The translations under genes and the position numbers were made by a program. Shown here piece by piece: positions 1-49,671 of a stretch of DNA of 49,671 nt. Numbering within the stretch: the stretch's first letter is position 1; each line of letters starts with the position of its first letter. The notes under the pieces were generated by a model that saw nothing but the letters and a program-made list of their open reading frames with translations, made no database searches and was not told the origin of the DNA. This DNA comes from Bacteroidetes bacterium ADurb.Bin234 (GTDB taxonomy: Bacteria > Bacteroidota > Bacteroidia > Bacteroidales > WCHB1-69): the NCBI GenBank assembly GCA_002069895.1, contig MWCE01000046.1:1-49671 (forward strand), in the 5' to 3' direction.

Positions 1-1300
1 ACCCGACCTTTACGCTATTAAATAATTTCTTTATGTAATAATTTAGCAGCTTTTTCCATTTCTTTTCGATGGTAAGCCAACTGCCTTTCGATTTTAATAG
101 GATCATAAATACTTACTAAATTAGGATTATAAGGTTTCTTTTCTTTAAGCATATTCCAAATTATAACAAGGATTTTCCTTCCTATTGCAACTATTGCTTT
201 TTTATTCGACTTACGCATTGCCAATCGGTGATATTTTTCCATAAAGTATGATCCTTTTGTTCTTGATGCTCCCCAAGCTACCTGTATTAATATTGCTCGC
301 AGATATTTATTCCCTTTGGTAATAGCTTTGCTTTTAAATTTTCCGGCACTTTCATCGTTTCTTGGACGCAATCCCGCCCATCCGGTTAACTTTCCGCTAT
401 TTTCAAAAACACTCATATCTGCTCCGGTTTCGGCTATTAAGCAAATAGCTGATATTTTACTAACCCCAGGTAGAGTTTGAAGCAAAAGCATTTCATCTTT
501 ATAATGCTTATTACAAATGCGTTCCATCTCTTTAATGCATTCTAAGGTTTGTCTTTCAAGAATGTCATAAATCTCTTTTTCCCATTTCAAAGCTTTACGA
601 TGATGATCCATTATATACCCCGTCAAGGCTTCCCGTAATTTACCACTTTGCTTGTTTTTAGTGTTGCCATATACTAGTTTCACTAAATTATCAGGATTAG
701 TTTCTCCTTTTATTAATGCTTCTATTACGATAATCACACTCTTATTGGTTAATTTACTCACACAACTACTAATACGTATATTTGCCATAACCATGATTCT
801 ATCCATTTTTGTAAGTAATTTACACTTATCCTGTTGCATCCTCATGTATTTACGACTGTAGAAACGTAATTCCTGTATGGTTGAATTTGGAATCATGCTT
901 CCTCTTATTAAGTTCTTATGTAAAAGAGTGGCTATCCATTGTGCATCTTTGATATCACTTTTTCTGCCAGGCATCTGTTTTATTAAAAATGGATTTACTA
1001 ATGTTAATTCAAAACCCATTTCCATTAAGATATTCCAAACAGGTATCCAATAAATACTTGTGCTTTCCATAGCAACTTGATTTACTCCTTCTGTCATCAA
1101 ATACTCTCCCATTTCATATATAAATCTAGTTGTGGAATCAAAAACTTTTACTTCCGATGATGTTTTTCCGTCATATATTGAACAAAAAATACTATCTTTG
1201 TGCACATCTAAACCGCATACTTTCATAATTGTAATGTATTAAAAATTAGACATAAAATAAATTAAAATTGAGACGTACCTTAATGGTTAAGCTCGCTGCA
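1..1300 (-). mobile_element. IS110-family insertion sequence (partial view; element boundaries not determinable from this window)
   Basis: Contains the IS110-type recombinase ORF at 18-1226. Only 17 nt lie beyond its stop before the window edge. The upstream boundary must lie left of ~1344, because 1344-1388 is shared with an unrelated promoter at 25716-25760. Confidence 0.45.
18..1226 (-). CDS. IS110-family transposase/recombinase (DEDD RuvC-like N-domain plus Transposase_20-type C-domain)
   Basis: 402-aa ORF. The N-terminus MKVCGLDVHKDS is typical of the family. The C-terminal half has LPGVSKISAICLIAETG (HhH-like) and RNDESAGKFKSKAITKGNKYLR (conserved Ser region). Confidence 0.9.
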   Translation of the reverse strand: MKVCGLDVHKDSIFCSIYDGKTSSEVKVFDSTTRFIYEMGEYLMTEGVNQVAMESTSIYWIPVWNILMEMGFELTLVNPFLIKQMPGRKSDIKDAQWIATLLHKNLIRGSMIPNSTIQELRFYSRKYMRMQQDKCKLLTKMDRIMVMANIRISSCVSKLTNKSVIIVIEALIKGETNPDNLVKLVYGNTKNKQSGKLREALTGYIMDHHRKALKWEKEIYDILERQTLECIKEMERICNKHYKDEMLLLQTLPGVSKISAICLIAETGADMSVFENSGKLTGWAGLRPRNDESAGKFKSKAITKGNKYLRAILIQVAWGASRTKGSYFMEKYHRLAMRKSNKKAIVAIGRKILVIIWNMLKEKKPYNPNLVSIYDPIKIERQLAYHRKEMEKAAKLLHKEII

Positions 1301-1379
1301 AAATTATGAAAGTTGCGGTTTCTTTTTTGCGAAGCAAAAACTATTTTTATCCGTCTGTGTGTAATTAGTCAATTTTATG

Positions 1380-1387
1380 TAAATTTG
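1380..1387 (+). promoter_or_regulatory. Bacteroidota -7 promoter box TAAATTTG (TAnnTTTG consensus) upstream of the lipoprotein/nadK genes
   Basis: Exact TAnnTTTG match 12 nt before the ATG at 1399. It is part of a 45-bp block repeated at 25716-25760. Confidence 0.4.
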
Positions 1388-1398
1388 CAAAAAAAAAG

Positions 1399-1776
1399 AT
1401 GAAACGATCGGTTTATTATTTTCTGTTTGTTTTGCTTCTGTTTTTGTTATCCTGTCAGAAATATGAAAGTCAAATAAAAGGTAAAGTTACTTATATAGCT
1501 CTTGATAATTCTAATGCCTACCCTGCTTTTGGCGCAGTGATGGAAAAGTTATTGGTTAAGGACGATAAAACCGAAAAAATATCGGCTGTAAGTGTTGATA
1601 CCAACGGCAATTATCTCTTTGAATACGTAACAGCAGGCCAATGGAAAATAAAAGGGACTTTTACGAGTGGAGATACCATTTATGAAGGAGTTTCCGACCT
1701 CATTCAAACCAATGGCGAAGATGTGAAAACCATTGATTTGATTTTGCATTTTAAAGATACGATTGCTAACGAATAA
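1399..1776 (+). CDS. small lipoprotein with carboxypeptidase-regulatory-like (CarboxypepD_reg) fold
   Basis: 125 aa. Signal peptide plus lipobox LLSC. GKVTY...VDTNGNYLFEYVTAGQWKIKG resembles the CarboxypepD_reg pattern. Confidence 0.6.
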   Translation: MKRSVYYFLFVLLLFLLSCQKYESQIKGKVTYIALDNSNAYPAFGAVMEKLLVKDDKTEKISAVSVDTNGNYLFEYVTAGQWKIKGTFTSGDTIYEGVSDLIQTNGEDVKTIDLILHFKDTIANE

Positions 1777-1789
1777 AAACATTAATATC

Positions 1790-2659
1790 ATGAAAATCAC
1801 CCTTTACGGGAAATCCATACAAAAAGCTTATTATCCTATTATTCAAAAAATTCTTGATTTATTATCTCAGCATGCTTCCTTAGTGTATATTTATAAACCT
1901 TTTTATGAGGCTATAAAAAACGACATGGCATTCCCTTCGAATATTTGTTCCACATGTGGCGAAGGAGCTGAAAAAGAAACCGATTTTATTTTCACCCTTG
2001 GTGGTGACGGTACTTTTCTTGACGCTTTGGATTTGGTGGTTCATTCGGGTATTCCCATGTTGGGAGTCAACATCGGGAGGTTGGGCTTTTTGTCGAGCGT
2101 GAATGTGCAAACCCTCGAACAATCGCTTATTGATATTAAAAACAAGAATTATAGTCTGGAAAAAAGAATGTTATTGCATCTCGACCCTCCTATTGAAGGG
2201 AAAAACCGCTGGGCATTAAACGACATTTGCATCCAAAGAAACGACACTTCGGGTATGATTTCCATTTCGGTAGATGTGAATGACGAATATTTAAACACCT
2301 ATTGGTGCGATGGTTTAATCATTGCCACACCCACCGGTTCAACAGCTTACTCTTTGGGTTGCGGCGGTCCTATCTTGATGCCCGATTCGGAAGTAATTGT
2401 ACTGACTCCCATTGCTTCTCATATGTTGACCGTTCGTCCGGTGGTAATTCCCGACAAGAGTTGTATACGCATAAAAGTGCAAAGTCGCAACGGAAAGTTT
2501 GTTGTCAGCTCCGACTCTAACTCCTTCACCGTTAACGAAGAGACTGCTTTATGCATTTCAAAAGAAAAATTTTATATCAATCTGATTCGCTTACCCAATC
2601 AAACTTTCTCAAAGACTTTACGCGAAAAGTTGTTGTGGGGTTTGGATAAGAGAAATTAA
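1790..2659 (+). CDS. nadK: NAD+ kinase
   Basis: GGDGTFL motif and ATPTGSTAYSLGCGGPI. Start moved to MKITLYG (ATG 1790) because the longer ORF overlaps the upstream gene. Confidence 0.9.
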   Translation: MKITLYGKSIQKAYYPIIQKILDLLSQHASLVYIYKPFYEAIKNDMAFPSNICSTCGEGAEKETDFIFTLGGDGTFLDALDLVVHSGIPMLGVNIGRLGFLSSVNVQTLEQSLIDIKNKNYSLEKRMLLHLDPPIEGKNRWALNDICIQRNDTSGMISISVDVNDEYLNTYWCDGLIIATPTGSTAYSLGCGGPILMPDSEVIVLTPIASHMLTVRPVVIPDKSCIRIKVQSRNGKFVVSSDSNSFTVNEETALCISKEKFYINLIRLPNQTFSKTLREKLLWGLDKRN

Positions 2660-2680
2660 TCAGCATTCACAAGCAAAACC

Positions 2681-4216
2681 ATGGGCGTTATTATTCGACA
2701 AAGTATTAAAGGAACAATTGTTAACTACGTAGGTGCTTTTATCGGTTTTTTAATAACCTTTTTTATCACCACCAAATTTCTGACAGCCGAAGAAATAGGC
2801 TTGGTAAGGATATTGCTGGAAGCCGGTTTGTTATTTTGTGCTTTATCACAATTGGGCATTAGCTCTTCGGGCATTCGGTTCTATCCATATTTCAAAGACG
2901 AAAGTAAAAAGGACAACGGTTTTTTCTTTTGGACTTTGTTGATTCCTTTTATAGGATTTTTGATAGTTAGCTTGTTGTATATCATTTTAAAAACACCCCT
3001 CACCTCTTATTTTTCAAACAATTCGGCTTTATTTGTCGACTATTATTATTTTGTGATTCCTCTGGGTTTTTTCTTCTTATATATGGTGGTGTTCGAAACC
3101 AATGCCAATGTGCTTATGCGCATTGTAGTGCCTAAATTCATTCGCGAAATCGGCATACGTGTTTTAACCATAACGATTTATTTATTATATGCTTTTCGTT
3201 TCATTAATCTGGATTGGTTTGTAGTTTTGTTGGTAGCTGTTTACGGCATAGCCACTTTATTGAATATTACTTATTTATTCAGCTTCAAAAAAATCTCCTT
3301 ACGTCCCGATTATTCATTTATCACCAAACCCTTACGTAAATCGTTTTTGCAATACACTTCTTTTTTAGTCTTGGCGGCGATAAGCGGAAGCATCATGGGA
3401 AAAATGGATGTTTTCATTGTAAGCGGTATGTTAGGATTGGAAGACACGGGTATTTATTCCATTGCCTTCTACATTGCTATTATTGTTGAGATCCCTTTCC
3501 GTTCATTGGTGGCCATTTCCCTTCCAGAAATATCGCAAAGCATTAAAAACAATGACATTAATCATACAAATTCCCTTTGCAAACGGGTTTCTTTACATCA
3601 ATTATTGGTTGCCTGCTTCATCTTTTTATTGATATGGATAAACATCGATTTTGTGTTTGACTTATTGCCAAACGGACATATTTACGCAGCTGGCAAATGG
3701 GTGGTGTTGTTTATCGGACTTTCTCGCTTAATCGACAGCTCTTTCGGCGTAGGTTTATCGGTATTAAATTTCTCGAAATATTATTATTATTCCTTGTTAT
3801 TCACCTTCTCTTTGGTGTTGTTAACCATATTGGGAAATCTATATTTCATTCCAATGCTCGGAATAACCGGAGCTTCATTGGCCATGTTTTTATCCTATTT
3901 TGTTTATATAGCCGCTTTACTGGTATTTTTGCAAGGGAAGCTTAAAGTGAGTCCGCTTTCTTATAATCAATTAAAAATTCTTGCCGTTGCCGCTTGGATG
4001 ATACTTTTAAGCTGGGGATGGAAACACACTCTCACTCCATGGATTTTCAATTTAAACCTTCAAGCGGTTGTCTCACTTTTTATAAATGCGGCAGGTAAAA
4101 CTTTTATCGCTTTGGGTAGCGGTTTGATATTGGTGTATGTACTGCATATTTCGGAAGATGTTAACAGCCTTGCACGTAAATACCTTGCCAAAATCGGAAT
4201 ACGGATTAAAGCATAA
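2681..4216 (+). CDS. MOP-superfamily oligosaccharide/polysaccharide flippase (Wzx/MurJ-like)
   Basis: 511 aa with about 14 hydrophobic helices throughout. Architecture is typical of polysaccharide biosynthesis/flippase proteins. Confidence 0.7.
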   Translation: MGVIIRQSIKGTIVNYVGAFIGFLITFFITTKFLTAEEIGLVRILLEAGLLFCALSQLGISSSGIRFYPYFKDESKKDNGFFFWTLLIPFIGFLIVSLLYIILKTPLTSYFSNNSALFVDYYYFVIPLGFFFLYMVVFETNANVLMRIVVPKFIREIGIRVLTITIYLLYAFRFINLDWFVVLLVAVYGIATLLNITYLFSFKKISLRPDYSFITKPLRKSFLQYTSFLVLAAISGSIMGKMDVFIVSGMLGLEDTGIYSIAFYIAIIVEIPFRSLVAISLPEISQSIKNNDINHTNSLCKRVSLHQLLVACFIFLLIWINIDFVFDLLPNGHIYAAGKWVVLFIGLSRLIDSSFGVGLSVLNFSKYYYYSLLFTFSLVLLTILGNLYFIPMLGITGASLAMFLSYFVYIAALLVFLQGKLKVSPLSYNQLKILAVAAWMILLSWGWKHTLTPWIFNLNLQAVVSLFINAAGKTFIALGSGLILVYVLHISEDVNSLARKYLAKIGIRIKA

Positions 4217-4406
4217 GACCACTATTGTTTGATAAGAGTTACAAAAAATTTCGCTTCGCTCAGAATGACAGTCTCAAACTTTGTATAGGGAAAAATATCC
4301 TTCGTTTATGAAATTTTTGACATCTCCTCAATTTCACGCTTTAAAAATTAATTAATAAGCCTTGTTTTGCACAGAAGGGGGACTTCCCTAAATTAAGACC
4401 TTATGC

Positions 4407-4495
4407 AATTCAAATCTCTCCTTATAAATTTGAATTTTCTAAGGTGAAAATTGGAATGCTCACGGTAGAAAATTCAAGGGAACGAATGAAAATTG
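4407..4495. repeat. 9-bp inverted repeat (4407-4415/4428-4436) followed by GAAAATTS motifs at 4432-4439 (inverted), 4446-4453, 4468-4475 and 4488-4495
   Basis: Read directly: AATTCAAAT...ATTTGAATT, and three direct GAAAATT(G/C) copies spaced 22 and 20 bp apart. Confidence 0.6.
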
Positions 4496-4559
4496 AAATA
4501 AGACGGCACAAAATAAAAATCCATACTAAGCCAAACAGAAAAGTAAATATCTTTTTTAT

Positions 4560-5066
4560 TTAAAAATATTTTTCTTTCAATTCATTAATACTCAAAACTT
4601 CAATAGAAGGAAGGTTGTTAAGTTTTTTATTGATGTTATGCCGGGCTTCTTCTTTATAGAGAAATTCATTATTAAAAATAAATAAAGACACATTGTGCAC
4701 CGTAATGCCACCGCCGAATAGTAAATTTTTAGAACATTTTATTTTATTTGTAAAATCTCCTTGTGACAAACTGTTTATTCCACGGCAATTTAACTTAAAG
4801 TCAACTAATAACATTTTAGTATTCTCTTTATCCTTCAATCCCAAAACCATATCTACGGATTTAGTCTTTTTTGTTATGTCTTTATCTTTACAGTTTTCTT
4901 TTACTTTATCCAATTTTAAACCGACCTCTTCATTAAACGGGCGGTTTATTTTAGATCGATTTTCGGGGTTGGTTTCTTCATAAATAATATTATTTATTTT
5001 TTCAACACATGTTGGATATGCTATTGAAAGTGGATGTAATCTTGTTGTTTCTTCACAATATTTCAT
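4560..5066 (-). CDS. hypothetical 168-aa protein, possible small PD-(D/E)xK nuclease; coupled to the upstream ATPase
   Basis: ATG lies 3 nt after the ATPase stop codon. Motif SVD72MVLG...MLLVD89FK91L sits in hydrophobic strand-like contexts. I recognise no family. Confidence 0.55.
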   Translation of the reverse strand: MKYCEETTRLHPLSIAYPTCVEKINNIIYEETNPENRSKINRPFNEEVGLKLDKVKENCKDKDITKKTKSVDMVLGLKDKENTKMLLVDFKLNCRGINSLSQGDFTNKIKCSKNLLFGGGITVHNVSLFIFNNEFLYKEEARHNINKKLNNLPSIEVLSINELKEKYF

Positions 5067-5069
5067 AAA

Positions 5070-6440
5070 CTATTCTTCGGTTGCTCCGTATTCATTTATT
5101 TTATCTAACGATAGATTAAAAGAATTAAATATTTGTTCTATATCCGTTTTAGTATGCCGGTATTCAAATTTATATTTATTTATTTCTTTGGCAAAATAAA
5201 AATTAAGCGAATTATTGTTTCTGCCTAACTCTTTTTTTGAAATATATTTGATTGCACTAACCATATCGGGACTATGACTTCCAATAAGAAAATTAACTTT
5301 TAGTTCTTTGTGTAACAATACTATTAATCGCGCATATTGAACAATCCATTCGGGATGCAGATGTGTTTCGGGTTCATCAATTATCAATAATGTTTTATCA
5401 TCTAAAAAACCATTATTATATAGAATCTGTAAAGCACTGAATGATTTTAAGCCTGTTGCACAATTAAATAAATCAAAAACATGTCCATCATTTCTTTTAT
5501 ATTTAAAGGTTTCACTATTGCTATCGTATGATGTTTCTCCGTCAATAATTTCTTCTTTTAACAAATCACTTATTTTATTCTTATTTTTACCTTTTTTTGG
5601 ACTATTTTCCAATAACGAATTTAAATCAACCCAATGAGGAACATCCGTGTCTTCAATATTTTCAACTCCAATAATCATTGGAGTATCTATATATGCAACT
5701 TTATTTATGGTTAAAAAATTAGATAATTTTTTAGCTGTTCTATTGGTCATCAATACACCTAACTCTTTTACATTGTAGTTTTTAACATTAATATTTTCCG
5801 TGAAATAGTTTTCTATTATATTATCTAATATCTTAATTGACCTTTCATCAATTAAAATATATGCTTTATTAAATTTATCTTTAACAATTTTTTTTATTTT
5901 ATCTAATAAAATTGATATATTAATATTTTCACTATTCTTCTCTTTATCAAATTCTTCTTTAAAAAACCTTGTGATTCTATAAAATCGTTGATGAAAGTTT
6001 TTATCATTTTCAATGTTAATAGATAATTCTTCATATTCTTTTTTTAATATATCAAATATTAATAATATTCTACTTTCTTGTTCTTTCAAATCTAAGGTAG
6101 AATTATAATTAAAAAATTGATAAAATTTATATTTTAAATCATTTCTTTCATATTTAAGTTCTTTCTTGTTTCCAGAATCAGATTTTCGGTAATATTCTAA
6201 TTCATGTACTAATTCATCCATAAAACGTCTTATTGGCCACAATTCATTAAAAATATTTTCGCCAATAATTCTATTAAAGTCAATAGATGTTTTAATTGTT
6301 CGATAAAGCAATTTTGAAATAGTACTTTTTCCACAACCATTAATTCCTGCTATCACTGTAATCCCATTTAGAATTATATCAGCTGTTTTAATAGCTCTAA
6401 AATCTTTTATTTCTATAGATAGTTTTGGAATGTTTTCCAT
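5070..6440 (-). CDS. ABC-type (AAA_15/AAA_21-like) ATPase with long helical insert between Walker A and Walker B
   Basis: Walker A GINGCGKST (nt 6321-6347). Signature-like ATGLKSFSAL. Walker B LLIIDEPETHLHPEW (nt 5352-5390). GSHSP H-loop region. Start set at MENIPKLSIEIKDFRAIK (ATG 6440), the usual N-terminus for this family; the ORF extends to 6524. Confidence 0.8.
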   Translation of the reverse strand: MENIPKLSIEIKDFRAIKTADIILNGITVIAGINGCGKSTISKLLYRTIKTSIDFNRIIGENIFNELWPIRRFMDELVHELEYYRKSDSGNKKELKYERNDLKYKFYQFFNYNSTLDLKEQESRILLIFDILKKEYEELSINIENDKNFHQRFYRITRFFKEEFDKEKNSENINISILLDKIKKIVKDKFNKAYILIDERSIKILDNIIENYFTENINVKNYNVKELGVLMTNRTAKKLSNFLTINKVAYIDTPMIIGVENIEDTDVPHWVDLNSLLENSPKKGKNKNKISDLLKEEIIDGETSYDSNSETFKYKRNDGHVFDLFNCATGLKSFSALQILYNNGFLDDKTLLIIDEPETHLHPEWIVQYARLIVLLHKELKVNFLIGSHSPDMVSAIKYISKKELGRNNNSLNFYFAKEINKYKFEYRHTKTDIEQIFNSFNLSLDKINEYGATEE

Positions 6441-6710
6441 AATACTTTGATTCTTTATTTTATAGAACAATAGTTCTTTGTCTGCAATTTTCAACTGCAA
6501 AAATATACAAAATTTATTAAACAAGATTAGTTTATGCTGTTTTTATTTCTTATATATAACTATTTGATTAAATCTTTGAATAGATTCATATATAGTAAGA
6601 TTTTTTATTATTTTTGCCATCATAAAAATATTAACAGAATAATAAACCCGAAAAAGTAGAAAAACCAAAACCTTCGGCAAAGTAATCATCGGCATAAAAA
6701 ACATATAATT

Positions 6711-7610
6711 ATGGATATAAAAGAATTACAACAATTGATAATCGACCATCAATCCGATATCGCTTTTGTTATCGGACAGGGAGTTCACAACTATCCTTAT
6801 CTTACTAAAAATCTTTCTTGGAATGAACTGCTCAAACAGTTATGGCAAGAACTTAACTTTCAAAACGCTGATCGTCTTCGGAAAGTAACAAATATGTATG
6901 ATTTCATTCATAATCCAGATCTTATCAATGATAAAAAAACCAACATCAATAAGGAGATAGCTCGTTTAATGAAAAAAAGAGAGCCAAAATTGGTTCATCA
7001 ATACATAGTGAGTAGAATAAAAAAACTCAATGCACCCATTCTTACCACCATTTTCGACGAAACACTCTCAAAAACTTTTAATTACAAACGTTTTATCTTG
7101 GACCAAAAGAGTTTTAACGCTTACTATCCTTGGACGGTTTATCATGCCGAAAGCCCTTTAAGCGATCCGCTCCAAGGATTCGGCATTTGGTATATAAACG
7201 GAATGATACACTATCCTTCAAGTCTTATTTATAGCAAGCAACAATGTTATAAATTGACTAATAGGTTTTTATCTTTAATTGATTCTTTAGATCAAGAAGA
7301 TTGTTTTAATAAACCAAATAACATTGTTTTAAATAGTTGGATTAATATACTTTTCAACAAATCTCTCTTTGTTTTCGGCATGGGTAATGAAATTCAAGAT
7401 GATTTTTTATCTTTTATTTTGTATGCCAGAGCAAGTTATTATAAATGTTTTCCTGAAAAGAAACATAAGAGTTGGTATGTTTGTCATGCTTTATCTCCTA
7501 TAGCCGAAGAAAACACTGTGCGTTCATTTAAAAAAAAGGATTTCGAAATTATTGAATTAAATAGCACTAAAGATGTGTATGAAAATTTGTGGTTGGACTT
7601 AAAGCTGTAA
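6711..7610 (+). CDS. stand-alone SIR2_2-like protein, with catalytic Asn/His positions apparently substituted
   Basis: Motif order matches ThsA-type SIR2. FVIGQGVH...LSWNELLKQL corresponds to FAGAGLS...SWAKLL. ILTTIFDETL corresponds to TTNYD. WYINGMIHYPSSLIYSKQQCY corresponds to YKMHGD...DDY. LFVFGMGNEIQDDFLSFIL corresponds to FLFVGFSFTDPNLDYIL. Confidence 0.6.
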   Translation: MDIKELQQLIIDHQSDIAFVIGQGVHNYPYLTKNLSWNELLKQLWQELNFQNADRLRKVTNMYDFIHNPDLINDKKTNINKEIARLMKKREPKLVHQYIVSRIKKLNAPILTTIFDETLSKTFNYKRFILDQKSFNAYYPWTVYHAESPLSDPLQGFGIWYINGMIHYPSSLIYSKQQCYKLTNRFLSLIDSLDQEDCFNKPNNIVLNSWINILFNKSLFVFGMGNEIQDDFLSFILYARASYYKCFPEKKHKSWYVCHALSPIAEENTVRSFKKKDFEIIELNSTKDVYENLWLDLKL

Positions 7611-7650
7611 CATATTCTTTCCTTATGATTATTGTTAATTGTTATTTTCT

Positions 7651-7658
7651 TACTTTTG
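7651..7658 (+). promoter_or_regulatory. -7 promoter box TACTTTTG for zupT
   Basis: TAnnTTTG match 31 nt upstream of the ATG at 7689. Confidence 0.4.
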
Positions 7659-7688
7659 CGTTGGAAACTTATCGCAAAATGTATTATT

Positions 7689-8492
7689 ATGGATCATACT
7701 GTTTTATTAGCCTTTATATTTACCTTATTGGCAGGATTGGCTACCGGATTGGGTGGAATTATAGCTGTTGTTGCCACGCGCACCAATAAGTCGTTCTTTT
7801 CTTTTTCGCTGGGATTATCGGCCGGAGTGATGATTTATGTTTCTTTTGTTGAGTTGTTTAAAGAAGCTGAAATCATCTTAGGACAACAGCTGGGTGAGAA
7901 ACCGGGTCTTATTTTAACGGTTCTCTGTTTTTTCCTGGGCATGCTTTTGGTAGGTTTGATCGACAAATTGGTTCCATCCCATGAAAACCCACATGAAATC
8001 CGAACGGTTGAAGATATGAACCGTCTTCCGTCGAAGAATCAGAAGTTTATGAAGATGGGTATTGTCACTGCATTAGCTGTGGCGATACATAATTTTCCCG
8101 AAGGGATAGCCACTTTTATGGCTGTAATCGAAAGTCCCGCCTTAGGTATAATGATAGCCGTTGCCATTGCCATTCATAACATACCCGAAGGCATTGCCAT
8201 TGCCGTTCCTATTTATCATGCCACGGGAAATAAAAAGCGAGCTTTGCGTTTATCATTCCTATCGGGTTTAGCCGAGCCCTTAGGAGCCGTATTAGCTTAT
8301 TTGTTTTTAACTCCTTTTATGTCGCCCATACTGTTGGGATGTGTGTTTGCGGTTATTGCAGGTATTATGGTTTATATTTCGTTCGATGAATTGCTGCCTG
8401 CTTCACGTGAATACGGGGAGCACCATATTTCTATTTACGGCTTGATTTCGGGTATGGCCATTATGGCATTGAGTTTGATTTTATTGATATAA
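7689..8492 (+). CDS. zupT: ZIP-family zinc transporter ZupT
   Basis: Two HNFPEG/HNIPEG motifs and a multi-pass membrane profile. Start at MDHTVLLAF (ATG 7689), downstream of the promoter box. Confidence 0.9.
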   Translation: MDHTVLLAFIFTLLAGLATGLGGIIAVVATRTNKSFFSFSLGLSAGVMIYVSFVELFKEAEIILGQQLGEKPGLILTVLCFFLGMLLVGLIDKLVPSHENPHEIRTVEDMNRLPSKNQKFMKMGIVTALAVAIHNFPEGIATFMAVIESPALGIMIAVAIAIHNIPEGIAIAVPIYHATGNKKRALRLSFLSGLAEPLGAVLAYLFLTPFMSPILLGCVFAVIAGIMVYISFDELLPASREYGEHHISIYGLISGMAIMALSLILLI

Positions 8493-8642
8493 TATCCCCT
8501 ACATAAATTCCTTCGCAAGGATAGTATATACATATATTAATGTATATATCTCATACATCCAAATCACAACTACATCATTAATTGATATGGCAATATGACA
8601 GTCTATTATCGTTTGTTGAATGGTTCGTTATTCCGATATCTT

Positions 8643-9977
8643 TTAATCGACGGCGTTGGTTAAAAAAGGCGGGTTTTCCATCATACCGTTGGATCCTACC
8701 CTTATATTCGACGTTTCTTGTTCGAAAAACATACCCCCGTGTTGTTTCATTTTCATCCTTTCATAAGGTGTGAGTTTTAAATATTCATCGATTTGTTCCG
8801 GGGTCATTTCTCTTAAATTGTTATTATCGATAATGCCGCCATCACCCATTTTGCCTTTATTTGAAGTGTTATCCTTTGTTTCGGGTGTTGTTTGGTTATC
8901 AACAGCTTGATTTATTTGAATTTTTTTTATGTTATCGTCGGAAGCGTCGGTGAATTCTTCTCTGGAAAAATCGGTTGTTTTTTCGTGTAATCCGGTAGCT
9001 ATAACGGTAACCCGTATTTGTTGTCCCAATGAATCGTCGACACCGTGTCCCCAAATAAGTTTCTTTTTCATGGAGCAGGTTTTGTTTTCGAGGTGTTCTG
9101 TAATGATGTCGAGTTCTTCGATGGTAGCTTCGCATTCATTTCCATAAGAAATAAAGAATAGAACATTTTCGGCACCATAGATAGTATTTTTGTCTAGGAG
9201 CGGACTGTCGGTTGCGGCTTCAACAGCTTCTTGCGCCCTGTTTTCCCCTTGTGCACTACCCGAACCGATGATGGCGGTACCACTTTTTTTCAAGACGGTT
9301 TTCACATCATTGAAGTCGACGTTGATAACACCGTGAACGGTTATCAGTTCGGCTATACTCTTAGCTGCTATCAACAACACATCGTCCACCTTAGCAAAAG
9401 CATTCGAGAGTTTCAAATCGGGATAAAAGCTTTTTAAGGATTCGTTTTTAATTACAATGAGGGCATCGACATTCTGACGTAATTCACTAATGCCTTCATC
9501 GGCAACTTTAAATTTCCCTGTCTGTTCGAATTTAAAAGGATAGGTAACAATGGCAACGGTAAGAATGCCGAGGTCGCGGGCGATATCCGCCACGATAGGA
9601 GAAGCCCCCGTACCGGTTCCGCCACCCATACCGGCAGTGATAAAGAGCATTTTAGTACCTTCTAAAGCTTTTTTAATTTGTTCAGCACTATCTAAGGCCG
9701 CTTGACGTGCCACTTCGGGGTCGGCACCGGCTCCCAGTCCGCCATCGCCTAATTGGATTTTAAGAGGTATGGGACTGTTGACAAGGGCTTGCTTGTCAGT
9801 ATTACATATCATAAAATCAACATCCTTAATTCCCATATTATACATATGCTTAACGGCATTACCCCCACCGCCTCCTACTCCCATAACTTTTATAATGGAT
9901 AACTGAGGTTGTTGTTTGGTATCAACAATGGGTGTTATTTGTCCCAAAACTTCGTCATCTAAATTAATATCTATCAT
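8643..9977 (-). CDS. ftsZ: cell division protein FtsZ
   Basis: GVGGGGGNAV and GMGGGTGTGASP tubulin signature. C-terminal PPFL peptide. Confidence 0.97.
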   Translation of the reverse strand: MIDINLDDEVLGQITPIVDTKQQPQLSIIKVMGVGGGGGNAVKHMYNMGIKDVDFMICNTDKQALVNSPIPLKIQLGDGGLGAGADPEVARQAALDSAEQIKKALEGTKMLFITAGMGGGTGTGASPIVADIARDLGILTVAIVTYPFKFEQTGKFKVADEGISELRQNVDALIVIKNESLKSFYPDLKLSNAFAKVDDVLLIAAKSIAELITVHGVINVDFNDVKTVLKKSGTAIIGSGSAQGENRAQEAVEAATDSPLLDKNTIYGAENVLFFISYGNECEATIEELDIITEHLENKTCSMKKKLIWGHGVDDSLGQQIRVTVIATGLHEKTTDFSREEFTDASDDNIKKIQINQAVDNQTTPETKDNTSNKGKMGDGGIIDNNNLREMTPEQIDEYLKLTPYERMKMKQHGGMFFEQETSNIRVGSNGMMENPPFLTNAVD

Positions 9978-10007
9978 TGTTATTGTTTTTTATTGTTATA
10001 AATAATT

Positions 10008-11399
10008 TTAATTATCAAAATCATCATCGTCATCGTCGTCTTTTTCATCCACATCTTCGAGTAAAGAATCAATCAAACCGCGAACTTTATCCCAAGTACC
10101 GTATCTCGCAGTAGATCCAATCGATTTGGATTTCTCTACAGGTTCGGATTTATCTTTTTGCTTGGGTGATTCTTCTTCTTCGAATGTTTTAATGATGTCT
10201 GCTTCATCTTTTTCGATACCCATAACCATCAAACCGAGAGCGGTTGAATAAATCGGATTATTTATTTTCGAGTCTTGTTTATGAACGATTTTTTCTTCGG
10301 GGTTGCCAATTCTTACCGACATACCGGTTTTGAATTCCGTAAATTCTTTTATGTTATTCAACAAAGCACCTCCTCCTGTTAATACCAAACCGCAACCTAA
10401 TTTCTTTACATAATCGGAGTTTCTGATTTCAAACATAATGCGTTCAATAATTTCATTCACCCTTGCGGCAATCACTTCGGCCAACTGGACTTGTTGGATA
10501 TTAATGGCCGGACGACCTTTGATGCCGGGAACGGAAATAATGTGGTCGGGTTTACTTTTGTCGGCTATACATGAACCGTATTTTAGTTTGATGGCTTCGG
10601 CGTTTTCTTTGATAATACCTTTAAAAACGGTTTTAATATCTTCGGTAATCACATCACCTCCAATGGGAATAACTGCCGAATGACGTAAAATGCCGTTATA
10701 GAAAACCGCTATATCGGTGGTACCGCCTCCGATATCAACCAAAGCAACTCCCGATTCTTTTTCTTTTTCATCCAACACCACCTCGGCCGATGCAATAGGT
10801 TCGAGCACGAGTCCTTCCATTTTTAAATTGCATTTTTGAATGCAGCGGGCTATATTTTTAATATGTTGTGAATTACCGGTAATGATATTAAACACCGAAC
10901 CCAATTGCGTTCCCAACACCCCGATAGGGTCTTTCAAATCGTTGTAATCATCCACAAAAAACTCTTGGGGAATGGCATCGATAATCTGGACACCGGGTTT
11001 AACGGATATTTTAAACATGTCTTCGACAAGCATTTTCACATCTTCTTTTGTTACTTCCGAATCGGCATCCCTGCGTTTGATTTCGCCTTCGGCATGAAAA
11101 CTGTTGATGTGTTGACCGGCAATTCCGCCTACAACGGTATCGATGGTTACGCCTGAACTTGCAACCGCTTGTTTTATAGCATATTTAATAGCTTCAACCG
11201 TTTTTACTATATTTATCACTTGACCGCGTTGAACACCTAAAGATATATGTTCACCCGAACCCATAAGTTCAATGTTACCTTCCTTGTTTCTTTGACCTAC
11301 GCAAACCGCTATTTTCGTTGTTCCTATGTCTAATCCGACAGCAATTTTATCGGTTTTCTCAACTACTGCGGGTGCTTTTTCTTTCTTACGTCTAAACAT
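10008..11399 (-). CDS. ftsA: cell division protein FtsA
   Basis: Actin-like ATPase motifs GLDIGTTKI and VDIGGGTTDIAV. Located in the dcw cluster. Unusual poly-Asp C-terminus. Confidence 0.95.
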   Translation of the reverse strand: MFRRKKEKAPAVVEKTDKIAVGLDIGTTKIAVCVGQRNKEGNIELMGSGEHISLGVQRGQVINIVKTVEAIKYAIKQAVASSGVTIDTVVGGIAGQHINSFHAEGEIKRRDADSEVTKEDVKMLVEDMFKISVKPGVQIIDAIPQEFFVDDYNDLKDPIGVLGTQLGSVFNIITGNSQHIKNIARCIQKCNLKMEGLVLEPIASAEVVLDEKEKESGVALVDIGGGTTDIAVFYNGILRHSAVIPIGGDVITEDIKTVFKGIIKENAEAIKLKYGSCIADKSKPDHIISVPGIKGRPAINIQQVQLAEVIAARVNEIIERIMFEIRNSDYVKKLGCGLVLTGGGALLNNIKEFTEFKTGMSVRIGNPEEKIVHKQDSKINNPIYSTALGLMVMGIEKDEADIIKTFEEEESPKQKDKSEPVEKSKSIGSTARYGTWDKVRGLIDSLLEDVDEKDDDDDDDFDN

Positions 11400-11417
11400 A
11401 TTGTTATTTTTTATATG

Positions 11418-12182
11418 TTAATTTCTCTTTTCACATGGAATTTGATTGCCGAATTTGAGGTTGATGCTTTCAAATTTATTCCAACCGGTAATCTTAAATC
11501 CCTTCGTATATATATTTTTTAAATTATTGAATTTCTCTTCCATATTATTTAATCTGCCAAATAAAATAATGTGTTCCCCTACAACCGGCACCAATTCCAT
11601 TTCTTGCTGCAAATTTATATAAATTTGAGCAATCTGGGCTTTCCAAAAAGCATCCTTTTCGATAAATTGTGCCAATTTCCATATACTGTATAACCTGCTT
11701 TTGGGATGCTTTTTAACATTAAATCCTTGACGGTAGGACTGGGTGATGTTTCCATTGGCAATCAACACCCTTTCACAGCCAACGGAAGAAGACGGTACCA
11801 AAAAACCCGTTTCGGAAATATAATAAGATTCGTTTTTTTGGTTAAACACATTGGCAATCACTTTATGTTGAACGGCTTTAACTATCAAATGACCCCTTGT
11901 ATTGGCCAGCACTTCGACCGATTCGAGATAAGGGAAAGCTTCTATTTTTGTTTCAATTTCATCCAAATCGACGGAGTGTATCATTTTCCCCACCAACATA
12001 CCGCAAGTGTCGTTCACAAATTTATCCAACTCTTTTTCAGTAAATAATGCCTGTGAAGGATAGCTTATTTGATAAATAATTTTTTGATAAGTTTTCCCTT
12101 TCGATAAAAGAGCGTTGGTGATGATAACCCCTACAATAATAAGGATCAATATAATAATTAATATGATTCGTTTCTTATTCAT
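11418..12182 (-). CDS. ftsQ: cell division protein FtsQ (POTRA-containing)
   Basis: 254 aa with an N-terminal TM helix. Sits between murC and ftsA. Confidence 0.8.
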   Translation of the reverse strand: MNKKRIILIIILILIIVGVIITNALLSKGKTYQKIIYQISYPSQALFTEKELDKFVNDTCGMLVGKMIHSVDLDEIETKIEAFPYLESVEVLANTRGHLIVKAVQHKVIANVFNQKNESYYISETGFLVPSSSVGCERVLIANGNITQSYRQGFNVKKHPKSRLYSIWKLAQFIEKDAFWKAQIAQIYINLQQEMELVPVVGEHIILFGRLNNMEEKFNNLKNIYTKGFKITGWNKFESINLKFGNQIPCEKRN

Positions 12183-13537
12183 AGGGAGAAAGCTGTTTTT
12201 ATTTTTTCTACTAATCGGTCGATATCTCCTGCGCCGAAACTAATAATAAGGTTGGGATGTATTGATTTTAAATAAGGAATAAGTTCGTTTTTATCAAGTA
12301 TACGTTTGGCAGGATTTTTAATTTTATTAAGAAGCATTTGAGCATCTACTCCTTCAATGGGTTCTTCTCTTGCGGGATAAATTTCCAACAAAATAATTTC
12401 GTCAAGTAGGTCGAGGCTACGCGCAAAATCGTCGGCAAAATCACGGGTACGTGTATAGAGATGCGGTTGAAAGATACCGCAAATTTTTCGTGTAGGATGT
12501 AATAGTTTAGCCGATTGAATGGCTGCTTTCAATTCGTTGGGGTGATGGGCGTAGTCGTCGATATAAATCAAATCATCTCTACATATGATGTATTCAAAAC
12601 GGCGTTTTACACCTTTGTATTCCGACAATTTATGTTTAATCCATTCAAAAGGAAGCTGCTGCACCCAAGCAAGGGCTGTTGCCGCAACAGCATTTTCAAC
12701 ATTATGCAAACCGCCGGTTTGAAAGGATATGTTCTCGATAATTCCCGTTGGTGTATGTATATTAAATTGGTAGCGTTCTTCTTTAATAACTATATCAGAA
12801 GCATAAAAATCGTTGGCAGGACTATTAAGATTATAGGTATATATTTTCCCGGCAAAATGCATACGAGGCAATAAATCGGATTTAAGAATTAAACATCCAC
12901 CCGATTTTATATTATTTGCAAAACGGTTAAAAGCATCGACCATGGATTGACCGGTTTCATATATATCTAAATGATCGGCATCCATTGAGGAGATAAGTGC
13001 TGTGTCGGGATGAAGATGAAGAAAAGAACGATCATATTCATCGGCCTCCACTATCAAACAATCGGCATCGGCTTCATATAAAAAATTAGATTTAAAATTC
13101 AAGGCAATACCTCCTATAAACGACAACAATCTTTTTTGTTCCCAAAACAATAAACTGGCCATGGAAGTAATCGACGTTTTACCATGTGAACCGGCAATGG
13201 CAATGGTATACTTGTCTTTACTGATGCACCCCAATACTTCGGAGCGTTTCATTAAAGGGAATTGTTTTTCTTTGACGTATTGCATTTCTTTATTTGAGGT
13301 GGGAATGGCCGTGGTGAAAATAACCAAATCGGCTTCGTCGGGAATAAAATCCGGATTATCTTCAAAATGCACATCAATTTCTTCGGTCAGTAATTTATCG
13401 GTAATAGGAGAAGGTGTTTTGTCATATCCCGAAACCATGCATTTCTTTTCTTTGAAATAGCGAGCCAAGGCACTCATTCCTATGCCTCCTATTCCCAAGA
13501 AATAAACCGTTTTAATGTTTTCGGGTAATTGATTCAT
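12179..13537 (-). CDS. murC: UDP-N-acetylmuramate--L-alanine ligase
   Basis: GIGGIGMSALA Rossmann motif and GSHGKTS P-loop. Located in the dcw cluster. Confidence 0.95.
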   Translation of the reverse strand: MNQLPENIKTVYFLGIGGIGMSALARYFKEKKCMVSGYDKTPSPITDKLLTEEIDVHFEDNPDFIPDEADLVIFTTAIPTSNKEMQYVKEKQFPLMKRSEVLGCISKDKYTIAIAGSHGKTSITSMASLLFWEQKRLLSFIGGIALNFKSNFLYEADADCLIVEADEYDRSFLHLHPDTALISSMDADHLDIYETGQSMVDAFNRFANNIKSGGCLILKSDLLPRMHFAGKIYTYNLNSPANDFYASDIVIKEERYQFNIHTPTGIIENISFQTGGLHNVENAVAATALAWVQQLPFEWIKHKLSEYKGVKRRFEYIICRDDLIYIDDYAHHPNELKAAIQSAKLLHPTRKICGIFQPHLYTRTRDFADDFARSLDLLDEIILLEIYPAREEPIEGVDAQMLLNKIKNPAKRILDKNELIPYLKSIHPNLIISFGAGDIDRLVEKIKTAFSL

Positions 13538-13540
13538 GAT

Positions 13541-14653
13541 TTATATTAATTTTTTAATTTCGTTCACAATACGTTGATTAGCATCGGGGATAGCCAATTT
13601 TTTCAGATTAAGGCTCATCTCTTTGCACTTCTGCTGATTATTTATTAATTCAAACAAAAAATAAGACAATTTTTCTTTGGCGTCTTTGTCGGCAATACAA
13701 ACGGCAGCTCCGGCATTGGCAAGTACATTTGCGTTTTTTGTCTGATGGTCTTCGGCCACATTGGGAGAAGGAATTAAAATACAAGGTTTACCAACAATAC
13801 ACAACTCCGAAATCGACAAAGCTCCCGCTCGCGAAACAATTACATCCGACACTTGATAGAGATAATCCATTCGTTGAACAAAAGGCAGGATTTTTATCCC
13901 GTTTAACTGCTTCATTTCCTCAGGTATGGAAGCATAGTAATACTCTCCTGTTTGCCAAACAAGTTGTATGTCCTCACTCTCCAAATCGTTCACTATCTCT
14001 TTCACGCTTTCGTTAATGGAACGAGCTCCTAAACTGCCTCCTATGATGGAAACGGTTTTTTTATTTGCTTGTAATCCGAAATAGGCATAGGCTTCGCTTT
14101 TGTCGTCGGGAAGATGGATAATATCCTTACGAACCGGATTCCCTGTTTTTACGGTTTTTTCAAGGGGAAAATATTTTTCCAGATTTTCGTAAGCTGTGCA
14201 AATGACTCTTGCTTTCTTTGCCAGCATTTTATTGGTAATGCCGGGATAAGAATTTTGTTCTTGAATTAGCGTAGGAATATGTTTATTAGCGGCTATTCTT
14301 AAAACCGGTCCGCTCACATAGCCTCCCACTCCAATAACAACATCGGGTTTAAAATCGAGTATTATTTTTTTTGCTTTCCGTAAACTACGCCACAGCCGGA
14401 ACGGAAGTTTTAAATTCGCAATAATACCCTTTATCGATAAACTTCGCTGCAATCCATACATATCAATGCCTTTAATCGGATAACCCGCTTCAGGAACACG
14501 TTTCATTTCCATGCGATTGTTAGCACCGACAAATAAAATTTCCATCTCCGGTATTTGTTCCTTTAATTCATTGGCAATGGCAATGGCAGGAAAAATATGA
14601 CCGCCTGTACCCCCTCCCGATATAATTGCTTTTTTATGCATTTGATTTAACAT
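13541..14653 (-). CDS. murG: undecaprenyldiphospho-muramoylpentapeptide beta-N-acetylglucosaminyltransferase
   Basis: GGGTGGHIFPA motif. Located in the dcw cluster. Confidence 0.95.
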   Translation of the reverse strand: MLNQMHKKAIISGGGTGGHIFPAIAIANELKEQIPEMEILFVGANNRMEMKRVPEAGYPIKGIDMYGLQRSLSIKGIIANLKLPFRLWRSLRKAKKIILDFKPDVVIGVGGYVSGPVLRIAANKHIPTLIQEQNSYPGITNKMLAKKARVICTAYENLEKYFPLEKTVKTGNPVRKDIIHLPDDKSEAYAYFGLQANKKTVSIIGGSLGARSINESVKEIVNDLESEDIQLVWQTGEYYYASIPEEMKQLNGIKILPFVQRMDYLYQVSDVIVSRAGALSISELCIVGKPCILIPSPNVAEDHQTKNANVLANAGAAVCIADKDAKEKLSYFLFELINNQQKCKEMSLNLKKLAIPDANQRIVNEIKKLI

Positions 14654-15824
14654 CTTCTTTTTTATTTTTCTTTTCTTTGATAGCCTCTTTGCTTACGTTG
14701 AGAATGATACCTATACTAACGGAACTAATCAAAATCGACATACCTCCCCAACTGAACATAGGCAAGGTTTGTCCCGTACTGGGGAACAAACCAATATTCA
14801 CTAAAATATGTATTAATGCCTGAAATACCAATAAAAAGCCTAAGCCTATCACCAAATAAGCTCCGAAAGGTGAACGCGTGTTGCGTACTATCCGGCAAAT
14901 ACGATAAAACAAAATTAAATATAAGGTAAGTAATAAAATGCCGAAGATAGCTCCGTATTCTTCGATGGTAATTGCGAAAATATAATCGGAATAACATTGA
15001 GGCAAATAACTGTTATAGATAGAATTTCCCGGACCATTAATCGGGAAAATTCCTCCTGTTGCAATGGCACCTTCGGCTAAAATTTCCTGACGTACATTGT
15101 CGGGATTTATATTTTTCACATGGGTTTCGATATCTATTTCTTTGGGAACAATAAAACGTTCGATTCGGTTTTTAACGGTTTCAAATCGATTAAAACCCGG
15201 TATGCCTAATCCGTTGGTCGAAATAAATAATGCGCCAAATAATCCCATGACAACAAGGGTAATAAAAAACACCCTTTTCTTTAATTGCGAAACAAACAAT
15301 ATCACAAAACAGCTCACCATCAATATAATGCTTGTCGACACATTTTGTGTCATCATCAAGACCGTAACAAATAGCACAAATATCAATAATGGTAAGAATT
15401 TTTGTTTTAACAAATTTATGTCGTTTCCCCATTTGGCCGAGATTTGAGCCAAAAAAATTAAAACACAAAATTCAACGATGTAAAAAGTTTGAATGCCGAA
15501 TAATTCGCGTTTGGCATCATTGCTTTCCTGACCGAATGCAATGGTTGCAATCAACAGTAATAATCCGAAAGCAATACCTATTTTCGATAATCGCCCGAAC
15601 CAACGGTAATCAATCAAATGAATGATATATATTATTATAAATCCTAATAATAAATTAAACCCGTGGGAACGTAAATAAAAGAAGAAGTTCTGTTTGGTTA
15701 AATCATCCGACAATCCGGAAGCGGCACTATAAATCACTATCATGGAAAAAACCATAAGAATAACAGTGATTATCCATATAATCCTATCTCCTTCAAAACG
15801 ACCGAAAATCTTTTTTATATTCAC
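14634..15824 (-). CDS. ftsW: SEDS-family peptidoglycan polymerase FtsW
   Basis: 396-aa polytopic membrane protein between murD and murG. The first codon is GTG (reverse complement of cac at 15822-15824). Confidence 0.9.
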   Translation of the reverse strand: MNIKKIFGRFEGDRIIWIITVILMVFSMIVIYSAASGLSDDLTKQNFFFYLRSHGFNLLLGFIIIYIIHLIDYRWFGRLSKIGIAFGLLLLIATIAFGQESNDAKRELFGIQTFYIVEFCVLIFLAQISAKWGNDINLLKQKFLPLLIFVLFVTVLMMTQNVSTSIILMVSCFVILFVSQLKKRVFFITLVVMGLFGALFISTNGLGIPGFNRFETVKNRIERFIVPKEIDIETHVKNINPDNVRQEILAEGAIATGGIFPINGPGNSIYNSYLPQCYSDYIFAITIEEYGAIFGILLLTLYLILFYRICRIVRNTRSPFGAYLVIGLGFLLVFQALIHILVNIGLFPSTGQTLPMFSWGGMSILISSVSIGIILNVSKEAIKEKKNKKEDVKSNA

Positions 15825-15836
15825 GAATATCTTTTT

Positions 15837-16373
15837 TTATAATTGAGCAATCGCATTACGGAATTGATTGCCCATATCTTTATAATCAAAAAATTTGTCA
15901 TCGCAAGGACCGGCCGATGATAGCAGCACTGTTTCGTTTTCTTCCGCCGAATAAAAAGCCGTCATCACCGCTTCTTCCATATGGTTGCGTTCATAAATAG
16001 TTGGAACAAGATTGGCAAAAACCTGCTTAATTTGTGTGGCATTTTTCCCTACACAAATAATGACTTTTACTTTTTGCGACACCGTATCCAATAAATCTTT
16101 ATAATCAACAAATCCGTCATTACTCCCTGTAATCCATATTATCTTCTGCTTGATGGTTCCCAAGGTATAATACAAAGCATTGTGGTTGTCGGCTTTGGCA
16201 TCGTTGATGAAAGTAACACCTCGGAACTTGGTTACAAATTCCAATCGATGTTCTTCTTTATCGAAGCGATTTAAAATTGACTGTAAATTCTTATTTCTGA
16301 CAAACACCAGTCGTTCTTCCGACAAATTTCCTACCGTTTTGGTTTGCTTCCGCAATAATTCTTCAATATTCAT
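15837..16373 (-). CDS. murD: MurD C-terminal-domain-only ORF (truncated murD; possible pseudogene or split gene)
   Basis: 178 aa. EHRLEFV...GVTFINDAKADN...VLLSSAGPCDDKFFDY aligns with MurD domain 3 (HR.E, NDSKATN, LLSPACAS.D). There is no Rossmann domain and no GxxGKT central domain. Only 12 nt separate it from mraY and from ftsW. Confidence 0.75.
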   Translation of the reverse strand: MNIEELLRKQTKTVGNLSEERLVFVRNKNLQSILNRFDKEEHRLEFVTKFRGVTFINDAKADNHNALYYTLGTIKQKIIWITGSNDGFVDYKDLLDTVSQKVKVIICVGKNATQIKQVFANLVPTIYERNHMEEAVMTAFYSAEENETVLLSSAGPCDDKFFDYKDMGNQFRNAIAQL

Positions 16374-16385
16374 ATTTAATATATT

Positions 16386-17645
16386 TTAACGTAATTTAAG
16401 GGTTACTACTGTTAACACTGCCAATATCATCCCGACAATAACAAATCGTTGAACGATTTTCGACTCATGAAAACCTTTCTTTTGGTAATGATGGTGAATG
16501 GGTGCCATTAAAAACAATCGTTTCCCTTCACCGTATTTTTTCTTGGTATATTTAAAATAATAAACTTGTAGCACAACCGACAAACTTTGTACTACATAAA
16601 TTCCACATAAAATAGGGATTAATAATTCTTTCCTAATGATAACAGCAAAAACGGCAATAATTCCCCCCAAAGCCAAAGAGCCGGTATCACCCATGAAAAC
16701 TTGTGCCGGAAAACAATTCCACCAGTAAAATCCCAAGCAAGCCCCAATGAGTGCCCCTGTAAATATCATTAATTCACCTGTATCAGGGATATACATTATA
16801 TTCAAATAGTCGGCAAAAATAGTATTACCTGACACATAGGCTAAAATCCCCAAGGTGGCTCCTATAATAGCAGTGGTCGCGATAGCCAATCCGTCTAATC
16901 CGTCGGTTAAATTAGCTCCGTTACTCACAGCTACTATGATAAAAATAATAATAGGAATATAAATGAGCCATGTCCAATCTTTATAACCATCGCCCAACCA
17001 TTTTAATAAGATCGAATAGTCAAATTCGTTGTTTTTAACGAAAGGGATGGTTGTTTTGGTCGATTTGGTCGATTCTATGCACTCATAAGCATTGCTTCCT
17101 TTGGCCGAACTGTTTTCAACTTGAAACACAGATTGGGTTTGAACATAGGTTTGGGTATCACATTTTTCTTTTATAACCACATCGGGATGAAAGAACAATA
17201 CCAAAGCCACAACCAAACCCAGAATAGACTGTCCGACAAGTTTAAGTTTGGAAGATAGTCCTTGTTTATTCTTTTTAAAAACTTTGATATAATCATCCAT
17301 AAAACCCAATAAGCCCAACCAAACAGTTGTAAATATCATCAGAATGATATAAATATTATTTAATCGGTTAAATAAAAGTACGGATATTAAAATACTGGAA
17401 AGTATAATAATTCCTCCCATGGTAGGGGTACCTTTCTTTTCCATTTGTCCGGCCAAACCCAAATTACGAATGTCTTCCCCTATTTGTTTTTTCTGTAAAA
17501 AGCGTATGACATATTTTCCGATTATCATTGACAAAAACAAAGACAACAGTGTGGCCATGGCCATACGAAAGGAAATATATTGAAAAACACCCGCACCGGG
17601 GAAATCGAATGTTTTGTCTAACCAATTAAAAAAATTATATAACAT
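16386..17645 (-). CDS. mraY: phospho-N-acetylmuramoyl-pentapeptide transferase
   Basis: 419-aa polytopic protein with [10 protein letters not shown] and [11 protein letters not shown] motifs. Confidence 0.95.
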
Positions 17646-17657
17646 AGTTCTCTGCTT

Positions 17658-19118
17658 TTAAATTACTGATAAATATTTCTTTATTTCTTCCATATCGTCG
17701 AAGTGATGTTTTAAGCCGTTTATTTCCTGATATTTTTCATGTCCTTTACCGGCAATAAGAATGATATCGTTTTTCTTCGATAAAGAAACCGACAGCTTAA
17801 TGGCTTGCTTGCGGTCTTCGATGGTGAATATTTTGCTTTCATCTTCTTTTTCAACTCCTTTAAGCATATCTTTTAGGATATCGGAAGGTTTTTCGTTACG
17901 CGGATTATCGGAAGTAAGGATCAAGACATCGCTTAAATCATAGGCGATTTTAGCCATTTCCGGACGTTTGGTTTTGTCCCTGTTACCTCCACAACCAACA
18001 AGCGTCAGAATTCTTTGATCTGACTTTCGTATGTTTCGTATTGTTGTTAACACATTTTTCAATGCATCGGGGGTGTGTGCATAATCGACTATTGCCGTAA
18101 TGTTATTTTTTCCGTTAACGGTATCAAAACGCCCTTCGGCCGGTTTTAACTTGCTCATATGACATAAAATATCCTTATTCTCCAATCCCAATAATTGGGC
18201 TACGGCATAAACAACCAATAAATTATAGGCATTAAAACTACCTGTAAGCAGAAACCATGCTTCTTGACCGTTAATGGCTAAATGCATGCCTTGAAAATCA
18301 TATTCGTTTATTTTAGCTTTAAAATCGGCAGTTGCATTCAACAGGCTGTAAGTATATTTTTTTGCTTTGGTGTTTTGTAGCATTACTTTACCGTTAACAT
18401 CATCCAAGTTGCTTAAAGCAAAGGCATGGGCAGGTAAATTATCAAAAAATAATTTCTTTGCACGAATGTATTCTTTAAATGTTTTATGATAATCCAAATG
18501 GTCATGGGTGATATTGCTAAAAACAGCTCCTTCGAAACACAATCCGCTGATACGATCTTGCACGATGGCATGGGAACTTACTTCCATGAAACAATACTCA
18601 CATGATTGGTTTAGCATCTCGGCTAATAAACAATTGATTGCAACGGCATCGGGAGTAGTGTGAGTTGAAGGAAGAATTTCGTTATTGATTTTATTTTCAA
18701 TGGTACTTAACATGCCTGTTTTAAAACCGAAATCGGTAAATAAACGATACAGCAAAGTAACGGTAGTTGTTTTACCGTTAGTTCCTGTTATCCCGATAAG
18801 TTTTATTTTTTCGGAAGGATAATCATAAAAAGCGGCAGCTATCCATCCCAAAGCAAAGGAAGCATTGTCAACTTGGATATAAGTAACAGCATCGTTTAAT
18901 TGAGGTGGTAAATCTTCCAACACAATACAAACGGCACCTTTTTCTATTGCCGTGTCAATGAAATCATGACCGTTGAAAGAAGTTCCCTTTTGCGCAACAA
19001 ATAAAGCATGCGGTTCCACTTTCCGGGAATCAAAACAAACAGCCGATACATTAATATTAATGTTACCAATGGTTTTATTGGTTTTCAAACGATGCAATAA
19101 TTCCTTCGCTGTTTTCAT
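17658..19118 (-). CDS. murE: UDP-N-acetylmuramoyl-L-alanyl-D-glutamate--2,6-diaminopimelate ligase
   Basis: GTNGKTT P-loop and a DNPR motif near the C-terminus. Confidence 0.95.
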   Translation of the reverse strand: MKTAKELLHRLKTNKTIGNININVSAVCFDSRKVEPHALFVAQKGTSFNGHDFIDTAIEKGAVCIVLEDLPPQLNDAVTYIQVDNASFALGWIAAAFYDYPSEKIKLIGITGTNGKTTTVTLLYRLFTDFGFKTGMLSTIENKINNEILPSTHTTPDAVAINCLLAEMLNQSCEYCFMEVSSHAIVQDRISGLCFEGAVFSNITHDHLDYHKTFKEYIRAKKLFFDNLPAHAFALSNLDDVNGKVMLQNTKAKKYTYSLLNATADFKAKINEYDFQGMHLAINGQEAWFLLTGSFNAYNLLVVYAVAQLLGLENKDILCHMSKLKPAEGRFDTVNGKNNITAIVDYAHTPDALKNVLTTIRNIRKSDQRILTLVGCGGNRDKTKRPEMAKIAYDLSDVLILTSDNPRNEKPSDILKDMLKGVEKEDESKIFTIEDRKQAIKLSVSLSKKNDIILIAGKGHEKYQEINGLKHHFDDMEEIKKYLSVI

Positions 19119-19125
19119 TATGTTT

Positions 19126-21330
19126 TTAATTTTTTAATTCCACTGTTGCTGTTGATTCGTTAAAAGAAACCTTTGCCACTTTACCAATTCCATTGACTAT
19201 GACATTATATCCGTTCTTTTTCAAAATATAAACTGCATCTTTGGCATTTGCTCCATACAGTTGTCTGGCTAAATATTCTTTTTTTAAATTCCTTTTTTCG
19301 ACATTAAGTTCTTTGTTTTGGTTCACATTATTCACCATTACCCAATCGTTTCCTACTTTATAATTCATCCGGTAACCCAATTCTTTATATATTTTGTTTA
19401 AGTCGACGATATGAGCGAATTTTGTAAATGGAGTATTGGCAATAATACCTTTCCCTGTTTGACTCCATGCGATTTCTTTATCTCTATTCACAATTTTTTC
19501 AGCAATTTCTTTACAAACAGGTGCTGCCACATAACCTCCATCTAATGATGTACCGGAAATAAAAATCAAACAAGTATACTTGGGATTTTCGCTTGGAAAA
19601 TATCCTATAAAGGATGCGTTTTTCACTGTTTCGGAATATTTTCTTTCTTTATCATCGTAAATAAAAGCCGTTCCGGTTTTCCCTGCAATCAAAGGTTTCA
19701 CATCAACAGAAGTATCACGCATAAAGGCTTTATAATTCTCATCCCTTGCCCTTATACCCGTGCCATGAGTTACAACACTCTCCAAACAAGCTTTTACTTT
19801 TCTTATGGTTGATTTAGAACAAATTCTCGGATTGATTACTCCTGCATATTTATCAATAACTTTATTATGGGGATAACGAATTTTCTTTACAAGAATGGGT
19901 TGAATATATTTTCCGTCGTTGGCAATGGCATTAAAATAAGCCAACATATAAATGGGAGGCACTTTAATGCTATATCCGTGTGTGACATTTACGTAATCAA
20001 CTTCTCTTTGTGTCTTACTGGTTAAAACGGGCGTTTGAGCTTTGGCAACTTCAATACGTAAATCTTTTTGTAACGACATATTCGTAATGGCAACAAAATA
20101 GTCATATATTTGCGGATATGCCAATTTAGCGGCATTGTATAATCCATCATTATCGGATATTTCAAATGCACGCTTGAGAGAAAACACCCTATTTTCTTCA
20201 CATTTCACCATAGTTGAAGTGTCTACAAGTCCAGACTCCAAAGCAGCCATAAGCGTAATAAGTTTAAAGGTTGAACCGGGCTCATAAGATTCGGTTACGG
20301 CATGGTCGACAGTTTCTTCATACACTCCTTCGGATGTTCGTGATAAATTGGAAATAGCTTTAATTTCACCTGATTGCACTTCCATTACAATGGCACAACC
20401 CCAAACGGCATTGATGGCTTTGAGTTGATCATTTAAGGCATTTTCGGTGATACGCTGAATATCCAAGTTAATGGTTGTTATTATATCACAACCGTTTTTA
20501 GGATTAATACGCCTGTTTTCCCTTAAAGGAATTAAGACCTTGTTTGCATATAACTTCCTGAAAACAAGTTTTTCTTCTGCCAATAAACTGTCATAATATC
20601 CTTCTATGCCTTTTGCATAAACAATTGAATCGGTGTATTTGGAGCTGTGTTGAGTGTTTAGATATCCTATGGTTGCCGAAGCAGTATTATTATATACATT
20701 TTTATGTATTAAGCGTTTGTCAACTTTACATCCGCCATGATATGCTGTTTTTGAAGGAAACAACGAACGTATTTTATCCCAATGTTCTTGCGTAACCCAT
20801 TCATTCGACTTTGTAGCTTTGGATATTTTAATGCATTTATATTTGTTTTTCAATTTATTAAGTTCATTAATTCCTTCATTTTTAATTTGTTTATCTTCAC
20901 TTTTCGTCTTATTTACAGCTTTATTATATTGATTTCGATGGTCGATTAAAGTATTTTGGATGATTTTGAAATATTCTTTTTTTGAAACACGCGGATTAAT
21001 TTCATTAAATATCGAAACCAACGAATCAAGGTTATGCATAAATTTAAGTGAATCTATCACTTGCGAAGGATACCAATATAAATCATAAATATAAATTGTT
21101 GACAACATCAAATCATTTTCATCCGAATAAATATTACCTCTTATACCTGTACGATATTCGAAATTAACATTAAAAATCCTATCTTCGGTAATAACTTTTG
21201 TTGTATCGAAGTCCCCTCTATAATAATCTCCTTTTGTTGCCACCAAGCTAACAATACGTGCAGAAGCAATTATCCCGATAATAAGCATGGCCAAATAAAT
21301 CAACAAGGTATATAAAGTAATGTTTTTCAT
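19126..21330 (-). CDS. ftsI: class B penicillin-binding protein (FtsI/PBP3-like) with C-terminal PASTA-like domain
   Basis: STFK (SxxK), SDN and KTGT motifs, with an N-terminal TM anchor. The C-terminal ~60 aa (AKDAVYILKKNGYNVIVNG) look PASTA-like. Confidence 0.9.
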   Translation of the reverse strand: MKNITLYTLLIYLAMLIIGIIASARIVSLVATKGDYYRGDFDTTKVITEDRIFNVNFEYRTGIRGNIYSDENDLMLSTIYIYDLYWYPSQVIDSLKFMHNLDSLVSIFNEINPRVSKKEYFKIIQNTLIDHRNQYNKAVNKTKSEDKQIKNEGINELNKLKNKYKCIKISKATKSNEWVTQEHWDKIRSLFPSKTAYHGGCKVDKRLIHKNVYNNTASATIGYLNTQHSSKYTDSIVYAKGIEGYYDSLLAEEKLVFRKLYANKVLIPLRENRRINPKNGCDIITTINLDIQRITENALNDQLKAINAVWGCAIVMEVQSGEIKAISNLSRTSEGVYEETVDHAVTESYEPGSTFKLITLMAALESGLVDTSTMVKCEENRVFSLKRAFEISDNDGLYNAAKLAYPQIYDYFVAITNMSLQKDLRIEVAKAQTPVLTSKTQREVDYVNVTHGYSIKVPPIYMLAYFNAIANDGKYIQPILVKKIRYPHNKVIDKYAGVINPRICSKSTIRKVKACLESVVTHGTGIRARDENYKAFMRDTSVDVKPLIAGKTGTAFIYDDKERKYSETVKNASFIGYFPSENPKYTCLIFISGTSLDGGYVAAPVCKEIAEKIVNRDKEIAWSQTGKGIIANTPFTKFAHIVDLNKIYKELGYRMNYKVGNDWVMVNNVNQNKELNVEKRNLKKEYLARQLYGANAKDAVYILKKNGYNVIVNGIGKVAKVSFNESTATVELKN

Positions 21331-21782
21331 TTATTTCGTTTTTCTTTCACTTGTATTTTATACTCTAAACTTTTATTTTGAATAAATCCTTCTTCCTTAA
21401 ATTTTTCTAATAATTGTTCGCCTTGTTTTTCATCAAAATAAATGGCTTTTTGTTTGGTTTTCATGTATTCCATCGTTATTTTGATTTTTTCATCTTTCAA
21501 TTGTTCAATCTTATTTCTATTGGATTGGATTGATAAATTATTATAAATCAGAAAAATGATCATAAGTATAAGGCAAAGAATAAACAACCAATTCTTTTTG
21601 AAATTGATCATTTTTAAGAATCCGCCGCCGAAAAAACCAATAAAAAGCAAACGCAGACCCTTAGCAAAAAAACTAGGCCTACCTTGTTTTTTTCTCTTAG
21701 GTTTAGGCTGTTGCTGAACTCCCGGTTCTGGTTTCAGAGCCTGTTCATCTGTGTTTACCCTAGGATTTAGTTTATTAGCCAT
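21327..21782 (-). CDS. FtsL-like cell division protein
   Basis: 151 aa: a basic N-terminus, a single TM helix, then a coiled-coil. Sits between rsmH and ftsI. ATGA overlap with ftsI. Confidence 0.6.
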   Translation of the reverse strand: MANKLNPRVNTDEQALKPEPGVQQQPKPKRKKQGRPSFFAKGLRLLFIGFFGGGFLKMINFKKNWLFILCLILMIIFLIYNNLSIQSNRNKIEQLKDEKIKITMEYMKTKQKAIYFDEKQGEQLLEKFKEEGFIQNKSLEYKIQVKEKRNK

Positions 21783-21784
21783 AT

Positions 21785-22699
21785 TTATATTTTTTCAGCT
21801 ATTCTTAATTTAGCACTTCTGCTTCGGTTATTTGTCTCAATTTCTTCTTCGCCGGGGACAATGGCTTTTCTATTTACCAAACGAAAAGGAGTCACGTTGT
21901 TCCCGAAGAAATCTTTTTCCAATTTATCTTCAAAGTTGCCGCTACGCATAAATCTTTTCACCAAACGATCTTCCAAAGAATGATAAGCAATAAGCACTAA
22001 ACGGCCACCCGCTAACAATAAGTCGGGGGTTTGAAGCAGTAATTCTTTTAAGGTTTCCATTTCTTGGTTAACTTCAATTCTCAATGCTTGAAAAACTTGA
22101 GCTAAATACTTATTCTCCTTTTGCCTTGGTATACAAGGTTTGATAACATCAATAAAATGATTTGTTTGAGTTATGCTCTTGTTTTCTCTGTTAGCAACTA
22201 TCAACTGTGCCAAACGTTTGGCATTTGGTAGTTCACCATATTGACTAAAAATACGTATTAAATCATATGATTCATAAGTAGATAATATTTCTGCTGCCGT
22301 TAATGATTTGCGTTTATCCATACGCATATCCAACAAATTATCAAAACGAATGGAAAAACCCCTATGCTCATCATCGAATTGATGAGAGGAAACACCCAAA
22401 TCGGCAAAGATTCCATTCACTTTTTCAACTCCGTGCAACTTTAAAAACTTCTTAATATGCCGGAAATTAGCATGAATAAATGTAAATCGTTCATCCGGAA
22501 TAATATTTTGTTTTGCATCTTCATCTTGATCGAATGCATATAAACGTCCTTTTTCACTAAGTTGCGCGAGAATAGCTTTTGCATGACCACCCGCTCCGAA
22601 GGTCAGGTCGACATAGATTCCTTCGGGATGAATTTGCAATCCTTGTATACTCTCTTTCAGTAAGACAGGATTATGGTAGCTGTTTATTAAATTCTCCAT
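21785..22699 (-). CDS. rsmH: 16S rRNA (cytosine1402-N4)-methyltransferase
   Basis: YHNPVLL and DLTFGAGGH motifs. Start taken at MENLINSYH (22699). The ORF extends to 22726 and overlaps the mraZ 3' end. Confidence 0.93.
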   Translation of the reverse strand: MENLINSYHNPVLLKESIQGLQIHPEGIYVDLTFGAGGHAKAILAQLSEKGRLYAFDQDEDAKQNIIPDERFTFIHANFRHIKKFLKLHGVEKVNGIFADLGVSSHQFDDEHRGFSIRFDNLLDMRMDKRKSLTAAEILSTYESYDLIRIFSQYGELPNAKRLAQLIVANRENKSITQTNHFIDVIKPCIPRQKENKYLAQVFQALRIEVNQEMETLKELLLQTPDLLLAGGRLVLIAYHSLEDRLVKRFMRSGNFEDKLEKDFFGNNVTPFRLVNRKAIVPGEEEIETNNRSRSAKLRIAEKI

Positions 22700-23150
22700 C
22701 GCCAAAAATATGATTTGCAATTTCATTAATTACTTCCGGATTCTCTTGTGAAAATCTGTTTAATTCTTCTTCATATTGTTTCGGATCCCATATTTCAATA
22801 AAACTGGTCATTCCGACAATCAACAGTTCTTTTTCCAAAAGAGCATATTGAGACAATGGTTTAGGTATAAGCAATCTGTTTTTAGCATCGAGTTTAACTT
22901 CGGTCGCACTCCCCATAAAATAGCGAATAGCTTGACGATTACCGGGTTTAAAAGAATTCAAATGATTTAATTTGTCTTTATAAACATTCCAAACATTTAG
23001 AGGATAGAGCGTTAAACACTTTTCTGTGCTTCTATTCACAACAAAACGTCCGTCGTTCTCGGATGTAACATTACGAAGAATAGCCGTAGGAAGTTGAAAC
23101 CTTCCGTTTCGATCAAGTGTACTTAAATAGGTGCCTTCCGATGTGAACAT
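22671..23150 (-). CDS. mraZ: transcriptional regulator MraZ
   Basis: 159 aa with a duplicated SpoVT/AbrB-like module (GRFQLPTAI, NRLLIPKPL). First gene of the dcw cluster. Confidence 0.95.
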   Translation of the reverse strand: MFTSEGTYLSTLDRNGRFQLPTAILRNVTSENDGRFVVNRSTEKCLTLYPLNVWNVYKDKLNHLNSFKPGNRQAIRYFMGSATEVKLDAKNRLLIPKPLSQYALLEKELLIVGMTSFIEIWDPKQYEEELNRFSQENPEVINEIANHIFGDGEFNKQLP

Positions 23151-23182
23151 GTTCCGTTTTTAGAATTATTTTAATCATTTTT

Positions 23183-23206
23183 CCCCGTTTTTCCCACTTT
23201 TCCCCA
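23183..23206 (-). promoter_or_regulatory. putative MraZ operator: three direct (T/C/G)GGG(G/A)AAAA repeats at ~10-bp spacing
   Basis: The minus strand reads TGGGGAAAAGTGGGAAAAACGGGGAAAAA, 33-56 nt upstream of the mraZ ATG. This resembles the GTGGG x3 MraZ boxes described in E. coli. Confidence 0.6.
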
Positions 23207-23363
23207 TTATGCGTTCTAAAAAAAATTTGCTTCGCAACAAATTATATCATAATATTTTATACTAATATTTAAAACAAAAACAAATTTCCAAGAGGAAAAG
23301 GAATAAACAAAGAACGTTTTATATCAACCTTTAATTACTGCATTAACTAACTGACTAACATTC

Positions 23364-23381
23364 GGATAAAATATTTTATCC
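23364..23381. promoter_or_regulatory. perfect 18-bp palindrome GGATAAAATATTTTATCC in the mraZ / M16-peptidase divergent region
   Basis: Read directly. The reverse complement is identical. Confidence 0.5.
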
Positions 23382-23585
23382 ATTGAAATGCCTTTTTATA
23401 AATATTGTTGCAAAGATACATTTATTATAATTATTAAAAATAAAATGTTGAAAAAAAATAATTTTTTTTCACTATTGTCCGATTTTCTTTGATTCGTTCA
23501 GAATAACAGTCTTTAACTTTGAATAGATATTTTGGGTATAAGGAAATGAAGTGAAGACATAAATAACTAATTAGATAATTTTGCC

Positions 23586-23593
23586 TACATTTG
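23586..23593 (+). promoter_or_regulatory. -7 promoter box TACATTTG for the M16-like gene
   Basis: TAnnTTTG match 30 nt upstream of the ATG at 23624. The ORF-track start at 23591 is a TTG inside this box. Confidence 0.4.
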
Positions 23594-23623
23594 CAAAATT
23601 TTATCGAAAAAGCATACATCCAA

Positions 23624-24898
23624 ATGGGAAAAAATAAGGTGGCACAAGATTCAACATTACTTCTTTCAAAATTAGAAATTATTCCTTCTCGTTCTTTTAC
23701 TCTTAGTAACGGCATTCCGGTTCTTGCCTTACACAATGAGGATTATCGTTTAATTCGTTTAGACATACGATTGTTAAGTGAGCAAGGTTCACAAGCCAAA
23801 TTATTATCCAACTCGGCGACAGCAAGGACATTGTTTACGGGCAGTTTTCGACACGACCGCAAACAAATATCTGAAATTATGGACTTTCACGGGGCTTATC
23901 ATGATGTTAACATCGATAAGGATTTCACCACTTTTAGTATTTATTTCCCAAAAGAAGCCGCTAAAAAGATTTTCGCATTGCTACAAGAGGTTTTCACCAT
24001 GCCCAACTTTCCTGAACCTGAATTAAATAATATCAGAGAAAAACAAAAACGAGAATTGGCTATCAAATTGGGAAGGAATTCTTATATTGCATTTAAAGAA
24101 TTTTTACAAACATTATTCGAATCTCATCCCTACGGAAGATTCCCTGAATATGAAGATTATGATGCTATTGAACGCAAAGACCTCTGCAATTTTTATACTA
24201 CACATTATCATGCTTCCAATATGCGTTTGTATATAGCAGGAAATATAGATAAGGAAATAAAGACTTTACTTTCCAAAACCTTTGAGCTGATGCCGCAAGG
24301 CATCATTCCGGAAATAAAAAACAACACCATCCCTTTACGGTCGCCTGTAAAAAAAACAATTGAAAAGGACGGTGCATTGCAATCGAACGTTGTTATTGGC
24401 AAATCTATCTTTAACTTAGCACATGCCGATTGGAAAAAATTCAACGTGTTAAATTTAACTTTGGGAGGGTATTTCGGCTCGCGTTTGATGAGCGAAATTC
24501 GGGAGAAAAGCGGATTGGCATATAGCATTTATTCCAGTATTTCCTCTTATATCGAAAGCGGGATTTTTTATATCTCGGCCCACGTTAACAGCGACAAAAC
24601 AGCACAAGCTTTGAATGAAATTTATAAAGTAATAGAAAATTTATCGAAAACACCTATTCAGGAAAAAGAATTGAATTTGGTGAAAAACTATTATTACGGG
24701 AACTTGCTCCGCGACTTCGACGGTGTTTTTTCCGTTTTAGACAGATATATGGATGTAGATGATTACGGTTTAACTATCGATTACTGGCATGATTTTCTTG
24801 AAACAATCCGTCAAATTAATTCGGAAGATTTATTATCATTAGCTGGCACTTATCTCGACCCGGCTTCAATGGCTGAAATTGTTGTAGGAAAAAAGTAA
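23624..24898 (+). CDS. M16 (pitrilysin/insulinase) family protein, probably a non-catalytic subunit
   Basis: M16 two-domain layout (FSIYF..., GLAYSIYS...). No HxxEH zinc motif where expected (LSNSATARTLFTG). Confidence 0.75.
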   Translation: MGKNKVAQDSTLLLSKLEIIPSRSFTLSNGIPVLALHNEDYRLIRLDIRLLSEQGSQAKLLSNSATARTLFTGSFRHDRKQISEIMDFHGAYHDVNIDKDFTTFSIYFPKEAAKKIFALLQEVFTMPNFPEPELNNIREKQKRELAIKLGRNSYIAFKEFLQTLFESHPYGRFPEYEDYDAIERKDLCNFYTTHYHASNMRLYIAGNIDKEIKTLLSKTFELMPQGIIPEIKNNTIPLRSPVKKTIEKDGALQSNVVIGKSIFNLAHADWKKFNVLNLTLGGYFGSRLMSEIREKSGLAYSIYSSISSYIESGIFYISAHVNSDKTAQALNEIYKVIENLSKTPIQEKELNLVKNYYYGNLLRDFDGVFSVLDRYMDVDDYGLTIDYWHDFLETIRQINSEDLLSLAGTYLDPASMAEIVVGKK

Positions 24899-24940
24899 GT
24901 TGTTTTGCAGCATTATGATTATTGTTTTGCAAAGTTGCAG

Positions 24941-24997
24941 TTATTTTATCATGTAAATCTAAAGTTAAATTTTATTTTATCATGATAATCTAAAGTT
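24941..24997. repeat. 26-bp imperfect direct repeat TTATTTTATCATG(TA/AT)AATCTAAAGTT (24941-24966 and 24972-24997)
   Basis: Read directly; 24/26 identical. Confidence 0.7.
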
Positions 24998-25139
24998 GTG
25001 TTTTATTTTTGCAGATGGATAATCTTGAAAATAAGATTGTTTTTGAGTTGAAACCGAAAATCAGAAAAAAACACTTTATTTTAACATTTCCTGCCCATGT
25101 TTTTTTGCATGCTCTTTGGAAAGGAGAGATAATTTAACA

Positions 25140-25643
25140 TTACTGTTTCCGAATGCATCTATCGGTTTCAAAAACTTCCATTTTTTGAGGTCTATCGTTA
25201 ATCCATTCGAAGCTTAAACATGTGATATATGTATGAAATCCTTCGCATCCGGCAGCTCCTGGATTGATATAAAGTAATTGATGCGTTTTATCATAAATAA
25301 CACGCAAGATGTGCGAATGACCGCAAACAAAAATGGAAGGGCGATGCTCTTTGATTAAAGCCAAGGCCCGAGGATGGTATTTGGAAGGATAACCCCCGAT
25401 ATGTGTCATCAATATTTTTGATTTTTCTATATAAAACAATTCATCTTCACCACATTGATTCCTTACTTCCTTCCCATCAATATTACCATAAACGGCACGC
25501 AAGGGTTTGAAGGCTTGCAATTGTGTTAAAGTTTCCATATTCCCGATATCACCGCAATGCCACAACTCATCACAAGCAGCAAAGAATTCGAATATTTTTG
25601 GATGCAAGTAAGAATGCGTGTCGGATAATACGCCGATTTTCAT
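25140..25643 (-). CDS. YfcE/MJ0936-type metallophosphoesterase
   Basis: GVLSDTH, GDIG, GNIDG, HIGG and GHSH motifs in canonical order. Confidence 0.9.
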   Translation of the reverse strand: MKIGVLSDTHSYLHPKIFEFFAACDELWHCGDIGNMETLTQLQAFKPLRAVYGNIDGKEVRNQCGEDELFYIEKSKILMTHIGGYPSKYHPRALALIKEHRPSIFVCGHSHILRVIYDKTHQLLYINPGAAGCEGFHTYITCLSFEWINDRPQKMEVFETDRCIRKQ

Positions 25644-25715
25644 ATATTTAAATTTTAATATTTGTTGTTTTCAACTGTATACAATCCATGCCAAAATATC
25701 TTAAATAGCGTGTCG

Positions 25716-25760
25716 GCAAATATCCATAAAATTTTTTAATTACACACAAACGGATAAAAA
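25716..25760 (-). repeat. 45-bp copy (inverted) of the promoter-proximal block at 1344-1388
   Basis: The reverse complement of 25716-25760 matches 1344-1388 at 39/45 positions without gaps. The core TTTTTATCCGTYTGTGTGTAATTA matches at 23/24. Confidence 0.8.
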
Positions 25761-25890
25761 AAGGTTTTTCATTCTTTATCTATTAAAGGAAAACACATAA
25801 AACTATTTTACATACAATGAGAAATTAAATAATAAGGCACAAATTTTCAATGAATAAGGTTTCTCTGAAAAGGAATAAGCAGAACCTATT

Positions 25891-25976
25891 GTTATGGAGC
25901 GCTCCATAGTAAATTTTTCACGTGTGAGAATTTATTTTTCACGTGTGAAAAAAACATTAGGGAGCGCTCCATAACG
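25891..25976. repeat. 86-bp composite element: 15-bp terminal inverted repeats GTTATGGAGCGCTCC flanking two direct TTTTCACGTGTGA copies
   Basis: TATGGAGCGCTCCATA (25893-25908) is itself a perfect 16-bp palindrome. The second inner copy forms TTTTTCAC-GT-GTGAAAAA (25935-25952). Confidence 0.75.
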
Positions 25977-26253
25977 ACAAACTCACCTTAGTCGTTATAA
26001 TTCATACGTTTAAAAGCTGTTTTTTTATTCGTTAAAATCAGCACAACACCTTAGAAATCCTTAATATCCAATTAAGATGTAAATACAATGGATGTGAAGT
26101 AAATCTATTTTCTCATAGCTCTATTTATATCAAACAATAATGTTTTTATTAAAAAAATTCTGTTAATAAAAACTCCAATTTTTTAGAATTTAAGTTGATT
26201 AGGAATATAACTTTGTAAACTGAATTTCATCTCTTAATATAAAGACTGTTAAT

Positions 26254-29200
26254 ATGCAAAAAACGGATAGTAAGAAAATTAGATATATATTTATCTGTAC
26301 TTTTTTGTTTTGTATAAGCCTAAGTCATGCTCAAAAAAACAAGACTTATTCCTTTCCCGAAAGAGAATACAAATCGGCTGTCGAAATGTTTAAGTTAGAA
26401 CAATACGGGGCGGCAAAAGATATGTTTAGCCTCGTTTATGAAGCCATACCCGAAAAATACGACCTTCGGAAAGAACAATCCTTATACCATATGGGTATTT
26501 GTGCCGCTTTTTTATTTCACGACGATGCAGAGAAGATTATACTCACATTTATAGAAGAATATCCTGAAAATGCGTACATTGATAAATTATGGTTTTATTT
26601 GGGCAATTATTATTTTAATCAATCCGCTTACCGAAAAGCCTTGCATGCTTATGAAAGGATAGAACAGCGGATGATTCCGAAAGAAAACCTTACCGAATAC
26701 GAGTTTAAATTAGGCTATGCTTATTTTGTAGCCGAAAAATTCAAAGAAGCCAAACCTCTTCTCTCGAAAGCCAAAGACAAAGAAAGTCAATATAAATCAA
26801 AGGCATTGTTCTACTATTCTCATATTTTATATACAGAAAAAAATTATCATTCGGCTTTGATGGGTTTTGAAAAATTAGCCGGCGAAGATTCCTACAGCAG
26901 TATAGTTCCTTTTTATATATCTCATATTTATTTTGCTTTGGGTGATTATCAGAAAATCATACAACAATCCAATCATCTGTTGGCTAATAGCACTCAAAAA
27001 CGCTTACCCGAAATCAACCGTATCATTGCCCAATCACATTATCAAGTAAAACAATACGAACAAGCCATTCCCTACTTCACAGCCTATTCCGAAAAAACGG
27101 AATTGCTCACCTGCGACGATTTTTATGAAATCGGTGTATGTTATTACAAAAGCAAACAATATGAAAAAGCCATTGAGCTATTAACCAAATCGTTTTGTAA
27201 AGATAACGACAGCATTAACCAATATGTTTATTTCTCTCTCGGCGATTGTTATCTGAAAACAAATCAAAAAGAATTTGCTTCCAATGCTTTTTTGCAGGCT
27301 TACGAATTAAAGAAAAATCCTATTATAACCGAAGACGCTTTATATGCTTATGCAAAACTGCAATATGAAATAACTACCAATCCTTTCGTGCCTTCCATTT
27401 CCGCATTTGAAAAGTTTTTAAACGAATTTCCACAATCAAACTATAAAAACGAAGCCGAACATTTTCTAAGTAATATATATCTGACAACCAAAAACTATAA
27501 AGCAGCTATCGCTTCCTTGGAAAAGATTCAACATAAAAGTATTACTTTGTTAAATGCCTATCAACGCGTTTTATATTTCAGGGGGATTGAACTATATAAC
27601 AACAAAGATTTCACCGAAGCGGAAAAATATTTCAATTTAGCCATTGAAAACAATTATAATCCGCTTATTTATGCCCAAAGTTTGTATTGGAAAGGGGAAA
27701 TGAATTATCAACAACGCAAATATGAAGAAGCCATCAATAACTACAATTTGTTTTTATCATCAGGTCATGCATCACAAAGCAGCGAATATGCCATGGCTTT
27801 CTACAATGTGGGATATGCCCAGTTCAAATTGAAACAATATCCGTTGGCACTAAGAAATTTTAACTCCTTTCTGCAACAAGACCTGAGTAAATACGATAAA
27901 AAAATCCTTGCCGATGCCAACAACCGCATAGGCGATTGCCATTACATGGCTTCTGCTTTACCTACTGCCATCGAATCTTATGAAAAAGTAATTGCATTAA
28001 ATGTGTATGACGTTGATTATGCTTTATACCAAAAAGCACTATCGCAAGGAGGACTTCGTTTATACGATACTAAAATCAGCACGCTCGACACTTTATTAGA
28101 GAAATATCCCCATTCAAATTTTGTCAAAGACGCGCAAATTGAAATGGCTAATACCTATATATTAATAGGTAATAATGCCAAAGCCGAAGAAATATATACC
28201 CATTTCATAGAAAAGAATCCTAAAAGTCCTTACTTAAAAACCGCACTCTTGAAATTGGGATTGATTTATTTCAATACCGAACAAGATGAGAAAGCATTAA
28301 CGGTTTTTAAGAAAATAGTTAAAAACTATCCCAAAACACAGGAATCGGCAACGGCACTGAAAAACATAGAAACCATCTATTCAACTTCGGGGAATATCGA
28401 AGAATTTTTTGTTTACGTTAAAAATGTTTCTTTTGCTAATATAACAGCAGAAAACCAAGACACTATAATGTATAATGCCGCTTCTGAAAAATATTTCAAC
28501 AAACAATTCGACGATGCGGCCAAAGGATTTGATGCTTATATCGAGCGTTTCCCCAAAGGTGTATTTGCTACACAGGCTCATTTTTATAATGCCGAATGTG
28601 CCATGCGAAAATCCGATTATGACAAAGCCTTGACTAATTATGAGTATGTTATTCAAAATCCCATGGACCCGTTTGAAATCACGGCATTACAAAATGCCGC
28701 CGATATATATTATCGTAAAGAGAATTACGTGCAATCGCTTTCAAATTATACCCTTTTACAACAAAAATCCACAATTCCTTCTCAACAAACAGATGCTTTG
28801 CTCGGTATGACCCGTTCTTCTTATTTTAATAAAGATTACAGCAAGGCTATAACCCTGTCGGAGATGTTATTGAAAGAACCGAAATTAAGCAATGAACAAA
28901 AAGACGAAGCACATTTGATTATGGCACGCTCGGCTTTGGAAATAAACGATTTGAATAAAGCCAATCAAGAATATAAACTCTTATCGAAATCTTCAAAATC
29001 GGATTATGTTTCCGAAGCTTTATATCATATCGCTTATATCACTTATAAACAGGATAATTTGCTGGAAGCGGAAAAAAAGATTTTCGAAATACTCACCAAT
29101 ATTTCTAACGATTACTGGCTGGCAAAAAGTTATATTCTATTGGGGGATATTTATTTGCAAAAAGAAAATTCCTTCCAAGCCAAGCATACTTACATGAGCA

Positions 29201-29349
29201 TTATCGAAAATTACGAGGGAGAAGATCTTCGGCTAATTGCAAGCGAAAAATACAATGCCATTATTGCACAAGAAGAAGCTCTGGAAAAACAACGCAAGGA
29301 AGAAATGATTAAAACTGAGGAACAAAACACACCCGAAACCATAGAATAA
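26254..29349 (+). CDS. large secreted tetratricopeptide-repeat protein
   Basis: 1031 aa with a signal peptide (cleavage after SHA). TPR-like Y/A/L periodicity throughout. Confidence 0.8.
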   Translation: MQKTDSKKIRYIFICTFLFCISLSHAQKNKTYSFPEREYKSAVEMFKLEQYGAAKDMFSLVYEAIPEKYDLRKEQSLYHMGICAAFLFHDDAEKIILTFIEEYPENAYIDKLWFYLGNYYFNQSAYRKALHAYERIEQRMIPKENLTEYEFKLGYAYFVAEKFKEAKPLLSKAKDKESQYKSKALFYYSHILYTEKNYHSALMGFEKLAGEDSYSSIVPFYISHIYFALGDYQKIIQQSNHLLANSTQKRLPEINRIIAQSHYQVKQYEQAIPYFTAYSEKTELLTCDDFYEIGVCYYKSKQYEKAIELLTKSFCKDNDSINQYVYFSLGDCYLKTNQKEFASNAFLQAYELKKNPIITEDALYAYAKLQYEITTNPFVPSISAFEKFLNEFPQSNYKNEAEHFLSNIYLTTKNYKAAIASLEKIQHKSITLLNAYQRVLYFRGIELYNNKDFTEAEKYFNLAIENNYNPLIYAQSLYWKGEMNYQQRKYEEAINNYNLFLSSGHASQSSEYAMAFYNVGYAQFKLKQYPLALRNFNSFLQQDLSKYDKKILADANNRIGDCHYMASALPTAIESYEKVIALNVYDVDYALYQKALSQGGLRLYDTKISTLDTLLEKYPHSNFVKDAQIEMANTYILIGNNAKAEEIYTHFIEKNPKSPYLKTALLKLGLIYFNTEQDEKALTVFKKIVKNYPKTQESATALKNIETIYSTSGNIEEFFVYVKNVSFANITAENQDTIMYNAASEKYFNKQFDDAAKGFDAYIERFPKGVFATQAHFYNAECAMRKSDYDKALTNYEYVIQNPMDPFEITALQNAADIYYRKENYVQSLSNYTLLQQKSTIPSQQTDALLGMTRSSYFNKDYSKAITLSEMLLKEPKLSNEQKDEAHLIMARSALEINDLNKANQEYKLLSKSSKSDYVSEALYHIAYITYKQDNLLEAEKKIFEILTNISNDYWLAKSYILLGDIYLQKENSFQAKHTYMSIIENYEGEDLRLIASEKYNAIIAQEEALEKQRKEEMIKTEEQNTPETIE

Positions 29350-29387
29350 TATAGCTTATGAATCACATTACGAAAATGATCAGGAAT

Positions 29388-31127
29388 ATGAAAACATATA
29401 AATTCATTGTCATTATATTCAATTTGTTGCTTTGTGCTTCTTTTACTTACGGGCAATCTCAATACGATGTTGTAGTAAGTTCGTCCTTTACACCTTCCAT
29501 TAATGACGCACAGGAAAAAATAATGAAACCGGCTTCCATTATCGACACGACCAATATCAGTCCGGAAGTTAACTACGATATTGAAGATATGGTATTCTCA
29601 TTCGAATACACCCCCCAACCCATCAAAGCACCCAAAGTAGGCAAAGACCAAATCACCCGTTTATACCGTAATTATGTTAAATTCGGTTTCGGTTATTTGG
29701 AACCATATTTGGAATTTAGCCATAGCAATTTGCGTTCAAAGAAATTGGCTTACGGAGTGAATGTGAAACATCATTCCTTTTTCGGCAAACTGAAAAGTTT
29801 CGGTCCGGCATCTTTCAGCCAATCTCAACTCGACTTATACGGTCAAATGTTTGTTAAAGACTTTATCTTAAATGCCGACGCAAACTATCATCATCATTTG
29901 GTGCATTGCTACGGATATAATAAAGATTCGTTAAAAAAGTTTTACGGCGTAAGTGATGCTGTATTCCCGAAAGCCAAAGATATTGCCCGTCAATATCATA
30001 CTGCACATGCAAATGTTAGTGCCATTAGTAATTACGGTAAACGTTCTTATAAACTTGCCCAAACCTATGCTTTAAATTACGACTTTCTGTTTGATAATTA
30101 TAAATCCTATGAACACCAACTCCAAGCCGCCACTTCACTATTTCAAAAAATCGATATCAAAAGGCTTGATTTGGCAAAAGTAGGTGGCGATTTGAATGTG
30201 AACTATTATCATAACGATTGGGCTGTTCAAAACCTGAAAAAAGACCGTTGGTTGTTTAACCTCAAACCAAACATACAATTTGCTTATCAAAACTTCTCCT
30301 TCCGATTAGGATTTGATCTTGCACTTCGATTAGAAGACAGCACAAAATTCGGCATTTATCCCGATATTGAAGCCTTATTAAACGTCGTTCCTAACATTTT
30401 AACTTTTTATGTAGGTATCGACGGAGGCATGAAACATTATTCTTATTTGGAAAGCATGCAATTAAATCCATATTTATCGGATTACATCGATTTAGGTTTT
30501 GTGAATCAACACATCCGCATTTATGCCGGAACAAAAACCAATTTATCGCACTCCTTGTTTTTCGGTGCCGGTGCTTCACTCTCGCTCAACGATGATATGC
30601 CATTTTTCTTTAACGACAGTTCAACACGTTATATACTGAAAGACACGGCCGTGAATTTATACAATACCTTTAAACTGGTCAAAAGCCAATGCATACACAC
30701 CAATGCACATCTTAATTTAACCTATAATTATAAAGACATATTTAACATTATGATTGGATTTGACTATAACCACTATACTGTCGATTCAGTCAAGAAACCA
30801 TGGTTTAAACCTTTATTTATCACATCATTGGAAGCCAATTACAATTTAAAAGATAAATTCTTATTCTCATTCGATTTTTATATTCATACCGGAGCCTATT
30901 ATCCTTCCATGAAAGCGGATGGCAGCATCAAATCCGAAGCCTTGAAATCGGTATTTGATTTCAACCTGGGTTGTGAATATCGTTGGAATAAACGTTTGTC
31001 GTTTTTCTTGGATGTAAACAACTTCGCAGCCCAACGTAATTATTTCTATTATCAATACCCTTCGGAACGAATCAACTTCTTATTGGGGGTTAAATATATC
31101 TTTGGAGGCGAAAAAATTAAAAAATAA
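29388..31127 (+). CDS. hypothetical outer-membrane beta-barrel-like protein
   Basis: Signal peptide MKTYKFIVIIFNLLLCASFTYGQ. Alternating aromatic/polar strand pattern. Starts 9-39 nt after the TPR gene. Confidence 0.55.
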   Translation: MKTYKFIVIIFNLLLCASFTYGQSQYDVVVSSSFTPSINDAQEKIMKPASIIDTTNISPEVNYDIEDMVFSFEYTPQPIKAPKVGKDQITRLYRNYVKFGFGYLEPYLEFSHSNLRSKKLAYGVNVKHHSFFGKLKSFGPASFSQSQLDLYGQMFVKDFILNADANYHHHLVHCYGYNKDSLKKFYGVSDAVFPKAKDIARQYHTAHANVSAISNYGKRSYKLAQTYALNYDFLFDNYKSYEHQLQAATSLFQKIDIKRLDLAKVGGDLNVNYYHNDWAVQNLKKDRWLFNLKPNIQFAYQNFSFRLGFDLALRLEDSTKFGIYPDIEALLNVVPNILTFYVGIDGGMKHYSYLESMQLNPYLSDYIDLGFVNQHIRIYAGTKTNLSHSLFFGAGASLSLNDDMPFFFNDSSTRYILKDTAVNLYNTFKLVKSQCIHTNAHLNLTYNYKDIFNIMIGFDYNHYTVDSVKKPWFKPLFITSLEANYNLKDKFLFSFDFYIHTGAYYPSMKADGSIKSEALKSVFDFNLGCEYRWNKRLSFFLDVNNFAAQRNYFYYQYPSERINFLLGVKYIFGGEKIKK

Positions 31128-31139
31128 TCTTTAAATCTT

Positions 31140-31895
31140 ATGATAGCTTATATAACAGGTGCAAGCAGCGGTTTCGGTAAAGCTATTGCACTTAAACTTG
31201 CTCAAAACAACTATGACGTTATTATCAGCGGACGTCGTGAAAACTTATTGCGTACACTGGAAAGTGAAATTAAAACCAAATACAAACGCGAGGTGCTCGT
31301 GTTGGCTTACGATGTAAGAAACCGCCAACAAACCCTCGACATCAACAACAATCTGCCCGAAAAATGGAAACAAATTGACGTATTGGTTAATAATGCCGGA
31401 TTAGCCGCAGGATTAGACACAATACAAGAAGGGAATATCGATGATTGGGAACAAATGATCGACACCAACCTGAAAGGCTTGCTTTACGTTACGCGAAGCA
31501 TAGTCCCTTTGATGATTAAACGAAATAAAGGACATATTTTTAACATAGGTTCTATTGCAGGGAAAGAAGTATATCCCAAAGGCAATGTGTATTGTGCCAC
31601 AAAATTTGCCGTTGATGCACTCAACAAAGCCATGCGAATAGATTTGTTGCCCGCAGGGATAAAAGTAACACAATTAGCCCCCGGTGCCGCCGAAACCGAA
31701 TTTTCATTGGTGCGTTTCAAAAACGATAAAACCGCCGCCGATAAGGTATATAAAGGCTACACTCCACTCTACGCCAACGACATTGCCAACATTGTTGCTT
31801 TCGTGCTCTCGCTGCCCGAACATGTTTGTATTAATGATATGGTCATTACCTGCACAGCACAAGCCTGCGCCACACAATTTCATAAAGAAGAATAA
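31140..31895 (+). CDS. SDR-family NADP-dependent oxidoreductase (YdfG-like)
   Basis: TGASSGFG cofactor motif, NNAG, and the YCATKFAV catalytic YxxxK. Confidence 0.9.
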   Translation: MIAYITGASSGFGKAIALKLAQNNYDVIISGRRENLLRTLESEIKTKYKREVLVLAYDVRNRQQTLDINNNLPEKWKQIDVLVNNAGLAAGLDTIQEGNIDDWEQMIDTNLKGLLYVTRSIVPLMIKRNKGHIFNIGSIAGKEVYPKGNVYCATKFAVDALNKAMRIDLLPAGIKVTQLAPGAAETEFSLVRFKNDKTAADKVYKGYTPLYANDIANIVAFVLSLPEHVCINDMVITCTAQACATQFHKEE

Positions 31896-32071
31896 GTTTA
31901 TTTAAACAATTTGAAGGAGTAATTCGAGGCGAAATATTCTTTTATTTTAAAGAATTATCGTTAAAAATAAAAAGTGGCATACCTACGGCATGCTGACTGC
32001 TATTTTTATCATTTATTATTAATAAAAAATATTCAACTTATCTCACCAAACCTTAACAAAAAATAAATGTG

Positions 32072-32079
32072 TAATTTTG
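32072..32079 (+). promoter_or_regulatory. -7 promoter box TAATTTTG for the aminopeptidase gene
   Basis: TAnnTTTG match 27 nt upstream of the ATG at 32106. Confidence 0.4.
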
Positions 32080-32105
32080 CATCAATTTTCAAAAAATAAA
32101 AAATC

Positions 32106-33494
32106 ATGTTCAACAAAGACACCTATATTCAAAGACGTAAAGCATTGAAAAAAACCGTTAATAATGGTATTTTACTTTTTATGGGAAACAATGAAGCTCC
32201 CATGAATTATCCTTCCAACACCTATCATTACCGCCAAGATAGTCATTTTATTTATTTTTTCGGTATACATTTAGACCATTTGGCTGCCGTGATTGATTTA
32301 GATGAAGACAAAGAAATTATTTTCGGCGATAACTACACCATTGACGATATCATATGGATGGGAAACCAACCCACCATCGAAGCATTGGCCGACAAATGCG
32401 GTGTGGCAAACACACTTCCGTCAGCCCAGTTAATAGAGTATTTACACAAAGCACAAAAAGCCGGTAGAAAAATACATTATCTGCCGCCCTATCGGGATGA
32501 CAATAAAATATTTTTACATAACACACTAAGCATTCCATTCGAGCAATTAAAAGCTTCGGCTTCGGTTGAATTTATTAAAGGAGTGGTTTCTTTGCGTGAA
32601 ATAAAGGAGGAAGAAGAACTTAAAGAAATGGAAAAAGCATGTAACCTCGGTGTTGCCATGCATACTGCCGCCATGGAATATTGCAAAGCAGGTAAACTGG
32701 AACGTGAACTTGCCGGTATGATCGAAGGCATTGCACTTGCTGGTGGCAACGGTGTTTCTTTCCCCGTGATTCTCTCGCAAAACGGCGAAACCTTACATAA
32801 CCATAACCACGAACAAATACTCGAAAACGGTCGCTTGTTATTGGTCGATGCCGGTGCCGAATTGAAATCGGGCTATTCATCCGACTACACCCGTACGTTT
32901 CCCGTATCCGGAAAATTCACTCAGAAGCAAAAAGATATTTATGAAATTGTTTTGCAAGCCAATATGGAAGCCATCGACATGGCAAAACCGGGACTGAATT
33001 ATTTTGATGTTCATATGTATGCCACCACCATAATTGCCAAAGGCTTGACTAAACTCGGTTTGATGAAAGGCAATCCCGAAGAAGCTGCCCGCAAAGGAGC
33101 CCATGCTTTGTTTATGCCCCATGGTTTAGGTCATATGCTTGGGTTAGACGTGCACGACATGGAAGACTTAGGCGAAAATTATGTGGGATATAACGAACAC
33201 ATCCAACGCAGTCCGATTTTTGGCCACGGAAGTTTGCGTTGCGCTAAAAAATTGCAAAAAGGATTTATCCTTACCGTTGAACCGGGCATATATTTCATCC
33301 CTCAACTAATAGATATATGGGAAAAAGAAAATAAATTCAGTGAATACATCAACTACGATAAAGTGAAAACCTACATCGGTTTTGGCGGCATAAGAATTGA
33401 AGACGACATAGTGATAACCGAAACGGGCTGCCGTGTGATAGGTACACCGCTACCAAAAAAAGTTGCCGACATTGAAGCTTTAATGGCTGAATAA
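32106..33494 (+). CDS. Xaa-Pro aminopeptidase (M24B, aminopeptidase P family)
   Basis: Motifs DAGAE, HGLGHMLGLDVHD, EPGIY and IRIEDD, with an N-terminal AMP_N-like domain. Confidence 0.9.
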   Translation: MFNKDTYIQRRKALKKTVNNGILLFMGNNEAPMNYPSNTYHYRQDSHFIYFFGIHLDHLAAVIDLDEDKEIIFGDNYTIDDIIWMGNQPTIEALADKCGVANTLPSAQLIEYLHKAQKAGRKIHYLPPYRDDNKIFLHNTLSIPFEQLKASASVEFIKGVVSLREIKEEEELKEMEKACNLGVAMHTAAMEYCKAGKLERELAGMIEGIALAGGNGVSFPVILSQNGETLHNHNHEQILENGRLLLVDAGAELKSGYSSDYTRTFPVSGKFTQKQKDIYEIVLQANMEAIDMAKPGLNYFDVHMYATTIIAKGLTKLGLMKGNPEEAARKGAHALFMPHGLGHMLGLDVHDMEDLGENYVGYNEHIQRSPIFGHGSLRCAKKLQKGFILTVEPGIYFIPQLIDIWEKENKFSEYINYDKVKTYIGFGGIRIEDDIVITETGCRVIGTPLPKKVADIEALMAE

Positions 33495-33549
33495 ATCGAA
33501 AACTCAAAACCTAAGTTAGCTAATTTATAAAACTACATCAAAACCGTTT

Positions 33550-34101
33550 ATGGATATCATTTCAATTCTTTTTATTGCCATCGGATTGGCTATGGATAGT
33601 TTTGCTGTCAGTATTTCCACCGGAACCTGTTCCACAGTTTTTCGGTATAAACAGGCCTTGCTCACAGCCTTTATCATGGGATTGTTTCAAGCCATGATGC
33701 CTGTTTTGGGTTGGATATTAGGATATAGTTTTGCGGATTATATCGCCGACTTCGATCATTGGGTTGCTTTTTTACTACTTTCTTATCTCGGTGGAAAAAT
33801 GATATATGAATCTTTCCGCAAAAAAGAAAACAACTGTATAGTAATCTCATTAAAAACCTTGATTATCCTCGGCATAGCAACCAGCATTGATGCTTTAGCC
33901 GTAGGCATAAGTTTTGCTTTTCTGAAAATAAACATCCTCCTTCCGGTTGTTATTATCGGTTTAATTGCTTTCATTTTTTCTTTTACCGGTGTAGTTATCG
34001 GATACCGTTTCGGCAAATTAAAATTTATTAAAGTTGAACTAATCGGCGGTTTCATATTGATAGGTATAGGCATAAAAATATTGATTGAACATATGTTGTA
34101 A
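33550..34101 (+). CDS. mntP: manganese efflux pump MntP
   Basis: 183 aa with 6 TM helices and duplicated DSFAVS / DALAVG motifs. Confidence 0.85.
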   Translation: MDIISILFIAIGLAMDSFAVSISTGTCSTVFRYKQALLTAFIMGLFQAMMPVLGWILGYSFADYIADFDHWVAFLLLSYLGGKMIYESFRKKENNCIVISLKTLIILGIATSIDALAVGISFAFLKINILLPVVIIGLIAFIFSFTGVVIGYRFGKLKFIKVELIGGFILIGIGIKILIEHML

Positions 34102-34120
34102 ACATTTGAATTTTCTAAAC

Positions 34121-35026
34121 ATGCAACAATATAGAAGTTATGTATTGCCCTTTGCCATTTTAGTAGGATTGTTTTTCCACTCCTATATTGCATTACTTTC
34201 GGATATTGTTCCGGTTTTAATTTTCTTGATGTTGTTTTTTACTTACAGTTCCATTCGGGTAAGCAAAATGCGAATCAGCTATTTCGATATTTGGTTATTG
34301 CTTTTTCAATTAACGGCAAGTATAGGATTTTATCTGTTATTACGTCCAATCAACCATGAACTTGCACAAGGGGCTTTGGTAACCATATTAACACCAACAG
34401 CAACTTCGGCGGTAGTCATTGCCGTGATGTTAGGTGCCAACCTGATGACGATGGGAGTTTACACTTTACTTTGTAATTTGGCAGTAGCCTTTATAGCTCC
34501 TTTATATTTTTCATTTATAGGTAATACCGATATGGTATTTTGGGAATCATTCGGGATGATATTCGCAAAAATAGCTCCGGTTCTTATACTTCCATTTATA
34601 TTGGCAGTAAGCATAAAACGAATATCCCCCAAACTAAATACAACCGTATTAAAATTTCAATTTATTTCCTTCTATCTATGGGCAATGGCTTTAACCATAG
34701 TAATTTCCAAGATTATTAATTTTATAATAAGCCATCATGAAATCAATTTGTTATTCATGATAGCCGCCTGTGTATTAGCTCTTGTTATATGTATATTACA
34801 ATTTGCTTTGGGAAAACATATCGGCAAACGCTACGGAGATAAGGTAGCCGGAGGTCAATCCTTAGGTCAAAAAAACACCGTTTTGGCTATTTGGATGGCC
34901 CAAACCTATTTGAATCCTGTCAGTTCTATTATTCCCGCTATTTATGTTATACTACAAAATGTTTATAACAGCTATCAACTATGGCAAAAAGACACTAACC
35001 GCCGTAAGCAGCCTGAATCAAAATAA
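34121..35026 (+). CDS. BASS (bile acid:sodium symporter)-like transporter
   Basis: Polytopic. TILTPTATSAVVIAVMLGANL resembles the BASS core motif. Start taken at MQQYRSY. Confidence 0.5.
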   Translation: MQQYRSYVLPFAILVGLFFHSYIALLSDIVPVLIFLMLFFTYSSIRVSKMRISYFDIWLLLFQLTASIGFYLLLRPINHELAQGALVTILTPTATSAVVIAVMLGANLMTMGVYTLLCNLAVAFIAPLYFSFIGNTDMVFWESFGMIFAKIAPVLILPFILAVSIKRISPKLNTTVLKFQFISFYLWAMALTIVISKIINFIISHHEINLLFMIAACVLALVICILQFALGKHIGKRYGDKVAGGQSLGQKNTVLAIWMAQTYLNPVSSIIPAIYVILQNVYNSYQLWQKDTNRRKQPESK

Positions 35027-35201
35027 TTTTATCATTATTATGTAAAACGGTTTCTTGCCAAGCCGTTCGCGAAACCACTTTATTATTAAGTGCAACGGCT
35101 ATGCGTTTGTCTTCTTCGCGCTTCAATTCTTTCAACAAATCCATAACCGATGAATTTTCTTTTATTTGCACTGTATTGTCGTTAACAATTACTTGTATCA
35201 T
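34995..35201 (-). CDS. thiS: sulfur-carrier protein ThiS
   Basis: 68 aa ending in GG with a ubiquitin-like pattern. Start at MIQVIVND, 5 nt after the thiD stop. Confidence 0.85.
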   Translation of the reverse strand: MIQVIVNDNTVQIKENSSVMDLLKELKREEDKRIAVALNNKVVSRTAWQETVLHNNDKIILIQAAYGG

Positions 35202-35206
35202 AAAAT

Positions 35207-36034
35207 TTACTTTATAATAATATTTAATTTCTGAGGGTCGAAAGCATGATTCAAGGGACCGTGTCCATGACCTATGCAAATGTCTTTCCCATGCATGATT
35301 GCCTGAAAAACATATTGTTTTGCCAAGCCTACCGCTTCCTTCAATTCATAATCCAATGCTAAATAACTTGCAATTGCTGATGAAAGTGTGCATCCCGTGC
35401 CATGGGAGTTTTGAGTTTCGATATAGGTCGAACTAAAACAATGTGATGTTGATTCTCCTTTAATCCATAGTACATCGGTCATGCTCTTATCTTTTAAATG
35501 TCCCCCTTTAATCAATACCGCATGACAACCCGACGACAATAAATCATAAGCAGCCTGTTTCATTTCATCTACTGTTTGTATGGTTCTATTTAAAAGAATA
35601 GATGCTTCCTTTAAATTGGGCGTAATAATACTTGCCAAGGGGAATAAACACTTTTTCATTGTTTCGATGCTATCTTGCTGAATTAATGAATCGCCGCTGG
35701 TGGCTAACATTACCGGATCGAGTACAATATATTTAGGTTTATATTTTTTTAAAGTCATTGCCAGTACCTCCACAATTTCGGGAGTGTGCAACATGCCTAT
35801 TTTAACGGCATCAACATCCAAATCATCCATCACGGCTTCCAACTGTTGTTGAAAATTATCAACAGTAACCGATTGTATGGCTCTTACTCCAAGGGTATTT
35901 TGAGCTGTAATGGCCGTAATAACCGTAGCAGCATACACTCCCAACGAAGTCATGGTTTTTAAATCAGCCTGAATTCCCGCTCCACCTCCACTATCGGAAC
36001 CGGCCACACTCAGCACTACCGGATATGTTTTCAT
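35207..36034 (-). CDS. thiD: hydroxymethylpyrimidine/phosphomethylpyrimidine kinase
   Basis: AGSDSGGGAGIQADLKT motif; 275 aa. Confidence 0.92.
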   Translation of the reverse strand: MKTYPVVLSVAGSDSGGGAGIQADLKTMTSLGVYAATVITAITAQNTLGVRAIQSVTVDNFQQQLEAVMDDLDVDAVKIGMLHTPEIVEVLAMTLKKYKPKYIVLDPVMLATSGDSLIQQDSIETMKKCLFPLASIITPNLKEASILLNRTIQTVDEMKQAAYDLLSSGCHAVLIKGGHLKDKSMTDVLWIKGESTSHCFSSTYIETQNSHGTGCTLSSAIASYLALDYELKEAVGLAKQYVFQAIMHGKDICIGHGHGPLNHAFDPQKLNIIIK

Positions 36035-37101
36035 TTTTTATCGTTAATTATTTCTTCCTGTATTCTTATCGTCTCTTCATGTAAAACCTCCATGAGTTTT
36101 TTCATAAAATTCTTGTTTATATGCCAATGCTCGCTTTGTTGCAACACATGATTCATCACCTCTTGCCATCGGTTTATTTGCAATAACGACATATTTTTCT
36201 CTTTCTTATAATAGGCAATTTTTTCCACCGTCTCCAACCGTTTAGCTAAAAGGGCACATAATTGCTTATCCAATTCATCAATCAAATTACGAGAACTTTT
36301 CAATTGTATATCTTGTGTTTCTGCCTGATTGGGAACGCTTAATCGATCGATTAATTGATGCCATTCAACAGGCGTTAATTGTTGTTTTTTATCACTCAAT
36401 GCTTTTTCGGGAGAAGGATGCACTTCAATCATTAATCCTTCAAAATCGAGATACAAGGATTTTTGGGCAATTTCAAAAATATATTCTTTTTTTCCGGCCA
36501 TATGGCTGGGATCGCAAATCATTGGTATTTCAGGGTGTAACCGCTTAAATTCGATAGGAATGTTCCATAAAGGATTGTTTCTGTAAATAGAATGTTCATA
36601 AGTTGAAAATCCGCGATGAACAGCCGCTATTTTATGTATGCCTGCTTTGGCCAAACGTTCAAAAGCACCTATCCATAAATTCAAATCGGGAGAAATAGGA
36701 TTTTTAACCAAAATACTTACGTTCGTTCCTTTCACGGCATCGGCAAGAGCTTGCACCATAAAAGGATTAACAGTTGTACGGGCACCAATCCAAAAATGTC
36801 GGATGTCGTATTTTAAAGCTGCCTCCACATGTTGAGGAACGGCTATTTCAATACAAACAGGCAGCTCAAAATTACACTGTACCTCTTGTAACCATTGCAA
36901 AGCCTGCGTGCCGCAACCTTCAAAACTATGAGGAGAAGAACGCGGTTTCCATACCCCGCAACGGAACAAAGAAATTTCTGCTTCTTTACTTAGTTGCTCG
37001 GCTGTTGCAAAAACTTGTTCCCGCGATTCGGCACTACATGGTCCCGCTATAAATAGAGATCTATCATTCCGACTTGATACTATTGATTGAATATCGAACA
37101 T
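36031..37101 (-). CDS. bifunctional 3-deoxy-7-phosphoheptulonate synthase (type I-beta) / chorismate mutase
   Basis: KPRSSPHSFEG motif in the N-terminal ~260 aa. C-terminal CM_2-like helices (IDELDKQLCALLAKRLE...). Confidence 0.85.
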   Translation of the reverse strand: MFDIQSIVSSRNDRSLFIAGPCSAESREQVFATAEQLSKEAEISLFRCGVWKPRSSPHSFEGCGTQALQWLQEVQCNFELPVCIEIAVPQHVEAALKYDIRHFWIGARTTVNPFMVQALADAVKGTNVSILVKNPISPDLNLWIGAFERLAKAGIHKIAAVHRGFSTYEHSIYRNNPLWNIPIEFKRLHPEIPMICDPSHMAGKKEYIFEIAQKSLYLDFEGLMIEVHPSPEKALSDKKQQLTPVEWHQLIDRLSVPNQAETQDIQLKSSRNLIDELDKQLCALLAKRLETVEKIAYYKKEKNMSLLQINRWQEVMNHVLQQSEHWHINKNFMKKLMEVLHEETIRIQEEIINDKK

Positions 37102-37317
37102 ACCTTTTAATTATCAAAAGGTTTGATGCTTAAAATTGTTTCGTTTATTGATGTGCAAAAGTAATCTTTATTTTAAGATAAAATTATAAAGCTTGAATGC
37201 ATTAACATTAATTAGTTTAAACCATATTTGTTATTAACATAAGACTGTGAAATACTTTTAAGAAAGTTATTTTCATTATGTACGAAGAGTATATAATTTT
37301 GTAACGATAAAAACAGC

Positions 37318-38523
37318 ATGTATAAAAATATAAAACAAATAGTATATTTAATACTAATTATCTGTCTATCATTAGGTCAGACTAATACTGCTTTTTGTCA
37401 AAGCAACAAAGACGCTTTGACAAAAGAGAAAAAGCAATTGGAAAAAGAACTGGCACAACAGAAAAAATTGTTGGAAGAAACCCGCAAAAACAAAACCGCT
37501 TCATTACGAGAAATACAATTGATCACCAACCAAATAAAAAACAGAGAACGATTAATACAAACCATCAACGAAGAGCTTTCGCACATAGATGTTGAAATTG
37601 AAGAAACAAGCAAAGAAATCTCTCAATTGCAAACGAAATTAAATGAGTTGATTAAAGAATATAAAAAAGCCATATATATCGCATATAAACATCGGAACAT
37701 TTTGGATAAAGCTAATTTCATCATATCGGCCGAGAATGTGCATCAAGCGGTGAAACGCATGCGTTATCTTCAAGAATATTCAAATGCATTGAATCGACAC
37801 CTGCTGATTATCCAACAAACGCAAACTGCAAAAAAGGAAAAAGAAGAAGCCTTAATCCAAACCAAACAGGAGAAAGAAAATCTTTTGGTTAATAAAAACC
37901 AAGAAAAAACAAAACTGCAAAAGCAGCAAAAAGAAAAAGACCGCGTTGTTTCTACCTTAAAAAAGAAAGAAAGTCAAATCAACGCTGAAATAAACCGTAA
38001 AATAAAACGCCAAAAAGCCATTGATGCTCAGATATCCAAGATCATTGAGGCCGAATTAGCCAGGGCTAAAAAAGCAAGTTCCCCTAAAGTGGAAGCGGCT
38101 AATGTTGCTTTATCGGCCGATTTTGCAAGTAATCAGGGAAAACTCCCCTGGCCCGTTGATAAAGGTAGCATTATCACTAATTTCGGCACTTATTCCCATC
38201 CGGAAGTATCGTCGGTGAAAATCACCAATAACGGTATCAACATCCTTACCGACAGAGCCGCTCCCGTTCGCAGCGTTTTTAACGGGAAAATATCGACCGT
38301 AAGTGTTATTGACGGGGCTAATGTAGTTATTATCAGTCATGGAGGATATCTTACTGTATACAGTAATTTAGGGAATGTAAATGTAAAACCCGGCGACAAT
38401 GTTAGCACCCGCCAAGTAATAGGAAATATGAAATCCGATCCCAACGACAGCAAATCGGAACTACATTTCGAAATCCGTAAAGAACGAACACCCCTAAATC
38501 CCGCATTATGGATTAAGCGATAA
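37318..38523 (+). CDS. EnvC-like murein hydrolase activator / M23 peptidase-domain protein
   Basis: Signal peptide, ~230-aa coiled-coil, and a C-terminal M23 (LytM) domain (GINI...ISHGGYLTVYSNL...LHFEIR). Confidence 0.85.
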   Translation: MYKNIKQIVYLILIICLSLGQTNTAFCQSNKDALTKEKKQLEKELAQQKKLLEETRKNKTASLREIQLITNQIKNRERLIQTINEELSHIDVEIEETSKEISQLQTKLNELIKEYKKAIYIAYKHRNILDKANFIISAENVHQAVKRMRYLQEYSNALNRHLLIIQQTQTAKKEKEEALIQTKQEKENLLVNKNQEKTKLQKQQKEKDRVVSTLKKKESQINAEINRKIKRQKAIDAQISKIIEAELARAKKASSPKVEAANVALSADFASNQGKLPWPVDKGSIITNFGTYSHPEVSSVKITNNGINILTDRAAPVRSVFNGKISTVSVIDGANVVIISHGGYLTVYSNLGNVNVKPGDNVSTRQVIGNMKSDPNDSKSELHFEIRKERTPLNPALWIKR

Positions 38524-38586
38524 TTGTATACAATTTTCCAAACAAACATCCGTTTAATAATTGATTTCAATCTAAACCCAAACAAC

Positions 38587-40104
38587 ATGGCATTTACCTT
38601 AGAGAATATCCTATTAATCGGTTCCGTTTTACTTTTTATAAGTTTATTAGCCGGAAAAACAGGATATAAGTTAGGGGTCCCCACTTTACTGCTTTTCCTC
38701 TTTCTCGGAATGATAACCGGCACCGATGGTTTGGGCATTGAATTAAACAATCCACACACGGCACAAGCAATTGGCATTATAGCTTTATGCAGTATATTGT
38801 TTTCGGGAGGAATGGATACCCGCCTCTCCGATATAAAACCTATAGCAACCCAAGGTGTCGTGTTGGCAACCTTGGGAGTTTTATTAACGGCTTTTATTGT
38901 CGGAGGATTTATTTATCTTATCAGTAATTATTTCTATATTGGTATACATTTCACTTTTTTAGAGTCCATGCTTTTAGCATCGATAATGTCGTCAACAGAT
39001 TCGGCTTCGGTATTCTCAATTTTACGTTCCAAAGGTCTGCGACTTAAACAAAATTTAAAACCTACCTTGGAGTTGGAAAGCGGAAGCAACGATCCCATGG
39101 CTTTTATGTTGACCATTGTTTTTATTCAACTCATTCAGAATCCTATTCAACAAAACATCGGACATGCAGTATTAAACTTTTTTATGCAAATGTCGATAGG
39201 TGCATTAGGTGGTTATTTGTTGGGTAAAATATCAATATGGATTATAAATAAAATTGAACTCTTTAACGATTCCTTGTATTTGGTATTTATCGTTGCTTGT
39301 GCATTCTTTATTTATTCTTTCACCAATTTTATCCATGGAAACGGTTTTTTGGGTGTTTATATTGGCGGACTCATTATCGGTAATCATAAATTCGTACATA
39401 AGAAATCCATTATCAAATTCTTCGACGGATTAACCTGGTTGGCTCAAATTGTTTTATTCTTGACATTGGGACTGTTGGTGAATCCAAGCGAATTATTAAA
39501 TCCCGAAGTCATTATTACCGGTTTGTTGGTTGGATTCTTTATGATTATTTTCGGCCGACCTATATCTGTTTTATTATCCTTACTCCCTTTTCGGAAAATA
39601 CCCTTTAACGCACGCATGTACATTTCATGGGTAGGTTTAAGGGGTGCGGTTCCCATAGTGTTTGCCATGTATCCTTGGATTGCCGGATTGGAAAATGCTA
39701 AATTAATCTTTAATATCGTTTTCTTCATTACCATTATCTCATTGATAATCCAAGGCACTACCGTTCCCTCAATGGCAAAACTTTTAGGTATTTTCGATAA
39801 TGCAAAGATACCTAAACCTATAAACTTTTTAGATTCCGATTTCACCGACGCCACCAAATCCAGTTCCTGTGAAATAATCATCACCGACAATGTATTGAAA
39901 TTAGGCCATCGCATCATGGATATTCCTTTTCCCGACAAAACATTGGTGGTTATGCTGAAACGCGGTGAACACTATTTCATTCCAAACGGGAAAACCGAAC
40001 TCTTCGATGGCGACAAACTCCTTATTATTACCGACGATAAAGAAGCCGTACTCGAAACTTACCGACAAATAGGTTTGCAAAAAGAGATTCCCCCTCTGGA
40101 TTGA
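38587..40104 (+). CDS. CPA1-family K+/H+ antiporter (NhaP2/CvrA-like) with C-terminal TrkA_C domain
   Basis: Na_H exchanger membrane domain plus a TrkA_C-like tail (TLVVMLKRGEHYFIPNGKTELFDGDKLLIITD). Start at MAFTLENILL (ATG 38587). Confidence 0.85.
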   Translation: MAFTLENILLIGSVLLFISLLAGKTGYKLGVPTLLLFLFLGMITGTDGLGIELNNPHTAQAIGIIALCSILFSGGMDTRLSDIKPIATQGVVLATLGVLLTAFIVGGFIYLISNYFYIGIHFTFLESMLLASIMSSTDSASVFSILRSKGLRLKQNLKPTLELESGSNDPMAFMLTIVFIQLIQNPIQQNIGHAVLNFFMQMSIGALGGYLLGKISIWIINKIELFNDSLYLVFIVACAFFIYSFTNFIHGNGFLGVYIGGLIIGNHKFVHKKSIIKFFDGLTWLAQIVLFLTLGLLVNPSELLNPEVIITGLLVGFFMIIFGRPISVLLSLLPFRKIPFNARMYISWVGLRGAVPIVFAMYPWIAGLENAKLIFNIVFFITIISLIIQGTTVPSMAKLLGIFDNAKIPKPINFLDSDFTDATKSSSCEIIITDNVLKLGHRIMDIPFPDKTLVVMLKRGEHYFIPNGKTELFDGDKLLIITDDKEAVLETYRQIGLQKEIPPLD

Positions 40105-40125
40105 CACATTGTTATTAAGCTATTT

Positions 40126-43100
40126 ATGCCTAAAAACATTTTTCATATTCGATTGTTTGTGTTGTTGCCGCTATTATTGCTCCTTTCGAATAGCTGCCTT
40201 TTACATGCTCAATCATTATCCAACAGAATAAACAAAACCATCATTTTTGAATCCGATACTTTGCAATTAGATTCTTTATCGCTGGTTCCCGGCAGTTTAA
40301 AGATATCGGCTTTGGATACCGGCGATTATGAAATAGATCAAATCAATGCTTTATTGATTTTAAAAAATAAAACCTTCATAGGGAAACCTTTAAGCATTGA
40401 ATACCGGCGATTTCCCTACCGCATCAATAAAGCTTTTTCACATAAAGATACAAATGTGATAGAGAAAAATTTATATGAACCCGTTAATCCCTTGATGATT
40501 AACGATGCCGAGCCAAACGACTTCTTAAACTTATCGGATGCAAGCCTTCAAAGTTCGGGGAGCTTGTCAAGGGGAATTACTATCGGCAATAATCAAGATA
40601 TGAGTGTTCAATCCAATCTTAACTTACAATTATCGGGTAAACTGTCGGATGATGTTGATATCATCGCAAATATTACCGATCAAAACATCCCTTTTCAACC
40701 TGAAGGGAATACACGCCAAATACAAGAATTCGATAAAATATATATTCAATTAAACTATAAAGACCGTGTTTCACTGTTGGCAGGTGATATTGAAGACAAA
40801 TCGAGCGATACTTATTTTATGCAATTCACCAAAAAAGGACAAGGATTAATGGGTGATGTGTTGCTGCTTTCCGAAACCAAAAAGAAAGACACTACTGCTT
40901 ATCATATCAAAGTAAGCGGAGCTGTTGCCAAAGGTAATTTTCGCCGACAAAGTATTGTTGCCATCGAAGGAAATCAAGGACCTTATCAACTTAGCGGCGA
41001 AAATCAAGAAAACTTTATCATTATACTTTCCGGCTCGGAACGTATTTATATTGACGGTAAATTGTTAACAAGAGGTCAAGATGCCGATTACGTAATCAAC
41101 TACAATTCCGGAGAATTGACTTTCACCGCCAAACAACCCATCACCAAAGACAAACGTATCGTGGCCGAATTCGAATACTCCGATCAAAACTATGTGCGTA
41201 CCTTAGCCCATATCGGTACCGAAATCAAACAGAAGAAATGGAATTTCTCTTTTCATTTTTACAATGAACAAGACATGAAAAACCAATCCAATCAGTTAGA
41301 ATTAAACGACCAAAACATCGCTTTTCTACGTCAAATAGGAAATAATGTGGATCAAGCCTATTATCCATATATCGATAGTGTTGGATTTCAAGAGAATGAA
41401 GTGATGTACAAAAAAATCGACACCTTGGTAAACGGCATTACCTATGATTCGGTCTTCGTTTATTCCACCCATGCAGACAGTGCTTATTATCGGTTAAAAT
41501 TCACTTTGGTTGACCAAGGGAAAGGGAACTATGTGTTAACCCAATCGTCGGCTAACGGCAGGGTGTTTGCCTGGGTAGCTCCCATCAACGGAATTCCGCA
41601 AGGGAACTATGAACCGATTATCTTGCTTATCACACCCAAACGTATACAAATGTATCATTTGAATGTTAGTTATGAATTACCTAAAAACACCTTTGTTCAT
41701 TTTGAAACCGCACTCTCTAATAATGATGTAAACACTTTCTCTACCATAGGAAACTCACAAAATGTGGGTATGGCACTGCGTTTTATGTTAAAAAACACCG
41801 CTCCTTTACCTTCAAAGAAAACACTATCTGCTGAAAAGCGTTGGAAAATGCATACGGCACTACATTATGAAACCAAAAACAAATGGTTTGATTATATTGA
41901 AAATTATCGCGACGTGGAATTTGTCCGTAACTATAACCTCGCCGATTCCCTTACCCAAGCCACTGAACATTTCACGGGATTGAATCTAAGCTTCGACCAA
42001 GCCGATAAAGGACATATCGGATGGAGCAGCAATGTGTTCCTTATTCCGGCATATGCATGGCATGCCATTCAAAATCAATTTATAACAGATTTAAAACTTC
42101 GTGCTTACACCCTGCAAATCAATGCTTCCTTACTCAACAGCCAATCGCAGAAAGATAAAACCCTCTTTTTAAAACACGATGAATTATTCAGCCGGAGCTT
42201 TCGCTACTTCGAAATCGGTTTGCATGAACAAATGGAATACAATCAATTCAAACAAAACGACAGCCTTATACCATTAAGTCGAGCATTTAATGAAATAGCT
42301 GTTTTTCTTAAACAAAACGACAGCATTACACGTGATTATAATTATGTTTTGCAATACAGCAACCGTATCGACCAAGCCGTTAAAGGAAACCATTTCAGCA
42401 CATCGGCCATTGCCCACAACTTAAAAGCCGGATTCGATATGTTGAAGTTTGCCAATCATCCTCTACGTTTTACTTTGTCATATAGAAATTTACGTTATAA
42501 AGACAGTTTGGCGGCAACACAAGCCCCGGAAAACACTTTGTTGGCAAGTATCGATTATCAAGGACAAATTTGCAAAGGGGCAATCCAGTGGGGTTTATTC
42601 TACGAATTAGGTTCGGGTATGGAACAGAAAAATGCCTATACTTATATCAAAGTGGCCAATAGCCAAGGAACTTATCAATGGATTGACTATAACGGTAACG
42701 GCATAGAAGAGCTTGACGAATTTGAAGTAGCCATTTATAAAGACCAGGCAAACTATATCCGCCTTTGGCTCGTTTCCAACGAATATATCAAGACATTCAA
42801 CAATAAACTCACACAAAGTCTAGGCTTACGGCCTGCTGCCGTATGGTATAACAAAAAAGGAATAAAGAAATTCATTGCCCGCTTTGCCAATCAAACCACC
42901 TATCAAACCCAATTAAAACAAACCGCTGCCGATTTTATTTCTACCATCAATCCTTTTTATTCAAATTTAACCGATACGGCATTGGTTTCAACCGCTATGC
43001 ACTTCCGGAACGCTTTCTCCTTTAACCAAAACAGCCTGATTTGGGGTCTGGATGCTATTTACAGCCATTCAAAAAACAAATTATTAACCGTCAATGGATT

Positions 43101-43632
43101 CGAATCATCAAACCTGAATGATTGGCAATTTTCAGGACGTTGCCGCATCTTTAAAGATTTTATCTTAAAACTGAATTATTACCATAAACTAAACACCAAA
43201 AACTCCGAATATTTTAATCTTAAAAACTATCGTATACTCAACAACAGCATGGAACCCATACTCACTTATCAATTCGACAACCAATTAACTGCAAGCATTT
43301 TATATGCTTACATACAAAAAATTAACACCACAGGCGAAGAACGAAGCTATACGCACAAACTAACAAGCGAAATCAATTACCGCATGCCAAAACGAGGCTC
43401 TTTACTCACACAAATAAGTTATTATCATATTCAGTTTAAAGGCAAAACATCCGCTCCCTGCGCTTATGAAATGCTGGAAGCCCTACAACCCGGACACAAT
43501 GGCGTGTTTACAATTGCCTATCAAACAACCTTACTTAAAAATCTACAAATGAATTTAATGTATGAAGGACGAATTTCAACCGGCGTGGCGATGATACATA
43601 CCGGCAGTGTGGAAATAAGAGCATATTTTTAG
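40126..43632 (+). CDS. large conserved-hypothetical secreted/outer-membrane protein
   Basis: 1168 aa with a signal peptide. Beta-rich C-terminal half ending VEIRAYF (OMP-like terminal Phe). I recognise no family. Confidence 0.55.
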   Translation: MPKNIFHIRLFVLLPLLLLLSNSCLLHAQSLSNRINKTIIFESDTLQLDSLSLVPGSLKISALDTGDYEIDQINALLILKNKTFIGKPLSIEYRRFPYRINKAFSHKDTNVIEKNLYEPVNPLMINDAEPNDFLNLSDASLQSSGSLSRGITIGNNQDMSVQSNLNLQLSGKLSDDVDIIANITDQNIPFQPEGNTRQIQEFDKIYIQLNYKDRVSLLAGDIEDKSSDTYFMQFTKKGQGLMGDVLLLSETKKKDTTAYHIKVSGAVAKGNFRRQSIVAIEGNQGPYQLSGENQENFIIILSGSERIYIDGKLLTRGQDADYVINYNSGELTFTAKQPITKDKRIVAEFEYSDQNYVRTLAHIGTEIKQKKWNFSFHFYNEQDMKNQSNQLELNDQNIAFLRQIGNNVDQAYYPYIDSVGFQENEVMYKKIDTLVNGITYDSVFVYSTHADSAYYRLKFTLVDQGKGNYVLTQSSANGRVFAWVAPINGIPQGNYEPIILLITPKRIQMYHLNVSYELPKNTFVHFETALSNNDVNTFSTIGNSQNVGMALRFMLKNTAPLPSKKTLSAEKRWKMHTALHYETKNKWFDYIENYRDVEFVRNYNLADSLTQATEHFTGLNLSFDQADKGHIGWSSNVFLIPAYAWHAIQNQFITDLKLRAYTLQINASLLNSQSQKDKTLFLKHDELFSRSFRYFEIGLHEQMEYNQFKQNDSLIPLSRAFNEIAVFLKQNDSITRDYNYVLQYSNRIDQAVKGNHFSTSAIAHNLKAGFDMLKFANHPLRFTLSYRNLRYKDSLAATQAPENTLLASIDYQGQICKGAIQWGLFYELGSGMEQKNAYTYIKVANSQGTYQWIDYNGNGIEELDEFEVAIYKDQANYIRLWLVSNEYIKTFNNKLTQSLGLRPAAVWYNKKGIKKFIARFANQTTYQTQLKQTAADFISTINPFYSNLTDTALVSTAMHFRNAFSFNQNSLIWGLDAIYSHSKNKLLTVNGFESSNLNDWQFSGRCRIFKDFILKLNYYHKLNTKNSEYFNLKNYRILNNSMEPILTYQFDNQLTASILYAYIQKINTTGEERSYTHKLTSEINYRMPKRGSLLTQISYYHIQFKGKTSAPCAYEMLEALQPGHNGVFTIAYQTTLLKNLQMNLMYEGRISTGVAMIHTGSVEIRAYF

Positions 43633-43639
43633 AAACATT

Positions 43640-43918
43640 TTAATCTTCTCCGAAAATTTTTAAATACGATTCGAATACAAAGATGCGATTCCGGTTTTGA
43701 TTGCTCACTTCTTTGAGAATGCCCTCCATCCAATTTTGACTTGTTCTAAACTCCCCCGGCATTTTATATTCACCACGAACATTTTTCAATAATTGCTGAT
43801 GCGTTGCTTTGATAAGACGAGACGAAATAGGCAATTGTTTCAATGCTTCAATAGCTTCGTTAAGTGCATTTACATAATTATTAACTTCCAACCAATCATT
43901 GCGCCTTTTTATTTTACT
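43640..43918 (-). pseudogene. Fic/DOC-family gene remnant (5'-truncated and internally deleted; no HPFxxGNGR core)
   Basis: LPISSRLIKATHQQLLKNVRGEYKMPGEFRTSQNW is the pre-core Fic region. It is joined in frame to GILKEVSNQNRNRIFVFESYLKIF, the typical extreme C-terminus. An upstream in-frame stop lies at 43919-43921. Confidence 0.6.
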
Positions 43919-43978
43919 TTATCGGCTAAAAGTAAAATGAGATTTTTTATATTTTACCTTAACGCTTAAAAGTAAAAT
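43911..43978. repeat. two tandem hairpin-forming repeats ATTTTAC(T/C)TT-N7/8-AAAGTAAAAT spaced 40 bp apart
   Basis: 43911-43937 and 43951-43978, read directly. Immediately upstream of the Fic remnant. Confidence 0.7.
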
Positions 43979-44147
43979 AACGTATATAAGAAGACAAGAA
44001 AACGCTGACTTTAATCAAACAATAGAAAAAAAATAAATACATTCACAATAATATTATGTTTTTGTAGTTAGACCATAAAGATTCAAAAATAATATAGCGT
44101 AATAGAAATGAAATTTCAGCCTTAAAACTTAACTTAAAAAATATAAC

Positions 44148-46064
44148 ATGAAAACACAATCAAACACAAAAATCAACAAGACTTTTGTCTTAACTCTTGC
44201 TTTACTATTAATTTGTACACTAAATCTCAAAGCCCAATGGACAGCTCAATCTGTCGGAATGGATTACTATGACTTTAATTCCGTATACTTTGTCAATGCC
44301 GACACCGGTTACGTGGTTGGTGTTGACTATTATAATGAAGTTGGCTTGGTTTTTAAAACAACCGATGGTGGAACTAACTGGGTTCAACTGGGATTTGATT
44401 CCACCGGAATAGAATTAAAGTCTGTATATTTTATTAATGCCGATACGGGCTATATAGTTGGGAATAATTGGGATTCAGAATCCGGTAATATTTTTAAAAC
44501 AACCGATGGCGGAACAACATGGGTAGAACAATCATACGGCGCCCTAAATTTATATCTATTTTCCGCTTATTTTCTGAATGCCGATACAGGTTTTGCTGTT
44601 GGATGCAATTTTGATGAAGAAAATTATATATTAACCGATTATATTCTTAAAACCACTGACGGAGGCTTGCATTGGACAACAAAAACCAATGGATTAAGCT
44701 GTTACTATAATTCTGTTTATTTTATTGATGCGAATACGGGTTATGCGATCGGATCCAATGAAAACGGTGCGGGAGTCGTAATGAAAACTATCGACGGCGG
44801 GGAAAATTGGATATCAAAAAACACTGGAATCAGCGGTTCTCTTAACTCCGTGTATTTTCTCAACGCCGATACGGGTTATACGGTCGGTTTTGATGATTAT
44901 AGCTACTCAGGTATTATTTACAAAACAGTAAATGGAGGAAACTATTGGATATTACAAAAAACTGTGGAAGAAGCATACTTTTATGATGTTGATTTTCCCG
45001 ATGCAAACATAGGTTATGCAGTCGGTTCCGATGATTACGGTAATGGATTAATACTAAAAACAAAAGATGGAGGAGTTAATTGGATAAAACAAAACAGCGG
45101 AAATTCATACGATCTTATGTCCGTGGATTTTATTGATACGAATATCGGTTATACGGTAGGTTACGAATTAACCGTTCTTAAAACTACCAACGGTGGGGAA
45201 ACCGAACCTACCGAACCTTGGGGAAAAATTGGCACAAAATGGACTTATTGGATACCGCAAACAGAAGGTAATTATAAGTTATTACCCTTTGAAATGCAAT
45301 CAACAGGCGATACGATAATAGAAGGAAAAACTTGTTACAAACTGGAAAACATTGGAGAATGTTCGGTAACAGATCTTTCATCTATATATATATATACAGA
45401 ATATGATAAAGTTTATTATTATGATGATGTCGCCGAAGATTTTCTTTTATTATACGATTTTTCACTAAACGCCGGCGATGAATATTATCTTTTCCTTGAT
45501 CATGGATACTTTACAAATTTATTAATTGTTTACATTGATTCGGTTGGAACGGAAATATTCAACGACAGCAGCTTCAGAGTGCAATATGTAACTACCACTT
45601 CTGCATATATTTCAGAAGACAGTGTTACTTGGCAATTAGGGGCTTCAAATAATGCAAAAATTGTTGAATTTATGGGTTCTACAACTTATTTCTTCCCCCA
45701 AAAAGTGGATTCATGCCATAACTTCATAAGCACTATTTGTTCCTATCAAGATGAGAAAGGTTTTATCTATACTACCGGAAGTTATCCTTGCGGCACACCG
45801 GTTCCGAATAGCGTTCAAGAATATAAAGCCCCTAATATCAACATATACCCCAATCCGGCACATGATCAGCTAACGATAGAAAACACAAACTCTCTGATTC
45901 GAAACATCCGTCTTTACGACCTATCGGGAAAAACCATACAAAAGGTATCGAATATTAACCAATATCAAATTACCATTCCCTTATCCGAAGTTCAGCAAGG
46001 ACTTTACTTCATCAGCGTTACTTGCGATGAGGGTGTTATAACAAAGAAAGTGATTGTTCGATAA
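44148..46064 (+). CDS. T9SS-secreted protein: N-terminal Ycf48/BNR-like beta-propeller plus C-terminal Por secretion-tail domain
   Basis: Seven ~52-aa repeats (KTTDGGTNW, KTTDGGTTW, KTTDGGLHW, KTIDGGENW, KTVNGGNYW, KTKDGGVNW, KTTNGGE). The C-terminus IYPNPAHDQLTIEN...GLYFISV...KKVIVR matches the T9SS CTD pattern. Confidence 0.8.
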   Translation: MKTQSNTKINKTFVLTLALLLICTLNLKAQWTAQSVGMDYYDFNSVYFVNADTGYVVGVDYYNEVGLVFKTTDGGTNWVQLGFDSTGIELKSVYFINADTGYIVGNNWDSESGNIFKTTDGGTTWVEQSYGALNLYLFSAYFLNADTGFAVGCNFDEENYILTDYILKTTDGGLHWTTKTNGLSCYYNSVYFIDANTGYAIGSNENGAGVVMKTIDGGENWISKNTGISGSLNSVYFLNADTGYTVGFDDYSYSGIIYKTVNGGNYWILQKTVEEAYFYDVDFPDANIGYAVGSDDYGNGLILKTKDGGVNWIKQNSGNSYDLMSVDFIDTNIGYTVGYELTVLKTTNGGETEPTEPWGKIGTKWTYWIPQTEGNYKLLPFEMQSTGDTIIEGKTCYKLENIGECSVTDLSSIYIYTEYDKVYYYDDVAEDFLLLYDFSLNAGDEYYLFLDHGYFTNLLIVYIDSVGTEIFNDSSFRVQYVTTTSAYISEDSVTWQLGASNNAKIVEFMGSTTYFFPQKVDSCHNFISTICSYQDEKGFIYTTGSYPCGTPVPNSVQEYKAPNINIYPNPAHDQLTIENTNSLIRNIRLYDLSGKTIQKVSNINQYQITIPLSEVQQGLYFISVTCDEGVITKKVIVR

Positions 46065-46069
46065 AACAT

Positions 46070-46972
46070 TTAAGTTTTCATTCTCAACTTCAATGCTGAA
46101 AAAATAGTATCGGGTTTTAGGTGGAAAACGCATGCCATTTCGCCCGCCATGCAGTAACCACAGTATTCACAGATATTCAAGGCTTCGAGCGGACAGCCTT
46201 CCACACGGATTTTGTCGGGAAGGATAAAGTTGGTTATCCAGCAGTATTTCTTAAATTTATTGGTTTTCATCTTCTTTAATCCCGAAACGGAATTCATAAC
46301 GGGATATCCGGCTTTCTTCATCCCTATGATAAGGTCGATTACTTCCTTTCGTTTGTCCCAATCTAAAAACAAAGGGTCGGGTGCTAGGGAAGAAGGGGTA
46401 TAAAAATTCAAGGAGATGGAATGTATATGCGGATTTTCTTTGGCAAAACGAATGGTTTCTTCTACAGAAGTATAATTCTTACTGTTAATAACCATATTTA
46501 CGCTTAATGCTTTATGTTTGCTTTCGGCTATATTTTTACACAAACGCTCAAAAACACCCTGTCCGCGTATGTCGTCATGAAAGGCTCCCAAACCGTCGAG
46601 GCTCACCCATATGGAATCGGCTTTTAAGTCTGTAAAGGGGAATTGGGCGTTGGTGGTAACGGTAGTAGAAAAGAAACCGATTTCTTTTGCCAAATCTATT
46701 AAATCGTTGATACGGTAATGACCGTCTTTCCACATCATAGGCTCTCCGCCTTCAAAGTCAACGAAACGTGAACCTAAACGATAGGAATACTTTAATTCAT
46801 CTTCGATTTCTTCATAGGTTTTCCGCCGGGGTTGGGCATGATTGTAAACCGAGCAATGTTTACAGGACAAATTACATTCGTCGGTAATAAAAAGAACGGT
46901 CTGCAAAGGATGTTTTCTCCCGAAAAACAAAGCTCTTATATACCAAATTCCCAAATAGATCAATTGTTTCAT
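46070..46972 (-). CDS. radical SAM enzyme with C-terminal Cys-rich auxiliary motif
   Basis: CNLSCKHC (CxxxCxxC) near the N-terminus, GGEP, and C-terminal CPLEALNICEYCGYCMAGEMAC. The overall motif order is reminiscent of HpnH-like radical SAM proteins. Confidence 0.8.
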   Translation of the reverse strand: MKQLIYLGIWYIRALFFGRKHPLQTVLFITDECNLSCKHCSVYNHAQPRRKTYEEIEDELKYSYRLGSRFVDFEGGEPMMWKDGHYRINDLIDLAKEIGFFSTTVTTNAQFPFTDLKADSIWVSLDGLGAFHDDIRGQGVFERLCKNIAESKHKALSVNMVINSKNYTSVEETIRFAKENPHIHSISLNFYTPSSLAPDPLFLDWDKRKEVIDLIIGMKKAGYPVMNSVSGLKKMKTNKFKKYCWITNFILPDKIRVEGCPLEALNICEYCGYCMAGEMACVFHLKPDTIFSALKLRMKT

Positions 46973-47095
46973 TCTTCATTTATTAAGTTGTGCAAAGGTA
47001 ATAAAATTGTATACATTAACTCCAATGTATCACAAAGCTTCTTCCTTAATTCGATAGTTCTTTTTAAAGGAGTATATTTATATGTATAATAATTA

Positions 47096-47103
47096 TATCT
47101 TTG
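47096..47103 (+). promoter_or_regulatory. -7 promoter box TATCTTTG for the SOD gene
   Basis: TAnnTTTG match 58 nt upstream of the ATG at 47162. Confidence 0.35.
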
Positions 47104-47161
47104 CATATCTAAAATTCAAGTTCTTTAATTTAAACGTCAAACAGCATAAAATTAATTAAAA

Positions 47162-47833
47162 ATGAAAAAGCATTTCCTTATCCTCAACTTCTTTCTAATA
47201 AGCATGTTATTGGCTAAGGCTCAATTTATTCAAGAGCCTCTACCCTATGCTTTCAATGCATTAGAGCCTTATATCGACACCGAAACCATGCAAATTCATT
47301 ACAGTAAGCACCACGCCGGCTATGTGGCAAAATTGAATCAAGAAATGAAAGCCTTGGGCATGGAAAATCAAAAGGATATAGAAGCTATCTTACAAAACAT
47401 ATCGCAATACAACACAACTATCCGCAACAATGCCGGCGGACATTATAATCATCAATTATTCTGGATTTTATTAAGTCCCGAAAAAAACCTCACCCCTTCC
47501 CCTGCCTTACTTAAAGCAATTGAAAAAGAATTCAAAAGCATGGAAGCATTTAAGACGGCATTTATCAACGAGGGCAGCACCCGTTTCGGTTCGGGATGGG
47601 TATGGCTGATTGTTGATAAGGACAAAAAACTCCGCATTGTCTCCACTCCCAACCAAGACAATCCTTTAATGAACGACAGCCTCGTCAAAGGCTTCCCGAT
47701 TTTAGGCATAGATGTATGGGAACATGCCTATTATCTGAAATATCAAAACAAAAGAGGCGATTACCTCAACGCTATTTGGAACGTAATCAATTGGGACAAA
47801 GTAAGCGAACGCTATCTCCAGGCCATACAATAG
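47162..47833 (+). CDS. Fe/Mn-family superoxide dismutase with N-terminal signal peptide
   Basis: LPYAFNALEPYID, HHAGYV and DVWEHAYY motifs, preceded by MKKHFLILNFFLISMLLAKAQ. Confidence 0.93.
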   Translation: MKKHFLILNFFLISMLLAKAQFIQEPLPYAFNALEPYIDTETMQIHYSKHHAGYVAKLNQEMKALGMENQKDIEAILQNISQYNTTIRNNAGGHYNHQLFWILLSPEKNLTPSPALLKAIEKEFKSMEAFKTAFINEGSTRFGSGWVWLIVDKDKKLRIVSTPNQDNPLMNDSLVKGFPILGIDVWEHAYYLKYQNKRGDYLNAIWNVINWDKVSERYLQAIQ

Positions 47834-47919
47834 ATTTTCTATTGCCTATAACCTCGATAGTGCTATTTCGCTCCTGAGTTTCAGTATAAATATCTGTTAT
47901 TAAAGACATAAGGCAGTAA

Positions 47920-48108
47920 AGCGAAGCATCTGTAACCGACATGGAAGGTTATTTCTCATCATTAAAAAGGGAAGAAAGCAAATATGCTGTCCATTTTTTT
48001 GAGACAAGCCGTCCGGCTTTTCAAGACAGGTCGAAAAGTGCTTTCTTTCTAATCTCTCTCATGGAGAAACATCGAAACGTTTCTTTGAAAACGTCGAGAC
48101 GTTTCTGA
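47920..48108 (+). pseudogene. possible relic of the C-terminal end of a DDE (rve-type) transposase
   Basis: The short ORF ...VTDMEGYFSSLKREESKYAVHFFET... resembles the conserved DN..ME(S)FF..LK.E segment. A second MEGMFGIL fragment preceded by SCHNR lies at 48272-48310. Confidence 0.3.
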
Positions 48109-48238
48109 AAAAACATCGGGACGTTTCTGAAAAAACATCAGGACGTTTCTGAAAAAACATCGGGACGTTTCTGAAAAAACATCAGGACGTTTTTGAAAAA
48201 ACATCGGGACGTTTCTAAAAAAACGTCAAGACCATTTT
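48064..48238. repeat. tandem array, ~8 copies of a 22-bp unit GAAAAAACATC(G/A)GGACGTTTCT, each an imperfect palindrome
   Basis: Units start at 48064 (21 nt), 48085, 48107, 48129, 48151, 48173, 48195 and 48217 (degenerate). Unit 2 contains the perfect inverted repeat GAAACGTC-GA-GACGTTTC. Units 3-7 alternate CGGG/CAGG, giving a 44-bp super-period. Confidence 0.9.
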
Positions 48239-48356
48239 TAGTGAAAGAAGCCTCTCACGATCACGAACCCTTCTTGTCACAATCGCATGGAAGGTATGTT
48301 TGGGATACTTTATAAGCTAAGGGTAATCTTTCATAGTTTTTTATTCCATTATTATG

Positions 48357-48364
48357 TATTTTTG
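48357..48364 (+). promoter_or_regulatory. -7 promoter box TATTTTTG for the TPR sensor-like gene
   Basis: TAnnTTTG match 26 nt upstream of the ATG at 48390. Confidence 0.4.
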
Positions 48365-48389
48365 CAGCGTAAAAAAATAGCGTTTATCC

Positions 48390-49671
48390 ATGAAAAAGTT
48401 TTTTGCTTACTTGCTTATCATAGTGTTCGGTAACACCTCTTTGTCTTCTCAGAATGTGTTGGATAGTCTTCTTGGTGTTGCGGAAAAATATTCCAATCAC
48501 AATCAATATGTTTCTTTTTTAAAAGAGAAAGCCAAAGATACGACTTATGCCTCCTACGCTTTGGAGCTTTTGATAGAAGCCAAGACCTACGTTTCGGGTT
48601 ATCAACTGCCTACGGATGCCGAACTGTATGATTTACTGGCACGGAAATATACCCAAAACTTTATGCATGCTTATGCGATTCCACTCTACGATACTTTATA
48701 TACGTATTATATTCATAGGAAAGATACAGTAGGGATGATACATAGTTTGATTGATTTGGCTTCGTGTTATAATATTATCAATAAGCCGGAAAAAGCGCTG
48801 ACTTATTTTGAAAAAGGGGAGCAAATACTGGCCGAAAGTCGGAATCGGGTGTTGAAGTTTACACTGTATTATAATATTTCACATTTCTTTACTATTAAAA
48901 AAATCAACATAGCGGAGAAATATATTCAGCGTTGTTTTGATATTGCCAAAGCATTGGATAACGATAGTTTGTTTTTAGAGTCGCTGATTGAAATGGGTCG
49001 GATTTGTGTGAATAATCAACAAATTGATTCGGCTTTTTATTTCTACGAGCAAGCTCGGACATTAATTGACCGCATGGATTATTCGCAACGAATTGACCAG
49101 TATTATAATAGCTTGGCAAACTACTACCAAGTTACAAACAATGATGAGAAGTCGCTGGAATATTATTTGAAATCCTATGCTATTACCTTAAAGAACAAGA
49201 ATTACATCGGTTTATACGTAACGTCCTACAATCTTTACAATTTGTATACGAAAATGAAGGATAAGCTCAATGCCGAGAGGTATTTGCTGCTTAGTCTTGA
49301 TTATGCTGTCATTACTGGAATAGAACAATATAAATCGACCTCTTATTATCATCTTCAAAGCTTATATGCTGATAAGAAAGACTATAAGAAAGCGTATGAA
49401 TATGCAGTCTTATACAATGAATCTTTGAATAATATGTATTTCAAAGAGTTTTATGCCCAGATCGCCGACCTTACACTTCAGTACGAATTATTGAAAAAAC
49501 AAGATGAAATCAAATCACTGACGCAAGAAAACGATATCAAAACGCTTCAAGCTAAATACAATCGATTGATTACTATCGGATTAGTCATTTTTATTGTTAT
49601 TTTGATTATCGTATCATTTATTATTTATAAACACATACAAGTTAAAACGAAACAGAAAATAAATGAGTTGA
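48390..49671 (+). CDS. TPR-repeat transmembrane sensor-like protein, N-terminal part (open to the window end)
   Basis: Not in the ORF track because it has no stop. My hand translation gives 427 codons with no stop. It has a signal peptide MKKFFAYLLIIVFG, about 8 TPR-like repeats, a coiled-coil, then a TM helix LITIGLVIFIVILIIVSFIIY. This is typical of Bacteroidota TPR-TM-output sensors, with the output domain beyond the window. Confidence 0.7.
   Translation, partial: MKKFFAYLLIIVFGNTSLSSQNVLDSLLGVAEKYSNHNQYVSFLKEKAKDTTYASYALELLIEAKTYVSGYQLPTDAELYDLLARKYTQNFMHAYAIPLYDTLYTYYIHRKDTVGMIHSLIDLASCYNIINKPEKALTYFEKGEQILAESRNRVLKFTLYYNISHFFTIKKINIAEKYIQRCFDIAKALDNDSLFLESLIEMGRICVNNQQIDSAFYFYEQARTLIDRMDYSQRIDQYYNSLANYYQVTNNDEKSLEYYLKSYAITLKNKNYIGLYVTSYNLYNLYTKMKDKLNAERYLLLSLDYAVITGIEQYKSTSYYHLQSLYADKKDYKKAYEYAVLYNESLNNMYFKEFYAQIADLTLQYELLKKQDEIKSLTQENDIKTLQAKYNRLITIGLVIFIVILIIVSFIIYKHIQVKTKQKINEL

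What the first reader, a model, noticed from the sequence alone, without database searches (positions are those of the whole stretch)
4560..7610. AT-rich three-gene islet: split-Walker ABC ATPase + coupled 168-aa PD-(D/E)xK-like protein, divergent from a degenerate SIR2-like gene - candidate undescribed conflict/anti-phage system
A ~3.4-kb block sits between conserved housekeeping genes (flippase ending at 4216; zupT promoter at 7651), and its composition departs sharply from its surroundings. My hand counts of single 60-nt lines give 7/60 G+C at 5881-5940, 11/60 at 6061-6120 and 12/60 at 7261-7320. The flanks give 18/60 at 3001-3060, 27/60 at 8101-8160 and 33/60 at 9601-9660. The block encodes three proteins. 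(i) A 456-aa ATPase has Walker A GINGCGKST and, ~310 residues later, ATGLKSFSAL, Walker B LLIIDEPETHLHPEW and GSHSP. This is the AAA_15/AAA_21 ABC layout used by defence ATPases such as Septu PtuA, PARIS AriA, the Gabija GajA N-domain, AbiL and ABC-3C systems. (ii) Three nt downstream lies a 168-aa protein of no family I recognise, with a D...DxK arrangement compatible with a restriction-endonuclease fold. (iii) Across a ~270-bp divergent promoter region lies a 299-aa stand-alone SIR2_2-like protein that appears to lack the canonical catalytic Asn/His. ATPase-plus-nuclease and SIR2 effectors are both recurrent defence modules, but I cannot place this trio (tiny effector, no HNH/TOPRIM/DUF4435, short degenerate SIR2) in a named system. 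No integrase, tRNA or obvious target-site duplication flanks it.
Basis: partly seen in the sequence, partly recalled or inferred. Interest (0 to 1): 0.85.

Follow-up and report, generated by a model that had tools for sequence, protein, structure and literature searches.

The report
ATPase–nuclease defence pair plus stray SIR2
A low-GC islet beside the cell-division genes carries a conserved two-gene cassette, an ABC ATPase with a small nuclease-like partner from an unnamed protein family, that is most likely an anti-phage system of a known general type; the neighbouring degenerate SIR2-like gene is an unrelated passenger.

Summary
All three ORFs, the ATPase motifs and all six hand GC counts check out, and the islet is the lowest-GC 3.4 kb of the window (27.0% against 35.4%).

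The ATPase (5070-6440, -) and the 168-aa gene (4560-5066, -) form a strictly conserved two-gene cassette. In 14 other loci, down to 23% effector identity, the small gene sits 0-6 nt after, or overlapping, a 449-460-aa AAA_15 ATPase. Flanks differ each time, and one copy lies in a prophage next to its repressor.

The small protein belongs to an unnamed family of 282 clusters at 50% identity, with no Pfam, PADLOC, NCBIfam or PHROG model. It has invariant D72, D/E89-x-K/R91 and K108. Its confident AF2 model (pLDDT 91) has restriction-endonuclease topology but no significant structural match.

The ATPase's best named hit is PADLOC HEC-02A. HEC-02 is an experimentally validated ABC ATPase plus NERD nuclease defence system. 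The effector shows no detectable homology to HEC-02B.

The 299-aa gene is a strongly derived member of a stand-alone SIR2_2-like Bacteroidota family (Asn to Ile, His to Asn). It never co-occurs with the cassette.

Verdict: a new variant of a known kind, not a three-gene system.

The parts
5070..6440 (-). 456-aa ABC-type ATPase (AAA_15/AAA_21), proposed sensor and regulator of the cassette. Key residues: Walker A K38, signature-like ATGLKSF at 328-334, Walker B D355/E356, H-loop H389. A roughly 200-residue K/N/E-rich insert (about residues 50-270) is encoded by the lowest-GC DNA.
   Evidence: Pfam AAA_15 scores 44.4 bits against a cutoff of 32.1. PADLOC hits: HEC-02A 1.3e-27, NsnB 2.4e-18. PHROG 14430 matches full length at 5e-30. 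PDB sequence hits are PtuA and OLD. The motifs are invariant in 9 cassette ATPases. BLASTP gives 28% identity to the validated HEC-02A over the C-terminal core.
4560..5066 (-). 168-aa small partner protein, the proposed PD-(D/E)xK-type nuclease effector. Conserved residues: E31, D53, D72, D89-x-K91, K108, S112.
   Evidence: It is always directly downstream of the ATPase. The family has 282 representatives at E<=1e-3. D72 and K108 are invariant, position 89 is always D or E, and position 91 is always K or R, across 142 sequences. The AF2 model has pLDDT 91.3 and an alpha-beta-beta-beta-alpha-beta order. Weak Foldseek hits are dominated by restriction-type nucleases. No Pfam, PADLOC, NCBIfam or PHROG model matches.
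6441..6710 (.). 270-bp divergent intergenic region (21.5% GC) with one Bacteroidota-type -7 box (TAnnTTTG) in each direction: 6498-6505 (-) and 6609-6616 (+).
   Evidence: The motif is not enriched in the window overall (81 found, 75.7 expected), so these are only candidate promoters.
6711..7610 (+). 299-aa strongly derived member of a stand-alone SIR2_2-like family. It is a neighbour of the ATPase-nuclease cassette, not a component of it.
   Evidence: The family has 72 homologues. 17 of 25 members hit Pfam SIR2_2; the window copy does not. The window copy has Asn114 changed to Ile, the His position is Asn family-wide, and 35 of 78 family-conserved positions are changed. dN/dS is 0.20 against a relative with 91% nucleotide identity. 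It never co-occurs with the cassette.
4430..4477 (-). Hairpin 83-130 nt downstream of the small gene's stop, a candidate terminator of the two-gene operon.
   Evidence: Inverted repeat I3. RNA fold of -17.5 kcal/mol with z = -3.8 against shuffles. There is no U-tract, so the assignment is tentative.

Best explanation
The islet holds two independent accessory elements.

(1) A two-gene operon (5070-6440 and 4560-5066, minus strand) encodes an ABC ATPase and a small PD-(D/E)xK-type nuclease. I infer that they act together as an anti-phage or anti-mobile-element system of the ATPase-sensor plus nuclease-effector kind, like HEC-02, PARIS and Septu.

Proposed mechanism, all inferred: the ATPase oligomerises, holds the co-translated nuclease inactive, and senses an infection cue through its enlarged, variable insert. 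ATP binding or hydrolysis (K38, D355/E356, H389) then licenses or releases the nuclease. The nuclease cuts nucleic acid with a metal site formed by D72, D/E89 and K91, possibly with E31 and K108. The result is either destruction of invader DNA or abortive infection.

What is shown: the gene pairing, the motif conservation, the fold topology, the ATPase homology to defence ATPases, and the patchy mobile distribution including a prophage. What is inferred: the defence function, the complex, the substrate and the trigger.

(2) The divergently transcribed 299-aa gene is a separately acquired, strongly derived member of a stand-alone SIR2_2-like Bacteroidota family. It has lost the catalytic Asn and His but is still under purifying selection. 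It is not part of the cassette.
For: Pairing. The small gene sits 0-6 nt after, or overlapping, a 449-460-aa AAA_15 ATPase in every one of 14 other loci. These cover about 10 independent contexts and effector identities of 23-93%.

Mobility and accessory nature.
- Flanks differ in every locus: RuvX/THDPS, RibD_C, TonB receptor, ferredoxin, DAG kinase/sulfatase, lepA.
- One copy lies next to a HEPN/MNT toxin-antitoxin pair.
- One copy lies inside a prophage, directly after the S24 CI-like repressor and before a D12 methyltransferase.
- A gut phage carries a distant version with the same effector motifs.
- The ATPase matches PHROG 14430 over its full length.
- One copy is disrupted (L012).
- The window's cassette genes have the lowest GC in the window.

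ATPase.
- Best PADLOC hits are HEC-02A, NsnB, GajA, Old, PD-T4-4_A, PtuA and AriA.
- PDB sequence hits are PtuA and OLD.
- Catalytic motifs are invariant.
- HEC-02 (ABC ATPase plus NERD PD-(D/E)xK) protects E. coli from phage and needs both genes (bioRxiv 10.1101/2024.01.29.577857).

Effector.
- D72, D/E89, K/R91 and K108 are conserved in 100% of 142 sequences.
- The AF2 model (pLDDT 91.3) places D72 at the start of one strand and D/E-x-K at the end of the next strand of a hairpin.
- Top Foldseek hits are weak, but they are FokI, N.BspD6I, Shedu, BamHI, Cap4, MUS81, Mrr-like, TnsA and endonuclease I.

Selection. dN/dS is 0.24 for the ATPase and 0.38 for the effector.

Independence of the SIR2-like gene.
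Against: - No experiment exists for this cassette.
- No significant structural or sequence match ties the effector to any characterised nuclease. The best Foldseek E-values are 0.05 (PDB) and 0.018 (BFVD), and hmmsearch against PDB finds nothing.
- K91 is Arg in 23% of family members, which is unusual for a catalytic Lys.
- The effector shows no detectable homology to the validated HEC-02B (hhalign probability 0.16%).
- The HEC-02A match covers mainly the C-terminal half of the ATPase.
- Most close relatives of the cassette sit among housekeeping genes rather than in recognisable defence islands.
- Close relatives were not found in IMG/VR.
- An empty-site comparison could not be made.
Confidence: 0.62

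Rival explanations
1. One reading: all three genes form one three-component conflict system, with the ATPase, the nuclease and a degenerate SIR2 acting as sensor or regulator from a shared divergent promoter region.
For: The genes are adjacent with a 270-bp divergent intergenic region, and all three have low GC. The derived SIR2-like gene is under purifying selection (dN/dS 0.20) despite losing its catalytic residues, so it does something. Another member of its family sits just downstream of an OLD-like ABC ATPase-TOPRIM gene (L007).
Against: None of the 14 other cassette loci has a homologue of the 299-aa gene within the available flanks, and none of the 5 loci of the SIR2-like family has the cassette. 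The family's neighbours vary: AraC regulators, other SIR2_2 genes, an integrase. The two close-relative contigs (L022, L023) do not bridge the junction, so even lineage-level linkage is untested.
Confidence: 0.08
2. The two-gene cassette is a selfish addiction or toxin-antitoxin-like module, or a mobile-element maintenance or exclusion function, rather than a dedicated anti-phage system. The nuclease would be the toxin and the ATPase its controller.
For: It occurs as solitary islets at many unrelated chromosomal sites without other defence genes. It lies next to a HEPN/MNT toxin-antitoxin pair in one lineage. It has a prophage location. Pfam AAA_21 is annotated 'putative AbiEii toxin, type IV TA system'.
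Against: No recombinase, tRNA or repeats flank the islet to move it. Its nearest characterised relative, HEC-02, gives phage protection when expressed in E. coli. The distinction from abortive-infection defence is partly semantic.
Confidence: 0.15
3. The pair is a housekeeping DNA repair or recombination factor (an SMC/RecF/SbcC-like ATPase with a nuclease) that happens to be AT-rich.
For: The ATPase gives weak SMC_N, Rad50 and RecF-type N-terminal matches. It lies next to core genes, the dcw cluster.
Against: The distribution is sporadic with a different genomic position in every lineage, and includes prophage and phage copies and a disrupted copy. GC is 8-11 points below the host's. The effector family is rare, with 8 close homologues among 5.8 billion proteins. 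dN/dS is 2.5-4 times that of the adjacent zupT.
Confidence: 0.04
4. The small protein is not an enzyme. It would be an inactive adaptor or specificity subunit with a degenerate restriction-endonuclease-like fold, and the ATPase would act alone, for example by occluding or remodelling a target.
For: There is no significant match to any nuclease. K91 is Arg in 23% of members. The protein is only 168 aa with no recognisable DNA-binding module.
Against: The acidic residues D72 and D/E89, and K108, are conserved in all 142 highly diverged sequences (mean column identity 26%). This is the pattern expected of an active site, not a scaffold.
Confidence: 0.1

Closest known systems
HEC-02 (PADLOC 'Hma-embedded candidate 02'; Payne et al., bioRxiv 10.1101/2024.01.29.577857). 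HEC-02A is an ABC ATPase and HEC-02B a NERD-type PD-(D/E)xK nuclease.
   Same: It is a two-gene operon with the ATPase first and a roughly 169-aa PD-(D/E)xK-type protein immediately downstream. The window ATPase's best PADLOC hit is HEC-02A (1.3e-27). BLASTP gives 28% identity to the validated Dickeya HEC-02A over the Walker B/signature half, plus the Walker A region. By eye, HEC-02B shows the same order and spacing of D...D...ExK...K-x-x-x-[ST] as the window protein; this is my inference from the sequences.
   Different: The window ATPase is 114 residues longer (456 against 342 aa) through a large insert. The effector gives no HEC-02B, NERD or other hit. hhalign probability to HEC-02B is 0.16%. 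Only 2 of 142 family members touch a HEC-02B model, at E about 6e-4. PADLOC-DB v2 rules would not call this locus HEC-02.
PARIS (AriA ABC ATPase plus AriB TOPRIM nuclease) and Septu or retron I-A (PtuA ABC ATPase plus PtuB HNH nuclease)
   Same: The logic is the same: an AAA_15-type ABC ATPase partnered with a separate small nuclease effector, often carried by a prophage. The ATPase hits AriA and PtuA models at 1e-11 to 1e-12 and solved PtuA structures at 5e-6.
   Different: The effector fold differs: restriction-endonuclease-like rather than TOPRIM/DUF4435 or HNH, with no hits to either. The ATPase similarity is confined to the core motifs.
Menshen (NsnABC)
   Same: NsnB is the only PADLOC model in the table of the 25 best hits shown whose match spans nearly the whole ATPase (residues 8-437, E 2.4e-18).
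   Different: Menshen needs NsnA (ParB/DUF262 sensor) and NsnC (inactive PIN plus nuclease) (PMC12065111). Neither is present here. The cassette has two genes in all loci.
Defence-type SIR2_2 proteins (ThsA SIR2 domain, DSR1/DSR2, PADLOC PDC-S25). This applies to the 299-aa gene only.
   Same: The family shares the ordered motifs GxG...SW..LL, TTN[FY]D, x[HN]G and F.FG.[GS]...[DE].[NE] with ThsA. 17 of 25 members hit Pfam SIR2_2. A few hit PDC-S25, Dsr1 or ThsA weakly.
   Different: These are stand-alone proteins of about 298 aa with no sensor or effector fusion. The catalytic His is Asn in most of the family. The window copy also has Asn changed to Ile and 45% of the family-conserved positions changed, and hits no SIR2 model itself.

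Membership tests
ABC ATPase, AAA_15/AAA_21 group (OLD/PtuA/AriA/GajA-like) | Pfam AAA_15 match above the gathering score. | tested here: met
   44.4 bits against a cutoff of 32.1, spanning residues 8-394. AAA_21 scores 36.1 against 27.
ABC ATPase, AAA_15/AAA_21 group (OLD/PtuA/AriA/GajA-like) | Split nucleotide-binding site: an N-terminal Walker A and, after a long insert, a signature-like motif, Walker B (hhhhDEPE), D-loop and H-loop. | tested here: met
   GINGCGKST at 32, ATGLKSF at 328, LLIIDEPE at 351 and SH at 388-389. All are invariant in 9 cassette ATPases and in HEC-02A.
HEC-02 (PADLOC) | HEC-02A-type ATPase. | tested here: inconclusive
   It is the best PADLOC hit (PDLC04214, 1.3e-27), but the best stretch covers only residues 270-404. 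Identity to the validated HEC-02A is 28%, and the window protein is 114 aa longer.
HEC-02 (PADLOC) | HEC-02B NERD-domain PD-(D/E)xK partner. | tested here: not met
   No PADLOC or Pfam hit for the window protein at E<=1. hhalign of the 142-sequence profile against Dickeya HEC-02B gives probability 0.16%. Only 2 of 142 family members hit HEC-02B marginally.
HEC-02 (PADLOC) | Two adjacent co-oriented genes, both needed for phage defence. | not testable with these tools
   Adjacency is met in 15 of 15 loci. The phenotype needs an experiment.
PD-(D/E)xK (restriction-endonuclease-like) superfamily | D at the start of one core strand and (D/E)xK on the next strand of the hairpin, both conserved. | tested here: met
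   D72 is conserved in 142 of 142 sequences. Position 89 is E in 117 and D in 25. Position 91 is K in 109 and R in 33. In the model the strands are 73-79 and 82-91.
PD-(D/E)xK (restriction-endonuclease-like) superfamily | Alpha-beta-beta-beta-alpha-beta core fold with significant similarity to a known member. | tested here: inconclusive
   The secondary-structure order fits. Foldseek finds no hit at E<=1e-3. The best hits are FokI (E 0.05, TM 0.31) and a Bacillus phage JL protein (E 0.018, TM 0.41). The weak hits are nevertheless mostly restriction-type nucleases.
Septu / PARIS / Gabija / Menshen | The system-specific partner: PtuB HNH; AriB TOPRIM/DUF4435; TOPRIM fused to the ATPase plus GajB helicase; NsnA ParB/DUF262 plus NsnC. 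| tested here: not met
   The small protein and the 299-aa protein have no such Pfam or PADLOC hits. The ATPase has no TOPRIM domain. No further genes lie in the islet.
SIR2_2 (PF13289), for the 299-aa gene | Match to the SIR2_2 profile. | tested here: inconclusive
   The window copy has no hit at E<=1. 17 of 25 homologues do, the best at 6.8e-7. The window copy scores 372 bits against the family HMM, compared with 500-532 bits for typical members.
SIR2_2 (PF13289), for the 299-aa gene | Catalytic Asn (TTNYD) and His (xHG) of NAD-consuming SIR2 enzymes. | tested here: not met
   The window copy has TTIFDE and YING. The family consensus has TTNFDE but also ING; His is kept only in P0077 and P0080. 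The correspondence to ThsA motifs was read from the alignment.

The most novel reading that the evidence does not exclude
In this lineage the strongly derived SIR2-like protein has been recruited as a third, regulatory or sensing subunit of the divergently transcribed ATPase-nuclease cassette. It has lost its catalytic Asn and His and 45% of family-conserved positions, yet evolves at dN/dS 0.20. That would make a lineage-specific three-part system in which a dead NADase fold reads a nucleotide signal. Separately, and more probably (about 0.6), the two-gene cassette is a functional, widespread, still unnamed anti-phage system with a new minimal nuclease family.
Probability: 0.08. Interest if true: 0.7.

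Novelty: new variant of a known kind. Interest (0 to 1): 0.45.

Why it matters
If the cassette is active, it adds a widespread family to the growing class of ABC ATPase plus nuclease immune systems. The family has 282 clusters at 50% identity and occurs in Bacteroidota, Melainabacteria and phages, but it is still unannotated. Its members currently escape the models tested here (PADLOC-DB v2, Pfam, NCBIfam, PHROGs).

The effector is a roughly 165-aa nuclease-like protein with no significant structural neighbour among solved structures. The ATPase carries an unusually large variable insert that is a natural candidate for trigger recognition. The pair could therefore help show how this class senses infection.

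The work also corrects a tempting over-reading. Adjacency of defence-like genes in one genome did not survive a co-occurrence test.

The SIR2-like family, which has Asn in place of the catalytic His, is a minor separate puzzle.

Tried and rejected
- The first AF2 run on the small protein used only 9 sequences and gave pLDDT 52.9, which is unusable. It was repeated with 142 sequences.
- hmmsearch of the small-protein profile and of the SIR2-like family profile against PDB sequences found nothing. phmmer of family member P0063 against PDB found nothing.
- hhalign of the SIR2-like family against a neighbouring 554-aa SIR2_2 protein from L005 found no relation. The SIR2 link therefore rests on Pfam hits of family members and on motif order.
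- hhalign, hmmsearch and phmmer of the small family against HEC-02B found no homology.
- The metagenome scan with ZupT, meant to find an empty site, returned 80 loci at only 58-67% identity. None had ftsZ or the flippase adjacent, so the insertion test was impossible.
The scans with A1 and A4 found no close relatives.
- tblastn of the small protein against GenBank phages found no match.
- The sigma-70 promoter and terminator scan was uninformative: counts were at the shuffle level, and the consensus is wrong for Bacteroidota.
- Krishnan et al. 2020, the ABC ATPase classification, could not be read because it is not held. I could not check whether that survey already lists this clade.
- TOPRIM/DUF4276/RloB-type identity for the small protein was considered and rejected. 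There are no hits, and the model shows beta-hairpin D...ExK geometry rather than E...DxD.

Full report
**Observation**

- Alignment with eight homologous ATPases shows that the true ATPase start is the ATG at 6440, giving 456 aa and the N-terminus M-E-N-I-P-K-L.
- The ATPase stop and the small gene's ATG are separated by 3 nt (TAG TTT ATG).
- The quoted motifs are present at residues 32 (GINGCGKST), 328 (ATGLKSFSAL), 351 (LLIIDEPETHLHPEW) and 387 (GSHSP).
- All six hand GC counts are exact.
- The block 4217-7650 is 27.0% GC against 35.4% for the window. It is the minimum of all 3.4-kb windows, about 3.5 SD below the mean. The ATPase (24.1%) and the small gene (28.0%) are the two lowest-GC genes of 36.
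- The flanks are NAD kinase, a Polysacc_synt flippase, a ZIP zinc transporter, FtsZ and FtsA, followed by a run of further ORFs on the same strand as far as about 23150. I did not scan those, but by position they look like the rest of the dcw (cell-division and cell-wall) cluster.
- The window has no tRNA, no Rfam match and no direct repeats bracketing the islet.
- The only mobility gene nearby is an IS110-family transposase at 18-1226.

**The ATPase**
- It passes Pfam AAA_15 and AAA_21.
- Against PADLOC its best hits are HEC-02A (1.3e-27, mainly residues 270-404), NsnB of Menshen (2.4e-18, nearly full length) and HEC-02B (model PDLC04146, 3e-18). Below these come GajA, Old, PD-T4-4_A, PtuA and AriA at about 1e-12.
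- PHROG 14430, of unknown function, matches it over its full length at 5e-30.
- Among solved structures, only PtuA and an OLD nuclease match, and only on the core motifs.
- Walker A, the signature-like ATG[LV]KSF, Walker B DEPE and the SH of the H-loop are invariant across nine cassette ATPases, so the enzyme looks catalytically competent.
- Compared with the validated 342-aa HEC-02A, it has about 114 extra residues in a K/N/E-rich insert between Walker A and the C-terminal half. This insert is encoded by the most AT-rich DNA.

**The small protein**
- It has no match in Pfam, PADLOC, NCBIfam or PHROGs.
- A word-indexed search of 5.8 billion proteins found only 8 relatives.
- An exhaustive HMMER profile search of 1.84 billion cluster representatives found 282 at E<=1e-3 and 127 at E<=1e-10. 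Nearly all are 155-185 aa.
- Members that carry any name are 'hypothetical protein'. Source taxa include Bacteroidota, Tannerellaceae and Melainabacteria.
- In a 142-sequence alignment with mean column identity 26%, D72 and K108 are invariant. Position 89 is always D or E and position 91 always K or R. Y3, T8, H11, E31, D53, S/T112 and R147 are strongly conserved.
- With this alignment AlphaFold2 gives a confident model (pLDDT 91.3, pTM 0.87). Its secondary-structure order is helix 24-31, strand 48-51, strands 73-79 and 82-91 forming a hairpin, helix 102-116, strand 122-131, helix 139-149 and strand 155-159. D72 lies at the start of one hairpin strand and D/E89-x-K91 at the end of the next. 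This is the restriction-endonuclease (PD-(D/E)xK) core arrangement.
- Foldseek finds no significant neighbour in the PDB or BFVD (best E-values 0.05 and 0.018). The weak hits are mostly nucleases of that superfamily: FokI, N.BspD6I, Shedu, BamHI, Cap4, MUS81, Mrr-like, TnsA and endonuclease I.
- I therefore accept 'PD-(D/E)xK-like' as the best reading. It is supported by motif and topology but not by a significant match.

**Is the pair a unit?**

Yes.
- In close relatives (43-93% effector identity: L001, L002, the P0007 contig, L008-L012, L023) the small gene directly follows a 449-460-aa AAA_15 ATPase, separated by 3-6 nt.
- In distant relatives (23-33% identity: L014-L020) it does the same, separated by a few nt or overlapping.
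- The flanking genes differ in every lineage: RuvX/THDPS, RibD_C, TonB receptor, ferredoxin, DAG kinase/sulfatase and lepA.
- One lineage has the pair next to a HEPN/MNT toxin-antitoxin pair.
- One has it inside a prophage, immediately after the S24 CI-type repressor and before a D12 methyltransferase.
- A human-gut phage (MT835532) has a 436-aa AAA_15 ATPase with an overlapping 190-aa ORF. That ORF aligns to the family profile across the D...D...ExK...K..S core (E 2.6e-5 as a single-target test).
- One copy (L012) is disrupted.
- Against a relative with 94.6% nucleotide identity, dN/dS is 0.24 for the ATPase and 0.38 for the effector, compared with 0.095 for zupT.
- The pattern is tight coupling, patchy distribution, variable location, prophage carriage, low GC and occasional decay. 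That is the signature of an accessory conflict module, not of housekeeping.

**Relation to named systems**

HEC-02, from Payne et al., is an ABC ATPase plus a NERD-type PD-(D/E)xK protein. It protected E. coli against phages and needed both genes (bioRxiv 10.1101/2024.01.29.577857). Its sequences come from their Table S2.
- The window ATPase is 28% identical to HEC-02A over 135 C-terminal residues, plus the Walker A region.
- HEC-02B is also 169 aa. By eye it has the same ordered D...D...ExK...K-x-x-x-[ST] constellation with similar spacing. That correspondence is my inference.
- No method detects homology between the two effectors. hhalign gives a probability of 0.16%, and hmmsearch and phmmer give nothing. 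Only 2 of 142 family members brush a HEC-02B model, at E about 6e-4.
- The cassette therefore works like HEC-02, and like PARIS and Septu in logic. It fails the membership test on the effector, and PADLOC-DB v2 would not call it.
- Menshen, Septu, PARIS and Gabija are excluded because their defining partners are absent.

**The 299-aa gene**
- It has 72 homologues, mostly about 298-aa proteins of Bacteroidota.
- The window copy hits no SIR2 model. However, 17 of 25 relatives hit Pfam SIR2_2 (best 6.8e-7), and a few hit PDC-S25, Dsr1 or ThsA weakly.
- The family's ordered motifs are IGNGIN...SW..LL, LTTNFDE, GIWYINGM and FIFGLGLEENE. They parallel the ThsA motifs GAGLS...SW..LL, TTNYD, KxHGD and FVGFSFxDPN.
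- The catalytic His position is Asn in most of the family. The window copy also has Asn114 changed to Ile.
- The window copy has changed 35 of the 78 positions that are at least 90% conserved in the family. Other full-length members have changed 0-16.
- It is not a decaying pseudogene. Against a relative with 91% nucleotide identity that keeps TTIFDE and the junction with zupT, dN/dS is 0.20.
- Its family occurs in varied, defence-flavoured contexts: beside large SIR2_2 proteins, beside an OLD-like ATPase-TOPRIM protein and an integrase, and beside AraC regulators.
- A homologue is absent from all 14 other cassette loci, and the cassette is absent from the 5 family loci examined. The trio is therefore a chance neighbourhood of two accessory elements, not a conserved system.

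**Mechanism (inferred)**

By analogy with PARIS, Septu and HEC-02, I propose the following steps.
1. The ATPase oligomer binds the co-translated nuclease and keeps it inactive.
2. The large variable insert recognises an infection cue.
3. The ATP cycle (K38, D355/E356, H389) releases or activates the nuclease.
4. The nuclease cleaves nucleic acid at a metal site formed by D72 and D/E89, with K91 and/or K108.

Whether the target is invader DNA or a host molecule, which would mean abortive infection, is unknown.

**Minor features**
- Candidate Bacteroidota -7 boxes (TAnnTTTG) lie at 6498-6505 (-) and 6609-6616 (+) in the divergent spacer, but the motif is not enriched overall.
- A stable hairpin at 4430-4477 could terminate the operon.

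**Limits**
- There is no experiment.
- The effector has no significant structural neighbour.
- K91 is Arg in 23% of members.
- Most close relatives of the cassette are solitary islets rather than parts of defence islands.
- No empty-site comparison was possible.
- The Krishnan 2020 ABC ATPase survey could not be consulted.

**Verdict**

The finding is a new variant of a known kind: an ABC ATPase plus nuclease defence cassette with an unannotated effector family and an enlarged ATPase insert. It lies next to an unrelated, strongly derived SIR2-like gene. Interest is moderate (0.45).

Noticed in passing
window 18-1226 (-): IS110/IS116/IS902-family transposase (Pfam DEDD_Tnp_IS110 plus Transposase_20), 3.3 kb from the islet. 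It is the only mobility gene found near the islet.
   Followed up: partly
window 4430-4477: Near-perfect 23-nt inverted repeat in the 343-bp spacer between the flippase and the small gene. RNA fold is -17.5 kcal/mol, z = -3.8, with no U-tract. It may be a bidirectional terminator.
   Followed up: partly
L022 against window 6856-8342: On the same relative's contig, the SIR2-like gene has dS 0.15 while the adjacent zupT has dS 0.48. Either composition constrains synonymous sites in the AT-rich gene, or the islet has been exchanged between relatives more recently than the core gene diverged.
   Followed up: no
alignment A2 (family of window 6711-7610); P0077 and P0080: Across this stand-alone SIR2_2-like family the position of the catalytic His is Asn (WYING). 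His is kept only in a deep branch with a roughly 120-aa insertion. This suggests the whole family is not a conventional NADase.
   Followed up: partly
L007 387-3101; L004 6001-11834: Members of the SIR2-like family sit directly downstream of an OLD-like AAA_15/TOPRIM protein near a Tet_JBP gene and an integrase (L007). Others sit upstream of an overlapping 346-aa gene and a 1287-aa SIR2_2 protein (L004-L006). These may be operons of their own.
   Followed up: no
L019 5882-11171; L020: A prophage-like region carries the cassette between the S24 CI-type repressor and a 477-aa unknown gene plus a D12 adenine methyltransferase. L017 also has a D12 methyltransferase 2.6 kb downstream. This hints at a recurrent link with methyltransferases.
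   Followed up: no
L021 5437-7312 (phage MT835532.1, human faeces): An unannotated gut phage encodes a 436-aa AAA_15 ATPase with an overlapping 190-aa ORF. The ORF carries the same D...D...ExK...K..S core as the small-protein family.
   Followed up: partly
L012 3988-5884: In a Chitinophagia MAG the cassette is broken: the ATPase matches in two separate pieces and the small gene is truncated. This looks like a decaying copy.
   Followed up: no
window 6543-6704 (-): A 53-aa ORF lies inside the divergent intergenic region and has no family hit. It is probably not a gene.
   Followed up: partly

What the first reader, a model, noticed from the sequence alone, without database searches (positions are those of the whole stretch)
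6711..7610. Stand-alone SIR2-like protein in which the canonical catalytic Asn and His appear replaced (TTNYD -> TTIFD; xHG -> ING)
The protein aligns motif-by-motif with the SIR2 domain of Thoeris ThsA as I remember it. FVIGQGVH..LSWNELL corresponds to FAGAGLS..SWAKLL. ILTT-I114-FDETL corresponds to WTT-N-YDRL. WYI-N163-GMIHYPSSLIYSKQQCY corresponds to YKM-H-GDVEHPSEAVLIKDDY. LFVFGMGNEIQDDFLSFIL corresponds to FLFVGFSFTDPNLDYIL. In ThsA-type and other defence SIR2 NADases, the Asn and His at these positions are required for NAD+ cleavage. Here they are Ile (nt 7050-7052) and Asn (nt 7197-7199), although a His sits four residues later (H167). At 299 aa the protein has no sensor domain (no SLOG, HerA, pAgo or DSR extensions). 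It could be an inactive regulatory or decoy subunit, an enzyme with a shifted active site, or a SIR2-fold protein with a different chemistry.
Basis: partly seen in the sequence, partly recalled or inferred. Interest (0 to 1): 0.65.

Follow-up and report, generated by a model that had tools for sequence, protein, structure and literature searches.

The report
Solo SIR2-like protein missing catalytic residues
A 299-residue bacterial relative of the NAD-cleaving SIR2 immune enzymes (human FAM118B, bacterial ThsA and KomC) has lost both residues those enzymes need for catalysis, yet is still kept by natural selection, so it is probably a non-catalytic "pseudoenzyme" of a large, uncharacterised family.

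Summary
ORF 6711-7610 (+) encodes a 299-aa single-domain SIR2-fold protein (AF2 pLDDT 84; Foldseek: KomC E 2e-8, SPARSA SIR2, FAM118B). It has no Pfam, NCBIfam or PADLOC hit of its own. It belongs to a family of at least 298 cluster representatives, mostly ~300-aa genes without a conserved neighbour, mostly in Bacteroidota. The family profile matches Pfam SIR2_2 and solved FAM118B (E 3e-9). In that register I114 lies on FAM118B N163 (= ThsA N112) and N163 on H206 (= ThsA H152).

The two replacements differ in kind. Asn at the His site is a family trait: N 148, H 49, Q 3 of 200, with about 25 switches on an NJ tree. SirTM sirtuins likewise carry Gln there and stay active. Asn to Ile at 114 is unique: 199 of 200 relatives keep Asn.

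The window protein is the fastest-evolving member and keeps only 20 of 28 near-invariant residues. It is nonetheless under purifying selection (dN/dS 0.18 overall, 0.025 for codons 1-174; three haplotypes all intact with I114/N163).

The neighbouring ATPase and 168-aa gene form their own module, found elsewhere without any SIR2-like gene. Best reading: a catalytically disabled but maintained SIR2 pseudoenzyme. This is a new variant of a known kind, of moderate interest.

The parts
6711..7610 (+). 299-aa stand-alone SIR2-fold (SIR2_2 / FAM118-like) protein, a degenerate member of its family
   Evidence: ORF and translation; family of 72 clusters at 90% identity and 298 representatives at 50%; AF2 and Foldseek; profile links to SIR2_2 and FAM118B
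6774..6782 (+). G22-Q23-G24, the dinucleotide-binding loop after strand 1. The family has GNG (N in 188 of 200); Gln is unique to this protein
7050..7052 (+). Codon ATT = Ile114, at the position of the catalytic Asn (FAM118B N163, ThsA N112). Relatives have Asn in 199 of 200; the only other Ile is the 93%-identical P0001
   Evidence: mutant data in PMC12700824 and bioRxiv 10.1101/2024.09.18.613514
7197..7199 (+). Codon AAC = Asn163, at the position of the catalytic His (FAM118B H206, ThsA H152, KomC H146). This is a family-wide polymorphism: N 148, H 49, Q 3
7191..7193 (+). Codon TAT = Tyr161. The column is His in 126 of 200 relatives and in FAM118B (H204), so the window protein has no His on this strand at all
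7209..7211 (+). It sits in a variable column and is not conserved
6525..6710 (.). 186-nt, 22% GC divergent intergenic region between the ATPase and the SIR2-like gene. It holds a Bacteroidota-type -7 box (TATTTTTG, TAnnTTTG pattern) at 6609-6616 on the + strand; this was read by eye and not tested
   Evidence: the promoter reading is inference

Best explanation
The gene encodes a fast-evolved, catalytically disabled member (a pseudoenzyme) of a large, uncharacterised family. Members are ~300-aa SIR2_2 proteins related to FAM118B/ThsA/KomC and have no conserved gene partner.

Canonical members keep an invariant Rossmann NAD site (GNG ... TTN-F-D/E ... [H/N/Q]-G ... G-L-x-L-E-x-x-E). They most likely bind NAD+ and cleave or transfer from it. 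The Asn would be the indispensable residue. The His position tolerates Asn or Gln, as in SirTM sirtuins.

In the window's lineage the Asn became Ile by a single A-to-T change from an AAT Asn codon (AAT to ATT). Seven further near-invariant residues were replaced during a burst of accelerated evolution. NAD+ glycosidic-bond cleavage is therefore most likely lost. After that burst the protein came back under purifying selection, so it does something. The most likely role is non-catalytic: ligand (NAD/ADP-ribose/nucleotide) binding, or assembly, using the preserved fold, GxG loop, TT-x-F-D segment and hydrophobic core.

Shown: the fold, the homology, the residue equivalences, the uniqueness of N114I, the rate acceleration and the purifying selection.
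Inferred: loss of NADase activity, and the nature of the retained function.
For: - Fold and homology.
- Residue mapping to FAM118B N163/H206. Both residues are required for NAD processing (PMC12700824; bioRxiv 10.1101/2024.09.18.613514, which equates them with ThsA N112/H152). KomC H146A abolishes defence and almost all in vitro activity (PMC13454610).
- N114 is Asn in 199 of 200 relatives and changes once on the tree, in this lineage. Position 163 changes about 25 times.
- SirTM precedent: His is replaced by Gln137 while N118A is dead (PMC4518038).
- The window protein keeps 20 of 28 columns that are at least 90% conserved. That is the lowest of 182 sequences (others: median 28, minimum 21).
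- Relative-rate test: 51 against 22 unique changes, median chi-square 12. It has the longest terminal branch and the longest root-to-tip path.
- Purifying selection. Against a 91%-identical strain, with its first 49 codons taken from the X15 haplotype: 21 synonymous and 18 non-synonymous changes, dN/dS 0.18, P about 8e-7 against neutrality; codons 1-174 give 9:1, dN/dS 0.025. The third haplotype (X15) gives 15:6 in codons 1-183. All three are intact and keep Q23, I114 and N163.
- The exact protein recurs on 11 contigs from several wastewater and digester studies.
Against: - No biochemical data exist for any member of this family. Even the canonical members might not be NADases, in which case 'pseudoenzyme' would be the wrong frame.
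- The dN/dS estimates rest on two related haplotypes and 39 plus 21 substitutions.
- The C-terminal 125 codons are only moderately constrained (dN/dS 0.275).
- No transcript evidence was found.
- No partner or paralogue that could use a non-catalytic subunit is visible in the 49.7-kb window.
- The NJ tree used for the rate and parsimony counts is crude, and the window sequence's placement on it is unreliable.
Confidence: 0.5

Rival explanations
1. The protein is still an NAD-processing enzyme with a re-wired active site. Other residues (for example D116, Y161, H167 or a bound water) would replace Asn114 and the missing His. The chemistry might be changed, for example to ADP-ribosyl transfer or to another nucleotide substrate.
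For: Purifying selection is strongest over the active-site half (codons 1-174, dN/dS 0.025). The GxG loop, TT-x-F-D and G164 are retained. SirTM shows that SIR2 enzymes can work without the His.
Against: The Asn is the one residue that no other family member has given up (199 of 200). Its mutation inactivates FAM118B, ThsA and SirTM. Ile cannot hold the catalytic water or the ribose hydroxyls. H167 and Y161 sit in variable columns. N23, E230, R234 and W235 are lost at the same time.
Confidence: 0.15
2. The gene is a decaying remnant. It lost function recently and is drifting towards pseudogenisation, and the apparent constraint is a sampling effect or hitch-hiking.
For: It has the longest branch in the family and has lost eight near-invariant residues. 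It lies in a low-GC accessory island. The C-terminal half has dN/dS 0.275. No RNA evidence was found.
Against: Three haplotypes at up to 9% nucleotide divergence are all full-length, with no stops or frameshifts. Synonymous changes clearly dominate (30:7 in the N-terminal two thirds when the two comparisons are combined; they share several substitutions). Neutral drift would predict about 80% non-synonymous changes (P about 8e-7).
Confidence: 0.15
3. It is the regulatory or sensor subunit of a three-gene system together with the divergently transcribed AAA_15/ABC-type ATPase (5070-6524) and the 168-aa PD-(D/E)xK-like protein (4560-5066).
For: All three genes sit together in one low-GC island and share a 186-nt divergent intergenic region. 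The arrangement is identical on all longer contigs of this species. The ATPase hits defence ATPase models (HEC-02A 1.5e-27, NsnB, PtuA, GajA).
Against: None of 86 loci carrying family members encodes a relative of the ATPase or of the 168-aa protein. The ATPase plus small-protein pair occurs in three other contexts without a SIR2-like gene. The genes differ in composition (GC3 16%, 24% and 29%). All contigs with the trio come from one species, so the adjacency counts as a single observation.
Confidence: 0.15

Closest known systems
FAM118B / FAM118A (SIRanc; vertebrate SIR2_2 'sirim' proteins; PDB 9r0p, 9r3e)
   Same: This is the best sequence match among solved structures to the family profile (E 3e-9). 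It is likewise a ~300-residue stand-alone SIR2_2 domain without a zinc module. It shares the IGxGI, LTTNFD and HIHG motifs in the same order. It is weakly active alone and depends on assembly.
   Different: FAM118B keeps N163 and H206, and both are required for activity (PMC12700824). The window protein has Ile and Asn at those positions. Identity is low. Filament formation and a paralogue partnership are unknown for the bacterial family.
KomC, the SIR2 NADase of the Kongming system (PDB 8zsf, 8zsi, 9xvc)
   Same: It is the top structural match to the AF2 model (E 1.9e-8, TM 0.57/0.64). It is of similar size (264 aa) and has a single SIR2 domain.
   Different: KomC works with KomA and KomB and is switched on by dITP, and H146 is essential (PMC13454610). 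No KomA- or KomB-like gene lies next to the window gene, and both catalytic residues are absent.
Thoeris ThsA SIR2 domain (PDB 7uxt, 8wc0)
   Same: It has the same SIR2_2 subfamily motifs.
   Different: ThsA carries a SLOG or Macro sensor domain and pairs with a TIR protein, ThsB. N112 and H152 are required. None of these features is present here.
SirTM (class M sirtuins, protein ADP-ribosyltransferases)
   Same: The catalytic His is naturally replaced by an amide residue (Gln137) while NAD+ chemistry is kept. This is the best precedent for the family's Asn or Gln at position 163 (PMC4518038).
   Different: SirTM belongs to a different SIR2 subfamily, is linked in an operon to a macrodomain and GcvH-L, and still needs Asn118, which is exactly the residue the window protein lacks.
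PADLOC candidate PDC-S25 and the SIR2 models of Dsr1 / ThsA / Lamassu LmuA
   Same: These are the only defence models that any family member touches (best 3e-7 for PDC-S25, 1e-7 for ThsA).
   Different: The hits are weak and sporadic (at most 9 of 37 members). The window protein hits none of them. The architectures of Dsr1 and LmuA are much larger.

Membership tests
SIR2 superfamily, SIR2_2 / 'sirim' branch (Pfam PF13289) | Rossmann-type large subdomain plus a helical small subdomain inserted after strand 1, with no zinc module | tested here: met
   The AF2 model (pLDDT 84.4) has strand 17-21, a helical insert at about 23-105, and strands 110-112, 126-129, 143-146, 159-161, 218-222, 254-259 and 279-283. 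Foldseek matches KomC, SPARSA SIR2, FAM118B, Avs5 SIR2 and sirtuins.
SIR2 superfamily, SIR2_2 / 'sirim' branch (Pfam PF13289) | Significant match to the family's sequence profile | tested here: inconclusive
   The window protein alone has no Pfam hit even at E 10. Membership follows by transitivity: 12 of 42 and 37 of 37 relatives hit PF13289, best 6.2e-10, and hhalign to those relatives gives E 5e-113.
SIR2 superfamily, SIR2_2 / 'sirim' branch (Pfam PF13289) | Catalytic Asn after strand 2 (ThsA N112, FAM118B N163, SirTM N118) | tested here: not met
   Ile114 occupies the position; relatives have Asn in 199 of 200.
SIR2 superfamily, SIR2_2 / 'sirim' branch (Pfam PF13289) | Catalytic His in the 'HG' motif (ThsA H152, FAM118B H206, KomC H146) | tested here: not met
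   Asn163 occupies the position. This is shared by 74% of the family; His is present in 49 of 200.
Thoeris (ThsA + ThsB) | SIR2 fused to a SLOG or Macro sensor domain, with a neighbouring TIR-domain ThsB | tested here: not met
   The 299-aa protein has a single domain. The neighbours are an AAA_15 ATPase, a 168-aa protein without hits and a ZIP transporter, with no TIR domain.
SIR2-HerA | Adjacent HerA/FtsK-type hexameric ATPase | tested here: not met
   The adjacent ATPase matches AAA_15, AAA_21 and SMC_N (ABC/OLD-type), not HerA. It is not conserved next to family members.
Kongming (KomA-KomB-KomC) | SIR2 protein encoded with a HAM1-like KomB and a deaminase KomA | tested here: not met
   No such domains occur in the flanking genes. 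No neighbour is conserved across 84 loci.
DSR1/DSR2, SPARSA, Avs5 (large SIR2 fusion proteins) | SIR2 fused to, or paired with, large sensor modules (over 1000 aa; APAZ/pAgo; STAND) | tested here: not met
   The protein is 299 aa and relatives are typically ~300 aa, with a minority of 350-500-aa forms. There is no pAgo or STAND neighbour.
FAM118-type filament-forming sirtuins | Head-to-tail filament formation needed for NAD processing, and a partnership between paralogues | not testable with these tools
   Only monomer prediction was available. No paralogue lies within the window.

The most novel reading that the evidence does not exclude
Two linked readings are not excluded.
1. The whole bacterial family is a His-independent class of immune-type SIR2 enzymes. 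Asn or Gln can stand in for the 'catalytic' His, which would parallel SirTM but within the FAM118/ThsA branch.
2. The window protein is a natural SIR2 pseudoenzyme. It lost the indispensable Asn and was retained as a non-catalytic NAD/ADP-ribose sensor or assembly subunit, possibly co-opted by the adjacent ATPase plus PD-(D/E)xK-like module.
Probability: 0.2. Interest if true: 0.7.

Novelty: new variant of a known kind. Interest (0 to 1): 0.45.

Why it matters
SIR2 NADases are central effectors of bacterial antiphage immunity, and FAM118B now links them to human innate immunity. All characterised members need the Asn/His pair.

This work points to a large, unstudied bacterial sister family of FAM118-like proteins without conserved gene partners. 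In that family the His is dispensable in evolution and the Asn is not. It also identifies a single lineage that gave up the Asn and is nevertheless still maintained.

That makes a natural experiment for two questions: which residues SIR2_2 enzymes really need, and whether SIR2 folds can be recycled as non-catalytic sensors or scaffolds, as is proposed for many TIR domains. If the protein is simply inactive and idle, the finding is only a curiosity of accessory-gene decay.

Tried and rejected
- Direct profile searches with the protein alone (Pfam, NCBIfam, PADLOC, PDB sequences) gave nothing or spurious kelch-design hits.
- The profile of the close subfamily (A1) found nothing in PDB sequences. 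Only the His-type subfamily profile (A2) reached FAM118B, KomC and ThsA.
- Conserved partner genes: all-against-all clustering of 1,074 ORFs from 86 loci found none shared by more than 8 loci, and those reflect within-genus synteny. PADLOC and Pfam scans of 133 adjacent ORFs gave heterogeneous, mostly housekeeping neighbours with a few defence genes (HamB, mad2/3, PDC-M23B/M62B).
- ATPase or 168-aa relatives near family members: none found.
- SIR2-like genes near relatives of the 168-aa protein: none found.
- A compensating His elsewhere in Asn-type members: none emerges.
- A phage origin: only 3 hits in 2.9 million viral contigs and no convincing BFVD match.
- Expression: no RNA run holds the gene.
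- A second family member in the window: none.
- Rfam over the whole window: no match.
- The fold of the 168-aa protein: no significant structural match.
- An 'empty site' strain lacking the island: not found. The apparent joints rest on 21-48 matching letters on the shorter side and were disregarded.

Full report
**What is there**

Codon 114 is ATT (7050-7052), codon 163 is AAC (7197-7199) and codon 23 is CAG.

The gene lies in a low-GC stretch: 28-29% GC at 4-8 kb against about 35% for the whole window. By gene, the SIR2-like ORF is 31% GC, the ATPase 24% and the 168-aa gene 28%. On one side is a polysaccharide-export-type gene; on the other are a ZIP transporter and the ftsZ/dcw cluster. An IS110 transposase sits at the window's start. 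Names attached to relatives in the window's FtsZ cluster, and the runs that hold the sequence, place it in an uncultured Bacteroidales bacterium from wastewater and anaerobic-digester communities.

**Is it SIR2-like?**

Taken alone, the protein matches nothing in Pfam, NCBIfam, PADLOC or PDB sequences, even at E 10. It does have many relatives:
- 72 clusters in the 5.8-billion-protein set;
- 298 representatives at 50% identity with E <= 1e-3, of which 185 have E <= 1e-10.

Most relatives are ~300 aa. Most come from Bacteroidota, with some from Proteobacteria and other phyla.

The links to SIR2 are as follows:
- 12 of 42 close relatives, and 37 of 37 members of the subfamily that carries His at position 163, hit Pfam SIR2_2 (best E 6.2e-10).
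- A profile of that His-type subfamily hits solved human FAM118B at E 3e-9, KomC at 1.4e-3 and ThsA at 0.004-0.012.
- The window's own alignment matches that profile over its full length (hhalign probability 100%, E 5e-113).
- An AF2 model built on the family alignment is confident (pLDDT 84.4, pTM 0.87). Its best PDB matches are KomC (E 1.9e-8, TM 0.57/0.64), the SPARSA SIR2 subunit, FAM118B, Avs5 SIR2 and classical sirtuins.

The SIR2 fold and SIR2_2 ancestry are therefore established.

**Residue equivalences**

In the printed alignment, the family's LTT-N-FD lies on FAM118B's LTT-N-FD, and the family's W-H-I-H-G lies on L-H-I-H-G. Counting along the deposited chain gives a constant offset of 20. 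These positions are therefore FAM118B N163 and H206.

Both residues are needed for FAM118B NAD processing (PMC12700824). Another group equates them explicitly with ThsA N112 and H152 (bioRxiv 10.1101/2024.09.18.613514). KomC H146A is likewise inactive (PMC13454610).

The window protein has Ile114 and Asn163 at these two positions. The same register comes out of hhalign directly against the FAM118B segment.

**The two substitutions differ in kind**

Among 200 relatives of at least 230 aa:
- Position 163 is Asn in 148, His in 49 and Gln in 3.
- Position 161, two residues earlier on the same strand, is His in 126 and Tyr in 63.
- The combinations (161, 163) are H/N 82, Y/N 61 and H/H 41.

On a neighbour-joining tree, position 163 needs about 25 changes, whereas position 114 needs one, on the window's branch. 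No compensating His appears elsewhere in the Asn-type members.

An amide at the 'catalytic His' position is therefore a recurrent, tolerated state in this family. There is a precedent in class-M sirtuins, where Gln137 replaces the His, the enzyme is a robust ADP-ribosyltransferase, and N118A is dead (PMC4518038).

By contrast, Asn114 is present in 199 of 200 relatives. The only other Ile is P0001, a 93%-identical fragment from the same lineage. N114I is thus the exceptional event and the stronger argument for loss of NAD+ cleavage.

**A degenerate but maintained copy**

The window protein keeps only 20 of the 28 columns that are at least 90% conserved. This is the lowest value of all full-length members (others: median 28, minimum 21). 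The changes are N23Q (the GNG loop), E61N, N114I, Y179C, L226N, E230D, R234S and W235F.

It is closest to the Tyr/Asn subfamily (38% identity), whose members share 61% identity with one another on average. It is also about 10 points further from the other subfamilies than they are.

Relative-rate triplets give 51 unique changes on its branch against 22 for its relatives (median chi-square 12, p about 5e-4). It has the longest terminal branch and the longest root-to-tip distance of 182 sequences.

Yet it is not drifting.
- Against a strain with 91% nucleotide identity (L087, extended at the 5' end with a contig from run X15), there are 21 synonymous and 18 non-synonymous differences. This gives dN/dS 0.18 and P about 8e-7 against neutrality.
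- Codons 1-174, which hold all the active-site motifs, show 9 synonymous changes to 1 non-synonymous (dN/dS 0.025). Codons 175-299 give 0.275.
- The flanking ZIP gene gives 0.095.
- A third haplotype shows 15 synonymous and 6 non-synonymous changes in codons 1-183. Five of the six fall in the low-confidence helical segment at residues 59-75.
- All three haplotypes are uninterrupted and keep Q23, I114 and N163.
- The exact protein recurs on 11 contigs from several studies.

The loss of Asn therefore predates the split of these strains, and selection has preserved the altered protein since then.

**Context**

The divergently transcribed neighbour (5070-6524, -) is an AAA_15/AAA_21/SMC_N-type ATPase. 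Its best PADLOC hits are to defence ATPases: HEC-02A 1.5e-27, NsnB, GajA, PtuA and Old. Four nucleotides downstream of it lies a 168-aa ORF (4560-5066, -) with no database hits.

That small protein has only six homologue clusters. In three other contexts, the ~160-aa gene directly follows an AAA_15 ATPase and no SIR2-like gene is nearby. It has invariant D72 and D89-F-K91. Its model gives only weak resemblances to PD-(D/E)xK nucleases: FokI cleavage domain, MUS81 and Shedu, all with E > 0.02. It therefore looks like the nuclease of a self-contained ATPase-nuclease pair; this is an inference.

Conversely, none of 86 loci carrying SIR2-like family members encodes a relative of either gene. No neighbour cluster is shared by more than 8 of 84 loci, and the shared ones are within-genus synteny. 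Adjacent genes are mostly housekeeping, with a sprinkling of defence genes.

The family thus has no conserved gene partner. Its adjacency to the ATPase pair here is one observation in one species, with differing codon composition (GC3 16%, 24% and 29%). The family is nearly absent from viral contigs (3 hits).

**Mechanism**

Canonical members conserve the dinucleotide-binding GNG loop, TTN-F-(D/E), (H/N/Q)-G, and a G-L-x-L-E-x-x-E-x-F-L-R-W-L-L-I-E-R segment. I infer from their FAM118B/ThsA/KomC homology that they bind NAD+ and break or transfer from the nicotinamide-ribose bond. The Asn would be essential and the His position replaceable. Their biological role is probably conflict-related, like the rest of the SIR2_2 branch, but this was not shown here: the defence-island signal is weak.

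For the window protein, an Ile side chain cannot position the ribose hydroxyls or the catalytic water. Together with the missing His and the altered GNG loop, this means NAD+ cleavage is most likely lost. The strong constraint on the N-terminal two thirds argues for a retained function of the fold, such as ligand binding or assembly, both common themes in filament-forming SIR2 effectors. I put this pseudoenzyme reading at about 0.5. The three rivals each stand at about 0.15: a re-wired active enzyme, a decaying remnant, and a subunit of a trio with the ATPase pair.

**Comparison and novelty**

The protein is a SIR2-fold, SIR2_2-derived protein. It fails the two catalytic-residue criteria and has none of the partner or fusion features that define Thoeris, SIR2-HerA, Kongming, DSR, SPARSA or Avs5. 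Its family's nearest characterised relative is FAM118B. The nearest PADLOC models (PDC-S25, ThsA, Dsr1) are touched only weakly by some relatives and not at all by the window protein.

I rate it a new variant of a known kind, with moderate interest (0.45). The window-specific story, an inactive but maintained SIR2, is plausible but biochemically untested. The family-level observation, a His-dispensable and Asn-indispensable sister family of FAM118-like proteins with hundreds of members, may be the more useful lead.

Noticed in passing
window 4560-6524 (-): An AAA_15/ABC-type ATPase (484 aa by the longest ORF; called as 476 or 456 aa elsewhere) is followed 4 nt later by a 168-aa protein with invariant D72 and D89-F-K91, a PD-(D/E)xK-like motif. 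The pair recurs in other Bacteroidota without any SIR2-like gene (L104, L106, L107). It is a candidate two-gene ATPase-nuclease defence module. The ATPase hits PADLOC HEC-02A at 1.5e-27. The small protein has only 6 homologue clusters and no significant fold match.
   Followed up: partly
window 4217-7610: A low-GC accessory island (ATPase GC 24%, GC3 16%; 168-aa gene 28%; SIR2-like gene 31%) is inserted between a Polysacc_synt gene and the ZIP/ftsZ-dcw region (36-42% GC). Between strains, dS of the SIR2-like gene (0.14-0.15) is about a third of that of the adjacent ZIP gene (0.48). This suggests recent exchange of the island between strains, or a compositional constraint.
   Followed up: partly
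window 18-1226 (-): An IS110-family transposase (DEDD_Tnp_IS110 plus Transposase_20) lies at the edge of the window, about 3 kb from the island.
   Followed up: no
L005 4291-7269; L073, L074, L077 (related loci): The long His-type family members (422-440 aa, with a ~120-residue extra helical insert after the GNG loop) lie 15-139 nt downstream of a ~530-aa lipoprotein-like gene in gut and rumen Bacteroidales. This may be a subfamily-specific partner.
   Followed up: no
L002 6001-11834; L003, L004, L016: In Allomuricauda, a canonical 298-aa family member overlaps a 346-aa ORF of unknown function by 38 nt. A second, unrelated SIR2_2 protein of 554-1287 aa follows. This may be a multi-SIR2 locus.
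   Followed up: no
window 7176-7215: Contigs from other organisms in the same metagenomes (runs X8, X11, X15) match only this 40-nt stretch, which encodes GFGIWYINGM. Their flanks encode the canonical family motifs (...LELPTD / YRSIRLGLSH). Canonical family members therefore coexist in these communities and share near-identical DNA at the motif.
   Followed up: no
window 6609-6616 (+): TATTTTTG fits the Bacteroidota -7 promoter pattern TAnnTTTG and lies about 95 nt upstream of the SIR2-like start codon, in a 22% GC divergent intergenic region. It was read by eye only.
   Followed up: no
window 29358-31127 (+) and 40126-43632 (+): Two large ORFs (589 aa and 1168 aa) have no Pfam match at E 1e-5.
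   Followed up: no
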